NCBI GenBank assembly: GCA_944331935.1
Contig: CALVIV010000004.1
Coordinates: forward strand, 1-49,627
Direction: 5' to 3'
Source of the DNA: an uncultured Bacilli bacterium
Lineage (GTDB): Bacteria; Bacillota_I; Bacilli_A; RF39; UBA660
Length of the DNA stretch: 49,627 nucleotides
Shown here: one piece after another, positions 1-49,627 of the stretch
Position numbering within the stretch: the stretch's first letter is position 1
How the letters are laid out: every line of letters starts with the position of its first letter
Translations under genes and position numbers: made by a program
Notes under the pieces: generated by a model
Seen by the model: only the letters and a program-made list of their open reading frames with translations
Told to the model about the DNA's origin: nothing
Database searches by the model: none

Positions 1-1
1 A

Positions 2-21
2 GAAGCATAATTTTATGCTTC
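2..21. terminator. Inverted repeat, probable terminator downstream of the 655-aa gene
   Basis: GAAGCATAA-TT-TTATGCTTC, about 95 bp after the stop of 115..2082. Confidence 0.45.
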
Positions 22-114
22 AATCGATTATTTTGTCATTTGGATTTTCTTAAATCCCCACTATTTGACAAAGAACCGGTATAATTACCAAAGCTTATAT
101 ATAAACAGATAACA

Positions 115-2052
115 TTATTGAACGGATAACTCAAACGGATCTGATTTAGTACCTGTTCCTGAGGTTATTACAACGTTAGATTTTAGATTTAAAGAAGGCC
201 TAATATTTCTTTTAGTGGCTATATCACCAATATAAACTGTTGCTGACATAATAGAATATTCATTAATATAGGAAAGACCAATACTTCCACTATGTGCATA
301 TACCTTAGTCAACATCCAGTAAACACCATTACTATCGCCTATGTCTGATTGACCAGACATTAATTCGCCATATCGAAGTAATCCTATTTTTGCTTCAATA
401 CTATCAGCATATCCTGACATATTTGTGTCTATATACTTTGCTAATTTATATGATCTACCATCTCCTACTTTTCCTAAATACCAAGTCGTACTATCTTCTA
501 TAAAATTAATATAATCATTACCTACATAACTTGTTAGATATTCTTCATTTAAGAACGTACCTATAGTAGTAATACTTGAATAATCTGAATTATAATTGGT
601 ATCGAAAGCAATAGTTTTAAAGACACCATAATCCTTTAACGGTTCAGCACTTACTATTTTTGTTCCTGTTCCATCTTCATGACTTACAATTCTAAATAAG
701 TTATTTTCTCCAACACCAAAAGTTATATATTCTCCACTATATCTGCTTGATAACAATGTTCCTGATAGATTTGTATCACTATCACCTTCCAAACGATATG
801 GATCATTTTCTGTCCCAATACCGTCGATTATCCTTACACCAGATTTTAAGTTTATTGATGGACGTATACCATAATAAATGTAAGAAGAATTTTGATAACC
901 TGTGGCACCAGTAGATTTGATGTAACACACATCGTATGTACCATAAGGTGTTAAAGTCCACCATTGAAGTCCATTATTTAAATAGCCATTAGTACCACCG
1001 TTATTGCTAGACTGATACTCATACATATTTAAAAGTCCTACTGCATCTGTTACTGTTGTTGTGGCATTAGGCCTTGTTATACTTCCTAAATCTCTATCAT
1101 CCATAGTTGCATCCCATACACTATCTGTTACTATAAACTTATCTGGATCTCTTAAATTTCCTAAAAAACCATCTACACTTGTATCATTTAACCATTCTTT
1201 CATATAACTTTCCTCAAAGGCAGAATTACCACTCGAAAATTCAATTACGCTTTCATTCCATTGAGTTACTAACTTAGTTGTCTTTGCTTCATTATTTACA
1301 CTAACCGCTCTCCATAACTTACCACTATACCAGATATAATTATTAGGGTCTTCTCCTGTTATAAAGGTATCTGTTCCATCATCATATTGGTTATCTTCTG
1401 GTATATTAGATAATAGTACTTCACTAGCAGGCCCTGTTGCTACAGGCATCTTATCTCCATCTTTACCATAGACATTTATCTGTACACTAAATTCTAAATT
1501 TCCTCCATCTCCTTGAGGATTATAATCTTCATCTACCCACATTCTAAGTCTATATCTATTACTCTCACTAGAGTTCATACTACTTGTATATAAACTCATC
1601 TCTCCTGATGGTCTTCCTGTATATGTATTTTCACTTGTCTCTTCATTATATGTTTCTGGTGTCATCAATTCTTCTTCACCATCATCTGTTAATCTTGTTA
1701 AATATAACTTTATATTTGAACCATCTATCTTTCTTTCACTAGTTGTTACATCTTTTGCACTTATCTCATAATTAATATTAACATCTCCTGCTATCTTACT
1801 ACTTACTGTAAAATCAAAATACTCCCCTTCTGTTAATCTTACTTTACCAGTTGCATCTGTTGTTGGTAAGGCTCCACTCATACTTATTATATTATCATCT
1901 TCAGTATACTCCATAGTAATAGAACCTGTTGTTATAGAGTTTACTTTAGTACCTAGTCCACTATAACTAAAAGCCGCATAACTTACTCCTATTATTGCAA
2001 TTACCATTATTAATAACACTACTATTATTATAATATTTTCCTTTTTCTTCAT
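115..2052 (-). CDS. Secreted/surface protein with SipW/TasA-class signal peptide and two tandem C-type-lectin-like (DUF6273-like) domains; paralog of the DGR target at 25572..27407
   Basis: Hydrophobic N-terminus ending GVSYAAF; near-identical blocks with 25572..27407 (DTFITGxDPNNYIWYSGKLWRAVSVN); two W-x-LT...(G/N)IRPS(I/L)NLKS motifs; likely start ATG 2052 after AAGGAGA (ORF track starts at 2082). Confidence 0.75.
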   Translation of the reverse strand: MKKKENIIIIVVLLIMVIAIIGVSYAAFSYSGLGTKVNSITTGSITMEYTEDDNIISMSGALPTTDATGKVRLTEGEYFDFTVSSKIAGDVNINYEISAKDVTTSERKIDGSNIKLYLTRLTDDGEEELMTPETYNEETSENTYTGRPSGEMSLYTSSMNSSESNRYRLRMWVDEDYNPQGDGGNLEFSVQINVYGKDGDKMPVATGPASEVLLSNIPEDNQYDDGTDTFITGEDPNNYIWYSGKLWRAVSVNNEAKTTKLVTQWNESVIEFSSGNSAFEESYMKEWLNDTSVDGFLGNLRDPDKFIVTDSVWDATMDDRDLGSITRPNATTTVTDAVGLLNMYEYQSSNNGGTNGYLNNGLQWWTLTPYGTYDVCYIKSTGATGYQNSSYIYYGIRPSINLKSGVRIIDGIGTENDPYRLEGDSDTNLSGTLLSSRYSGEYITFGVGENNLFRIVSHEDGTGTKIVSAEPLKDYGVFKTIAFDTNYNSDYSSITTIGTFLNEEYLTSYVGNDYINFIEDSTTWYLGKVGDGRSYKLAKYIDTNMSGYADSIEAKIGLLRYGELMSGQSDIGDSNGVYWMLTKVYAHSGSIGLSYINEYSIMSATVYIGDIATKRNIRPSLNLKSNVVITSGTGTKSDPFELSVQ

Positions 2053-2168
2053 TTCACTTCTCTCCTTTATTATTTTTCTCACACCATCAAAAAGAACAGA
2101 ATTTTGTTATCCTGCTCTTATATCATAATGAAAGAAAGTAATTTTATTACTTATATATTTACTAACTG

Positions 2169-2178
2169 CCCCCCCCCC
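2169..2178 (-). repeat. G10 homopolymer inside a short leader ORF (about 2163..2257) upstream of the surface protein gene
   Basis: Ten consecutive C on + strand in a roughly 25% GC sequence; leader reads MEKINRQFWGKLIRQSLKTSGLQYVTWGGGS*. Confidence 0.8.
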
Positions 2179-2323
2179 AGGTAACATATTGTAAACCTGA
2201 AGTTTTTAAAGATTGACGAATTAATTTACCCCAGAATTGACGATTTATTTTCTCCATAGTTTAACCTTCTTTCTTATCTTTTGTTATCTATATATTAACA
2301 TAACTTTTCTTAATTAACAATCA

Positions 2324-3457
2324 CTAATCATCTAAAAACATAACATAATACTCATCATAAGTAATATTATTATCTTTTATATATTTAGCAATTTTCTTAC
2401 CAACATATCTATAATGCCAAGCTTCACATTTATAACCTGTAATATCTTCTTTACTCTTAGGATATCTTAAAATAAATCCATACTTATAAGCATTATCCAT
2501 CATCCAAACATACTCATCACTATTAACAAAAGTATTAACAGATTTACTAGCAATATCTAAACTCATCGCTGTCTGATGTTCAGAAAAACCAGGCTTCGCT
2601 ACATAATTATCAACATAATTTTGTCCATAAAGCTCTAAATATGTATTAGTAATCTCTTCTTGGTCTTTATAACTTCTATACCCCGAACTAACCATTAATT
2701 CCATGCCATCTTTACTTGCCGCTTCTGCCATATCATAAAAAGCCTTCGCTACATTTCTCTCTATTTCTACATCTTCATCTGTCTTAACATATTCATCTTT
2801 TATCTTAACCAAATCATCTGGAACATACTCACTACTTAACTGTCTATGCTTATTAACAAGTACATAATCATCAAACTTATCAATTATTATTGGATCAACA
2901 TAATCTTCTTTATCAAAATCCATATTGACATATAAAACAGTAGTCTCGGCATCATCATTTTCTTTATCTTGATACTCTACATATCTATCTAAATTTTCAA
3001 GTTTTGCAAAATCAACAGATAAAAACTCTTCTATATACTTAACTTTATCTCTTTTCGTAAAGTCACTAACCGATTTATCATCACCTTTAGAAATAATTAA
3101 ATTAACTTCATCAACACTATAACCTTTATCTAATAATTTATTAATATTTCTAATTAAATGTTTCTGATTTTCATAATCAATCTTAGCATAATTATCAAGA
3201 TTATCTTCTATATAATCATCACTTTCAAAAGCAGCATTTAAAGTCTTATTCTCTCCTATATCCATAATATAAGAATACTTAAACTTAAAGATAATACTCT
3301 TCGCTGCCTCTTCACTATATCCTAAATTCTTAAGTTCTCCTATTCTATTAAAATAAAATGCTAAAATAATAATTATAACTACAACAACCGCACTAATTAT
3401 TACTAAAGGTTTTCTTGCACTACTTTTTAATTTTAACTTAACTCTTTTCTGTGGCAT
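2324..3457 (-). CDS. Membrane-anchored M15B (VanY/LdcB-like) carboxypeptidase
   Basis: N-terminal TM segment; SGYRSY, SEHQTAMSLD and EAWHYRY zinc motifs. Confidence 0.9.
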   Translation of the reverse strand: MPQKRVKLKLKSSARKPLVIISAVVVVIIIILAFYFNRIGELKNLGYSEEAAKSIIFKFKYSYIMDIGENKTLNAAFESDDYIEDNLDNYAKIDYENQKHLIRNINKLLDKGYSVDEVNLIISKGDDKSVSDFTKRDKVKYIEEFLSVDFAKLENLDRYVEYQDKENDDAETTVLYVNMDFDKEDYVDPIIIDKFDDYVLVNKHRQLSSEYVPDDLVKIKDEYVKTDEDVEIERNVAKAFYDMAEAASKDGMELMVSSGYRSYKDQEEITNTYLELYGQNYVDNYVAKPGFSEHQTAMSLDIASKSVNTFVNSDEYVWMMDNAYKYGFILRYPKSKEDITGYKCEAWHYRYVGKKIAKYIKDNNITYDEYYVMFLDD

Positions 3458-3533
3458 ATAATCACTTCCTTTACTACTATATAGAAATTATAACATAGTT
3501 TTTAAATCTTTTAAACTATGATATAATAAGCTC

Positions 3534-4685
3534 TTGAAAGGCGTGATGTATTTGAAAACAGCAGTTGTCTTATCTGGTGGAGGTGCTAAAGGAAGTTACC
3601 AATTAGGTGTCTGGAAAGCCTTAAGAGAACTACATATTAAATATGATATTGTAACAGGAACATCTATTGGCGCTTTAAATGGTGTCTTCATGTGTGAAAA
3701 CTCTTATTTTAAAGCGAAAAGAATATGGAAAAGAATAAATCTAGAGTATCTTTTTAATAAACTACCTAAATCCAATAAAGAAATAGATATTCTTAAACTA
3801 TTTGGCAGTAATTTTATCAAAAATGGTGGTATGGATATTAAAAGAATAGAAACTATTCTAGAAGAGTCTGTTAATAAAAGAAAGTTTTACAACAGTAGAA
3901 TTGATTTTGGACTAATTACTTATAATTTTACTACTAGAAAGCCTTTAATCTTAACTAAAGATACTATCCCTGAAGATAAGTTAATTGACTATCTCATGGC
4001 TTCCGCAACCTGTTTTCCTGCTTTTAAAATGAAAGAAATAGATGGAGATAAATATATAGATGGTGGTTATTATGATAACTTACCTATAGAACTTGCTATC
4101 GAACTAGGTGCAGAATCCCTAATAATTGTTGATTTAGGAGCCCCAGGCTTTAAGAAAAAAGTAAGTAAACAAATAGATAGTATTATAATAAAACCTAGAA
4201 ATAACATCTCTTTCTTTTTAAACTTTAATGAAGAAGCAGCTAGAATAAATGCTAAATTAGGTTATAATGATACCCTAAAAGCTTTTAAAAAGCTAGATGG
4301 TAATAAATTTACCTTCAGAAAGAATACTATTAATAAGTATTATCTAAATAATAAAGATATTTTATTAGATAATACTGAAAAGAAATTCTTAACATCATTA
4401 GAACAATTAGGTAAAATTTTCAAATTAGATGAAACAAAAATATATAGTTTTAAGAGCTTTATAAGAGAACTAAATAAGAAAATAGAATTAGAAGATGCTC
4501 TAGATAAAAAGACTATTAAAAATATAAAGAGTTTAACAAAAAAGATTAACTCTAAAACTTTAATATTATTTTTCTTAAGTCATTTAGAAAATGGTAAGAA
4601 TCCTAAAAAACTAAGTAAAGTCTTTTCTAAAGAATATAAACTAGCCAAGTACTTACAAATATTAGGAGTAGAATATGGAAAATAA
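3534..4685 (+). CDS. Patatin-like phospholipase
   Basis: GGGAKG, GTSIG and DGG motifs. Confidence 0.9.
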   Translation: MKGVMYLKTAVVLSGGGAKGSYQLGVWKALRELHIKYDIVTGTSIGALNGVFMCENSYFKAKRIWKRINLEYLFNKLPKSNKEIDILKLFGSNFIKNGGMDIKRIETILEESVNKRKFYNSRIDFGLITYNFTTRKPLILTKDTIPEDKLIDYLMASATCFPAFKMKEIDGDKYIDGGYYDNLPIELAIELGAESLIIVDLGAPGFKKKVSKQIDSIIIKPRNNISFFLNFNEEAARINAKLGYNDTLKAFKKLDGNKFTFRKNTINKYYLNNKDILLDNTEKKFLTSLEQLGKIFKLDETKIYSFKSFIRELNKKIELEDALDKKTIKNIKSLTKKINSKTLILFFLSHLENGKNPKKLSKVFSKEYKLAKYLQILGVEYGK

Positions 4686-5631
4686 ATTTAAATATACAAG
4701 TGATAATAAAAGATACCACACCTTAACTTATTACTATAAAGAAAAGTTTAACTCTAAAGTCTGTAAAGTAAGTTTAAATGCTAACTTTACTTGCCCTAAC
4801 ATCGATGGAAAAGTCGGGATTGGTGGTTGTATCTATTGTTCTAAATTAGGTAGTGGTGAATATGCAGGAAACCCTAAAGAAGATTTAATAACTCAGTTTG
4901 AAAAAGGAAAAAAGACTATGCAAAGGAAATGGCCTAATGCCAAGTTCATCGCTTACTTTCAAGCGAATACTAATACTTATGCACCTATAGAAAGACTTAA
5001 AGAGTGCTTTGAACCTTTCATAAATAGAGATGATTGTATTGGTCTATCTATCGCTACTAGAAGTGATTCTATTACTGATGAATGTTTAGACTACCTAGAA
5101 GATATTAGTAAAAGAACTTATCTAATCGTAGAATTAGGATTACAAACTATCCATGAAAAGACAAGTAAACTAATTAATAGATGCTCTAGTCTTGATAACT
5201 TTGATAAGATGGTCAAAAGATTAAAGATGCGAAATATTAATGTCGTTGTTCATATCATTAATGGTCTTCCCTACGAAACAGAAGATATGATGATTGATAC
5301 AGTTAAACATTTAAATGACTTAAATATCGATGGTATAAAAATACATATGCTAGGAGTATTAAAAGACACACCTTTAGAAAAATATTATCAAAAACATAAA
5401 TTTCATATTCTAACCAAAGAAGAATATGTTAATATAGTAGTGAAGCAACTAGAGTATCTTAATCCTAAAATTGTAATACATCGCTTAACTGAAGACCCCA
5501 AGCAAGAGGACATAATAGAACCTACTTGGCTCACAAAAAAGTTTACAATTTTAAACGAAGTTGATAAAATAATGAGTACAAGAAATCTCTATCAAGGAGA
5601 TAAATTAAAGGAGAAAATGATAAATGAATAA
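4675..5631 (+). CDS. Radical SAM protein, YhcC/YtqA (TIGR01212) family
   Basis: FTCPNIDG...GGCIYC split cysteine motif; ELGLQT; GIKIHML. Confidence 0.9.
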   Translation: MENKFKYTSDNKRYHTLTYYYKEKFNSKVCKVSLNANFTCPNIDGKVGIGGCIYCSKLGSGEYAGNPKEDLITQFEKGKKTMQRKWPNAKFIAYFQANTNTYAPIERLKECFEPFINRDDCIGLSIATRSDSITDECLDYLEDISKRTYLIVELGLQTIHEKTSKLINRCSSLDNFDKMVKRLKMRNINVVVHIINGLPYETEDMMIDTVKHLNDLNIDGIKIHMLGVLKDTPLEKYYQKHKFHILTKEEYVNIVVKQLEYLNPKIVIHRLTEDPKQEDIIEPTWLTKKFTILNEVDKIMSTRNLYQGDKLKEKMINE

Positions 5632-6466
5632 CAATTACAATTTATTAATAACAAGAAGAATCAACATGATTAAACAAAATCCTAATGAGGAATATATTAG
5701 AAAGTTTAATCTTAGTATTGATACTATTAAAAGAAAGAAAAAAAGAAAACTAAAACCTAAAGAATTAGATGAATTAAAATACCTTATTAAAGATTTACAA
5801 AATATTCCTAAAGATGAAAAAATTCAAGATTATATTCTAAGACATTTAAAAGTATTTCTAATATATGGAAATGTAAAATTAATAGATAGAAATGACATTG
5901 TTCTAGAACTAACAACTGATAAAGAAACTTCTATATTATATATAGAAATTAATAAAGATTATGTTACTTCTACTCTAAAAGGAAAAGATTTTAGAGAAGA
6001 GACTTATTATAAAAAACTAGACAATGATTACTATACAACCTTCAAAAGAACAGAAACAAATATATATAAAAATAGAAATACAAGTCTATTTGAAGTTAAT
6101 ATCAATGATGAATTCCATGGTTTTCGTAATAATAAAGAAATAGTAACAAGAATTATTTATAGCCACGACAACTATACAAAAGACAATATAACTGGATCAA
6201 TAAGTAGAAAAGGATTTGGTGAAAACAATTATAAAGAAGTAACAAATTACTATCGAAAAGATGATTTTATTATAAGAAAGCACAAAAAAAGATATAAAAA
6301 CAAAAAAATAGGTGAACTATTAAATTATAAAGAATATCATATTAGTAAAGATTATAATATAAATAACAAATATTTAAATCCAGTTGGATACTATAAAAAA
6401 TTTGATAGTAGCTTATATAATTCTTTTATAAGAGAAAAATGCAATGTAAAAACTCTTTATAAGTAG
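5624..6466 (+). CDS. Hypothetical basic protein
   Basis: 280-aa ORF overlapping the upstream stop, with RBS AAGGAG; no recognised motif. Confidence 0.65.
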   Translation: MNNNYNLLITRRINMIKQNPNEEYIRKFNLSIDTIKRKKKRKLKPKELDELKYLIKDLQNIPKDEKIQDYILRHLKVFLIYGNVKLIDRNDIVLELTTDKETSILYIEINKDYVTSTLKGKDFREETYYKKLDNDYYTTFKRTETNIYKNRNTSLFEVNINDEFHGFRNNKEIVTRIIYSHDNYTKDNITGSISRKGFGENNYKEVTNYYRKDDFIIRKHKKRYKNKKIGELLNYKEYHISKDYNINNKYLNPVGYYKKFDSSLYNSFIREKCNVKTLYK

Positions 6467-6480
6467 TATGGAGGCAATAG

Positions 6481-7131
6481 ATGAATGTAGATATAAAAAA
6501 ATATTTAAAAAAATTGATAGCAATGGGGGCACTTTCTTTTGTCCTAGTAACAACAGGCTGTTCTAGTAAAGAAAATAATGCTGAACCAGAAAATGAAGTT
6601 ACAACAGAAGTAGAAAACAACAACAAACAAGAAAATACAACAAATGATAATGATGTACAAGAAACAGAAAACGGCAATGAAGATACTAATACTGAAGATA
6701 ATGCGATAGTTAAGTATTTTGAAGACAAAAGTGAAGAAATGGATAGTATAATTTATACAGATAATATTGAAGCTGCTGACGAATTTTGGAGTGAATATTT
6801 TATAGATGCTGTTGATATTATATTTTATGATAAAGAATATGAAGGAAGTTCTTTTAGTGAACTAAACCCAGAAGCCCAGCAAAAATGTATTGACGAGCTT
6901 AAAGATGCTGAAAATAAAATGAATAAAATTAATCCTAATTGGAAAGAAGACTTAGGAAATATTAAAGATTCTACCGCTGAAGCTTATTCTAATTTTTTAG
7001 ACATTATCGAAGAACTAATTGGAACAGATAATTATAATAAAATAAAAAATAGCAAAGATAACTTCTTAGATAGTCTCAAAGATAGTGCAAATGATTTGTA
7101 TCAAGGCTACAAAAGTAGCCATCAAAAGTGA
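6481..7131 (+). CDS. Acidic lipoprotein of unknown function
   Basis: Signal peptide with lipobox LVTTGC; N/E/T-rich linker; RBS GGAGG. Confidence 0.8.
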   Translation: MNVDIKKYLKKLIAMGALSFVLVTTGCSSKENNAEPENEVTTEVENNNKQENTTNDNDVQETENGNEDTNTEDNAIVKYFEDKSEEMDSIIYTDNIEAADEFWSEYFIDAVDIIFYDKEYEGSSFSELNPEAQQKCIDELKDAENKMNKINPNWKEDLGNIKDSTAEAYSNFLDIIEELIGTDNYNKIKNSKDNFLDSLKDSANDLYQGYKSSHQK

Positions 7132-7204
7132 TTATATGTAAAGTAATCACTTTTTTACTTGTAAATAGACATAACTTAGATTATAATGTTTATAAGAGTA
7201 AAGG

Positions 7205-7927
7205 ATGATATGTATGGATAAACATGTTAGAATTATAACTGTAACCGCTCTTTCCTTACTTGGAGTTCTTTGTATTGCCTCAGGAGTAATGTATAATTCA
7301 CTACAAGCCAATAATACTGAAGAAAAAGTATTAGTAGTAATTGAACAAAAGCAAGTAAGTAAAGAAAATGATATTGATATAAAATTAAAAAATTTAACAA
7401 TAGAAGTTAACACTCCTTTAAGTGTCAAAATAATTGACTACTTAGATAGTGCTGTCTCAGACGAAGTTCTAGCCAACTTAAAACTTGATACAAGCGAGGT
7501 TAATGTTACTGAACCAGGAACTTATAATTATACAGTTACTTATAAAAAGAAGACATATCAAGGTATTATTATTGTAAAAGAAAAAGAAGTAACAAATAGC
7601 ACTTTACAAAGTATAACTTTAAAAACTGTAAATATAAATTTAGGTACTGCTCTACCAACTGATATTAGTAACTATGTAATAGAACCTCTTACTGATGATA
7701 TAAAAGCTACTATGTTAATTGACCTTAGTAAAGTTAATGTTAATACTGCAGGTAATTATCAGTACACAATTACTTATAATAATAGCATTTATACCGGTAC
7801 TATAGTAGTAACAGAAACCCAGCCTACATTATCAACTAATATAGGAGATACTCCTCAAGAAGAACCAACCCAAACACCACCGACAACTACTACAACAGAA
7901 GAACAAACTACAACCCAAACTAATTAA
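7205..7927 (+). CDS. Membrane-anchored protein with two bacterial Ig-like repeats
   Basis: N-terminal TM; two repeats D(T/L)SxVNVxxxGxYxYT(V/I)TY; P/T-rich tail. Confidence 0.75.
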   Translation: MICMDKHVRIITVTALSLLGVLCIASGVMYNSLQANNTEEKVLVVIEQKQVSKENDIDIKLKNLTIEVNTPLSVKIIDYLDSAVSDEVLANLKLDTSEVNVTEPGTYNYTVTYKKKTYQGIIIVKEKEVTNSTLQSITLKTVNINLGTALPTDISNYVIEPLTDDIKATMLIDLSKVNVNTAGNYQYTITYNNSIYTGTIVVTETQPTLSTNIGDTPQEEPTQTPPTTTTTEEQTTTQTN

Positions 7928-7952
7928 AGCTTCCACAAAGGGAAGCTTTTTT
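7926..7952. terminator. Bidirectional intrinsic terminator
   Basis: AAAGCTTCC-N6-GGAAGCTTT plus T-run, between convergent genes. Confidence 0.8.
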
Positions 7953-8895
7953 ATAACATATTTTTCTTTTTTAAGATAAGAGCTACTATCAAAGATAAGA
8001 GAAGTGATAATAAAAGTAACAAAACAAAAGCATAAGGATTATCAGCAAACTTACCAAATGTAACATTCATTCCCATAAAAGATGCTACCATTGTAGGTAT
8101 AGAAAATACAATCGTAATACCTGCTAAAAATTTCATAATAGTATTAAGATTATTAGATATAATAGTAGCAACTGTATCTGTAGTACTGGATAAAATACCT
8201 CTATATAAATCAGCCATCTCTATCGCTTGATTATTTTCAATAATTGCATCTTCTAATAAGTCTTCATCCTCTTCATAAAGCTCTATTACATTACCTTTTA
8301 ATATCTTATCAAGAACAACTCCATTACTCTTTAAAGCCGTAATTATATAAGTTAAACTATTCTCAATAGAAAGTAAATTTAAAAGTTCTTGATTCTTAGT
8401 AGCATTAAGTATCTTAGACTCTGCTACCTCTATTTTCTTATCTATTTCTCTTAACATTTTTAAATAAAGTAGTGCAAGTTTATAAATCATTTGAATAATA
8501 AATCTACTTTTCTTATAAGTATAAAACTCTTTAACCTTTCCCTTAGTAAACTCATCAATAATACTATACTTCTGTAAACAAACTGTCACAATATAATCAT
8601 TTCTAACAACAAGAATACCTATAGGAAGAGTTGTAATTGTCTTAATATTATTCTTAATCTCATAAACAGGTACATCTAAAAGAAGCATCTTAACTCCATC
8701 TTCCTCATCAATACGAGGTTTCTCATCATCATCGATTATACTCATAATAAAGTTTTTCTTAATACCAAGAGCATTAACAACTTCATCTATCTCTGCTTCC
8801 GTAGGATTAACTAAATTAACCCAACTACCTACTTCATAAGTATCTATTCTACTAAATTCTCCACTAGTAACATCTGTATTATATATTTTCAACAT
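7951..8895 (-). CDS. corA: CorA-family Mg2+ transporter
   Basis: GMN motif and two C-terminal TM helices; start ATG 8895 after GAGGAGTGA. Confidence 0.9.
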   Translation of the reverse strand: MLKIYNTDVTSGEFSRIDTYEVGSWVNLVNPTEAEIDEVVNALGIKKNFIMSIIDDDEKPRIDEEDGVKMLLLDVPVYEIKNNIKTITTLPIGILVVRNDYIVTVCLQKYSIIDEFTKGKVKEFYTYKKSRFIIQMIYKLALLYLKMLREIDKKIEVAESKILNATKNQELLNLLSIENSLTYIITALKSNGVVLDKILKGNVIELYEEDEDLLEDAIIENNQAIEMADLYRGILSSTTDTVATIISNNLNTIMKFLAGITIVFSIPTMVASFMGMNVTFGKFADNPYAFVLLLLLSLLLSLIVALILKKKNML

Positions 8896-8999
8896 AATAA
8901 TCACTCCTCGTATAATAGTTTTTGTAAGTGAAAAATCACTTATATTAACTATTTTTTATTTATTCTATTTTTATAAGTAAAAATAGTTAAAACTGTGGA

Positions 9000-9240
9000 T
9001 TATTTATACCCTTGTGTTATTATATCTCTTTGAGATGTAATAACTAGGATCTATTCTTTCACTCCTTGTAACCCTATATGGTGTTTACTTTTTAAGAATG
9101 AATCCCTACTTATTAGTTATTATCCTTCTAACTCAGATGATGTTTCTCTTTTAAGTTTAATCGCAGCATATTATCCTTAAATAAAAGATGTATTCTTATA
9201 GCGAGGTTGTTGTCAAACTTTTAAGCAAGGGTATCTGTAG
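9000..9240 (+). ncRNA. Candidate IS110 bridge RNA (structured non-coding end)
   Basis: About 300-nt non-coding leader; ATACCCTTG (about 9006) is complementary to CAAGGGTAT (about 9226); internal hairpin GTTATTATATCTC-TTT-GAGATGTAATAAC. Confidence 0.55.
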
Positions 9241-9286
9241 TCTGTCATATCTCACAAAAATTCATAAAAGAAAGGTGGTGATATAA

Positions 9287-10567
9287 ATGCAAAACTGTTT
9301 ATTCATTGGTGTTGATGTTGCATTAAAAGGTAACCAATTCTGTGTTATGAACTTTGATCAACATATTTATTTCAACCTTAAATTTCCCAATAATCCAGAA
9401 GGAAATGATATGGTTATAAATAAAATTAAAGACATTGAAAACAAATTCTTCTTTGAAAAAATCATTATTGTTATGGAATCCACTGGTATGTATTCTTTTC
9501 ATCCAGCTTGTTATCTTTCTTCTAATGAATACTTAAATAAGTTCCATACTGAAGTTTTTCAAATTAATGCCTGTGATTTTGATAAATACAAGAAAAGCTT
9601 TCATGATTTAGATAAAGAAGATGGTATTGATGCTTATATTCTTGCCGACTATGCGAGAGTTGGTAGAACTAAAGCTTTACATCCATTTAGAGGTTCTCAA
9701 TACATTGCACTTCAACGTCTTACAAGACAAAGATATCATATTTGTAAAGAATTAATAAGAGAAAAGACTTATATTTTAACTAATTTATATCTTTCTTTCT
9801 CTGGTTTAATGTCTTTAGACAAAAATGAATTACCTTTTTCTAATTTGTTTGGTGCCACTTCTTCTGCTTTCTTAGAAGAATTTGTCTCTCCAGATCAAAT
9901 CGCTGAATCTTCTGTTGAAGAACTTATTAACTTTATTTCCGAAAAAAGTAAAAAACATTCATCTAATTTAAATGATAAAGTTACTGCTTTAAATAAGGCT
10001 ATGCGTGCTTCATACAGATTAGATCAGACTGCTTATGAGCCAATCAATATTGCTATTGCTTGTTCTTTAAATACCATTAAATTTTATCAACAACAACTTA
10101 AGAATATTGATAAAGCCATCTTAAATGCAGCCTTAGGATTAGATTCTAATACTTACCATATCTTACTTTCTATTCGTGGTATTGGTAAGGTTTATGCTGC
10201 TGGTATTATGGCTGAAATTGGTAATATTGATAGATTTTCACATAATTCCAAACTTGCAAAATATGCAGGACTTTATTGGAAAAGAAATCAGTCTGGAGAA
10301 TTCGATTCTCAAGATAAGAAATCTTCAAAAAAGTCTAATAAATATTTACGTTATTATTTAGTTGAAGCGACTGCTTCCTGTGTTAGACAGAACTTTCCTT
10401 TTATAAAAGATTATTATAATCTTAAATATAAAGAAGTTACTAAACATCAACATAAACGTGCACTCGTTTTATCTGCTCGTAAACTTGAAAGATTGATTTT
10501 TGGATTGCTGCGAAAAAATCAATACTACAAACCAATTGACTCAGTTCAAAATTCAAAGATCAGTTAA
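9287..10567 (+). CDS. IS110-family DEDD transposase/recombinase
   Basis: FIGVDVA, MESTGMY, KEDGIDA; C-terminal GIG...AEIG...YAGL...QSG. Confidence 0.95.
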   Translation: MQNCLFIGVDVALKGNQFCVMNFDQHIYFNLKFPNNPEGNDMVINKIKDIENKFFFEKIIIVMESTGMYSFHPACYLSSNEYLNKFHTEVFQINACDFDKYKKSFHDLDKEDGIDAYILADYARVGRTKALHPFRGSQYIALQRLTRQRYHICKELIREKTYILTNLYLSFSGLMSLDKNELPFSNLFGATSSAFLEEFVSPDQIAESSVEELINFISEKSKKHSSNLNDKVTALNKAMRASYRLDQTAYEPINIAIACSLNTIKFYQQQLKNIDKAILNAALGLDSNTYHILLSIRGIGKVYAAGIMAEIGNIDRFSHNSKLAKYAGLYWKRNQSGEFDSQDKKSSKKSNKYLRYYLVEATASCVRQNFPFIKDYYNLKYKEVTKHQHKRALVLSARKLERLIFGLLRKNQYYKPIDSVQNSKIS

Positions 10568-10747
10568 TCGCTATTTGAATATGACTGTAGGACTATAGTC
10601 CGAAAGAAATATTTAAATAGCGAACACTTGTTTTAGTTTATGCTAAAACCTTTTTGTCGTGTAATAATTTTTTTGATACGGCAGGAAATTATACTAAAAC
10701 TGCCATAATTTAACTATTGACTTTTACCAGATGTTCTTTTTATATCA

Positions 10748-11953
10748 TTAACTTTTCAAAGTATCATTCTTATCTTTAATACTTTCTCTATCATTAGTAT
10801 TCTTTATCAAAGAAAGATAAAACTCTTCTATATTAGTATCTTTATTCTGAAACATCATCTCATCAACAAGTTCATTTTTACTCTTATAGACAATACATCC
10901 ATTTTCTTCTTTAAATTCATAATTTAACTGCGGATACTTATAAAATAAAGTTGTTTTATCTTTTATAAAGTCAGCGAATAAATCATTAATATTAACAAGT
11001 TCACCCTCAATTTCTCTTAAAGGATTATCTAATCTTGTTAAATCATTATTAATAACACCCGAAAGGCTTAAAGCAGATTCTTCACTTACTTCAAAGCCTA
11101 AACTTCTTAAATAATTAGTACCAGCACAATAAGAAAAAGTATTCGCTTCTATTTCATGAAGATTCTTAACATAGTTTTTATCATTAAAATAGATATCCTG
11201 ATTATATTCTCTAAGTAACATCTCTTTTAAAGCTAGAATATCATAGATACTAGTAACTATACCTTTACTCTCTAAATAAGTTCTATAAGTATGCATCATT
11301 TCATGAGGTAAAACATAAAATATTGAAATATCTCCTTTATCATAAAAATTATCCATTACTTCTTTATCTAGATAAACATAATAATGAGAAGCTAAACCTT
11401 CAACATTCTCTCCTAAATTACGTATATAAAATCTACTATCTTTACTAATCTTTCTAGTATCAGAAAGAACTAAATGATTAATTACTTTTTCTATTAACTC
11501 TTTACTAAGACTATTTTTTCTTAAAACTACATTTCTAAGTATTATATCTCTTAATACGTTATCTATATCTAAAAAAATATCATTACTAAAAACACAGTCT
11601 AAAAGCTTAACATCTAAATCATTATACTCTACTTTAGTCTCTAATTCTTTAATAATATTTTTAGTATCTTTAGTTAACTCAAACAGTTCTAAAATATGAT
11701 TAAAGATATCACTACTGTTAGCAAGTTTATATAAGTATAAAGTTATCTCTTTATCTACATTATCTTTATTTAAATAAGGTATTATAGAAGAAATGTTAAG
11801 ATAGCTTTCCTTTAACTCTACATTAAAACTACCACAATATTCACAAGTAAAGGTTTGAAAGTTATAAGTACCACCACAGCTTGAACAATTAATGTTTTTA
11901 CAAAAGATATTTATACTATTAATTAAGTTCTCTTTGTAATTCTGATTTAACAT
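10748..11953 (-). CDS. Hypothetical protein with N-terminal Zn ribbon and HExxH metallopeptidase-like motif
   Basis: CSSCGG...CEYCG; HEMMH followed by HEIEA. Confidence 0.6.
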   Translation of the reverse strand: MLNQNYKENLINSINIFCKNINCSSCGGTYNFQTFTCEYCGSFNVELKESYLNISSIIPYLNKDNVDKEITLYLYKLANSSDIFNHILELFELTKDTKNIIKELETKVEYNDLDVKLLDCVFSNDIFLDIDNVLRDIILRNVVLRKNSLSKELIEKVINHLVLSDTRKISKDSRFYIRNLGENVEGLASHYYVYLDKEVMDNFYDKGDISIFYVLPHEMMHTYRTYLESKGIVTSIYDILALKEMLLREYNQDIYFNDKNYVKNLHEIEANTFSYCAGTNYLRSLGFEVSEESALSLSGVINNDLTRLDNPLREIEGELVNINDLFADFIKDKTTLFYKYPQLNYEFKEENGCIVYKSKNELVDEMMFQNKDTNIEEFYLSLIKNTNDRESIKDKNDTLKS

Positions 11954-12074
11954 CTAATAACTCCCTATATTTTTTTATTTGATATAAAATTAACAATTTC
12001 TTCTCTTCATCTTTTTCTTTAACATATAACTGTTCTAGTACTTTAATCTTCTCTTCTATACTTATATTATTCAT
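11919..12074 (-). CDS. Small 51-aa charged protein, not in the ORF track
   Basis: ATG overlaps the fhs stop (TAATG); MNNISIEEKIKVLEQLYVKEKDEEKKLL...; overlaps the start of the next gene. Confidence 0.5.
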   Translation of the reverse strand: MNNISIEEKIKVLEQLYVKEKDEEKKLLILYQIKKYRELLDVKSELQRELN

Positions 12075-13669
12075 TAAAATAACCCCTTTATCTCTCCATC
12101 TACTAAATCTATATTTTCATAATTAGGCTTCTTAGGTAGTCCTGGCATTGTATAAATTTTACCAGAAAGTACGGTAATAAAACCTGCTCCTCTATTAATA
12201 ATTAAATCTCTTACATGAAGTACTTCATCTTTAGGATAACCTAATAATTTAGGGTCATCACTTATCGAATATTGGGTCTTTGCAACACAAATCGGAAGAT
12301 AAGATAAGCCTAATTTATCTATAAGTTTTAACTTTTCTTCTGCTACCTCACTATATTCTGTCATTTTAGAGTTATAAACAAACATATTAAGTTTATTTAT
12401 TTTATCTCTTATACTATCACTTTTATCAACTAAAGGTTTAAAGTCATTTACCTCTTCACATGACTTAATAACTGCCTTAGCAAGGTCTATGGCTCCTTCT
12501 CCCCCCTTACTATAAGCATCACTTACTTCACAAATATAACCACGACTTTTAACATAATCTTTTATATAGTTAATATCATCTATACTATCATCAGTAAATT
12601 TATTAATACAAACAACTATAGGCACATTATAATTCTTTAAATGATTAAGATGAGCATCTATATTACATATACCAGATGCAAGCATTCCATCGCCATTATA
12701 TTTTAAGGCACGAACTGTAACCACTAAAACAATAGTAGAAGGAGTAATACCAGCGGTAGGACATACTATATCAAGAAACTTTTCAGCACCTAAATCACTA
12801 CCAAAACCAGCTTCTGTAATAACATAATCAGATAAACTCCTAGCAAGTTTTATAGAAGTAATACTACTACAACCATGGGCAATATTAGCGAAAGGTCCTC
12901 CATGAATAATAGCAGGTGTCCCTTCTAAAGTCTGTACCAAATTAGGCTTAAAAGCATCTTTAAGTAAAACAGTCAAAGCCCCTTCAAGTTTTAAATCATG
13001 AACATAAATAGCCTCATCTTTACTATTAAAACCTACTATTATCTTAGATAATCTATTTCTTAAATCATCTATATCAGTAGCAAGGCAAAATAAAGCCATA
13101 ACTTCACTCGCTGCTGTTATATTAAAGTGATCTAAATATTCACCGCTCTTACACTCTAATTTAACATCTCTTAGACTCCTATCATTAACATCTAAACAAC
13201 GATTAAAAGTTACTGTTTTAATATCTAAATCATTACCTTGTTCAATATGATTATAAATTGCTGCACTAATTAGATTATTAGCAGAAGTTATCGCATGAAA
13301 GTCCCCTGTAAAATGCAAATTAATATCTTCCATCGGTACAACTTGACTATAACCTCCACCAGTCGCCCCTCCTTTAATACCAAAAACAGGGCCAAGCGAA
13401 GGTTCTCTTAAAGCAAGACAAATAGACTTATTAAGCCTATTAAAAGCATCGGCAAGACCAATACTAACAGTAGTCTTACCTTCTCCATAAGGAGTAGGAT
13501 TAATTGCCGTTACCAAGATAACTTTACCATATGTTTCTCCCATATCTTTAACTACCTTAGCTTTACTCTTACCATACATCTCTATATCATCTAAAGAAAG
13601 ATTAAGCTTACTAGCAATTGTCTTAATATCTTCTAACTTTGTATTATGAGCAATCTCTAAATCAGTCAT
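12074..13669 (-). CDS. fhs: Formate--tetrahydrofolate ligase
   Basis: TPYGEGKTT, GIKGGATGGGYSQV, HGGPFANIAHG, TEAGFGSDLGAEKF. Confidence 0.97.
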   Translation of the reverse strand: MTDLEIAHNTKLEDIKTIASKLNLSLDDIEMYGKSKAKVVKDMGETYGKVILVTAINPTPYGEGKTTVSIGLADAFNRLNKSICLALREPSLGPVFGIKGGATGGGYSQVVPMEDINLHFTGDFHAITSANNLISAAIYNHIEQGNDLDIKTVTFNRCLDVNDRSLRDVKLECKSGEYLDHFNITAASEVMALFCLATDIDDLRNRLSKIIVGFNSKDEAIYVHDLKLEGALTVLLKDAFKPNLVQTLEGTPAIIHGGPFANIAHGCSSITSIKLARSLSDYVITEAGFGSDLGAEKFLDIVCPTAGITPSTIVLVVTVRALKYNGDGMLASGICNIDAHLNHLKNYNVPIVVCINKFTDDSIDDINYIKDYVKSRGYICEVSDAYSKGGEGAIDLAKAVIKSCEEVNDFKPLVDKSDSIRDKINKLNMFVYNSKMTEYSEVAEEKLKLIDKLGLSYLPICVAKTQYSISDDPKLLGYPKDEVLHVRDLIINRGAGFITVLSGKIYTMPGLPKKPNYENIDLVDGEIKGLF

Positions 13670-13745
13670 TATATCACCTCCAAAACTACTCTTATTATAT
13701 GCTAAAACTAAAGAAAAAACTAGTCTAAAATAAGACTAATTATAT

Positions 13746-14636
13746 CTATTTATTATTTATCATCTCTTTAATCAAAACACCAACATTACTACCAAGTTTA
13801 TCTTTTAAAGAGTCAATATCTTCTGCATAGTTCTTTTCACGTTTAATTGCATCTAATATATATGGTTCAAAATCACTAAAATTTAATTGTGATTTTTTAT
13901 ACTTACAAATATCATGTAACCTTTTTTCTAAATATCTTCTTAACTTACTAACATATCTATTTTCTAACATTTTTATATTATCTTCATCTTCTACTTCAGA
14001 AAAATGAAGCATAAGCCAAAATTCGAAAGTTGGATTACTAACATATAAATTAACATTATTATTTTTACAAAAGAAAACAACTTCGTCATATTGAGAATCC
14101 TTAAAATTTTGTTTATCCCTATCTATTACTATATTTAGTTTATCAACAGCACTAGAATAAGTAACATTTTGAGCTTCAAAATATAAAGGAAAATGTTCAG
14201 ATAAATCTTTATAAATATCGCTCTTAAAAATTTGTAAAAACAAATCATTAAGATTCTCTTTTTTTATTCTATAATCATCTTTTTTATAAAGTAAAAACAA
14301 TTTGTTATAAACATCATTAATATCAATATTATAATTGTTTTCCTAAATACAATTATCAATTTTATTTTTAAGTTCTAAAACTGTTATTTCATTATATGTA
14401 GCATTTAATATAAACTCTTTAACCATTTTGATTATAAAACTAGGATGACTATTACATATTGTTGCATAATCTCTCAATATATTTATAATTGTTATATTTT
14501 GAGAAATGACAGAACCATTTAACCCCTCAAAATATAAAGGTTCTGAATTACTACCTTCAGATGCAATAAAATATTTTAGTTTATAACTTTTTATTTCAGA
14601 CTTTCTCTCTAAAGCAAATTTCTCATTAATTCTCAT
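13746..14636 (-). pseudogene. RloB-family (TOPRIM-like) gene split by a single in-frame TAG at 14343-14345
   Basis: IASEGSNSEPLYF in the 5' ORF and SNPTFEFWLMLHF in the 3' ORF; both ORFs share a frame and the 42-nt gap is open. Confidence 0.8.
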
Positions 14637-15945
14637 AACTAGTATCTATATTGGCAATAGCACCAAATCTTCCTTCCAAATAAGCTTTATCTATTTTTCT
14701 ATCAAATCTTGCTACATCTTTAAATTCTTCTAATGAATAAATTTTAGAATCACCATTTTGATTCTTTTCTGCAAACCAAATTTCATCTCTACGAATCAAA
14801 TCAAAATCTAATGTTTTTAACTCATGAGTCGTAATAATTAACTGATTAGTAGTTTTAGATTTCAAAAATATTTTTAGTAAACCTTCCACTAGAAGTGGAT
14901 GCAAACTACTATCTAATTCATCAATTAAAAATAATTTATCATTTGTAAGCAAAATATCAATTAATTCTAATACTCTTATCGTTCCATCAGATTCATCATA
15001 TGCACCAAAACTATTATTATTATTTTCATGTAAAAATTTCAAGGAACAAACATCATAATTATTATCTTTTTGCTTTTTTATTGTATATAAATCATTTTCA
15101 ATTCTCAAGGTGCATTTTATATTTGGATATCTCATAGATAAAACATCAATATCATGCAATAAGTTATTATAATTATTATCAGATAACTTTGCTCTAATAT
15201 TTTCCATATTATCAGTTTCAGTAACAAAATCTACAATATTAATATCCAAAGCTTTTAAAATTTTAATTATTTTATCCTTATTCTTAATATAATCAATATC
15301 AAATAATTTATGAGTAGATGGTCGAATAATAATAGTATCTTGCATCATAAATTTATAAACAGAAAATATATCTTTAAAGAAAATATCATTGTTCATCGCC
15401 ATAACTAATCTTCTAGTCATTTCACTTAAAAATAAGTTCTGTGTATTTCTTTTCATTTCATCTAGACAATTGATAAAATTAGAATGTTTTTTATCTTTAA
15501 TATCAGATTTATAAGTATTATGCTTTAAATCTCTTTCAAAAATTATTTTTTCCTTAGTTTTTGTCATATCAATTAGCCACTCTGATACAATTTCTCTCTT
15601 ATAAATATTTATTTCAAATCCATAAGAATATAACTTATCATTTAAAGCTAATTCATATTCAAAATACGAATCTTTATCTTTTAAATCTTCAACACCTCTA
15701 TAATATTGATTATTTATTAGTGTGTTAATTCCTTTACTAATCAATGTTTGACCTATACTAATCGCTAATATTAAATTTGATTTGCCGGATCCATTTGCAC
15801 CAAACATACCAGAAAATTTTAAAATTTTATGCTTATTTTTTTCAATAATATGGTTTTCATTATTTCTAACTTTACCAGATAACATAGAGAAATGTTGCAA
15901 TTCTTTAAATGATCTAAAATTTTTAACCTTAAATCCCATTAACAC
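14626..15945 (-). CDS. RloA/AbiEii-like AAA_21 ATPase, partner of RloB
   Basis: VKNFRSF, GANGSGKSN, ESDGT, IDELDSSLHP, QLIITTH, YLEGRFGAI; probable GTG start at 15945 after AAGGAGG. Confidence 0.88.
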   Translation of the reverse strand: MLMGFKVKNFRSFKELQHFSMLSGKVRNNENHIIEKNKHKILKFSGMFGANGSGKSNLILAISIGQTLISKGINTLINNQYYRGVEDLKDKDSYFEYELALNDKLYSYGFEINIYKREIVSEWLIDMTKTKEKIIFERDLKHNTYKSDIKDKKHSNFINCLDEMKRNTQNLFLSEMTRRLVMAMNNDIFFKDIFSVYKFMMQDTIIIRPSTHKLFDIDYIKNKDKIIKILKALDINIVDFVTETDNMENIRAKLSDNNYNNLLHDIDVLSMRYPNIKCTLRIENDLYTIKKQKDNNYDVCSLKFLHENNNNSFGAYDESDGTIRVLELIDILLTNDKLFLIDELDSSLHPLLVEGLLKIFLKSKTTNQLIITTHELKTLDFDLIRRDEIWFAEKNQNGDSKIYSLEEFKDVARFDRKIDKAYLEGRFGAIANIDTSYEN

Positions 15946-16092
15946 AATTGTATCCTCCTTTATTTTTAATACTATTATATTATATTTTTTCACATTTGTG
16001 AACATATTATACACTAATATTTAGTTTTTTCAACAGTTTTAAACGTTTTTTTCACATTTAATGGCTGTTTTTATACTATAATTGAATGCTAT

Positions 16093-16758
16093 TTACAAAT
16101 CAAGTTCTTTTCTAACTATATTATAAACCTCTCTACTTATATCATCAATACTACGTAGTAGCCCATCTTTACTACACTCTATTATTTTAAAATTATACTT
16201 ATCAGCAACATACAAACTATTATCATAAACTTTATCTAAAAAGTCATTATCTTTCTCATTAATATCTCCTTCTACTCCTTCAGTATCTCTATTTTTTCTA
16301 AGAGTACTAGCAAAATCCTTATCTAGTTTTAAAAAGATAACTAAGTCGGGCTTCTTAAGACCAAGTCTATTATATTCATAGTCTGTTATATAATCTAAAA
16401 ACTCATCTCTTTTTTCTCGCTCAAATAATGAACCTTGATAGATTAAATTAGAAGTTGTATATCTATCTAACAATACTATCTTACCAATATTTAAAGCTTC
16501 TTTTAATTCATTATGATAAGCATAAAACCTATCTACTGCATAAAAACTACTAATCGCATAAGGACCAATATCTTCTCTTTTCCCTAAGTTACCCTTTAAG
16601 TATTCTTCTACTAAACTTGCCCCAACACTACCATAACTAGGAAAATGATGATAAACTACCTCATTACCTGAATTAACTAAATTATTATATAATTCTTTAA
16701 CTTGAGTAGTCTTACCCACTCCATCACTAACACCTTCTATTACAATTAATTTACCCAT
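16093..16758 (-). CDS. tmk: Thymidylate kinase
   Basis: IVIEGVSDGVGKTTQ, FPSY, LLDRYTTSN, KPDLVIFL. Confidence 0.88.
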   Translation of the reverse strand: MGKLIVIEGVSDGVGKTTQVKELYNNLVNSGNEVVYHHFPSYGSVGASLVEEYLKGNLGKREDIGPYAISSFYAVDRFYAYHNELKEALNIGKIVLLDRYTTSNLIYQGSLFEREKRDEFLDYITDYEYNRLGLKKPDLVIFLKLDKDFASTLRKNRDTEGVEGDINEKDNDFLDKVYDNSLYVADKYNFKIIECSKDGLLRSIDDISREVYNIVRKELDL

Positions 16759-16806
16759 ATCTTAACCTCCAATTATATTATAAATGAAAAAAAATAAAAT
16801 TTATAT

Positions 16807-16906
16807 GAATTTTGTAAATCTGGGAGAAATTTTCCCCGAATTTTGCAAATTTACTAGGGAAATTTGCAAAATCTACCCCCAAAATTACCCCAAATTTTCA
16901 AAATTC
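16807..16906. repeat. 100-bp imperfect palindromic element with four AATTT(T)GCAAA(A)TT-like boxes, copy A
   Basis: Boxes near 16808, 16839, 16861 and 16893 around a central CTAG; its reverse complement aligns with 29403..29502. Confidence 0.75.
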
Positions 16907-16969
16907 ACTATTTGCAAGTTTTTTAAGTCCATGCTAAAGTAAGCCTCGTTAAGAAAAAGGAGGAAATTT

Positions 16970-18463
16970 ATGAAAAAAATATTATTATTCTTAACTCTAA
17001 GTTTTATTTATTTAATAAGTTCAACAACTATTGTAAATGCAAGTACTGATTCATTCTATGAAGCTGAATATATTGATAATATTTATATGGTTAGATATGA
17101 TAAAAGTACAGGAACCAAATATTATCAAAAAGCTAGGACTTATAGAAGAAAAAGTGATGGTAAACTAGCTTATTGTCTACAACCTTTTAAAGTATTTAAT
17201 CCAAATAACAGCACTTATGAGACTGTATCATCTCTACCAGACATTAGTGATGAAACATTAGAAAGATTAAGAGATATTATAGGCTTTGGTTACGGATATA
17301 GTGGACGTTCAAATGATTTAAAATGGTATGCTGTTACTCAACTAATGATATGGCAAGCTGTTGAACCTAATAGTGAATTTTATTTCACAGATACCCTAAA
17401 TGGTAATAAAATATCAACTTATGATTATGAAATTAATATTATTAACAGTGCTATAAAAAGTAGTTACATGATGCCAAGTTTTAATAATCAAACATTCTAT
17501 GGTATAGTAGGAAAACCTTTAACTTTTACAGATACTAATAATATAATAGGTTATTTTACTACTCCTGTTAAAGATGTAACTATAAAAAATAATATTGTTA
17601 CGGTTACAAAAGAAAATCCAGGATGTTATGAAGATACTTTTACAAGACTATATAATTACTCAAGTCCAATGTTATTTTACTATAACCCTAATAGCCAACA
17701 TCTTGCAACTATAGGTAGTCCTAATAATAGAGAAGCGAAAGTAAAATATTGTTTCAATGAATTAAAGTTAAACATCAAAAAGATTGATGCAGATACTAAA
17801 ACAACAGATAGTATTGGTGAAGCTTCTCTAAAAGATACAGTATTTACTCTATATAATAAGGACATGGAAAAAATAACAGATTTAACACTAGATGAAAATA
17901 TGGAAACATCTATATCTAGTTCTGATTATGATTTAGAATATGGTACATATTATCTAAAAGAAACTAAGACAGGAACAGGATATTTACCTAATGATAAAAT
18001 ATATGAAATAAAATTTACAGGTGATAAGCCTACAGTAGATTTAACTATTGAAAATAAAGTTATAGAAAAAGAAGTTACTATTAAAAAGTTATATGGAAAT
18101 GGATTACTTATGCAAGCAGAGTCTAATATTACTTTTGAAATCTATGACAAAGATAATAATCTAGTTAAAAGTATAACTACAGATCAAAATGGACTTGCAA
18201 AGATTACTCTTCCTTATGGTCATTATAAAATAGTACAATCTAACACTACTGAAGGTTATACAAAAATAAAACCCTTTGAAATATTTATTAGTGATATAGA
18301 TAAAGATTATTATTACACAATAAATGATTATAAAGAAAAAGAAGAAGTCCCTAAAGAAACTATTTCTATAGAAGTACCAAATACAAGTACTGAAGATAAC
18401 AACTACCACTTATTTAGTTTAATATTACCTACATACTTAATTGTTAAGAAAAAGTTTAGTTAG
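16970..18463 (+). CDS. Sortase-anchored adhesin/pilin with thioester (TED) domain and SpaA/CnaB-type domains
   Basis: Signal peptide; AYCLQP and TQLMIW; GTYYLKETK.GTGY E-box; VPNTS sorting motif and basic tail. Confidence 0.8.
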   Translation: MKKILLFLTLSFIYLISSTTIVNASTDSFYEAEYIDNIYMVRYDKSTGTKYYQKARTYRRKSDGKLAYCLQPFKVFNPNNSTYETVSSLPDISDETLERLRDIIGFGYGYSGRSNDLKWYAVTQLMIWQAVEPNSEFYFTDTLNGNKISTYDYEINIINSAIKSSYMMPSFNNQTFYGIVGKPLTFTDTNNIIGYFTTPVKDVTIKNNIVTVTKENPGCYEDTFTRLYNYSSPMLFYYNPNSQHLATIGSPNNREAKVKYCFNELKLNIKKIDADTKTTDSIGEASLKDTVFTLYNKDMEKITDLTLDENMETSISSSDYDLEYGTYYLKETKTGTGYLPNDKIYEIKFTGDKPTVDLTIENKVIEKEVTIKKLYGNGLLMQAESNITFEIYDKDNNLVKSITTDQNGLAKITLPYGHYKIVQSNTTEGYTKIKPFEIFISDIDKDYYYTINDYKEKEEVPKETISIEVPNTSTEDNNYHLFSLILPTYLIVKKKFS

Positions 18464-18983
18464 TATCTTACTACTAACAGCATACTTAGGTAGTTGTCTA
18501 TTAATATATAATAGTGAAAAAGATATTAAAAGTATTAGTACTACAAACTTAGAAAGAAATACTAATACTAGTTATATTAGTACAGTAAGTAAAGAAGAAA
18601 ATGATGAAATAATTGGTACTCTAACAATAAATAAATTAAACTTATCTAAAAATATCTATAATATTAACAGTTCTCATAATAATGTAGAAGAAAATGTTAC
18701 TATTTTAAATGATGATATGAATCTAATAGTCTTAGCAGCTCATTCTGGTCCTGGATATATCGCTTTCTTCAATGATTTAGATAAACTAGAATTAAATGAT
18801 ACTGTTAATTTAACCTATAATAATAAGAAACTAGTATACAAAGTAACTAACATAGAAGAACAACCTAAAGATGGAACTATAGAAATAAATAAAACTGACA
18901 AACAAAGGTTAATACTAACTACTTGTAGTAAAAAAGATAAAACAAAACAGTTAGTAGTAATAACAGAAAAAATAGATGCCTAA
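18441..18983 (+). CDS. Sortase
   Basis: N-terminal TM; LAAHSG and LILTTC motifs; adjacent to a VPNTS substrate. Confidence 0.85.
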   Translation: MLRKSLVSILLLTAYLGSCLLIYNSEKDIKSISTTNLERNTNTSYISTVSKEENDEIIGTLTINKLNLSKNIYNINSSHNNVEENVTILNDDMNLIVLAAHSGPGYIAFFNDLDKLELNDTVNLTYNNKKLVYKVTNIEEQPKDGTIEINKTDKQRLILTTCSKKDKTKQLVVITEKIDA

Positions 18984-18987
18984 GCAC

Positions 18988-21087
18988 CTATTTTTTTATT
19001 ATTAATTCATTATCTTTAACATCAAAAGTAACAGTCTCTCCATACTTAATATTACCTTTAACAAGTTCATGAGCAAGTAAGCTCTCAACAGTTTTACTAA
19101 CTTCACGTTTTAAAGGCCTAGCCCCATAATTAACATCATATCCTGCATCAACTAAATAGTCTTTAGCTTTATCAGTTAATTTAATATGAATATCATTCAT
19201 AGATAAACGATTCTCTATATCAGATATAATCTTATCAAGTATTTGATAGATAACATCTTTAGTAAGAGGTTTAAAGACAATAATCTCATCTACACGGTTA
19301 ATAAATTCAGGTCTAAAGTGACTTCTTACTTCATCCATTACTTTACTAGTATCACCATCTAATATATATTCACTACCAAGGTTAGATGTCATAATAATGA
19401 TTGTATTTTTAAAGTCAACAGTTCTACCATTAGAATCAGTTATTCTACCATCATCAAGTATTTGAAGTAAAAGGTTAAGAACTTCAGGATGAGCTTTCTC
19501 TATCTCATCAAATAAAACGATACTATATGGATTACGTCTAACTGCCTCAGTAAGTTGTCCTCCTTCTTCATAACCAACATAACCTGGAGGAGAACCAATT
19601 AAACGTGATACACTAAACTTCTCCATATATTCACTCATATCAATACGAACCATATGCTTCTCATCATCAAAAAGTTCATAAGCAAGAGTTCTTGCTACTT
19701 CTGTTTTACCAACACCAGTAGGACCTAAAAAGATGAATGAACCAATAGGTCTATTAGGATCTTTTATACCACTACGAGACTTAATTATCGCTTCACTAAC
19801 TAAATGTAAGGCTTCATCTTGACCCATTACTCTTTTCTTCATACTATTCTCAAGATTAAGAAGTTTCTCTTTCTCACTACTAACTAACTTACTTAAAGGT
19901 ATATTAGTCATTTTAGAAATAACACCAGCGATATCTTCTTCTGTAACATTATCACTTAAAAGTTTCATTTTATCTTTATTTTTTAACTCTTCAAGTTCTT
20001 TCTCTAACTTAGGAATAGTACCATGTTGAAGTTTAGCAGCTTTCTCTAAGTCATATTTATTTTCAGCTTGCTCTAATTCAAAGCGAGCCTTCTCAATTTC
20101 TCTTTTCTTATCATTAATCTTATCATTAAGACTTTTCTCTTCTTCCCAAGCCTCTTTATATTCCTTCTCTTTAGCTTTCAACTCTCCTAACTCTTTATCT
20201 ATCTCATCTTTACGTTTAAGAGATAATTGGTCCTTCTCTTTCTTAATCGCTTGTCTTTCAATTTCAAGTCTCATAATCTTACGAGTTAAAGAATCAAGTG
20301 CATTAGGAACAGAGTCCATTTGTACACGAATAGTAGCACAAGCTTCATCTACTAAATCTATCGCTTTATCAGGTAAATATCTATCAGTAATATAACGATT
20401 AGATAATGTTGCAGCAGCAACTAAAGCTTTATCATGAATAGTAACTCCATGATGTATTTCAAACTTTTCTTTAAGACCACGTAATATTGTAATAGTATCT
20501 TCTACACTAGGCTCCTTAACAATAATCTTTTGAAACCGTCTCTCTAAAGCCCCATCTTTCTCTATATACTTACGATATTCATTTAAAGTAGTCGCACCAA
20601 TAACATGAATCTCTCCGCGAGCAAGCATAGGTTTTAATATATTAGATGTATCCATCGCTCCTTCAGTATTACCAGTACCTACAATCATATGAATCTCATC
20701 AATAAACATAATAATAGAGCCTTCACTTTTCTTAACTTCATTTAAAACTTTCTTAAGTCTTTCTTCAAACTCACCACGATATTTAGCACCTGCCACAAGA
20801 CTAGCCATATCAAGTTCCCATATAGTTTTATTTTTAAGACTAGCAGGAACATCCCCACGTTCTATACGAAGAGCAAGTCCTTCTACTATAGCAGTCTTAC
20901 CAACACCAGGTTCACCAATTAAAACAGGGTTATTCTTAGTACGACGAGAGAGTACCCTTGTTATACTACGTATCTCTTCATCACGACCAATAACAGGATC
21001 AATTTTACCTATTTTAACCGCTTCATTTATATTACGACCATATTTTTCTAATACATTTTCATTTTCTTCATTTGGATTTTGATACAT
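18988..21087 (-). CDS. clpB: ClpB chaperone lacking the N-terminal Clp-repeat domain
   Basis: Two AAA modules ([16 protein letters not shown]), coiled-coil middle domain, GYVG loop. Confidence 0.93.
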
Positions 21088-21116
21088 AATACATCTCTCC
21101 TTTCTTACACATACAT

Positions 21117-21158
21117 ATTATATATCTGTTGTTAGCACTTGTCAAGCAAGAGTGCTAA
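21117..21158 (-). promoter_or_regulatory. CIRCE (HrcA operator) overlapping the sigma-A promoter of clpB
   Basis: TTAGCACTC-N9-AAGTGCTAA at 21132-21158; TTGACA-17 nt-TATAAT. Confidence 0.92.
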
Positions 21159-21192
21159 TTTTTTTTGTAAAAAGAAAAGAATTTTAAAAACT

Positions 21193-21478
21193 CTATACCA
21201 AATTAGCAATTTTTTTCACTAAGACCAGTATATTTAGATATTTTATCTACAAAAAATCCATCTTTAAGAAGATTCTTAGCAATTGAATTTTTCTCTTGTC
21301 TACTACCTTGTTCAAGTCCTTCTTCCCTAGCAAGCTTAGTATGGTATTCTATCTTTTATTCTCCTTTTCTCTGGATCATATAGTCCTATATTATCTATAT
21401 CATTTGTTAGTTCATATAATTTATCTCTTACTTCCATTAAGTTTTCATCTCCTTTACTTATTTTTAATATTTCTTTAT
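21193..21478 (-). pseudogene. Frameshifted C-terminal remnant of an Rpn-family gene, cut at the IS21 end
   Basis: Reads KGDENLMEV..YELTNDIDNIGLYDPEKR..IEYH..AREEGLEQG..IAKNLL, homologous to 30202..30504. Confidence 0.8.
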
Positions 21479-21650
21479 TGATAATGCTAAGATAAAAATG
21501 TAGGAAATGACTAATATAAAAATGTCAGAAAACCTACAAAATTATCTTAGCATTTTTCATATGGTTGGTCTAATAATCACGGATAATAAATATCCAGAAA
21601 GGAGGATTATTATAAAGACTATATGTGACGAATTAAGGAAGGAGTTTACA

Positions 21651-22829
21651 ATGTTAAATACTTTTGAAATTAAACCAAACTTTGCATACTTAAGTAGAAA
21701 ATATGACTTGGATCCTAGAACCATAAAAAAATACTATAACGGTTATGATGGCAAAGCAACAACTAGAACTAAAACATCACAGTTAGATAAATATGAAGAA
21801 ATAATAAAAGAAAAGTTATCTTATGATGGTGCCAAGATTTCAGCAGTCTTCTTTTTCCTAAAAAACGAAAAAGGTTATAAAGGAAGTTATAGTAATTTAA
21901 CATATTATGTAAGAAAACACCCAAAAATAAAAAATATAACAACAAAGACCGAAACTCACGTAAGATTTGAAACTAAGGCTGGAGAACAACTACAGTTTGA
22001 TTGGATTGAAAGTATCACACTGATAAGTAAGTATGGAGAAGTATTTGAATTTAATGTTTTTTCAGCAGAGTTAAGTTATAGTAGGATGCATTATTTTAAT
22101 TATAGTGTACATAAAACTAGAGAAGATGTCTTAAACAATTTGATAGGTGCATTTAAGTTTTATGGTGGAGTTACAGAACATGTTTTAACAGATAATATGA
22201 GTAGTATTGTCAGTAATGGAAAATTTTGTAAAGAATTTAAGGCATTTGCAAAAGATTTAGAAATAATTGAAAAGAAGTGCAAAGTAAAACATCCTTATAC
22301 AAAAGGTAAAGTTGAAGTTAGAAATAAGCTTATGAAATGGCTAATACCATATAACTATGAATTTGAAACTGAAGAAGATATAAAACAAATAATTAAAAAA
22401 ATTAATACTGAAGTTAATAATCGAATTAATTCTACTACATCTATGAAACCAATATTACTTTATCAAAAAGAAAAAGAATACTTAAAACCTCTTCCACAAA
22501 ATCAAATATTGGAACATTATATGAACTTAAGTGTCTCAGTAAAAGTTCAAAATACTATGCTAATTGATTATAAAGGTTCAAAGTATTCAGTCCCCCAAAA
22601 GTATATTAACAAAACTTTAAAGCTTAAAGAAATTGATAATAAACTTTATATTTATGATAACACAGAATTAGTTGTTGTACATGAAATAAGTAATAAACCA
22701 ATTAATTATAAAGATGAACATTATATAGATGGTTTAAAAGAAAGTATACCATATAAAACAGATGCTGAAATTGAAGAACTTGCAAAAAAGAACTTAGAAT
22801 TATTTGATCAATTAACAAAAACTAATTAA
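21651..22829 (+). CDS. istA: IS21 transposase IstA
   Basis: RFETKAGEQLQFDW, LTDNM, TKGKVE; start uncertain (ORF track 21507; RBS-supported ATG at 21651). Confidence 0.92.
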   Translation: MLNTFEIKPNFAYLSRKYDLDPRTIKKYYNGYDGKATTRTKTSQLDKYEEIIKEKLSYDGAKISAVFFFLKNEKGYKGSYSNLTYYVRKHPKIKNITTKTETHVRFETKAGEQLQFDWIESITLISKYGEVFEFNVFSAELSYSRMHYFNYSVHKTREDVLNNLIGAFKFYGGVTEHVLTDNMSSIVSNGKFCKEFKAFAKDLEIIEKKCKVKHPYTKGKVEVRNKLMKWLIPYNYEFETEEDIKQIIKKINTEVNNRINSTTSMKPILLYQKEKEYLKPLPQNQILEHYMNLSVSVKVQNTMLIDYKGSKYSVPQKYINKTLKLKEIDNKLYIYDNTELVVVHEISNKPINYKDEHYIDGLKESIPYKTDAEIEELAKKNLELFDQLTKTN

Positions 22830-22846
22830 AAGAGGAGGAATAATAT

Positions 22847-23083
22847 ATGAATAATAATATAATGAAAAAGTTTTGTAAAGAATTACGTTTAAATGCTTGT
22901 CTAAATAGCATAGAGGAATGTTGTAATGCAACTTATGGCTATATCACTGGCGAATATGAAGTCAATGATTTAGATGAACTAGAAGATGCATTATTATGTG
23001 TTCCTGATTATATTAAAGAGGTAAAAGAAATAATAGGAGAAATTATTGATATTTATGAAAAGGAGATGTTAGAAAATGAATAA
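22847..23083 (+). CDS. Small acidic 78-aa ORF between istA and istB
   Basis: Strong RBS GAGGAGG; overlaps the istB start. Confidence 0.7.
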   Translation: MNNNIMKKFCKELRLNACLNSIEECCNATYGYITGEYEVNDLDELEDALLCVPDYIKEVKEIIGEIIDIYEKEMLENE

Positions 23084-23834
23084 CTATAATAAATTACTTA
23101 ATAATTTAGAAACATTAAAATTATTAAAAATGAGAGATAACATAGATGACTATATTGATTTAGTAAATAATAAAAAGAAAGATATAACAGAAGCATTGTA
23201 TGAGCTTACAAATTTAGAAATAGAAATGCTAAAGGAGAAAAGGATACAACATTCAATTCAATTTGCAGGATTTCCATATCAAAAAACATTTGATGATTTT
23301 GATTTTTCATTTCAACCTAATCTAAATAAAGAACAAATATTAGACTTTAAAAACTTACGGTTTATTGAGAATAAAGAAAACATTTTATTTGTTGGTAGCC
23401 CAGGTGTTGGTAAAACACATCTGGCTACTGCAATAGGGTTAGAAAATGCTAAAAATAATCATAGTACCTATTTTATTAATTGTAACGATTTAATTGAAGC
23501 TTTGAAGAAAGCCCATTCTCATAATAGACTAGATGACAAATTAAAAACCTTATCCAAGTACAAATTACTTATTATTGATGAAGTTGGATACTTACCTATT
23601 GATACTGAAGCGGCTAATATGTTATTTCAACTTATTAATAAAAGATATGAAAAAAATTCTACCATAATAACAACTAATAAACCGTTTTCTAGATGGGGTG
23701 AACTATTTGGTGATAATATGATTGCCAATGCTATTTTAGACCGTTTATTACATCATTCTCATGTTATTTCTATAACTGGGAAATCTTATAGGACTAAAGA
23801 TATATTGGTAGATTCGACTGAATCTGGCGATTAG
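23076..23834 (+). CDS. istB: IS21 helper ATPase IstB
   Basis: FDFSFQP, GSPGVGKT, LLIIDEVGY, AILDRLLHH. Confidence 0.95.
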   Translation: MNNYNKLLNNLETLKLLKMRDNIDDYIDLVNNKKKDITEALYELTNLEIEMLKEKRIQHSIQFAGFPYQKTFDDFDFSFQPNLNKEQILDFKNLRFIENKENILFVGSPGVGKTHLATAIGLENAKNNHSTYFINCNDLIEALKKAHSHNRLDDKLKTLSKYKLLIIDEVGYLPIDTEAANMLFQLINKRYEKNSTIITTNKPFSRWGELFGDNMIANAILDRLLHHSHVISITGKSYRTKDILVDSTESGD

Positions 23835-23912
23835 ATTCTGCTAATATAAAAATGTAGTTTTTCCTACATAATTATTTTAGCCAAAAACTACATTTTTATC
23901 TTGACATTATCA

Positions 23913-24016
23913 GCATCTTTCTCACCTCTGTTTTATCTTACTACTTTTTTTTCACAAAGGCTAGTCCTCAAAGGATTTATGTGACTGAAAGTCAATGGAT
24001 ATTATCCGCCAGTGCC
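23913..24016 (-). mobile_element. Possible truncated IS1595/ISPna2-like left end
   Basis: Begins GGCACTG (GGCnnTG) two codons into the ORF following the integrase; ends with RBS GAGGTGA plus ATG cut by the IS21 end. Confidence 0.35.
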
Positions 24017-24023
24017 TAGCATA

Positions 24024-25274
24024 TTATAGTTCACCTACAGCCTCACAAAAACATTCTTCTAACTTTTCTTCATTAGTTCTTAAATATTGTTTAGTTGAAT
24101 CTATATTGCAATGACCTAGAGTTGATGATATAGTTGTTATGGGAACATTATTATTTAGTAGGCTGGTTGCAAGAGTCCTTCTAAATGAATGTATCCCTTT
24201 TTTTTCGTATTTAGATAGATCAATTCCTATTTTATTTGCAACTCGTTTTATTATATGATGAAACGAAAAAGAATCACTTAATTTAATATATGGGAATATA
24301 TGTCTTATAAAAATATAGTCATCTTCTTTCTTAATCTTAAATGGGCTTTCATATTTAATATAATCTATAATTGCATCACCAATATCATTTGTTAAAGGTA
24401 ATTTAACAGGTTTATTAGTTTTCTCTTGAATTATGTATATTGTTTTTTCATTCCAATTTATATCAGACCACTTTAAATGCTTAATATCTATTCCTCTTAA
24501 TCCCAGTCTAGCTGCAATCAAAATCATTGCATAATGTCTTCTACTAGCAATATTAGTTTTGTCTTCCTTTAGGTAGTTTAATATTTTTTCTACATCTTCT
24601 TTTTCAAAAACAGTTGGTATAGAATTTTTAGTATTTCTATTAATGACAGGTATAAGATATGAATAATTAGTTTTTACTAATTCTTCTGTAAATAAATAAT
24701 TGAATAAGCATTTTAAGCTCCAACAAATTCTAATTCTTCTTGATATTGGCTCTGTATTATCATCGATATATTTATTAATAATATCTTTGCTCATTTCTGC
24801 AATGTTTCTAATATTTTTGCTTTCTAAATAATAAAGGAATTGTTTTGTCAATACTTGTTTGTCTTTAATTGTAGTTTCTTTATTATTTAAAATTTCTTTA
24901 CAATATTTTAAGTAATTATCTAATAAATCATCGTAATAATTCGATAAGATTATTCCTCTATTAATTTTAATAGAATTCATATAATTAATAACAAATTCAT
25001 CAATATTAATAAGTACTTTCATAGATTCTACAATTTTATTTTCTTTTTTTGATAATATCTTTTGTTCACTAAAATTAATATTATATTGTTCAAGTAGAAA
25101 AGAATATATAGTTTTATCAGTAAAACTTAATATATCATTATCTTCACAATAATCTTTAAATTGTTTCCAGTACTTTTTAAATTTGTTTACTTTGTCCAAA
25201 GAAAAATTATTATTCATTAACACCTCCTCACTATGATACATTAATTTCCTTAATTCTTGATTCATTTTTATCAC
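24024..25274 (-). CDS. Tyrosine recombinase, RitA-like
   Basis: RLGLRGIDI, GIHSFRRTLAT, LGHCNIDSTKQY catalytic residues; long N-terminal region. Confidence 0.9.
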   Translation of the reverse strand: MIKMNQELRKLMYHSEEVLMNNNFSLDKVNKFKKYWKQFKDYCEDNDILSFTDKTIYSFLLEQYNINFSEQKILSKKENKIVESMKVLINIDEFVINYMNSIKINRGIILSNYYDDLLDNYLKYCKEILNNKETTIKDKQVLTKQFLYYLESKNIRNIAEMSKDIINKYIDDNTEPISRRIRICWSLKCLFNYLFTEELVKTNYSYLIPVINRNTKNSIPTVFEKEDVEKILNYLKEDKTNIASRRHYAMILIAARLGLRGIDIKHLKWSDINWNEKTIYIIQEKTNKPVKLPLTNDIGDAIIDYIKYESPFKIKKEDDYIFIRHIFPYIKLSDSFSFHHIIKRVANKIGIDLSKYEKKGIHSFRRTLATSLLNNNVPITTISSTLGHCNIDSTKQYLRTNEEKLEECFCEAVGEL

Positions 25275-25380
25275 ATCCTTTCTCTTTGAAAAGTTGAATC
25301 AAACTTTTCAAGAGAATATTATATATTATCAGACAAAAAATACAAAAAAAGACAGTAATTTCAACAATTATTGTCTTTTT

Positions 25381-25434
25381 GTCTTATAAATTATTTTGTC
25401 CTATAACGCGAATTATAAGACATGTCTTATAATT
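25381..25434. repeat. Recombinase-site-like array: perfect 24-bp palindrome plus two further TTATA(A/G)GAC boxes
   Basis: AATTATAAGACATGTCTTATAATT (25411-25434); minus-strand TTATAGGAC-N8-TTATAAGAC toward the integrase. Confidence 0.8.
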
Positions 25435-25479
25435 GTTGTTACCATTGTTGTTCACGTTACGCACGAGAGACGTACTGTT
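25432..25479 (-). repeat. Truncated DGR template-repeat (TR)-like fragment
   Basis: Non-coding AAC AGT ACG TCT CTC GTG CGT AAC GTG AAC AAC AAT GGT AAC AAC AAT; aligns to both VRs with mismatches mostly at its adenines. Confidence 0.8.
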
Positions 25480-25531
25480 GATAATTCCCTACTATAATCT
25501 ATTTAAACTAATTATAGCCTAATTTAATTTA

Positions 25532-25569
25532 GTCAGTAAGCTAGAAATTAAAATTTCTAGCTTACTGAC
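25532..25569. repeat. Perfect 18-bp inverted repeat directly after the target stop codon (terminator and/or DGR homing hairpin)
   Basis: GTCAGTAAGCTAGAAATT-AA-AATTTCTAGCTTACTGAC. Confidence 0.85.
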
Positions 25570-25571
25570 AT

Positions 25572-27407
25572 CTAACTACCAAGAGTCACTACAAACGGAT
25601 TAGATTTAGTACCTGTACCTCCGGAAATTGAGACGCTAGATTTTAGATTTATTGACGGCCGGACACCGCTCGCGTTGGTCGAAAGATCGAAGCCCGCGTC
25701 ACTATCGGTGTCCACGCTACGCACGAGAGACGCACTATATAGTGTTAAAGTCCAATAAGATGTATTATTACCATCTCTATCAAATTGTCCGGACATTAAT
25801 TCTCCTAAACGGAGTAAGCCAACTTTAGCATTTGTACTTTTAGCATATCCTGACATATTAGTATCTGTATATTTTGCTAATTTATATGAAGTACCACTTC
25901 CTACAGTTCCTATATACCATGTTGTACTATCTTCTATCATATCACTATATGTACTATCTACATAACTAGTTAAATATTCTCCATTTAAAAATGTACCTAT
26001 TGTATTTGTACTTGAATAATTTGCATTTCTGTCACTATCAAAAGCACTCTTTATAAAACCTCCTTCATTTTTTAATGGTTCGGCACTGACTATCTTTGTC
26101 CCACTACCATTTTCATGACTTACTATTCTGTATAGATTATTCTCACCACTTCCGAAAGTTATATATTCACCGCTATATCTACTTGAAAGTAATGTTCCTG
26201 AAAGTTCTGCATCATTATCTCCGTTTAAGCGATAAGGGTTATCTATTGTTCCATCACCATCTACAATTTTAACGCTAGATTTTAGATTTATTGACGGCCG
26301 GACACCGTCCGCGCGGGCCGAAGCAGATTTGGCCGCGCCACCATTGTAGTTCACGCAACGCACGTCAGACGCACTATATGGTGTTAAGGTCCACCACCAA
26401 AGTCCATTATTTAAATAACCATTACTATATGTTGTTCCTGTATAACTAGATCGATATTCATACATATTAAGTAATCCTACTGCATCGGTTACTGTGGTAG
26501 TTCCATTTGGTCTTGTTATACTTCCTAAACTAGTGGCATCTAATGTTGCATCCCATACTGCATCTGTCACTACAAAGTTCTCATAATCTCTTAAATTACC
26601 TAAGAAACCATCTACTGTGGTATCATTTAACCATTCTTCCATATAACTTCCTTCAAATGCTGTACTATCACTCGAATAAGTAATTGCACTTATATTCCAT
26701 TGTGTTACTAGCTTTGTTGTCTTTGCTTCTTTATTTACAGACACCGCTCTCCATAGTTTTCCACTATACCAGATATAGTTATTAGGGTCGGTACCTGTTA
26801 TGAAAGTATCTACGTCATCATCATATGTACTTCCATCTGGTCCCACATTTGCTGGTATAACATCAGAAGCAGGACCTGTTAACTTAATTTCTTCAAATAA
26901 GTGCCCATTACTAGGTAACGCTAAATCATTATAATCTAGTCCTACATTTACTCCTAAAGTAATTGTTACCTCACTATCTGAATTATTTGTAACTCTTATT
27001 TTATATACATTACTAGAACCTGCCGTTCCACTCATTTCCAAATTAGTTCCTATTTCACTTGATGGTGTATTTAACCCTTCTTCTGTTACATATCCTGCAC
27101 TTACTCCTTCTGGTAAGCTTCCTTCATAATAAAAGTTAAATCTTGCTTTTCTATTATTTGGATTAGATAACGTTACGGTAAACTCTTTAGTCTCGCCCGC
27201 TCCTACTGTTAAAGTATTACCAGCACTTCCATCTACCTCTAAATCATACACTAAGTTACCTGTTATGATACTTATTGCATTCCCCTGTTCTTTGCTTACT
27301 GTAAACATGGCATAAGAAAAATATCCCCCTACTATTAGTAAGGTTATTATAACCATTACTATCATATAAATTTTACTAAAACTTGTTTCTAATAATAATC
27401 TTTTCAT
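25572..27407 (-). CDS. Putative DGR target: secreted protein with SipW-class signal peptide and two tandem C-type-lectin-like domains, each carrying a variable repeat
   Basis: GYFSYAMF N-terminus; two WTLTxYSASxVRxV...GVRPSINLKSSV segments encoded by GC-rich repeats. Confidence 0.85.
   Translation of the reverse strand: MKRLLLETSFSKIYMIVMVIITLLIVGGYFSYAMFTVSKEQGNAISIITGNLVYDLEVDGSAGNTLTVGAGETKEFTVTLSNPNNRKARFNFYYEGSLPEGVSAGYVTEEGLNTPSSEIGTNLEMSGTAGSSNVYKIRVTNNSDSEVTITLGVNVGLDYNDLALPSNGHLFEEIKLTGPASDVIPANVGPDGSTYDDDVDTFITGTDPNNYIWYSGKLWRAVSVNKEAKTTKLVTQWNISAITYSSDSTAFEGSYMEEWLNDTTVDGFLGNLRDYENFVVTDAVWDATLDATSLGSITRPNGTTTVTDAVGLLNMYEYRSSYTGTTYSNGYLNNGLWWWTLTPYSASDVRCVNYNGGAAKSASARADGVRPSINLKSSVKIVDGDGTIDNPYRLNGDNDAELSGTLLSSRYSGEYITFGSGENNLYRIVSHENGSGTKIVSAEPLKNEGGFIKSAFDSDRNANYSSTNTIGTFLNGEYLTSYVDSTYSDMIEDSTTWYIGTVGSGTSYKLAKYTDTNMSGYAKSTNAKVGLLRLGELMSGQFDRDGNNTSYWTLTLYSASLVRSVDTDSDAGFDLSTNASGVRPSINLKSSVSISGGTGTKSNPFVVTLGS
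25633..25739 (-). repeat. Variable repeat VR2 (C-terminal)
   Basis: 107 bp colinear with VR1; 36-bp identical 3' block at 25633-25668. Confidence 0.88.
26272..26378 (-). repeat. Variable repeat VR1 (internal)
   Basis: 107 bp colinear with VR2, 639 bp away; identical block at 26272-26307. Confidence 0.88.
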
Positions 27408-27596
27408 AAACTAATACCTCACCTTCTATAAGTTTATCCAAACAAACCTTTTTAATACGGTATAATTATCTTTAACAGTTTTTAATTACCTACTATAATT
27501 AACTATCTTAAAATAATTATAACACATTTTCGCCTATTTTCCCAAGAAAATTTATCTTGCTTCCAAAAAATGGAAAAATTAAATTGGTGAAGAAAA

Positions 27597-27870
27597 ATGA
27601 TTATAAAAAACTTAAGATATACAAGAGAAAACTTAGGTCTTAAACAAAAAGATTTAACTGTCCTTTTTAATGTAACTTATTCTACAACATTTGAATGGGA
27701 AACAGGTAAGGACACAATACCTTTAAAACAACTAATTAAATATGCAAATAAATACAATTTTAGCCTAGACTATCTATATTTGGTTTAACTAACACAAATA
27801 AGATTTATTTGGCCTTAGAAATAAATTTAACTACCATATCTAAAAACTTAACTACTATTAGAAAAAAATA
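27597..27870 (+). pseudogene. XRE-family HTH regulator, probably frameshifted and truncated
   Basis: LRYTRENLGLKQKDL...WETGK...SLDYL; the expected FGLT continuation lies in another frame after the stop at 27788. Confidence 0.6.
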
Positions 27871-27902
27871 AAAGAAAAAGTATATAACTAAAACTATATA
27901 CT

Positions 27903-29183
27903 TTATTCACTTACTACACTTATCGCTGTTTGTAACATAGTATCATTTTCATAAGTTAATGTTTCTCCTTCTTGTAATACAGTCTCTACTCTATCAGTAG
28001 GAACAACTCCCTTATCATTAACCCAATTACCTTTAGGAGTTAACCATTTCTGCACTGTATATTTAATAGTATCTCCACTATTTAAATCACTAGCAGACTG
28101 AACTGTTCCTTTACCATAAGAGTTAATACCTACTATATGAGAACCATAACTTTCTTTAAAGGCACTAGCAAGTATTTCTGAAGCACTTGCACTCTCATCA
28201 TTAATAATTACACTAACAGGATAATCTCTATCAACACTCTTCTTAGTACCATAAACTTTCTCTGTTTCACTCTTAGTCTGTAACTGATATAACACTTGCT
28301 TCTTATTTAAAAATAAACATAATATATTCTTAACTTCAGATAAATAACCTCCAGGATTATCTCTAACATCAATAACTAATCCTTCTATATTATTCTTCTC
28401 TAACTTCTTTAAAGCACTATTAAATTGTTTATAAGAGTTACTATTAAATATATCTATTTTAATATAACCAATTTTTTTATCATTATTTTCATATATCTCA
28501 CTATCAATTACAGGAGTATCTATAGTATTTTTATTAAGTTCAAAGTTCAGCTCTTCTCCATCACGATTAACTGTTATTTTAGTCTTATCTTCGCTACCAA
28601 TCATAGAAACAACTTCAGTTAAACTCTTACCTGTAATATCAGTATCATTTACTTTAGTAACAACATCTCCTACTTTTATACCAGCTTTACTAGCAGGACT
28701 ACTATCAAAGACATTACCAACACTAACAACACCATCTTTAAGCATTACTTCTATACCTATTCCTTCATAAGTACCACTTAATTCTTCATTAAAATCTTGA
28801 CTTGCATCGCCTCTAAAGTAAGTAGCATAAGGATCATCTAAGTAATTAATCATCCCTTGTATACCAGCATCAATAAGTTCTTCTTTATCAACATCTTCAT
28901 AGTAGTTATCAATAATATTATTATAAGTAGTAACAAACTCATCTAAATCATCATTAGAAGATGAATCACTAAACACTACAAAGTTAACTATATTACCTAA
29001 AAGAAAACCAAACATAATAGCAATTATCATGATAATAATAACTTCAGAAAAATTAAAGCCGCTTCTTCTTTCTACTATAATCTCTCTAACATTACTATTA
29101 TCATCTAACTCTTCTTTAGCATTAACATCTTCTACAATATTTTCTTTATCATTATTCTTCTTCTTTTTAAACATTAGTATCAC
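27903..29183 (-). CDS. S41 carboxy-terminal processing protease with PDZ domain (CtpA-like)
   Basis: GIGIEV, DVRDNPGGYL, SASASE, SYGKGTVQ. Confidence 0.92.
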   Translation of the reverse strand: MILMFKKKKNNDKENIVEDVNAKEELDDNSNVREIIVERRSGFNFSEVIIIMIIAIMFGFLLGNIVNFVVFSDSSSNDDLDEFVTTYNNIIDNYYEDVDKEELIDAGIQGMINYLDDPYATYFRGDASQDFNEELSGTYEGIGIEVMLKDGVVSVGNVFDSSPASKAGIKVGDVVTKVNDTDITGKSLTEVVSMIGSEDKTKITVNRDGEELNFELNKNTIDTPVIDSEIYENNDKKIGYIKIDIFNSNSYKQFNSALKKLEKNNIEGLVIDVRDNPGGYLSEVKNILCLFLNKKQVLYQLQTKSETEKVYGTKKSVDRDYPVSVIINDESASASEILASAFKESYGSHIVGINSYGKGTVQSASDLNSGDTIKYTVQKWLTPKGNWVNDKGVVPTDRVETVLQEGETLTYENDTMLQTAISVVSE

Positions 29184-29306
29184 CCCACTGCTTTAATTTT
29201 ATCACAAATAAAACAATATCTAAAGAAAAATATATATGTTTAATTCATCTTTACACTTACTAATGTAATGACTACATTAGCTTGTGCAAATATATTACAT
29301 TTTTAT

Positions 29307-29335
29307 TGACACAATCTATCTATTATGATACATTA
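29307..29335 (+). promoter_or_regulatory. Sigma-A-type promoter upstream of the Rpn locus
   Basis: TTGACA-17 nt-TACATT. Confidence 0.5.
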
Positions 29336-29402
29336 TAGACAGATGGGAGACTTGTATAAAAGATGGGGAAAAGGAGGTTGTGAAAAATTTTAAAAAAAAT
29401 AT

Positions 29403-29502
29403 AATTTTTGTAAATTAAGGGTACTTTTTGGGGTGAATTTTGCAAATTCGCCTAGCGAAAATTGCAAATTTACCACTATTTTAGAGATAAATTTGCAAAA
29501 TT
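29403..29502. repeat. 100-bp four-box palindromic element, copy B (inverted relative to copy A)
   Basis: Boxes near 29403, 29436, 29459 and 29490; central CTAG; shared GGGTA.TTTT.GGGGT spacer. Confidence 0.75.
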
Positions 29503-29554
29503 ACCTTTTTGCATTAGTTTTTAGTATATGCTATAACACTTGCAAGGAGGTTTT

Positions 29555-30504
29555 ATGAAAAAAAACGAATTAAAAATATTCCAGATAATGTCTCTGATGA
29601 AGAGATTAGAGAGTATATGATTTCTAATAACTTTGTCTATGAAGGAACACTTGATAGTGTCTTTAAAGCTATTATGGGTGGATGTCTTTTATATTTAGGA
29701 GATTTAATATCTAAATTAACTGGACTTGATAAAGATTTTATTATTAAAAACTTTAAAGAACAGAATGTTGAACATAAAATATCGAATGCTCTTGAAAGGA
29801 AAAAAGTATCTGATTTTATCTTTAAATTACCAGGCTATATTATTAACTTAGAATGTAATCGTGGATACTGGGACGGTTTAATAGAGCGAAATGATGCCTA
29901 CTTTGGTAAAATAAAGGGTGAGTTATTAAGTAAAGGAGAAGAGTATAGTAAAAAAATAAAAGTAATTCAGATTAACTTTGATATCTTTGATAACTTTGAA
30001 GAATGTCTAGGAAAAGAGAATATATCTAAATTTTATATGAAGAATAATGAAAATATAATAGAAACAGAAACTAGTGAGAAAATCCATATAGACATGATGA
30101 AAAGTTATAATAAGTATCTTAATGAAGAAGAATTAACTAAATTGGACAAAGAATTAGTAATATTAATGTTAGATGATTATCTAGAAATCAAAAAAATAGC
30201 GAAAGGAGACGAGGAACTTATGGAAGTTGCAAAAAGATTATATGAATTAACAGATAATATTGATAATATAGGACTTTATGACCCTGAGAAAAGAAGAAAA
30301 GAAGAGGAAGCTTTAAAGATTGAGTATCATAGCAATATTGCTAGAGAAGAAGGTATTGAACAAGGTATTGAACAAGGAATTGAACAAGGTGCTAAAGACG
30401 AGAAAAAATCTATTGCAAAGAATCTTCTTAATATAGGTATGCCTATAAAAGATATAGTTAAAGCGACTGGACTTTCTAAAAAGCAAGTAACAATGTTGAT
30501 GTAA
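29555..30504 (+). CDS. Rpn/PD-(D/E)xK nuclease-family protein; RBS-supported start at 29555 is out of frame through an A8 tract (open frame from 29617)
   Basis: DSVFK, SDFI..INLECN, VIQINF, (GIEQ)3 repeat, IAKNLL..TGLS tail. Confidence 0.8.
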
Positions 30505-30792
30505 AGGAGACGAGGAACTTATGGAAGTTGCAAAAAGATTATATGAATTAACAGATAATATTGATAATATAGGACTTTATGACCCTGAGAAAAGAAGAAA
30601 AGAAGAGGAAGCTTAAAAAATAGAATATCATAGTAATATTGCTAGAGAAGAAGGTATTGAACAAGGAATTGAACAAGGTGCTAAAGATGAGAAAAATCTA
30701 TTGCAAAGAATCTTCTTAATATAGGTATGCCTATAAAAGATATAATTAAAGCGACTGGATTATCCAAAAAACAAATAACTATGTTAATGTAA
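30503..30792 (+). pseudogene. Tandem duplicate of the Rpn C-terminal module (copy of 30202..30504) with a nonsense change and a frameshift
   Basis: Near-identical sequence; TTA>TAA, one fewer 12-bp GIEQ unit, A6>A5. Confidence 0.9.
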
Positions 30793-30794
30793 GT

Positions 30795-30824
30795 AATAAA
30801 ACTAGTCAAACGACTAGTTTTATT
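30795..30824. terminator. Bidirectional terminator
   Basis: AATAAAACTAGTC-AAAC-GACTAGTTTTATT. Confidence 0.85.
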
Positions 30825-30825
30825 G

Positions 30826-31320
30826 TTAACTATTTAAAAAACTTGTAATTTCACTTAAATCAGTAATAGTTTCTGTAACTTCACCATCTTCAAACTTAAG
30901 TAAAGTATTCGCTTTAACTCTTAAACTACTAGCATCATCTGTAACAATATCTCCATCAGTAACATATTTCTTATTCATACCATTAGATAGATCAACACTA
31001 TATAGTTTAGTATCACTATTATTTAACTGATAAGAACTTATTAAAGAACTAATAGTAGAATACTGATCACTAGAATCATAATATATTACATAATACTCTC
31101 CATCGCCTTGATTAAAAGATTCACCTGCTAATATCTCATCATATTGAATAGCATTCTCTGTAACTTTTTCTTCTTCAGTATCTTTACTAAGTATTAACGT
31201 AGTTAAAAAATACATTCCCACTAATAAAAGCGCTGCAACTACTATTATTATAATAGTTTTCTTAACCTCACTAGGTAATCCCTTTTTACTATTTAAATAA
31301 TCTCTTTTCATATACATCAT
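30826..31320 (-). CDS. Hypothetical single-TM extracytoplasmic protein
   Basis: One TM helix followed by an acidic domain. Confidence 0.7.
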   Translation of the reverse strand: MMYMKRDYLNSKKGLPSEVKKTIIIIVVAALLLVGMYFLTTLILSKDTEEEKVTENAIQYDEILAGESFNQGDGEYYVIYYDSSDQYSTISSLISSYQLNNSDTKLYSVDLSNGMNKKYVTDGDIVTDDASSLRVKANTLLKFEDGEVTETITDLSEITSFLNS

Positions 31321-31380
31321 TACCTTTCGTTACATCTCTAATAATATCATAAACAAAAGAAAAAATAAACACTTTCGTGC

Positions 31381-32379
31381 TTATTTCATTGTCGGTAAAA
31401 CGTTTATAGAATTAGCAACTTCTAAGAGTTCATCTTGATTCATTACATCACTCACTAAATAATAATTAATACCACCACTTGTAAAATTAATAGAATTATC
31501 AGAAAGTACTCCAAAACTATCCATAAACATAACAGGTTCACCCATCGTTGGTATAACCGTAAATTCATCCATTGCCTTAACAGTCTCTTCTACAAGTAAA
31601 AATGGTTTATCCCCAGAAAAAGTAAGTATAACTCTCTCTCCACCAGAGATATCAACTTTCTCTTCATTAGCAAGTTTAGTACCTTCAGGAAGTACTAAAG
31701 GATAAACAACATCATCTAAAGCACTAGTCTCTACAACCTCTTCTTCTGTACTAACTGTACTCATTATCGTATCTATTTCAAAGTAATTTTTTTTAAAACT
31801 AGGACTAAAATCAATATCTTTTACTTTTAAGGTCATATTAGGAACATCATCACTATCTAAAACAATCGCTTCTTTAAGTTTTAAATCTTTATCAAATGTA
31901 ACTTTTTGACTAACTAAACTTCTATTATTAGGATAATTAACATTACTTGTAAACACATAATCTTTATCATCTTTTTTAAAAGTTCTCTTATCATCATTTT
32001 CTAAATCACTTATTATAGATTGTAATAAATAAACTTGTGAATTATTATAAGGCCAATCACTTTGAAACTTAAAACTTTTATTTAAACTAGGTGTTAATAC
32101 AAAAACTCCATCATCGTTCTTTAAAATTATTTGTTCATGGTTATTAGAAGTATTAGTAAGTGTTATCTTATAATAATCATCTTTCTTATAAGCAGTTTCT
32201 ACTTCATAATTATAGATATCATCATTATTTAAAACTTCCAGTGTTCCTGTCATTACATAACCTTTACCATCATCAACTTTTTTATCTAAATCTGCTAAAA
32301 CATCACTTTCACTATTTTTCCCACATCCAGTAACTAAAAAACAAGCGATAAATAATAAGAATAAGCTTAATTTTTTCAA
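31381..32379 (-). CDS. LolA-fold lipoprotein, YdcC-like
   Basis: Lipobox LVTGC; EQIILKNDDGVFVLTPSLNKSFKFQSDWPYNNSQVYL. Confidence 0.8.
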   Translation of the reverse strand: MKKLSLFLLFIACFLVTGCGKNSESDVLADLDKKVDDGKGYVMTGTLEVLNNDDIYNYEVETAYKKDDYYKITLTNTSNNHEQIILKNDDGVFVLTPSLNKSFKFQSDWPYNNSQVYLLQSIISDLENDDKRTFKKDDKDYVFTSNVNYPNNRSLVSQKVTFDKDLKLKEAIVLDSDDVPNMTLKVKDIDFSPSFKKNYFEIDTIMSTVSTEEEVVETSALDDVVYPLVLPEGTKLANEEKVDISGGERVILTFSGDKPFLLVEETVKAMDEFTVIPTMGEPVMFMDSFGVLSDNSINFTSGGINYYLVSDVMNQDELLEVANSINVLPTMK

Positions 32380-32499
32380 AATTTTTCACCTCTTCACTTT
32401 CTCTAATTAATTATATTAAAGAAAATAAATTAATATTCATGAATAAAAAATGTAAATTAGTCCATTATATGAATGTAATAAATAAAAAGAGGAGGAATT

Positions 32500-32706
32500 A
32501 TGGAAACATTAAAAAAAATATGCTTAGTTCTTATTATAATAGGAGCTATAAACTGGGCATTAGTAGGTTTATTTGAACTAGATTTAGTTGCAACTCTATT
32601 CGGAGGTAGTGATGAACTACTAGCAAGATTAGTTTATATTATAATAGGAATTGCAGGTCTAATTGATATAAGTATTTTATTTGATCGTTTAGACCATCAT
32701 GATTAA
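32500..32706 (+). CDS. DUF378 (YuzA-like) small membrane protein
   Basis: LIIIGAINWALVGLFELDLVATLFG. Confidence 0.9.
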   Translation: METLKKICLVLIIIGAINWALVGLFELDLVATLFGGSDELLARLVYIIIGIAGLIDISILFDRLDHHD

Positions 32707-32738
32707 AAAAGAGATTCAAGTAAATGAGTCTCTTTTTT
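32705..32738. terminator. Bidirectional terminator
   Basis: AAAAAAGAGATTCA...TGAGTCTCTTTTTT. Confidence 0.75.
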
Positions 32739-34098
32739 AACTATTTGCAGTAATTCTAACTTTAACTTTCTTAGTCTTAGGTGCATAGTTAAGTTTAACA
32801 TCGTCTCCCCTAACTTTAACTTCTACTTCATGTTCTCCAACACCTAAACCATCTAAATCTACATAAGCATATATAGTAGATGAATCTATACTATCAATAA
32901 TAGATTTACTACCAGTAACAACTACTGTAACTCTACTATCTTCTTCCGACAAAGCTTGTACTCTATATTTAGATGTATCCAAGTTCTCAGTAGCAATTGA
33001 AACATTATTAATTTCTCTAGTTGTAGAATCATCAAGTGTTACATTAACAGTAATAGTTTTCTCACTTATCTCTGTAACACCATTAGGACGTTTCAAAGTA
33101 ACAGTATATTCTTTATCATCAGAAAGTCCTGTAACATCTACTTCTACTTTTAATGAATCTAATTTATCTAAAGCTTCTTCACTACCATAAACAGTAACAC
33201 TATCTATATTAGTACTAAGTGATTTAATCGCTTTACCAAAAGCAAGCTCTCCCTTAGGAACTATCTCAATAGGTAATTTTTTAGATGGACTAGACACAGT
33301 TACTTTAGCAGTCACTGTCTTAGGAACTATTTCTACATCTACTGTCTTACCATTAGCATCATATGCAACTAAAGGAACATCTTCAAGAGTAATTTCTCCA
33401 GCTTCTTGTGTAGGAAAATCATCAACATCAACTAATGCTCTAACAGTTGCAACTTCATCAAGCTTATATTCAGCACCTTTAACTATTACTTCACTTCTAT
33501 CAAGTTCTACATTATCTATATTTAATTTAGTATCTAAATTATCTTGATGTAATACATCATAAGTAAGTGATTTAGTAGCACTAACTTTATCATATATAGT
33601 AACTGTAACTGTAGATGGATCAAGTCTATAATCGATTGATTTTAATTGTTGTGTATATTTAAGGGTTACTTTATGTTGCCCTGGTTTTAAACCAGTTAAA
33701 TCAACAGTAACTCCTCCACTAGGAGATTGTTTTGCTAAAAAGATATGTCTTTTCTGACCAACTAAAGTTATATCAACACTATCAGGTAATCCTTCAACAA
33801 CATAAGCTTCTTCATTATAAGTAGCTGTAACAGGTTGATCATATAAAATCTCTGCATATTGATCAATCATTGTATTACCTTCACTATCTACAATAAAGAA
33901 AACTGCTAAAGCCAAGACTAAACTTATTACAATTAAGGTTTGTTTCTTCCCAATAAGTCGTTCTAAACCTTTACTATTACTCTTAGAAAAATCTATAATT
34001 TTAAGAATTAACTTAGTAATAGGAGTAATTAACCACTTATCAAAGAATGCACCTATATGACGAAAAAATTTTCCAATACCTCTAATTATCTTCTTCAT
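32737..34098 (-). CDS. cdaR: CdaR (YbbR-repeat) regulator of diadenylate cyclase
   Basis: TM plus four YbbR-like repeats (VDLTGLKPG); directly downstream of cdaA. Confidence 0.88.
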   Translation of the reverse strand: MKKIIRGIGKFFRHIGAFFDKWLITPITKLILKIIDFSKSNSKGLERLIGKKQTLIVISLVLALAVFFIVDSEGNTMIDQYAEILYDQPVTATYNEEAYVVEGLPDSVDITLVGQKRHIFLAKQSPSGGVTVDLTGLKPGQHKVTLKYTQQLKSIDYRLDPSTVTVTIYDKVSATKSLTYDVLHQDNLDTKLNIDNVELDRSEVIVKGAEYKLDEVATVRALVDVDDFPTQEAGEITLEDVPLVAYDANGKTVDVEIVPKTVTAKVTVSSPSKKLPIEIVPKGELAFGKAIKSLSTNIDSVTVYGSEEALDKLDSLKVEVDVTGLSDDKEYTVTLKRPNGVTEISEKTITVNVTLDDSTTREINNVSIATENLDTSKYRVQALSEEDSRVTVVVTGSKSIIDSIDSSTIYAYVDLDGLGVGEHEVEVKVRGDDVKLNYAPKTKKVKVRITANS

Positions 34099-34915
34099 AT
34101 ATCTCTTCCTCTTCTATTTCATCTTCATCGTACTCATTACTAGTCTTAGGCTTTAATTCATTTATTAACATCATTCTAACATCATCTATTGATAAGTTAT
34201 AGAAAAGCTCTCCTTTAATAGCAACAGATAAACGTCCAGTTTCTTCTGAAACAACTAAAGCAATAGCATCTGTCTCTTCAGCAATACCAAGTGCTGCTCT
34301 ATGTCTTGTACCAAGTCTTTTATTGATTTTAGTACTACTACTAGTAGGAAATACTGCTCCAGCACAAGTTATCCTATCTCCTTGAATAATAACTCCTCCA
34401 TCATGTAAAGGATTACCCTCATAGAATATTGCTATTAACAAATCACTTGATAAATCAGCATAAAGTTTCTTAGCTTTATCTATATAATTACCTAAACTAA
34501 TATCCCGCTCTAATACGATTAAAGCACCAATTTTATTTTTTCTTAAATAATCCATCGCTTGGGTTAATTGATATACTAAATGTTCTCTTTCATCAACAGT
34601 AAGCACTTTATGACGACCTAACAACTGATTACGACCTAACTGCTCCAAAATATTTCTAATCTCCGGTTGAAAGATTACAATTAAAGCAAGTGGTCCATAC
34701 ATAATGACATACTCTAAAAGTAAACCAACAGTTGTAAAGCCACACAAATCACTAACTATTTTTAAAATAATGATAATGATAACTCCCTTAAACAAAAGAG
34801 TAAGCTTAACACTATTTCTAATATTTTTTAAAATGATATAAAACATTAACCAAACAATCGATATATCGACAATTTTCCTCAAAATTGTCAAAACACTTGT
34901 AACAGTAATAACCAT
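34082..34915 (-). CDS. cdaA: Diadenylate cyclase CdaA/DacA
   Basis: Three TMs; IFQPEIR, PLHDGG, LGTRHRAALG, VSEETG. Confidence 0.95.
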   Translation of the reverse strand: MVITVTSVLTILRKIVDISIVWLMFYIILKNIRNSVKLTLLFKGVIIIIILKIVSDLCGFTTVGLLLEYVIMYGPLALIVIFQPEIRNILEQLGRNQLLGRHKVLTVDEREHLVYQLTQAMDYLRKNKIGALIVLERDISLGNYIDKAKKLYADLSSDLLIAIFYEGNPLHDGGVIIQGDRITCAGAVFPTSSSTKINKRLGTRHRAALGIAEETDAIALVVSEETGRLSVAIKGELFYNLSIDDVRMMLINELKPKTSNEYDEDEIEEEEIYEEDN

Positions 34916-34935
34916 AAAATCTCTCCTAACTGTCT

Positions 34936-35556
34936 CTAAACTGTATTATTATTTCCATCTTGATTAATAGTTGGTATAACTACTTCTACTTGACTAACTT
35001 CACTAGATGGAGTATTTACATTATCAGTACTAACTGTATTATTAGTAGTTTGTTCAATCTGTGGATTAACTACAGTAGGTGTAACTACATTATTAGGTTG
35101 TGATACCTCTACTTGAGGAGCCTCTACTGTAGCAGTATTATTAGGATTAACACTTGTCGTAACCTCACTAACTGTCGGTGTTACAACACTACTATTAACA
35201 GGCTGAACTACTGGTTCGCTTACAACGTTATTTTGAACAGCATCTGTATTATTAACACTACTAGTTGGAACTTCTTCTGCTACTGGAACACTACTAACAG
35301 GCTCTGCAATAGGTGTAACAGGACTACTCTCTACTTGTGTAGCATTACTTACATCACTAACCACAGTATCTTGAACAACTGCTGTATTATTAGTATCATC
35401 AACAGTAGCATATTTTTCTTTCTCTTTTTTATTCTTAATACCTTTCTCTGCTAAATAACCAATACAAGCAAAAATAAGAATAACAAGTACTACTACCCAC
35501 ACGATATAAAAAGGGCCATCCAATGTATCCCTAAAAAATTCAATAACAATATCCAT
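34936..35556 (-). CDS. Membrane protein with V/T/P/N-rich low-complexity tail
   Basis: TM ending FACIGYLAE; probable start MDIV after AAGGCGGTG. Confidence 0.7.
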   Translation of the reverse strand: MDIVIEFFRDTLDGPFYIVWVVVLVILIFACIGYLAEKGIKNKKEKEKYATVDDTNNTAVVQDTVVSDVSNATQVESSPVTPIAEPVSSVPVAEEVPTSSVNNTDAVQNNVVSEPVVQPVNSSVVTPTVSEVTTSVNPNNTATVEAPQVEVSQPNNVVTPTVVNPQIEQTTNNTVSTDNVNTPSSEVSQVEVVIPTINQDGNNNTV

Positions 35557-35650
35557 AAGACACCGCCTTTCACACTTCATCCCTTTATTCTTCATTTATT
35601 ATCATAACATGATGAACTCATCTTTTCAACTAAAGAAAAATAAAAAATTA

Positions 35651-36169
35651 TTATTTATGTAATTTCATGTATATAGTATCAACAGCATCACCATTAATAA
35701 TTGCAACATTCTTAAAAGTCTTATAAGGAACAAAGCCTAGTTTTTCATATAAATTTATCGCTCTATAATTATTAGAATATACTCCTAAATAAATTTCTTC
35801 TAACTTCAAATCATTAAATCCATAATCTATAAATCTCTTAAGTGCTTCTAATCCATAATGTCTATTTTGAAACTCTTCATTTACAACAATACCAATTTCC
35901 GCATTACTTAAAGTTATATTATCAAAATCTATATTTCCAATAAACTTACCACTCTTTTTATCAAACATCGACAAAATTATCAAAGTATCTGTTTCTAATG
36001 CTTCTTTTACACACATAAATCTATTCTCATAAGTATAAGGCTTAGGGTCAGCAGTTATAAATTTCTTTATATTAGGATTATTAAACATCTTTAAATATTC
36101 ATCTATTAAATCATATGAAATATTAACATAATAAATATTATCTGATTCTAATACAATTTCTCTATTCAT
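35651..36169 (-). CDS. GNAT acetyltransferase, RimJ/RimL-like
   Basis: AEIGI..FQNRHYG, NYRAINLYEKLGF. Confidence 0.88.
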   Translation of the reverse strand: MNREIVLESDNIYYVNISYDLIDEYLKMFNNPNIKKFITADPKPYTYENRFMCVKEALETDTLIILSMFDKKSGKFIGNIDFDNITLSNAEIGIVVNEEFQNRHYGLEALKRFIDYGFNDLKLEEIYLGVYSNNYRAINLYEKLGFVPYKTFKNVAIINGDAVDTIYMKLHK

Positions 36170-36319
36170 AAACACTCCAAAAAATAACTTCTCAACCAAT
36201 ATAATTATACTACAAAATCAATTAAAAATCACACAGTAATAACTAAATTAGATTTTAAATAATTAATAATAGTATCTTTTAAATCAGTAATTTCCACATC
36301 TAGCCAATTATTTTTATAA

Positions 36320-36361
36320 AGTAAATGTCGGATTTAGTGTTGACTTTGTCCGACATTTACT
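36320..36361. repeat. 13-bp perfect inverted repeat with 16-nt spacer downstream of the tRNA
   Basis: AGTAAATGTCGGA-N16-TCCGACATTTACT. Confidence 0.7.
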
Positions 36362-36454
36362 CACCAATATTATATTTTCTTTGCTGCTAATTTTTAACTG
36401 CAATGTTTTATCCTACATTCAAAATATAAAATAACACTCCATTAAACAATAAAA

Positions 36455-36530
36455 TGGTGCCGACTAAAGGATTTGAACCTTTGACCTACTCATTACGAAT
36501 GAGTTGCTCTACCTACTGAGCTAAGTCGGC
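36455..36530 (-). tRNA. tRNA-Thr(CGT)
   Basis: GCCGACT acceptor stem, anticodon loop TT-CGT-AA, GGTTCAAATCC T arm, encoded CCA; 76 nt. Confidence 0.95.
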
Positions 36531-36578
36531 ATAAAAACTTTACTACTTTAGTATAGCAAAGTTTAAAGAAATAATCTA

Positions 36579-37835
36579 TTACAAATCCAAACTATCAGGA
36601 TTTAATAAGAAATCCATAATTCCAATAACAGATATACCTTCTTCAGTAATCCAAGGTTTAATTATATCTTTAACAACAATAATCTTTTTAAAGTTATCTC
36701 CTATATTCATTAAAGATCTTTCCTCTTGAATAGTCTTTTCCCTAGTTTCCAAATTTAAAGAAGATTGTATATAATAACGTTTATTACCTAAATTACATAC
36801 AAAATCAACTTCTAATTGTTTTCTCTCACTTTTACCATCCTTATTTTTAACATTCTGCTCTACAACTCCAACATCTACATTATATCCTCTAACTAATAAT
36901 TCATTATAAATAATGTTTTCCATCAAATGGCTTTCTTCTTGTTGTCTATAGTTAAGTCTTGCATTTCTTAAACCAACATCTGTAAAATAATACTTCTGAG
37001 GAGTCTGAATGTATTTTTTTCCTTTTATATCATATCTTAAAGATTTATTAACAATAAATGCATCTTCTATATTCTTTAAATATAGGTTTATAGTATTTAA
37101 TGACAACTCTTTTTCCCCATTACTTTTAAAAGCATTATAAATTTTTTGAGGATTAGTAAGAGAACCTACTGATGATGCTAACATATTTATTATAGAATCA
37201 AGTATATCAACTCTTGATATATTATTCCTATCTACTATATCTTTAACATATGTTTCCTTAAACAAATCTTTTAAATATTGTGACTTTTCTTCATCTGTTT
37301 TTTTAGAAAGTATAAGAGGCAATCCTCCATAAGTAACATAATCGGCCCAAGCTTCATATTTATCTCCATCATAACATGATAAATATTCACTAAAAGAAAG
37401 TGGGAACACTCTAACCTGATCGCCTCTACCTCTAAACTCTGTTATTATATCACTTGATAAGAATTTAGAATTACTACCAGTTACATAAACATCCATATTT
37501 CTCTCATATAAAAACCCGTTTAAAACATATTCAAAACCAGCTACAAGTTGTATTTCATCTAAAATAATATAATACATGTCTTTATCAGTAACTTTACTTC
37601 TTATATATTTATCTAAGATTTTAGCATCTAAATATTTTCTATTTTGTTCTTTATCAAGTTCTAATTTAATTATATGATCATCTTTTACACCAATAGATTT
37701 TAAATAGTTAATAAATAATGGATCTAATAAATACGATTTTCCACACCTTCTTATTCCTGTAACAACTTTAATAAGACCATTTTCTTTTCTATTGATTAAT
37801 CTATTTAAATAAATATCTCTTTTAATTTGTTTCAT
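36579..37835 (-). CDS. AAA_14 ATPase with DUF4143 domain
   Basis: TGIRRCGKS, ILDEIQ, VTGSNS, YYFTDVGLRN, EVDFV. Confidence 0.9.
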   Translation of the reverse strand: MKQIKRDIYLNRLINRKENGLIKVVTGIRRCGKSYLLDPLFINYLKSIGVKDDHIIKLELDKEQNRKYLDAKILDKYIRSKVTDKDMYYIILDEIQLVAGFEYVLNGFLYERNMDVYVTGSNSKFLSSDIITEFRGRGDQVRVFPLSFSEYLSCYDGDKYEAWADYVTYGGLPLILSKKTDEEKSQYLKDLFKETYVKDIVDRNNISRVDILDSIINMLASSVGSLTNPQKIYNAFKSNGEKELSLNTINLYLKNIEDAFIVNKSLRYDIKGKKYIQTPQKYYFTDVGLRNARLNYRQQEESHLMENIIYNELLVRGYNVDVGVVEQNVKNKDGKSERKQLEVDFVCNLGNKRYYIQSSLNLETREKTIQEERSLMNIGDNFKKIIVVKDIIKPWITEEGISVIGIMDFLLNPDSLDL

Positions 37836-37901
37836 AAAACCAGCTCCTTCTTTTATAATTTTATTATAACTCAAAAGAATAAAGCTTAGCAATAGTTTCG
37901 C

Positions 37902-37935
37902 TGAAGATTTTTGTGTATTTACGCAAAAATCTTCA
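37902..37935. terminator. Hairpin downstream of the ABC transporter gene
   Basis: TGAAGATTTTTG-N10-CAAAAATCTTCA. Confidence 0.6.
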
Positions 37936-37942
37936 CCGTTTT

Positions 37943-40273
37943 TTATTCTGTCCTAAGTGCAATAACAGGGTCTTTCTTACTAGCCATTTTAGATGGAACA
38001 AATCCACTTAAAACTGTCAAAGTAACACTAATTACTAAAAGAATAATGGCATGAACAGGATTAAGACTAGCAACATTAGGAAGGTCTGCTAAACTCTCTA
38101 TTAATGAATTAATTGGGAATGTCAAAAGATAAGCAATAACAAGTCCTAAGACACCACTACATACTCCAATAATAAATGTCTCAGCATTAAATACCCGAGT
38201 TATATCTTTTCCTCTTGCCCCTAAAGCTCTTAAGATACCAATCTCTTTAGTTCTCTCAAGTACAGAAATATAAGTAATAATCGCAATCATAATACAAGAT
38301 ACCACAAGAGATATTGATGAAAATGCTATCAAGACATAAGTAACAGCATCCATAATACTACCTGATAAAGTACTAATCAAAGAAGCATAATCAGTATATA
38401 ATACTTGGTCACTTTCATCTTTACCTTCATTATAGTCATCTATATAATCTGTAATATAGTCCTTAGTATCAAAATCTTTTGGATAAATATAAATAATTAA
38501 AGGAGTTACTTCTGCACCTAACACCCCTAAAATATTATCTTTAGTAACAGTAGAAGTTGTATCATCAAAAGCTTGACCTGTTAAAACATTATAATCGACT
38601 TCTTTTTGTCTATTAACAATATCACTATCTTTATTCTTATTAATAACCTCATCTACTAATGCAGAATTATAGTAAATTCCTGACTGAGTCAAAGAATTCT
38701 TATCTTCTTTTCCCCTTATAATAGCAGTAACTTTAACTGTAATCGCATCAATACTATTATACATCTCTTCATAATCTTTACTAGGCACAAAATAATTATT
38801 AATCTCATTATAGTAAATATCATTAGGAATTACTTTAAACTCTTTATTTAAAATATCATCAAAAGATATATTACTACTTGTATCAAATCCAAGTTGTTCT
38901 AAAGTACCACTATCTAACTCATTACGAGAATTAACAGCAATAACAACACTAGGAGTATCTTTATCTATAGAGCCTGCTAAAACATCATAATTATCTTCTA
39001 ACATGCTCTTACCATTAACTTTATCAGCATATAAACTCCAACCCATAACACCAGTCATAGATGTAGTAGACATACTATAATTTGTACTAGTAGGAACTAA
39101 TCCATAAGTACCATCCGCATTTCTAGTAACAACATTTAAAGTAGTACCATACTCATAACTAATAGCCGAAACATTATCTTTATCCATAGATTCTATATAA
39201 TTAATATAATCATCATTAATAGTATTAAAGTGCATCATAGTCTCTAAACTATTTTCTCTAGGATAAATAACGTTCTTATTAGTATACTCTTCATGTTTAT
39301 CTCTATTGCTAGTCATCTCTTGCATAACTTCTTCATTTATATTCATAGCCTGTGTACTAATCGTAATAGGCATCTGTGATAAACTATCCGCTTCATATTC
39401 ATCTATTTTCTTCTGAAAACCATTAGATAATGAAAGTATTAAAGCAATACCAATAATACCAATAGATGCTGCAAAAGATGTCAAGAACGTTCTACCTTTC
39501 TTAGTCTTAATATTATTAAAAGAAAGTTTTAATGCTGCCCCATATCCAAGTACAGTCTTTTTAATAGTTACTTTATCTTTAGAATTCTCTTTATCTTTAA
39601 CAGGCTTACTATCACTTAAAATCTTTCCATCTTTAAGTTCAATAACTCTAGTTGCATAATCCTCTGCAAGCTCTGGATTATGAGTAACCATAATAACTAA
39701 CTTATCTTTTGCAATTTCTTTTATTAAATCCATTATCTGAACACTAGTAACAGAGTCAAGTGCCCCAGTAGGTTCATCTGCAAGTATAATCTCAGGGTCA
39801 TTAACAAGAGCCCTAGCAATGGCAACCCTTTGCATCTGTCCTCCAGATAACTGATTAGGCTTTTTATGGGCATGGTCTTTAAGACCAACTTTATCTAAAG
39901 CTTCAAGTGCTTTAACCTTTCTATCTTTCTTCTTATAACCACTAAGTATTAAAGCCATCTCTACATTTTCTAAAACACTAATATGACTAATTAAGTTATA
40001 TGACTGAAAGATAAAACCAACACAATTATTACGATAATAGTCCCATTCCACACTTTTAAACTTCTTAGTACTTTTATTATTAATGATTAAGTCCCCACTA
40101 TCATATCTATCAAGTCCTCCTAAAATGTTTAAAAGAGTAGTCTTACCACTACCACTACTTCCCAAAATAGCGACAAACTCACACTTTCTAAACTTTAAAC
40201 TAACATCATTTAAAGCATGTTGAACAAAATCTCCTGTCTTATAACTTTTATTTATATTCTTTAACTCAAGCAT
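37943..40273 (-). CDS. Fused ABC transporter ATPase/FtsX-type permease (MacB-like)
   Basis: GSSGSGKT, LSGGQ, DEPTG; ERTKEIGILRALGA. Confidence 0.92.
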   Translation of the reverse strand: MLELKNINKSYKTGDFVQHALNDVSLKFRKCEFVAILGSSGSGKTTLLNILGGLDRYDSGDLIINNKSTKKFKSVEWDYYRNNCVGFIFQSYNLISHISVLENVEMALILSGYKKKDRKVKALEALDKVGLKDHAHKKPNQLSGGQMQRVAIARALVNDPEIILADEPTGALDSVTSVQIMDLIKEIAKDKLVIMVTHNPELAEDYATRVIELKDGKILSDSKPVKDKENSKDKVTIKKTVLGYGAALKLSFNNIKTKKGRTFLTSFAASIGIIGIALILSLSNGFQKKIDEYEADSLSQMPITISTQAMNINEEVMQEMTSNRDKHEEYTNKNVIYPRENSLETMMHFNTINDDYINYIESMDKDNVSAISYEYGTTLNVVTRNADGTYGLVPTSTNYSMSTTSMTGVMGWSLYADKVNGKSMLEDNYDVLAGSIDKDTPSVVIAVNSRNELDSGTLEQLGFDTSSNISFDDILNKEFKVIPNDIYYNEINNYFVPSKDYEEMYNSIDAITVKVTAIIRGKEDKNSLTQSGIYYNSALVDEVINKNKDSDIVNRQKEVDYNVLTGQAFDDTTSTVTKDNILGVLGAEVTPLIIYIYPKDFDTKDYITDYIDDYNEGKDESDQVLYTDYASLISTLSGSIMDAVTYVLIAFSSISLVVSCIMIAIITYISVLERTKEIGILRALGARGKDITRVFNAETFIIGVCSGVLGLVIAYLLTFPINSLIESLADLPNVASLNPVHAIILLVISVTLTVLSGFVPSKMASKKDPVIALRTE

Positions 40274-40379
40274 AAATTCCTCCTTAAATACTCTACATAA
40301 CTATTATATACTATAAATTAATATTTTTATTTATTTTTTTGAAATATAATGTTAAAATTAAGGAAAGGGAGGGATTAAT

Positions 40380-40446
40380 ATGTTAAGAAAAATATCTAAA
40401 AACTTATTCCCTCTATGGCAATACTAAGGTTTGTATTGCCTTTTTT
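40380..40446 (+). promoter_or_regulatory. 15-aa leader ORF with overlapping terminator upstream of RNase R
   Basis: RBS GGGAGG; MLRKISKNLFPLWQY* (40380-40427); GGCAATAC-N8-GTATTGCC-T6. Confidence 0.55.
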
Positions 40447-40459
40447 AATGGAGGAGTAT

Positions 40460-42961
40460 ATGAAAACAATATTTGATTATCAAAGAGAAATAATTAGTGA
40501 ATTAAAAGAAAATGAGTATTTAACTATTCATGAATTAAAAAAGAGAATAGAAATACCTTCATACCAAGAACGAAGTAATTTTCTAGAAGCCTTATATAAT
40601 CTAGAGTTAAAAGAAGGCATTTATAATATAAGGAAAGGTACATACACACTATTTCCTAAAGACTTATACAAAGTTGACTATGTAATTCCTATTTCCAAAG
40701 GATTATATTTAAAAAGATCTAAAGTAACAATAGATGAAACTCTTAATAAAGGAAAAATAATTTTGCCAGACGATATCGTTGTTGTAACCAATGAAGAAAA
40801 TCCTAAAATAAAAAGAATAATCGGAAGAAGTATGTATTTCTTTAAAAACTACTTATTGAAAGAATTAGGACAAAAGAATTTAACATATAAACAAATTAAA
40901 ACCCTTGCTATAGCAAGAAACAAACAAAAAATAACTGAACTAAAAGATTTACTACACAATCTTGAAAAAGAAGGTAAAATCTACTGTCAAGGCAAAACAT
41001 TTGAAAAGTGGCCAAATAACTTAGCTTTAACTAAATTAGAAACTGATAGTAATAATAAATTATATTTTGAGTTAGATAACAAAAGATACTACAAAGAGAA
41101 AGAAGAACTTAACAATGCTTTAGATGGAGATATTATCGCTGTATCAAGGAAAGGAAAACACATTGCAAAAATAATTGAAAGAACAAAAGAAGAATTAATA
41201 TTAGAAGTAGTTGAAATTGAAGGAGTAAAACAATTAGAACCAATACTTTTACCAGGTAAGGGCAAAATTAAAGTTAGAATAAGCTCTAATGACATGAAAC
41301 ATCTTAAAATCGGTGATAGAATAAAAGCTCGAATAAGTCTAGATAAAACAGATGGAGTCTATGAAGCAGATTATATAAATACAATAGGTAATATAAAAGA
41401 TAATGATATAGATTTAATATCTATCGCTGCAAAACATGGATTTAATATAGAGTTTAGTGACGAGGCTTTAAGAGAAGCTAGAAACATTCCTCAAACTGTA
41501 AATATAAATGACTACAAAGATAGATATGATTTTACTAAGAGATTTAAAACATTTACTATTGATTGTGATAATACAAAAGATATGGATGATGCAGTTAGTA
41601 TAATGAAAAATGAAAAAGGCAATTATATTTTAGCAGTGCATATTGCCCACGTATCTCATTATGTTAAAAGAGGTAGTGCTATTAATAAAGAAGCCTATGA
41701 AAGAGCCTTATCGGCATATCCTGCAAATTCAGTTATTCCAAACCTACCACCAGAATTATCAAATGGTATCTGTTCTTTAAATCCTAATGTTCTAAGACTA
41801 ACAAGAACATGTATTATGGAAATATCTAAAACTGGAGAACTACTAAACTATAAATTTGTAAATTCTATAATTGAATCTAAAAAGAAAATGTCTTACAGCG
41901 AAGTTAATAAAGTATTAGATGAAGGAATAGTAGATGATGAATACCTACCATTTTTAAATGATCTAACTACTTTTAAAGAACTATCAGATATTTTAACATT
42001 AAAAAGAAAAAGCGAAGGTATGTTAACATTTGTAGAACATGAAAATAATTTTATCGAAGATAAAGATGGCAATATTATTAGTATAGAAGAGAAAAATAAT
42101 GGTACAGCAGGTAAAATGATTGAAAATGCTATGATTTTATATAACTACTGTGAATCTTCATATTTAAACTTTATAATAGGTACATCTATTAATAGAGTCC
42201 ATGACTCACCAGATCAAGATAAATTAATGGATGCTTTTGATAAAATTCATAATCTTGGTTATAATTTACCAAAAATAGGTTCTATGACTACAGCACAATA
42301 TATTCAAACAATATTAAATATGTATCAAAATGAAAATGATTATCCTATTATTTCAGATATTATATTAAAAGCTTTACCAAGAGCCCATTACTCTATTTAT
42401 CCAACAGGGCACTTTGGTTTAGGATTAGATTTTTATACTCACTCTACTTCACCTATTAGAAGATATCCAGACCTTAAAGCTCAACAGATAATTGATTCAT
42501 ATGAACAAGGTAAATTATATGAAATAGAAGATAATAACACTCTAGAAGCAATATGTGAGCACTGTTCTATGAAAGAACAAGAAGCCGAGGCTTTAGAACG
42601 AGAAGTAGAACTAATAAAAATGTTAAAATATGTTGAAAGACATAAAGATAAAAATTATTATGGCATTATAACAGATATAGATAATGAAAGAGCATATCTA
42701 AAAACTATAACAAATATACCCGGTTATATAGAGTATCTTGACTTAGATGATATAAGATTTATAAAATCTAAACGATATTTAAAAGACGAAAATGATATGG
42801 TAGTATTAAAAATAGGAGATACAGTTAAAGTACAAACTCATAATACAAATCACAAAGAATTGTTAGTAAACTTTGACTTTATTAAAAATATTACTTTAGA
42901 ACAACAAAATAAAAAAGGAGCTACTGCTCTTAGAAAAAGTTATATAAAAAGACTATATTAA
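40460..42961 (+). CDS. RNase R/RNB-family exoribonuclease
   Basis: TIDCDNTKDMDDA, HFGLG..YTHSTSPIRRYPDL, C-terminal S1-like domain; ATG 40460 after GGAGGAG. Confidence 0.88.
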   Translation: MKTIFDYQREIISELKENEYLTIHELKKRIEIPSYQERSNFLEALYNLELKEGIYNIRKGTYTLFPKDLYKVDYVIPISKGLYLKRSKVTIDETLNKGKIILPDDIVVVTNEENPKIKRIIGRSMYFFKNYLLKELGQKNLTYKQIKTLAIARNKQKITELKDLLHNLEKEGKIYCQGKTFEKWPNNLALTKLETDSNNKLYFELDNKRYYKEKEELNNALDGDIIAVSRKGKHIAKIIERTKEELILEVVEIEGVKQLEPILLPGKGKIKVRISSNDMKHLKIGDRIKARISLDKTDGVYEADYINTIGNIKDNDIDLISIAAKHGFNIEFSDEALREARNIPQTVNINDYKDRYDFTKRFKTFTIDCDNTKDMDDAVSIMKNEKGNYILAVHIAHVSHYVKRGSAINKEAYERALSAYPANSVIPNLPPELSNGICSLNPNVLRLTRTCIMEISKTGELLNYKFVNSIIESKKKMSYSEVNKVLDEGIVDDEYLPFLNDLTTFKELSDILTLKRKSEGMLTFVEHENNFIEDKDGNIISIEEKNNGTAGKMIENAMILYNYCESSYLNFIIGTSINRVHDSPDQDKLMDAFDKIHNLGYNLPKIGSMTTAQYIQTILNMYQNENDYPIISDIILKALPRAHYSIYPTGHFGLGLDFYTHSTSPIRRYPDLKAQQIIDSYEQGKLYEIEDNNTLEAICEHCSMKEQEAEALEREVELIKMLKYVERHKDKNYYGIITDIDNERAYLKTITNIPGYIEYLDLDDIRFIKSKRYLKDENDMVVLKIGDTVKVQTHNTNHKELLVNFDFIKNITLEQQNKKGATALRKSYIKRLY

Positions 42962-42990
42962 AAACAGTGAAATATCCACTGTTTTCTTTT
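42962..42990. terminator. Bidirectional terminator
   Basis: AAAACAGTG-N7-CACTGTTTT. Confidence 0.7.
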
Positions 42991-43307
42991 TATCCATTCA
43001 AATCCATAAATTCTTGATTTAAAGTTTGATATTTATTAGATATTTTATTAGCATCACTTTTCTCTAATACATACCAACCCTTACGAAACATAAGTTCATA
43101 GACTTCTCTTTGTAATGAAGAATAAGCATCAAACATCTCTTTATATTCACTATATAATGTTTCATTAGATGCTTCTGTTAAGCTAACAGCATAGTTTTTA
43201 ACTAACTGTTTTAACGTACTAAGTAATGAAGAAATATAATCTTTATCATTTAGAGCCATTCCTTTAGGAGTCTCTACTTTAGGATTACAAATTTGATTAT
43301 TATTCAT
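42990..43307 (-). CDS. Coat F (CotF-like) spore coat domain protein
   Basis: LNDKD..LLSTLK..YAVSLTEASN..VYELMFRKGWY. Confidence 0.8.
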   Translation of the reverse strand: MNNNQICNPKVETPKGMALNDKDYISSLLSTLKQLVKNYAVSLTEASNETLYSEYKEMFDAYSSLQREVYELMFRKGWYVLEKSDANKISNKYQTLNQEFMDLNG

Positions 43308-43527
43308 TGTTACCTCCTTCATTTAAGATATTTAAGATTTTACTAATATTACCTTGAAATACATTGCTAGCCTTACTAAGCATATCTTTAATTTCACTAT
43401 CACTTACACTATTAATAGCATTACTAGTACTCTTATAAGCACCATAATTCCAATTAAACATATCACTTAGATAATCTAAATCTTTACAACTAATCATATT
43501 AGGTACTGCACTATAATTATTTTCCAT
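43300..43527 (-). CDS. Small spore-coat-associated protein
   Basis: ISCKDLDYLSDMFNWN motif; coupled to the CotF-like gene. Confidence 0.65.
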   Translation of the reverse strand: MENNYSAVPNMISCKDLDYLSDMFNWNYGAYKSTSNAINSVSDSEIKDMLSKASNVFQGNISKILNILNEGGNNE

Positions 43528-43587
43528 ATCTTTTCCTCCCAATATTAATATGAGTAAAAACAAAAAAACTATACATAAAGTATAATT

Positions 43588-43881
43588 TTATTTAATAGTC
43601 TTTAATCTATGTTTAATATCTAAAATTAAATCCATTGGAGCATTATCCATTTTATTTAAAACAAGTAAAGCATCTTGCAACTTAGTATTAACAGATACAT
43701 TATTTTTAATGTTCTCTACTTCTTCATCTAAATTAAAATTTTTACTAGGATTATCTTTCATATAATCCTTAATATAGTTCTTTATATCATTAAGAACATA
43801 TTCTTTTAACTTATATGAATCCATCTCCATAACTCCAAAATACCCACTAATCATATATCTATAAACATCTTCTATTGTCAT
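43588..43881 (-). CDS. Hypothetical protein
   Basis: 97-aa ORF with RBS at the end of the operon. Confidence 0.6.
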   Translation of the reverse strand: MTIEDVYRYMISGYFGVMEMDSYKLKEYVLNDIKNYIKDYMKDNPSKNFNLDEEVENIKNNVSVNTKLQDALLVLNKMDNAPMDLILDIKHRLKTIK

Positions 43882-43890
43882 AACATCCCT

Positions 43891-44391
43891 CTAATCATTA
43901 ACTTCAAGTTTCTCTAATAGTTTATTAATAACTTTATCTATCTCTTCATCTTTACCTTTAAGACCAATTAAAAGTTTATTAGTATTAGATGACTGAGGTA
44001 ACATAAACCCTGCCTCTCTAAATAAATCTTCAACCATTACTTTATTAGAATGAATTAAAGCCTTATATAAACGTTTTTCATCATCATCACTTGATTTACT
44101 AATAAGATACTTTAAAGTCTTAATTTGCTCTATCTTACTATCAGCAAGTTTAAATAATTCACTGATAACTCTTTTATCTTTTACTTTCTGCTTAGGATAA
44201 ACTCTAGGTAACATACTAATCGCTTTTGATGGACAAGCCGCTGCACATGCTCCACATCCAATACATTTATCAAAATCTATCTGCCCAGTCTCATTATCAG
44301 TCGCCCCAGTTGGACAGACAAAAAGACATAAACAATCTTTAGTACATATTTTTAAATCACGATAAGCATGTCTTTCACTTTTACTACTCAT
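43891..44391 (-). CDS. 4Fe-4S dicluster ferredoxin-domain protein
   Basis: CTKDCLCLFVCP and CIGCGACAAACP. Confidence 0.88.
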   Translation of the reverse strand: MSSKSERHAYRDLKICTKDCLCLFVCPTGATDNETGQIDFDKCIGCGACAAACPSKAISMLPRVYPKQKVKDKRVISELFKLADSKIEQIKTLKYLISKSSDDDEKRLYKALIHSNKVMVEDLFREAGFMLPQSSNTNKLLIGLKGKDEEIDKVINKLLEKLEVND

Positions 44392-44392
44392 A

Positions 44393-45043
44393 TTAGCACA
44401 CCTCCAATATCTTAAGACTAGGAACCTTACAGACAGGACAAACCTTAGGAGGATTATCTCCTATATAAACAAAACCACAAATATCACAAACCCATATCTT
44501 TGTATTTTTAATATAATCTATTCCCTTTTCTTTATAAGTATCAATTACTACTTTCATAATATTAGTACTCTTATTAGCCCAATTAACAACCCTTTTAGCA
44601 CCTCTATCATCATATTTAGAAAATACTTCCATTGCTTTACTAAAGCTATTAATATCACTATTTACCATATTAATAACATCATCTAAACTACCAGTTTTAT
44701 CTTCTTCTAAACCTTCATAATATTTAGATAATTCTCTAAACAAATCTTTCTCTTCTTCTAAATACTGTTTTTCACATCCTCTTGCCAAATTAGAAAAAAT
44801 TAAAGATATTTCATAATTAGATAATTCTCTTAAGTCATCATCTACTTCTTCTATAACCTCAGCTTTAGACACATCTTTTATTTCCTCTTTTTCTTCTTTA
44901 ACCTCTTCAAATAAACTCTTAGGCGCTCCGCACAATGGACATTTCCAATCATCTGGTAAATCAACAAATTTTACCTTTTCTTTCGCTTCATCATAAATAT
45001 AACCACAAATAGTACAACGATATTTTTTCATACTTCCCTCCAT
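44393..45043 (-). CDS. Protein with two rubredoxin-type domains (rubrerythrin-related)
   Basis: [18 protein letters not shown] and VCDICGF..CPVC. Confidence 0.85.
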
Positions 45044-45084
45044 AACTAAATCATATCAAACAAAAAAATTAAAGTCTATTAATT

Positions 45085-45693
45085 TTATAAATTATCTTTT
45101 ATACTAGGAAACAAATCATATAAATTAAATCCCAATAAATCATCAAAATATGCTTTTAGTTTATATGTCTCTTTCACATGATATTGAGTATTAGAATAAG
45201 CTCCCTTTCTTAAAATAAGATCTATGAGTCTTTTATCGACTGTAAATACTTTACCACCATGAGGACACATTAAATCACATAAATTTATTATTTTTTCTTC
45301 TAGTGTATATTCATGATTCTTTATAAAATCTGTTAAAAATGGATTATCATTAGGATCAGGAATACCACCGGCAGTACACTTAATATCATTATTCAAATAT
45401 GAATGAGTTAAGCAGACATTACAATAATCATCATCATAACCTTTTTCTTTTAAATATTTATATCCACTCATAGCATGGCCATGATCTTTACCATTATATT
45501 TACCAATATCATGAACATATCCAAGAGCACTAGCTTTATCAACATCAACATTATAGCCTTTTTCTTCTAAAGCCTTTGCAATAACACCTGCAGTATTACC
45601 AACACAAACAGAATGATCAATCCAATATGGATTACCTAACTCTCTCCTAAAATCTTCTACCATCCTTAAAGCCTCATTACTTGTTAACTTCAT
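45085..45693 (-). CDS. HD-domain phosphohydrolase
   Basis: WIDHS, VHDIGK, H..THS, LCD. Confidence 0.85.
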   Translation of the reverse strand: MKLTSNEALRMVEDFRRELGNPYWIDHSVCVGNTAGVIAKALEEKGYNVDVDKASALGYVHDIGKYNGKDHGHAMSGYKYLKEKGYDDDYCNVCLTHSYLNNDIKCTAGGIPDPNDNPFLTDFIKNHEYTLEEKIINLCDLMCPHGGKVFTVDKRLIDLILRKGAYSNTQYHVKETYKLKAYFDDLLGFNLYDLFPSIKDNL

Positions 45694-45701
45694 CTTTTAA
45701 A

Positions 45702-46517
45702 TCATTCCTCTCTTTTAACAAAACTATTAAACATTATATTACTAATCCTTTTACCATAAGAATAGACATAGTTGTCACTCATATAAAACTCATCTTTAAA
45801 ATCTTTTATTAAAATAACTAATACATAATCTCCATAAATAGTTGATACTATTCCCCCATCATTTCTTACACTTTTATATTTACCACTTTTTGTTGCTATA
45901 TATTTTATAACACTATTGTCTGTCAATTTATAAATATCATCAATGCCGTCTGCTACCATCTCATGATATTTTTGGTTTTTTAATATATTAATTATCTCTT
46001 TAGACATATTAGCATCATATAATTCTTTATTATTTATCTTCTTCCAAACATTTGCATAATCTTTAGCAGTTACAACAGAAAACATCTCGTCTTTACCTTG
46101 TTTAAAATTACTAAATAATTTTGTACTATCACACCCAAGTTCTTTAATCGCCCTATTTATATTTTCTATTCCTAAATAATCAATAAGCATATTCGTCGCC
46201 ACATTATCGCTAATAATCATCATTAAAGTAGCAACATCTAACACCTTTAATTCAACATCTTTAGATAAATATTGTAATACTCCGCTTCCATCTACATAAT
46301 GCTTTTCTTCACATTTTAACATATCATCTCTTGATTTAATTCCTTTATATAATTGATTAAACAACTCTATTAAAATAAATACTTTTATACAACTAGCACC
46401 ATTATATAACTCATTTTCATTAATTCTCAATGTATGCCCTTTTAAATCATCATAAAAAACTGCTATTTTACCATCAAAATTAATTATAGTATTATTTATA
46501 ATATTTTCTAAATCCAT
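45702..46517 (-). CDS. Class A beta-lactamase-like serine hydrolase
   Basis: ASCIK (SxxK), SDN, KSG. Confidence 0.85.
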   Translation of the reverse strand: MDLENIINNTIINFDGKIAVFYDDLKGHTLRINENELYNGASCIKVFILIELFNQLYKGIKSRDDMLKCEEKHYVDGSGVLQYLSKDVELKVLDVATLMMIISDNVATNMLIDYLGIENINRAIKELGCDSTKLFSNFKQGKDEMFSVVTAKDYANVWKKINNKELYDANMSKEIINILKNQKYHEMVADGIDDIYKLTDNSVIKYIATKSGKYKSVRNDGGIVSTIYGDYVLVILIKDFKDEFYMSDNYVYSYGKRISNIMFNSFVKREE

Positions 46518-46541
46518 ATATTTACCTCACATTTTTTAATA

Positions 46542-47966
46542 TTAACTATTTAACTTTTTAAATAAGTCTTTATAAACACTATTAACATCTATATAATTAA
46601 CTATAGTTATCAAATGTCTATCAGTTGTCTTTATATAAGAAGTATCATCATCTATCTCTGGACAACTCACTTCACTTACCTTAAACCAAGATTTATTTAT
46701 GAGGTAAGCAACTACACTTATATCCCAAATAACTCTACGTTCCGTTAGGCCATGATAGCCATCATTATAAAATCTCTTAATAAGATAGTTACACAACTCA
46801 TTCTTATCTTTTAAATAATGTTCTAATTCATAGATAGAAGTAACAAGGTTAGAAGCTACATTTTTACAAGGAATAACAATTAACTTAACTTTAGATTCAA
46901 ATACAGTCCTAACCGCTTCAATATCTTGCCTAAAATTATATTCTAAGTTATCTTCTTGTAAAAAACTATTACCACCTAACCATATTACTTCAATTTTATC
47001 TATAATTCTAGGATTATGTTTAATAGCAAGAGCAACATTAGTTAAAGCACCTGTTGCCATTATATAAGTTTTTTCATTATTTAAAGCTACCTCTATTATC
47101 TTTTTAACTGCATTATTTTCTTCATCATAACCATTACTAATATAATCAGTTGAACCCTTAAAAACTCTATTATCTGTAATAAAGTTCAACATATTAGAAA
47201 TATTAACTACTTCTTTATAACTAAAATCTTGACTTTTCTTTATAGTAACATTATTATCTTTATGAGAAAATGGTGCCACTGTAATAGCATTAATTCTAAA
47301 TCTATCCTGACACTTTAATAAATATGCTAAAGCAAATTGATCATCACATTCATTATAAGTATCTGTATCTAAAATAACATTTAATCTTGTATCTCTATAA
47401 CTAGAAATAAAATTATAAATATCTTTCCAACTGTAAACTCTAGTAATATTACTACTTCTATTACAAGGTTTATCCATTAAAAGAGAGACTATACCATTAT
47501 CAAGACAAGACTTACACATACTAACAGAGTCATCAATCATAATATCTATATTATTTTCTAAACAAGCTCTAGCTTTAGACTTCTTATCTTTACCATTAGT
47601 AAATATAAGTTCATCATAGTAAATATTATTTTTATTTAACCATTCTTTAGTCATCTCAAAAGGATTAGAATATTCTCCATTATCTCTACCAGTTATAATA
47701 TAAATGAGATGTCCATCACTTTTAAGTTTATCTATATATTCTTTAGAACCATCAATTAAAGATAAACTCTTAGCAATTCTTTCTACATTAGGATAATAAA
47801 AGTCACGGATCTCTTCTTTACTCCAATCAAACATACCACTAGTTATATAAAGATTATCATCTACAATACCTGTATTTCTTAATAATTTATCATGTTCTAA
47901 AAACGCATTTTTTAAAACTTCATCAAAATTAGAAATTACATTATCTATATCAATACCTATTCTCAT
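46542..47966 (-). CDS. Fusion of a 5'(3')-deoxyribonucleotidase-like HAD domain and a nucleoside hydrolase
   Basis: IGIDIDNV..ITGR..MIDD followed by ILDTDTYNECDDQFA..GALTNVA..EYN..WD. Confidence 0.85.
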   Translation of the reverse strand: MRIGIDIDNVISNFDEVLKNAFLEHDKLLRNTGIVDDNLYITSGMFDWSKEEIRDFYYPNVERIAKSLSLIDGSKEYIDKLKSDGHLIYIITGRDNGEYSNPFEMTKEWLNKNNIYYDELIFTNGKDKKSKARACLENNIDIMIDDSVSMCKSCLDNGIVSLLMDKPCNRSSNITRVYSWKDIYNFISSYRDTRLNVILDTDTYNECDDQFALAYLLKCQDRFRINAITVAPFSHKDNNVTIKKSQDFSYKEVVNISNMLNFITDNRVFKGSTDYISNGYDEENNAVKKIIEVALNNEKTYIMATGALTNVALAIKHNPRIIDKIEVIWLGGNSFLQEDNLEYNFRQDIEAVRTVFESKVKLIVIPCKNVASNLVTSIYELEHYLKDKNELCNYLIKRFYNDGYHGLTERRVIWDISVVAYLINKSWFKVSEVSCPEIDDDTSYIKTTDRHLITIVNYIDVNSVYKDLFKKLNS

Positions 47967-48099
47967 ACATAAAACTCCTTATATAAAGGATACTATTTGC
48001 AATGAAAAAAAACAATATTAAAATTTTATTTATACACTATAAAAATACACAACATTTCAAAAATATTGTACATTTTTCTATAAGAAACTACTTTTATCA

Positions 48100-48654
48100 T
48101 CACCAACTTCTTTCCCCATTAAATGTTAAATTTTTCTTCAACATTAATCTTTTAGCCTCTTCATCTTCTCTAGTTGGTATCGTCATATAATCACTATATT
48201 TCTTTCTAAATTCTGCAATTTGCATTTCATCACATGGCTCATAATATAAAAAATCAATTATTTTATTTAAATCAATAAATCTTCTAGGTAACCTGTATTC
48301 TATTCTATAATCATCATAATTACCCACACCAATATATTTATTTAAAATCTCTTCAGTAATATCACATACCATTATATAATTCTTTTTCTTAGAATTATTA
48401 CAAAATTCCATTGCAGTCTTTAAATATCTAGCTAAAAAAACATATTGTTGTTTATAAACATCTTCAGCAATATATTTTTTAAACTCTTCTATTGGAGCAC
48501 TATATAATTCTCTAGGTACATAATCAAAAGTGTTTTTTCTAGAAGCATGAGCTTTTTGATATGGAACTCTATCATAAATAACAGGCTCTTCTTTCTCAAA
48601 TTTTCTTACTTGTTCAATTGTTAAACCACCATTAAAAACTATCATATAAATCAC
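48100..48654 (-). CDS. Hypothetical protein
   Basis: 184-aa ORF; no recognised motif. Confidence 0.6.
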   Translation of the reverse strand: MIYMIVFNGGLTIEQVRKFEKEEPVIYDRVPYQKAHASRKNTFDYVPRELYSAPIEEFKKYIAEDVYKQQYVFLARYLKTAMEFCNNSKKKNYIMVCDITEEILNKYIGVGNYDDYRIEYRLPRRFIDLNKIIDFLYYEPCDEMQIAEFRKKYSDYMTIPTREDEEAKRLMLKKNLTFNGERSW

Positions 48655-48696
48655 CGTTTAAATACATTTAATATTTAATTAAATTTGAGTATATTA

Positions 48697-48750
48697 AAAC
48701 CCTTACGAAACATAAGGGGTTAATTACTAATTGGTGCTGTTGAGGAAGTT
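48697..48750 (-). other. Possible tRNA 3'-end remnant (att-like scar) followed by a hairpin
   Basis: Minus strand ...TTCCT CAACAGC A CCA, then an AAACCCCTTA...TAAGGGTTTT stem. Confidence 0.35.
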
Positions 48751-48856
48751 ATCTACAACTTTTACCAATAATAATTGACATTTGAATCAATCTCTAAATA
48801 TATTATAACATCATTTTAGTAATTTTAAACATTTATTATTAAATTAAAACCTTTTT

Positions 48857-49594
48857 CTATCTACGTATTCCAGATGGTGATTGTATTGGAAGATCCATAT
48901 CATTTGCACGAGTTCCATCTCTTTTCTGATTATCATACATAGATCCTGGCTCATTATACATTTCTGAAAACATTTCTCTTAACTCTTGCATAGAATTTTT
49001 TTTGTGGTTCCGAATTGCCTCTTTTTGTGAAAGTAATGATAATTCTTTTAAAACATCTGAATTAAAACAAATATTATTTGAATCAATATGAGTTTGTGAA
49101 ACAAATTGTTTTAAGTTAGTTACAATTCTACTATTAAAAGATGAATCAACTTGAGGTAAAACCGCTAATAAATGTCCCATTCTAAAAACATAATTATAAT
49201 GATCTGACATAATTTGCATATAATCTTTGTTGCTATCATCTTTTAAAGACGAATTAAAGTATTCATTCAATGGAATATTTTTTCCTTCGTGACTAACAGT
49301 ATAACTTGGATTTTCTTTAATCCAATCTAATACACTTTTTTCAAATGCTTTTATACAATTATTACACATTATACCAGTATAGCTATCTTGTCCTTGTAAT
49401 AATTTATTCTCACTTGCATAACCAACCCAATTATTTATATTTCCAGTCAAAATGTGTGGAGTACCAATTTTAGATATTATTTCAGGAATATTTTTTTCAA
49501 TTTGTGATAATACAGATAAAGTATTATCTAATTGCTCGGTAGAAGAATATATGGTGCTAGTATAGATATTGGGACACAAAATTTTACACATCAT
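48857..49594 (-). CDS. Hypothetical protein (start uncertain near the window edge)
   Basis: 245-aa ORF; no recognised motif. Confidence 0.55.
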   Translation of the reverse strand: MMCKILCPNIYTSTIYSSTEQLDNTLSVLSQIEKNIPEIISKIGTPHILTGNINNWVGYASENKLLQGQDSYTGIMCNNCIKAFEKSVLDWIKENPSYTVSHEGKNIPLNEYFNSSLKDDSNKDYMQIMSDHYNYVFRMGHLLAVLPQVDSSFNSRIVTNLKQFVSQTHIDSNNICFNSDVLKELSLLSQKEAIRNHKKNSMQELREMFSEMYNEPGSMYDNQKRDGTRANDMDLPIQSPSGIRR

Positions 49595-49627
49595 GATATA
49601 ATATATATCACTTGTGAAAGGAGTTGT

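What the first reader, a model, noticed from the sequence alone, without database searches (positions are those of the whole stretch)
25432..27407. DGR-type hypervariable surface protein with two variable repeats and a truncated template, but no reverse transcriptase in the window
Seen: two colinear 107-bp GC-rich repeats within one AT-rich gene (26272-26378, 25633-25739). They differ at 14 codons, and 13 of these keep the third base (C or T), e.g. TGC/AGC, TAC/ACC, CGC/AAC. They share an identical 36-bp 3' block. Downstream lie a perfect 18-bp hairpin and a non-coding AAC-rich copy. Over 39 nt (25438-25476) that copy differs from VR2 at 7 sites (6 at A) and from VR1 at 8 sites (6 at A). Established: this matches adenine-specific mutagenic retrohoming in DGRs, where AAY template codons diversify C-type-lectin folds. 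Inference: a chromosomal, non-phage secreted protein has two independently diversified binding heads and is now either frozen or served in trans.
Basis: partly seen in the sequence, partly recalled or inferred. Interest (0 to 1): 0.9.

Follow-up and report, generated by a model that had tools for sequence, protein, structure and literature searches.

The report
Retroelement-diversified surface protein with broken template
A chicken-gut bacterium carries a surface protein with two binding heads that a diversity-generating retroelement once rewrote, but a mobile element has cut its template, so this copy is probably frozen.

Summary
Gene 27407..25572(-) encodes a 611-aa protein with two tandem C-type-lectin-like (DUF6273) domains. 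Each ends in a GC-rich variable repeat (VR1 26272-26378, VR2 25633-25739).

Downstream lie an 18-bp hairpin, a conserved leader and the first 39 nt of an AAC-rich template repeat (TR). Its differences from the VRs fall on TR adenines: 6 of 7 for VR2 and 6 of 8 for VR1. This is a diversity-generating retroelement (DGR) target.

The TR stops at a palindrome that marks the end of a recombinase-in-trio (RIT)-like element. A relative (L074) carries the whole element, with 89-bp inverted ends, splitting a complete TR at the same point. In the window only ritA survives. An IS21 sits after it, and the TR 3' half and the conserved RNA that follows intact TRs are gone.

No full cognate TR was found in the 1.48-Mb assembly, which is 92% complete. 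The VRs are therefore most likely frozen.

The machinery persists elsewhere. DGR-type reverse transcriptases lie on contigs C78 and C1. A sister locus on C20 has an intact TR with 24 of 24 mismatches at adenines. The genome holds about 20 paralogues.

This is a known kind of system with unusual details.

The parts
25572..27407 (-). DGR target gene (variable protein), 611 aa, intact ORF
   Evidence: ORF list. Pfam DUF6273 at 42 bits, cut-off 23.5. More than 3000 homologues.
27279..27407 (-). N-terminal hydrophobic helix (aa 1-43), probable membrane anchor or signal-anchor
   Evidence: Sequence MKRLLLETSFSKIYMIVMVIITLLIVGGYF. Helix 2-43 in a low-confidence model. Inference only.
26898..27245 (-). 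Beta-sandwich (Ig-like) domain, aa 55-170
Evidence: Weak Fn3-like and FixG_C Pfam hits below cut-off.
26223..26879 (-). C-type-lectin-like DUF6273 domain 1 (aa 177-395)
   Evidence: Pfam hit on aa 248-377. Model pLDDT 96.4. Z 18.4 to the DUF6273 N-terminal domain of 9qa6. Z 7.6 to Lcl, 6.5 to TvpA, 5-6 to many C-type lectins.
26272..26378 (-). VR1, at the C-terminal end of domain 1
   Evidence: Hypervariable columns aa 348-367 in 73 homologues.
25575..26210 (-). C-type-lectin-like domain 2 (aa 400-611)
   Evidence: Model residues 230-419 match C-type lectin domains at Z 5-6.2. 65% identity to the paralogue.
25633..25739 (-). VR2, at the C-terminal end of domain 2
   Evidence: Hypervariable columns aa 561-580.
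25532..25569 (-). Perfect 18-bp hairpin just after the stop codon. It has no T-run.
   Evidence: No terminator-like site found. A hairpin of different sequence stands at the same place in C20, L074, L066 and L027.
25484..25519 (-). Conserved leader that precedes every TR of this family (..CTATAATTAGTTTAAATAGA-TTATAGTAGGGAAT)
   Evidence: The same leader stands before the full TR of C20 and before the remnant on C41. It also stands before 18 TRs or TR remnants in relatives. Promoter role is an inference: the consensus scan found none here.
25438..25476 (-). TR remnant: the 5' 39 nt of the template repeat
   Evidence: Adenine-specific differences from both VRs. Only this part matches the C20 TR module, query positions 15-97 of 401.
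25404..25441 (.). Junction palindrome (perfect 24 bp at 25411-25434; 19-nt arms 84% complementary): TR 5' half joined to the end of the RIT-like element
   Evidence: I2. The same 24-mer occurs once in each of 5 genomes searched. In all five it lies at a TR 5' piece.
25324..25412 (-). Terminal inverted repeat of the RIT-like element (the only copy in this genome)
   Evidence: 92% identical over 89 nt to the L074 repeat. In L074 the two ends are 96.6% identical over 89 nt.
24024..25274 (-). ritA-like tyrosine recombinase, 416 aa
   Evidence: Pfam Phage_integrase at 105.7 bits. 84% identical to the first gene of the L074 trio. No ritB or ritC orthologue in the assembly: best hits 22-33% identity.
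21479..23912 (+). IS21-family element (istA 21507-22829, small ORF 22847-23083, istB 23076-23834) with 74-bp inverted ends
   Evidence: Pfam IstB_IS21 at 254.6 bits and Mu-transpos_C_2. Inverted ends 21479-21552 and 23839-23912, 77% identical.
21211..21474 (-). 3' remnant of a PD-(D/E)XK (PDDEXK_2) transposase-like gene, cut by the IS21
   Evidence: 73% identical to the 3' ends of the full genes at window 30183-30719 and C41 11501-11777. The syntenic locus of the closed genome keeps a similar remnant before clpB.
115..2082 (-). Paralogue (655 aa) whose two equivalent segments are AT-rich (GC 0.33 and 0.30), not VR-like
   Evidence: 65% identity over 443 aa..

Best explanation
The gene encodes a membrane-anchored protein of a chicken-gut Bacilli bacterium (Candidatus Onthousia-like). 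Behind an Ig-like domain it carries two tandem C-type-lectin-like DUF6273 domains.

Each domain ends in a variable repeat written by DGR mutagenic retrohoming from one ~80-nt AAC-rich template. That template lay just downstream of the gene, behind a hairpin and a conserved leader.

In this lineage the gene, its TR and a conserved ~190-nt RNA form a module. The module occurs either next to Avd and RT or far from them.

In the window the module is broken.
1. A recombinase-in-trio (RIT)-like element integrated into the TR within or beside the core TAACGCGAA.
2. The sequence beyond ritA was then lost: ritB, ritC, the distal inverted repeat, the TR 3' half and the downstream RNA. An IS21 now sits there.

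The remaining 39-nt TR piece lacks the 3' end that matches the VR 3' end. The two VRs can therefore no longer be rewritten from their own template and are frozen alleles.

The enzyme side is still in the genome: an intact Avd-like/RT pair on C78 and a second DGR on C1. A sister gene on C20 keeps an intact TR.

Shown here:
- the anatomy and the adenine bias;
- the fold;
- the split TR in a relative;
- RT presence.

Inferred:
- the order of events;
- loss of activity;
- which RT served this TR.
For: DGR signature
- The TR remnant differs from VR2 at 7 sites (6 at A) and from VR1 at 8 sites (6 at A).
- Against the full TR of a syntenic relative (L061), each VR shows 24 mismatches in 78 nt, 17 of them at A (p = 5.7e-6). 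Homology ends at ..CCGGC, as at a TR/VR boundary.
- Sister locus C20: an 80-nt TR with 24 A. Its two VRs show 13 of 13 and 11 of 11 mismatches at A.

Fold
- Model pLDDT 96.4, pTM 0.94.
- Both domains match C-type lectins, and domain 1 also matches TvpA. Both VRs lie at the domain ends.

Family-wide variation
- 24 of the 40 most variable columns fall in the 72 VR residues, of 611 in all. Mann-Whitney p = 7.6e-8.

RT
- C78 carries a 316-aa RT with YMDD and IGNYTSQ.
- Its best solved relative is the 328-aa RT of 8ub7 (E = 2.9e-19).
- Its best phage relatives include phage nd12 and ANMV-1.
- In L066 a 93%-identical RT lies in cis: target gene, TR, Avd-like gene, RT. The DNA is 90.7% identical to C78 over 1741 nt.
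- C1 has an Avd above the NCBIfam cut-off (81.9 against 80 bits).

Breakage
- L074 holds three overlapping tyrosine recombinase genes between 89-bp inverted ends.
- There the TR 5' half lies on one side of the element. The TR 3' half plus the conserved RNA lie on the other.
- The window has the same junction, one inverted end and the ritA homologue only.
- IS21 inverted ends lie about 110 nt after the ritA stop.
- No second copy of the VR 3' block or of the conserved RNA was found on C4. No cognate TR was found in the assembly.

Assembly check
- The junction also stands in an independent assembly. A 340-nt contig of run X4 covers 25323-25662 with 0 differences.
Against: - The assembly is 92% complete and lies in 83 contigs, many of which break inside paralogues. 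A full cognate TR could be unassembled.
- Only contigs, not raw reads, could be laid. Neither stasis nor current variation within a population was measured.
- The identical VR2 contig in runs X1, X2 and X4 comes from one study. One of those runs may be the source sample, so this is weak support.
- The window's junction reads GGTAACAACAATT, where three relatives read GGYAAYRCGAATT. Its history may therefore differ in detail.
- The Avd-like ORF on C78 is weak: bAvd-like E = 0.002, 19 bits, cut-off 40.
- No experiment shows that the C78 RT acts on detached TRs.
- Covariation support for the downstream RNA is thin: 3 of 58 predicted pairs show compensatory changes in 7 very similar sequences.
Confidence: 0.8

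Rival explanations
1. The two VRs are still being diversified in trans. A full-length cognate TR exists in an unassembled part of the genome, or in part of the population. It is used by the C78 (or C1) reverse transcriptase.
For: - The genome is 92% complete and fragmented at this repeat family.
- DGR-type RTs are present.
- TR modules far from any RT exist. The C20 module has no RT in the ~950 bases left downstream on its contig. Its orthologue in the closed genome G151 lies at 76 kb, while DGR-type RT matches lie at 371, 649 (remnant) and 1408 kb.
- Published DGRs act on remote targets (PMC5758913 and PMC10907252, passages read).
Against: - No second match to the VR 3' block or to the TR body was found in 1.48 Mb.
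- The C20 TR is not cognate: 38 and 43 mismatches in 80 nt, with only 16 and 18 at A.
- The VRs carry 1 and 2 non-adenine differences from their own TR remnant in 39 nt. The C20 VRs carry 0 in 80 nt.
- VR2 assembled as one clean contig in three runs (weak).
Confidence: 0.13
2. The truncated TR is an assembly artefact: a chimeric join at a repeat.
For: - Contigs of this assembly end in shared 77-mers.
- The gene family is highly repeated.
Against: - A Logan contig of run X4 spans 25323-25662 with no difference.
- The same TR-palindrome-inverted-repeat junction stands in four other genomes, one of them a closed long-read chromosome.
Confidence: 0.03
3. This is not a DGR. The repeats come from an internal domain duplication kept variable by ordinary selection or by gene conversion among about 20 paralogues. 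The AAC-rich piece is a decayed third copy.
For: - The genome holds 35 such domain ends.
- Tandem domains are the rule in this family: most of the 150 listed representatives match the domain in two or more stretches.
Against: - The adenine bias is seen in three independent comparisons.
- The non-coding, AAC-rich TR has a conserved leader and a conserved downstream RNA.
- RT and an Avd-like gene are linked in cis in L066.
- Variation is confined to codons that are AAY in the TRs.
Confidence: 0.02

Closest known systems
Bordetella phage BPP-1 DGR (Mtd, TR, Avd, bRT)
   Same: - Adenine-specific TR-to-VR differences.
- An AAC/AAT-rich TR.
- The VR at the C-terminal end of a C-type-lectin fold.
- A GC-rich VR 3' end and a hairpin downstream.
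- The RT's best solved relative is the 328-aa RT of 8ub7. That this entry is bRT is recalled, not shown by a call.
- Mtd (1yu0) matches the model at Z 5.0.
   Different: - Chromosomal, not phage.
- Two VRs in one protein.
- The TR lies directly behind the target gene, with its own leader and a ~190-nt conserved RNA.
- The RT is not adjacent.
- Here the TR is broken.
DUF6273 DGR targets of gut phages (tentaclins of phages nd4 and nd12; Faecalibacterium prophages Lelie, CP11, Roos, Pioen)
   Same: - Same Pfam domain, described as C-type-lectin-like (PMC10743442). In the Faecalibacterium prophage targets the VR maps to its C-terminus (PMC11792537). Passages of both papers were read.
- The nd12 RT is among the best phage matches of the C78 RT, at 35% identity.
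   Different: - No tblastn match of the window protein to any of 50,697 phage records at E <= 1e-5.
- Here there is a cellular gene family of about 20 members with tandem domains and a membrane anchor.
Incomplete or orphaned DGR loci (Treponema denticola leftover targets; Thiohalocapsa PB-PSB1 loci shaped by transposons)
   Same: - Target genes whose VRs keep the adenine pattern although RT or TR is missing or disrupted.
- Mobile elements reshape the loci.
- Action in trans is proposed (PMC4891356 and PMC10907252, passages read).
   Different: - Here the break lies inside the TR itself.
- It was made by a tyrosine-recombinase trio element at a defined point.
- Each target has its own TR.
N-terminal DUF6273 domain of the Thomasclavelia ramosa IgA peptidase (PDB 9qa6)
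   Same: It is the closest solved fold: Z 18.4, rmsd 2.7 over 191 residues, 23% identity. Foldseek gives E = 1.5e-9.
   Different: - That domain is fused to an M64 peptidase.
- In the passages read it is not described as DGR-diversified.
Recombinase-in-trio (RIT) elements
   Same: In relative L074:
- three adjacent, overlapping tyrosine recombinase genes;
- an element of about 3.4 kb;
- inverted repeats plus a palindrome at the ends.

This fits the description in PMC3414803 (passages read).
   Different: - RITs are described mainly in Proteobacteria, without a defined target site. Here the host is Bacilli and the element lies inside DGR TRs.
- The window keeps only ritA and one end.

Membership tests
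Diversity-generating retroelement (target/TR/RT system) | A VR and a TR that differ almost only at TR adenines | tested here: met
   - 6 of 7 and 6 of 8 over the 39 nt that remain.
- 17 of 24 against a relative's full TR.
- Sister locus: 24 of 24.
Diversity-generating retroelement (target/TR/RT system) | A complete TR whose 3' end matches the VR 3' end | tested here: not met
   - In the window the TR ends after 39 nt at the RIT junction.
- No other copy was found in the assembly.
- The feature is met at sister locus C20.
Diversity-generating retroelement (target/TR/RT system) | A DGR-clade reverse transcriptase | tested here: met
   - None in the window.
- In the genome: C78 (316 aa) and C1 (split by a group II intron).
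- In cis with this gene family in L066.
- No RT phylogeny was built.
Diversity-generating retroelement (target/TR/RT system) | Accessory protein Avd next to the RT | tested here: inconclusive
   - C1: NF033474 at 81.9 bits, cut-off 80.
- C78: the 124-aa ORF gives only bAvd-like E = 0.002, 19 bits, cut-off 40.
- No useful PDB sequence match.
Diversity-generating retroelement (target/TR/RT system) | The VR lies in the ligand-binding end of a C-type-lectin (or Ig) fold | tested here: met
   Model pLDDT 96.4. C-type lectins, TvpA, Lcl and Mtd are among the matches. VR1 is model residues 168-203 and VR2 is 381-416, each at a domain end.
Diversity-generating retroelement (target/TR/RT system) | Ongoing hypervariation of the VR within a population | not testable with these tools
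   All 19 runs listed are kept as contigs, not raw reads.
Pfam DUF6273 (PF19789) | Score above the gathering cut-off | tested here: met
   - 42 bits against 23.5, on aa 248-377 (domain 1).
- Domain 2 is not matched by Pfam, but it is a repeat of domain 1.
Recombinase-in-trio (RIT) element | Three adjacent overlapping tyrosine recombinase genes (ritA, ritB, ritC) between inverted ends | tested here: not met
   - The window has the ritA homologue and one inverted end only.
- The feature is met in relative L074.
- Assignment to the RitA, RitB and RitC families was not tested.
IS21 family | istA and istB genes between inverted ends | tested here: met
   IstB_IS21 at 254.6 bits. IstA-type transposase C-terminal domain. 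74-bp inverted ends.

The most novel reading that the evidence does not exclude
The RIT-like element uses the DGR template repeat itself as its attachment site.

Support:
- Its inverted ends finish in TTCGCG, the complement of the CGCGAA inside the conserved TR stretch GGTAACGCGAACAACAAT.
- In all five genomes searched, its junction palindrome occurs once, and each time at that same point of a TR. The TRs belong to at least three different target-gene subfamilies and genomic contexts.

If so, a tyrosine-recombinase trio would be a natural, possibly reversible, off-switch for DGR modules. These loci would also give the filled-site against empty-site proof of RIT mobility that PMC3414803 (2012) says was still missing.

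A wider reading is that this lineage runs a fleet of self-contained 'target gene + TR + RNA' modules on one or two shared RTs.
Probability: 0.4. Interest if true: 0.7.

Novelty: new member of a known kind. Interest (0 to 1): 0.5.

Why it matters
As a DGR target it is ordinary in kind. DUF6273 C-type-lectin targets, remote targets and decayed DGR loci are all in print.

It is useful for four reasons.
- It is a clean natural example of how a DGR module dies: a cut inside the TR. An intact sister module in the same genome and a cis cassette in a relative serve as controls.
- It documents a large cellular family (about 20 genes in a 1.5-Mb genome) of double-headed variable surface proteins in an uncultured chicken-gut lineage.
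- It shows that TRs here are separate small RNA genes that can work, if at all, only with an RT encoded elsewhere.
- It points to a tyrosine-recombinase trio element that lands in TRs. This is testable.

Tried and rejected
- Read mapping for VR micro-diversity: only Logan contigs were on offer. They are confounded by paralogues and cannot show rare variants. I therefore draw no conclusion on absence of variation.
- First structure run: the 73 close homologues gave pLDDT 41 and were useless for the lectin domains. It was replaced by a diverse alignment.
- Foldseek on the two-domain model gave one clear hit only. The wider aligner was needed.
- Rfam: the only match is a below-threshold hit of a plastid 3'UTR family on the hairpin (34.9 bits, gathering score 52.7). 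I take it as chance. No known RNA family covers the TR module.
- The consensus scan found no promoter or terminator at the leader or the hairpin.
- PDB sequence searches with the two Avd-like proteins gave nothing meaningful.
- The TR 5' pattern was not found in 150 other genomes of the family, with up to 3 mismatches allowed.
- The DGR RT motif (I/L)GxxxSQ is recalled. I could not find it in PMC5758913 or PMC8632793 with the terms tried.
- I considered that the C20 TR might serve the window VRs. Rejected.
- I considered that C78 joins the right end of the window contig. The two share a 77-80-nt end with three other contigs, so the link is ambiguous.
- The claim that RIT insertion into a TR is not in print rests on two searches only. 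The library lacks most subscription journals. Supplements were not opened.
Full report
WHAT IS THERE

The window is the whole of contig C4 of a 1.48-Mb, 83-contig, 27.9% GC genome, 92% complete. The one homologue that carries a name comes from Candidatus Onthousia excrementipullorum, a chicken-gut Bacilli lineage. The runs that hold this stretch best are chicken-gut metagenomes.

The finding sits in an intact 611-aa ORF, 27407..25572(-).
- The two 107-nt repeats differ at 22 bases in 14 codons, and 13 of those codons keep the third base.
- They share a 36-nt identical 3' block.
- An 18-bp perfect hairpin follows the stop codon.
- A 39-nt AAC-rich non-coding copy lies at 25438-25476.
  - It differs from VR2 at 7 sites, 6 of them at its own adenines (p = 0.0017).
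  - It differs from VR1 at 8 sites, 6 at adenines (p = 0.0056).

THE PROTEIN

Pfam places DUF6273 on aa 248-377. With a diverse 69-sequence alignment, AlphaFold2 models aa 177-611 at pLDDT 96.4 and pTM 0.94 as two similar domains.

A search of 48,161 solved chains gave these matches:
- the DUF6273 N-terminal domain of the Thomasclavelia ramosa IgA peptidase first (Z 18.4);
- the Legionella Lcl C-terminal domain (Z 7.6);
- the Treponema DGR target TvpA (Z 6.5);
- dozens of C-type lectin domains (Z 5-6) on both halves of the model;
- Mtd (Z 5.0).

VR1 and VR2 lie at the C-terminal end of domain 1 and domain 2. DUF6273 is already described as a C-type-lectin-like DGR target in gut phages (PMC10743442 and PMC11792537, passages read). 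The N-terminus is a hydrophobic helix followed by a beta-sandwich (low confidence).

IT IS A DGR TARGET

Four lines beyond the 39-nt remnant support this.

1. A sister locus on C20 has the same layout: gene with two VRs, hairpin, the same leader, then a full 80-nt TR with 24 adenines. Its two VRs differ from that TR at 13 and 11 sites, all 24 at adenines.

2. Locus L061 of another genome is syntenic, with the ctpA-type peptidase and orf164 upstream, and has a full TR. The window's VR1 and VR2 each differ from it at 24 of 78 sites, 17 of them at adenines (p = 5.7e-6). Homology stops at ..CCGGC.

3. In an alignment of 73 homologues, 24 of the 40 most variable columns fall in the 72 VR residues. 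They interleave with invariant scaffold residues.

4. The enzymes exist.
   - The PF00078 scan found five RT matches in the genome and none on C4.
   - Two are DGR-like. C78 holds a 316-aa RT with YMDD and IGNYTSQ, preceded by a weak Avd-like ORF.
   - C1 holds an RT next to a curated-threshold Avd.
   - The C78 RT's best solved relative is the 328-aa RT of 8ub7. Its best phage relatives include phage nd12 and ANMV-1.
   - In L066 a 93%-identical RT lies in cis behind a two-VR gene of this family, its TR and an Avd-like gene. That DNA is 90.7% identical to C78 over 1741 nt.
   - A more distant relative (G060, L024) has accessory ORFs, an Avd-like gene, RT, TR and a target gene in a row.

WHY THE TR IS SHORT

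The TR stops at a palindrome: a perfect 24 bp at 25411-25434, with arms of 19 nt. An 89-nt sequence and a 416-aa tyrosine recombinase follow.

Locus L074 of another genome explains this.
- Behind the same leader and TR 5' half comes the same palindrome.
- Then comes an 89-bp terminal repeat.
- Then come three overlapping tyrosine recombinase genes. The one furthest from the palindrome is 84% identical to the window's.
- Then comes the inverted copy of the 89-bp repeat (96.6% identical).
- Directly after ..CCTATAACGCGAA come the missing TR 3' half (CAACAAT...GGCGTTCGGC) and the conserved downstream sequence.

This element of about 3.4 kb fits the published description of recombinase-in-trio (RIT) elements (PMC3414803, passages read). 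The outer end of its repeat (TTCGCG) is the complement of CGCGAA in the conserved TR stretch GGTAACGCGAAC. The crossover is therefore likely to lie in that core; this is an inference.

The window keeps the junction, one terminal repeat (92% identical to L074's) and ritA, in the opposite orientation to L074. No ritB or ritC orthologue and no second terminal repeat is in the assembly.

About 110 nt after the ritA stop an IS21 begins, with inverted ends at 21479-21552 and 23839-23912. Beyond it lies the 3' remnant of a PDDEXK_2 gene, and then clpB.

In the closed genome G151 the syntenic locus (ctpA, HTH gene, target gene, clpB) has the hairpin, a stub of the leader, no TR at all and a similar PDDEXK_2 remnant. 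Both lineages thus lost this TR, but in different ways.

The window junction is not an assembly artefact.
- A 340-nt contig of run X4 spans it without a difference.
- The same 24-mer occurs once in each of five genomes searched. In all five it lies at a TR 5' piece.

CONSEQUENCE

Intact TRs of this family are followed by about 190 nt of conserved sequence ending in a terminator-like hairpin and a T-run. This sequence was seen in C20, L029, L053, L061, L066, L070, L084 and the distal part of L074.

The predicted fold has a long TTCCTTTTA/TAAAAGGAA stem. Only 3 of 58 pairs show compensatory changes in 7 sequences, so the structure is a proposal. By analogy with the spacer RNA of the BPP-1 DGR (recalled), it may recruit the RT.

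The window matches only positions 15-97 of the 401-nt C20 module, which is the leader and the TR 5' part. No other copy of the VR 3' block or of a cognate TR is in the assembly, and the C20 TR is not cognate.

The VRs carry 1 and 2 non-adenine differences from the remnant in 39 nt, against 0 in 80 nt at C20. I conclude that VR1 and VR2 are frozen. About 0.13 is left for a missing TR, because the assembly is incomplete and only contigs could be laid.

CONTEXT

The genome holds about 20 paralogues. tblastn found 23 places of 200 aa or more at 48% identity or more on 15 contigs, and some may be halves of one gene. It holds 35 domain ends of this type. It also holds 13 GC-rich VR-like islands in paralogues of this family, plus one in a distant homologue on C3.

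Only three TR leaders were found: full on C20, cut on C4, and almost nothing left on C41.

Among 80 loci from related genomes, 18 show a leader (counted by eye).
- 7 have a full TR.
- 3 have the RIT junction.
- 1 has only the inner part of the RIT terminal repeat.
- 4 run into the sequence that precedes PDDEXK_2 genes.
- 3 are cut otherwise.

A stricter script found 5 full, 3 RIT, 3 PDDEXK_2 and 4 other.

The family was found in 62 of 151 genomes sampled from the bacterial family. It has 1202 clusters at 50% identity, and most listed members match the domain in two or more stretches.

In print are two or three VRs in one target gene (PMC11661182, passage), remote targets (PMC5758913) and transposon-shaped incomplete DGRs (PMC10907252).

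VERDICT

This is a real DGR target of a known kind with a broken template. It is a new member of a known kind. The more novel leads, TR-specific RIT integration and the multi-TR DGR on C1, lie beside the finding rather than in it.

Noticed in passing
Outside the window: G000 contig C1, locus L006 (C1:22000-36000), L006 2846-11093: A second, complete DGR.
- A 626-aa target gene with a C-terminal VR.
- Six tandem units of about 354 nt. Each holds a TR-like segment of about 120 nt that shares its 3' end with the VR; five of the six also begin GCGCGGCGGT as the VR does. The AAC-rich bodies differ between units.
- The unit next to Avd is 91% identical to the VR over 122 nt, with 9 of 11 mismatches at A.
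- The RT gene is interrupted after YVRYMD by a group II intron with its maturase.
- The orthologue in the closed genome G151 (L115) has an uninterrupted 354-aa RT.

This may be a library of alternative templates for one VR.
   Followed up: partly
L112 (G000:C20) 713-972(-), with L029, L053, L066, L070, L084, L074: About 190 nt of conserved non-coding sequence follows every intact TR and ends in a terminator-like hairpin and a T-run. No Rfam family matches it. It is a candidate RT-recruiting part of the TR RNA.
   Followed up: partly
Window 29617-30504 and 30183-30792; G000 C41 11500-12405; C78 359-1249; L116: PDDEXK_2 (PD-(D/E)XK transposase-like) genes recur next to DGR parts.
- One lies directly after the RT on C78 and after the RT remnant in G151.
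- One lies directly after TR stubs on C41, L054, L063, L076 and L098.
- The window copy is followed by a 97%-identical 176-nt direct repeat of its own 3' end.
   Followed up: partly
L116 (G151:C1:647000-652000): In the closed relative genome, one locus holds, in order: a target gene, a TR 5' piece, the RIT junction palindrome, a ritC remnant, the last 81 aa of a C78-type RT (90% identical) and a PDDEXK_2 gene. This looks like a cis cassette destroyed by the same kind of element.
   Followed up: partly
Window right end 49546-49625 and C78 1-79: The RT contig C78 and the window contig share a 77-80-nt end sequence. The same sequence also ends contigs C10, C63 and C70. The RT module may lie next to the window, but the assembly graph is ambiguous.
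   Followed up: no
L074 11258-13247: Two further tyrosine recombinase genes lie directly after the split TR module. This may be part of a second trio that runs off the locus.
   Followed up: no
Window 16970-18463 (+): A 497-aa protein with thioester (TED) and SpaA prealbumin-like domains. It is a probable covalent adhesin or pilin-type surface protein.
   Followed up: no
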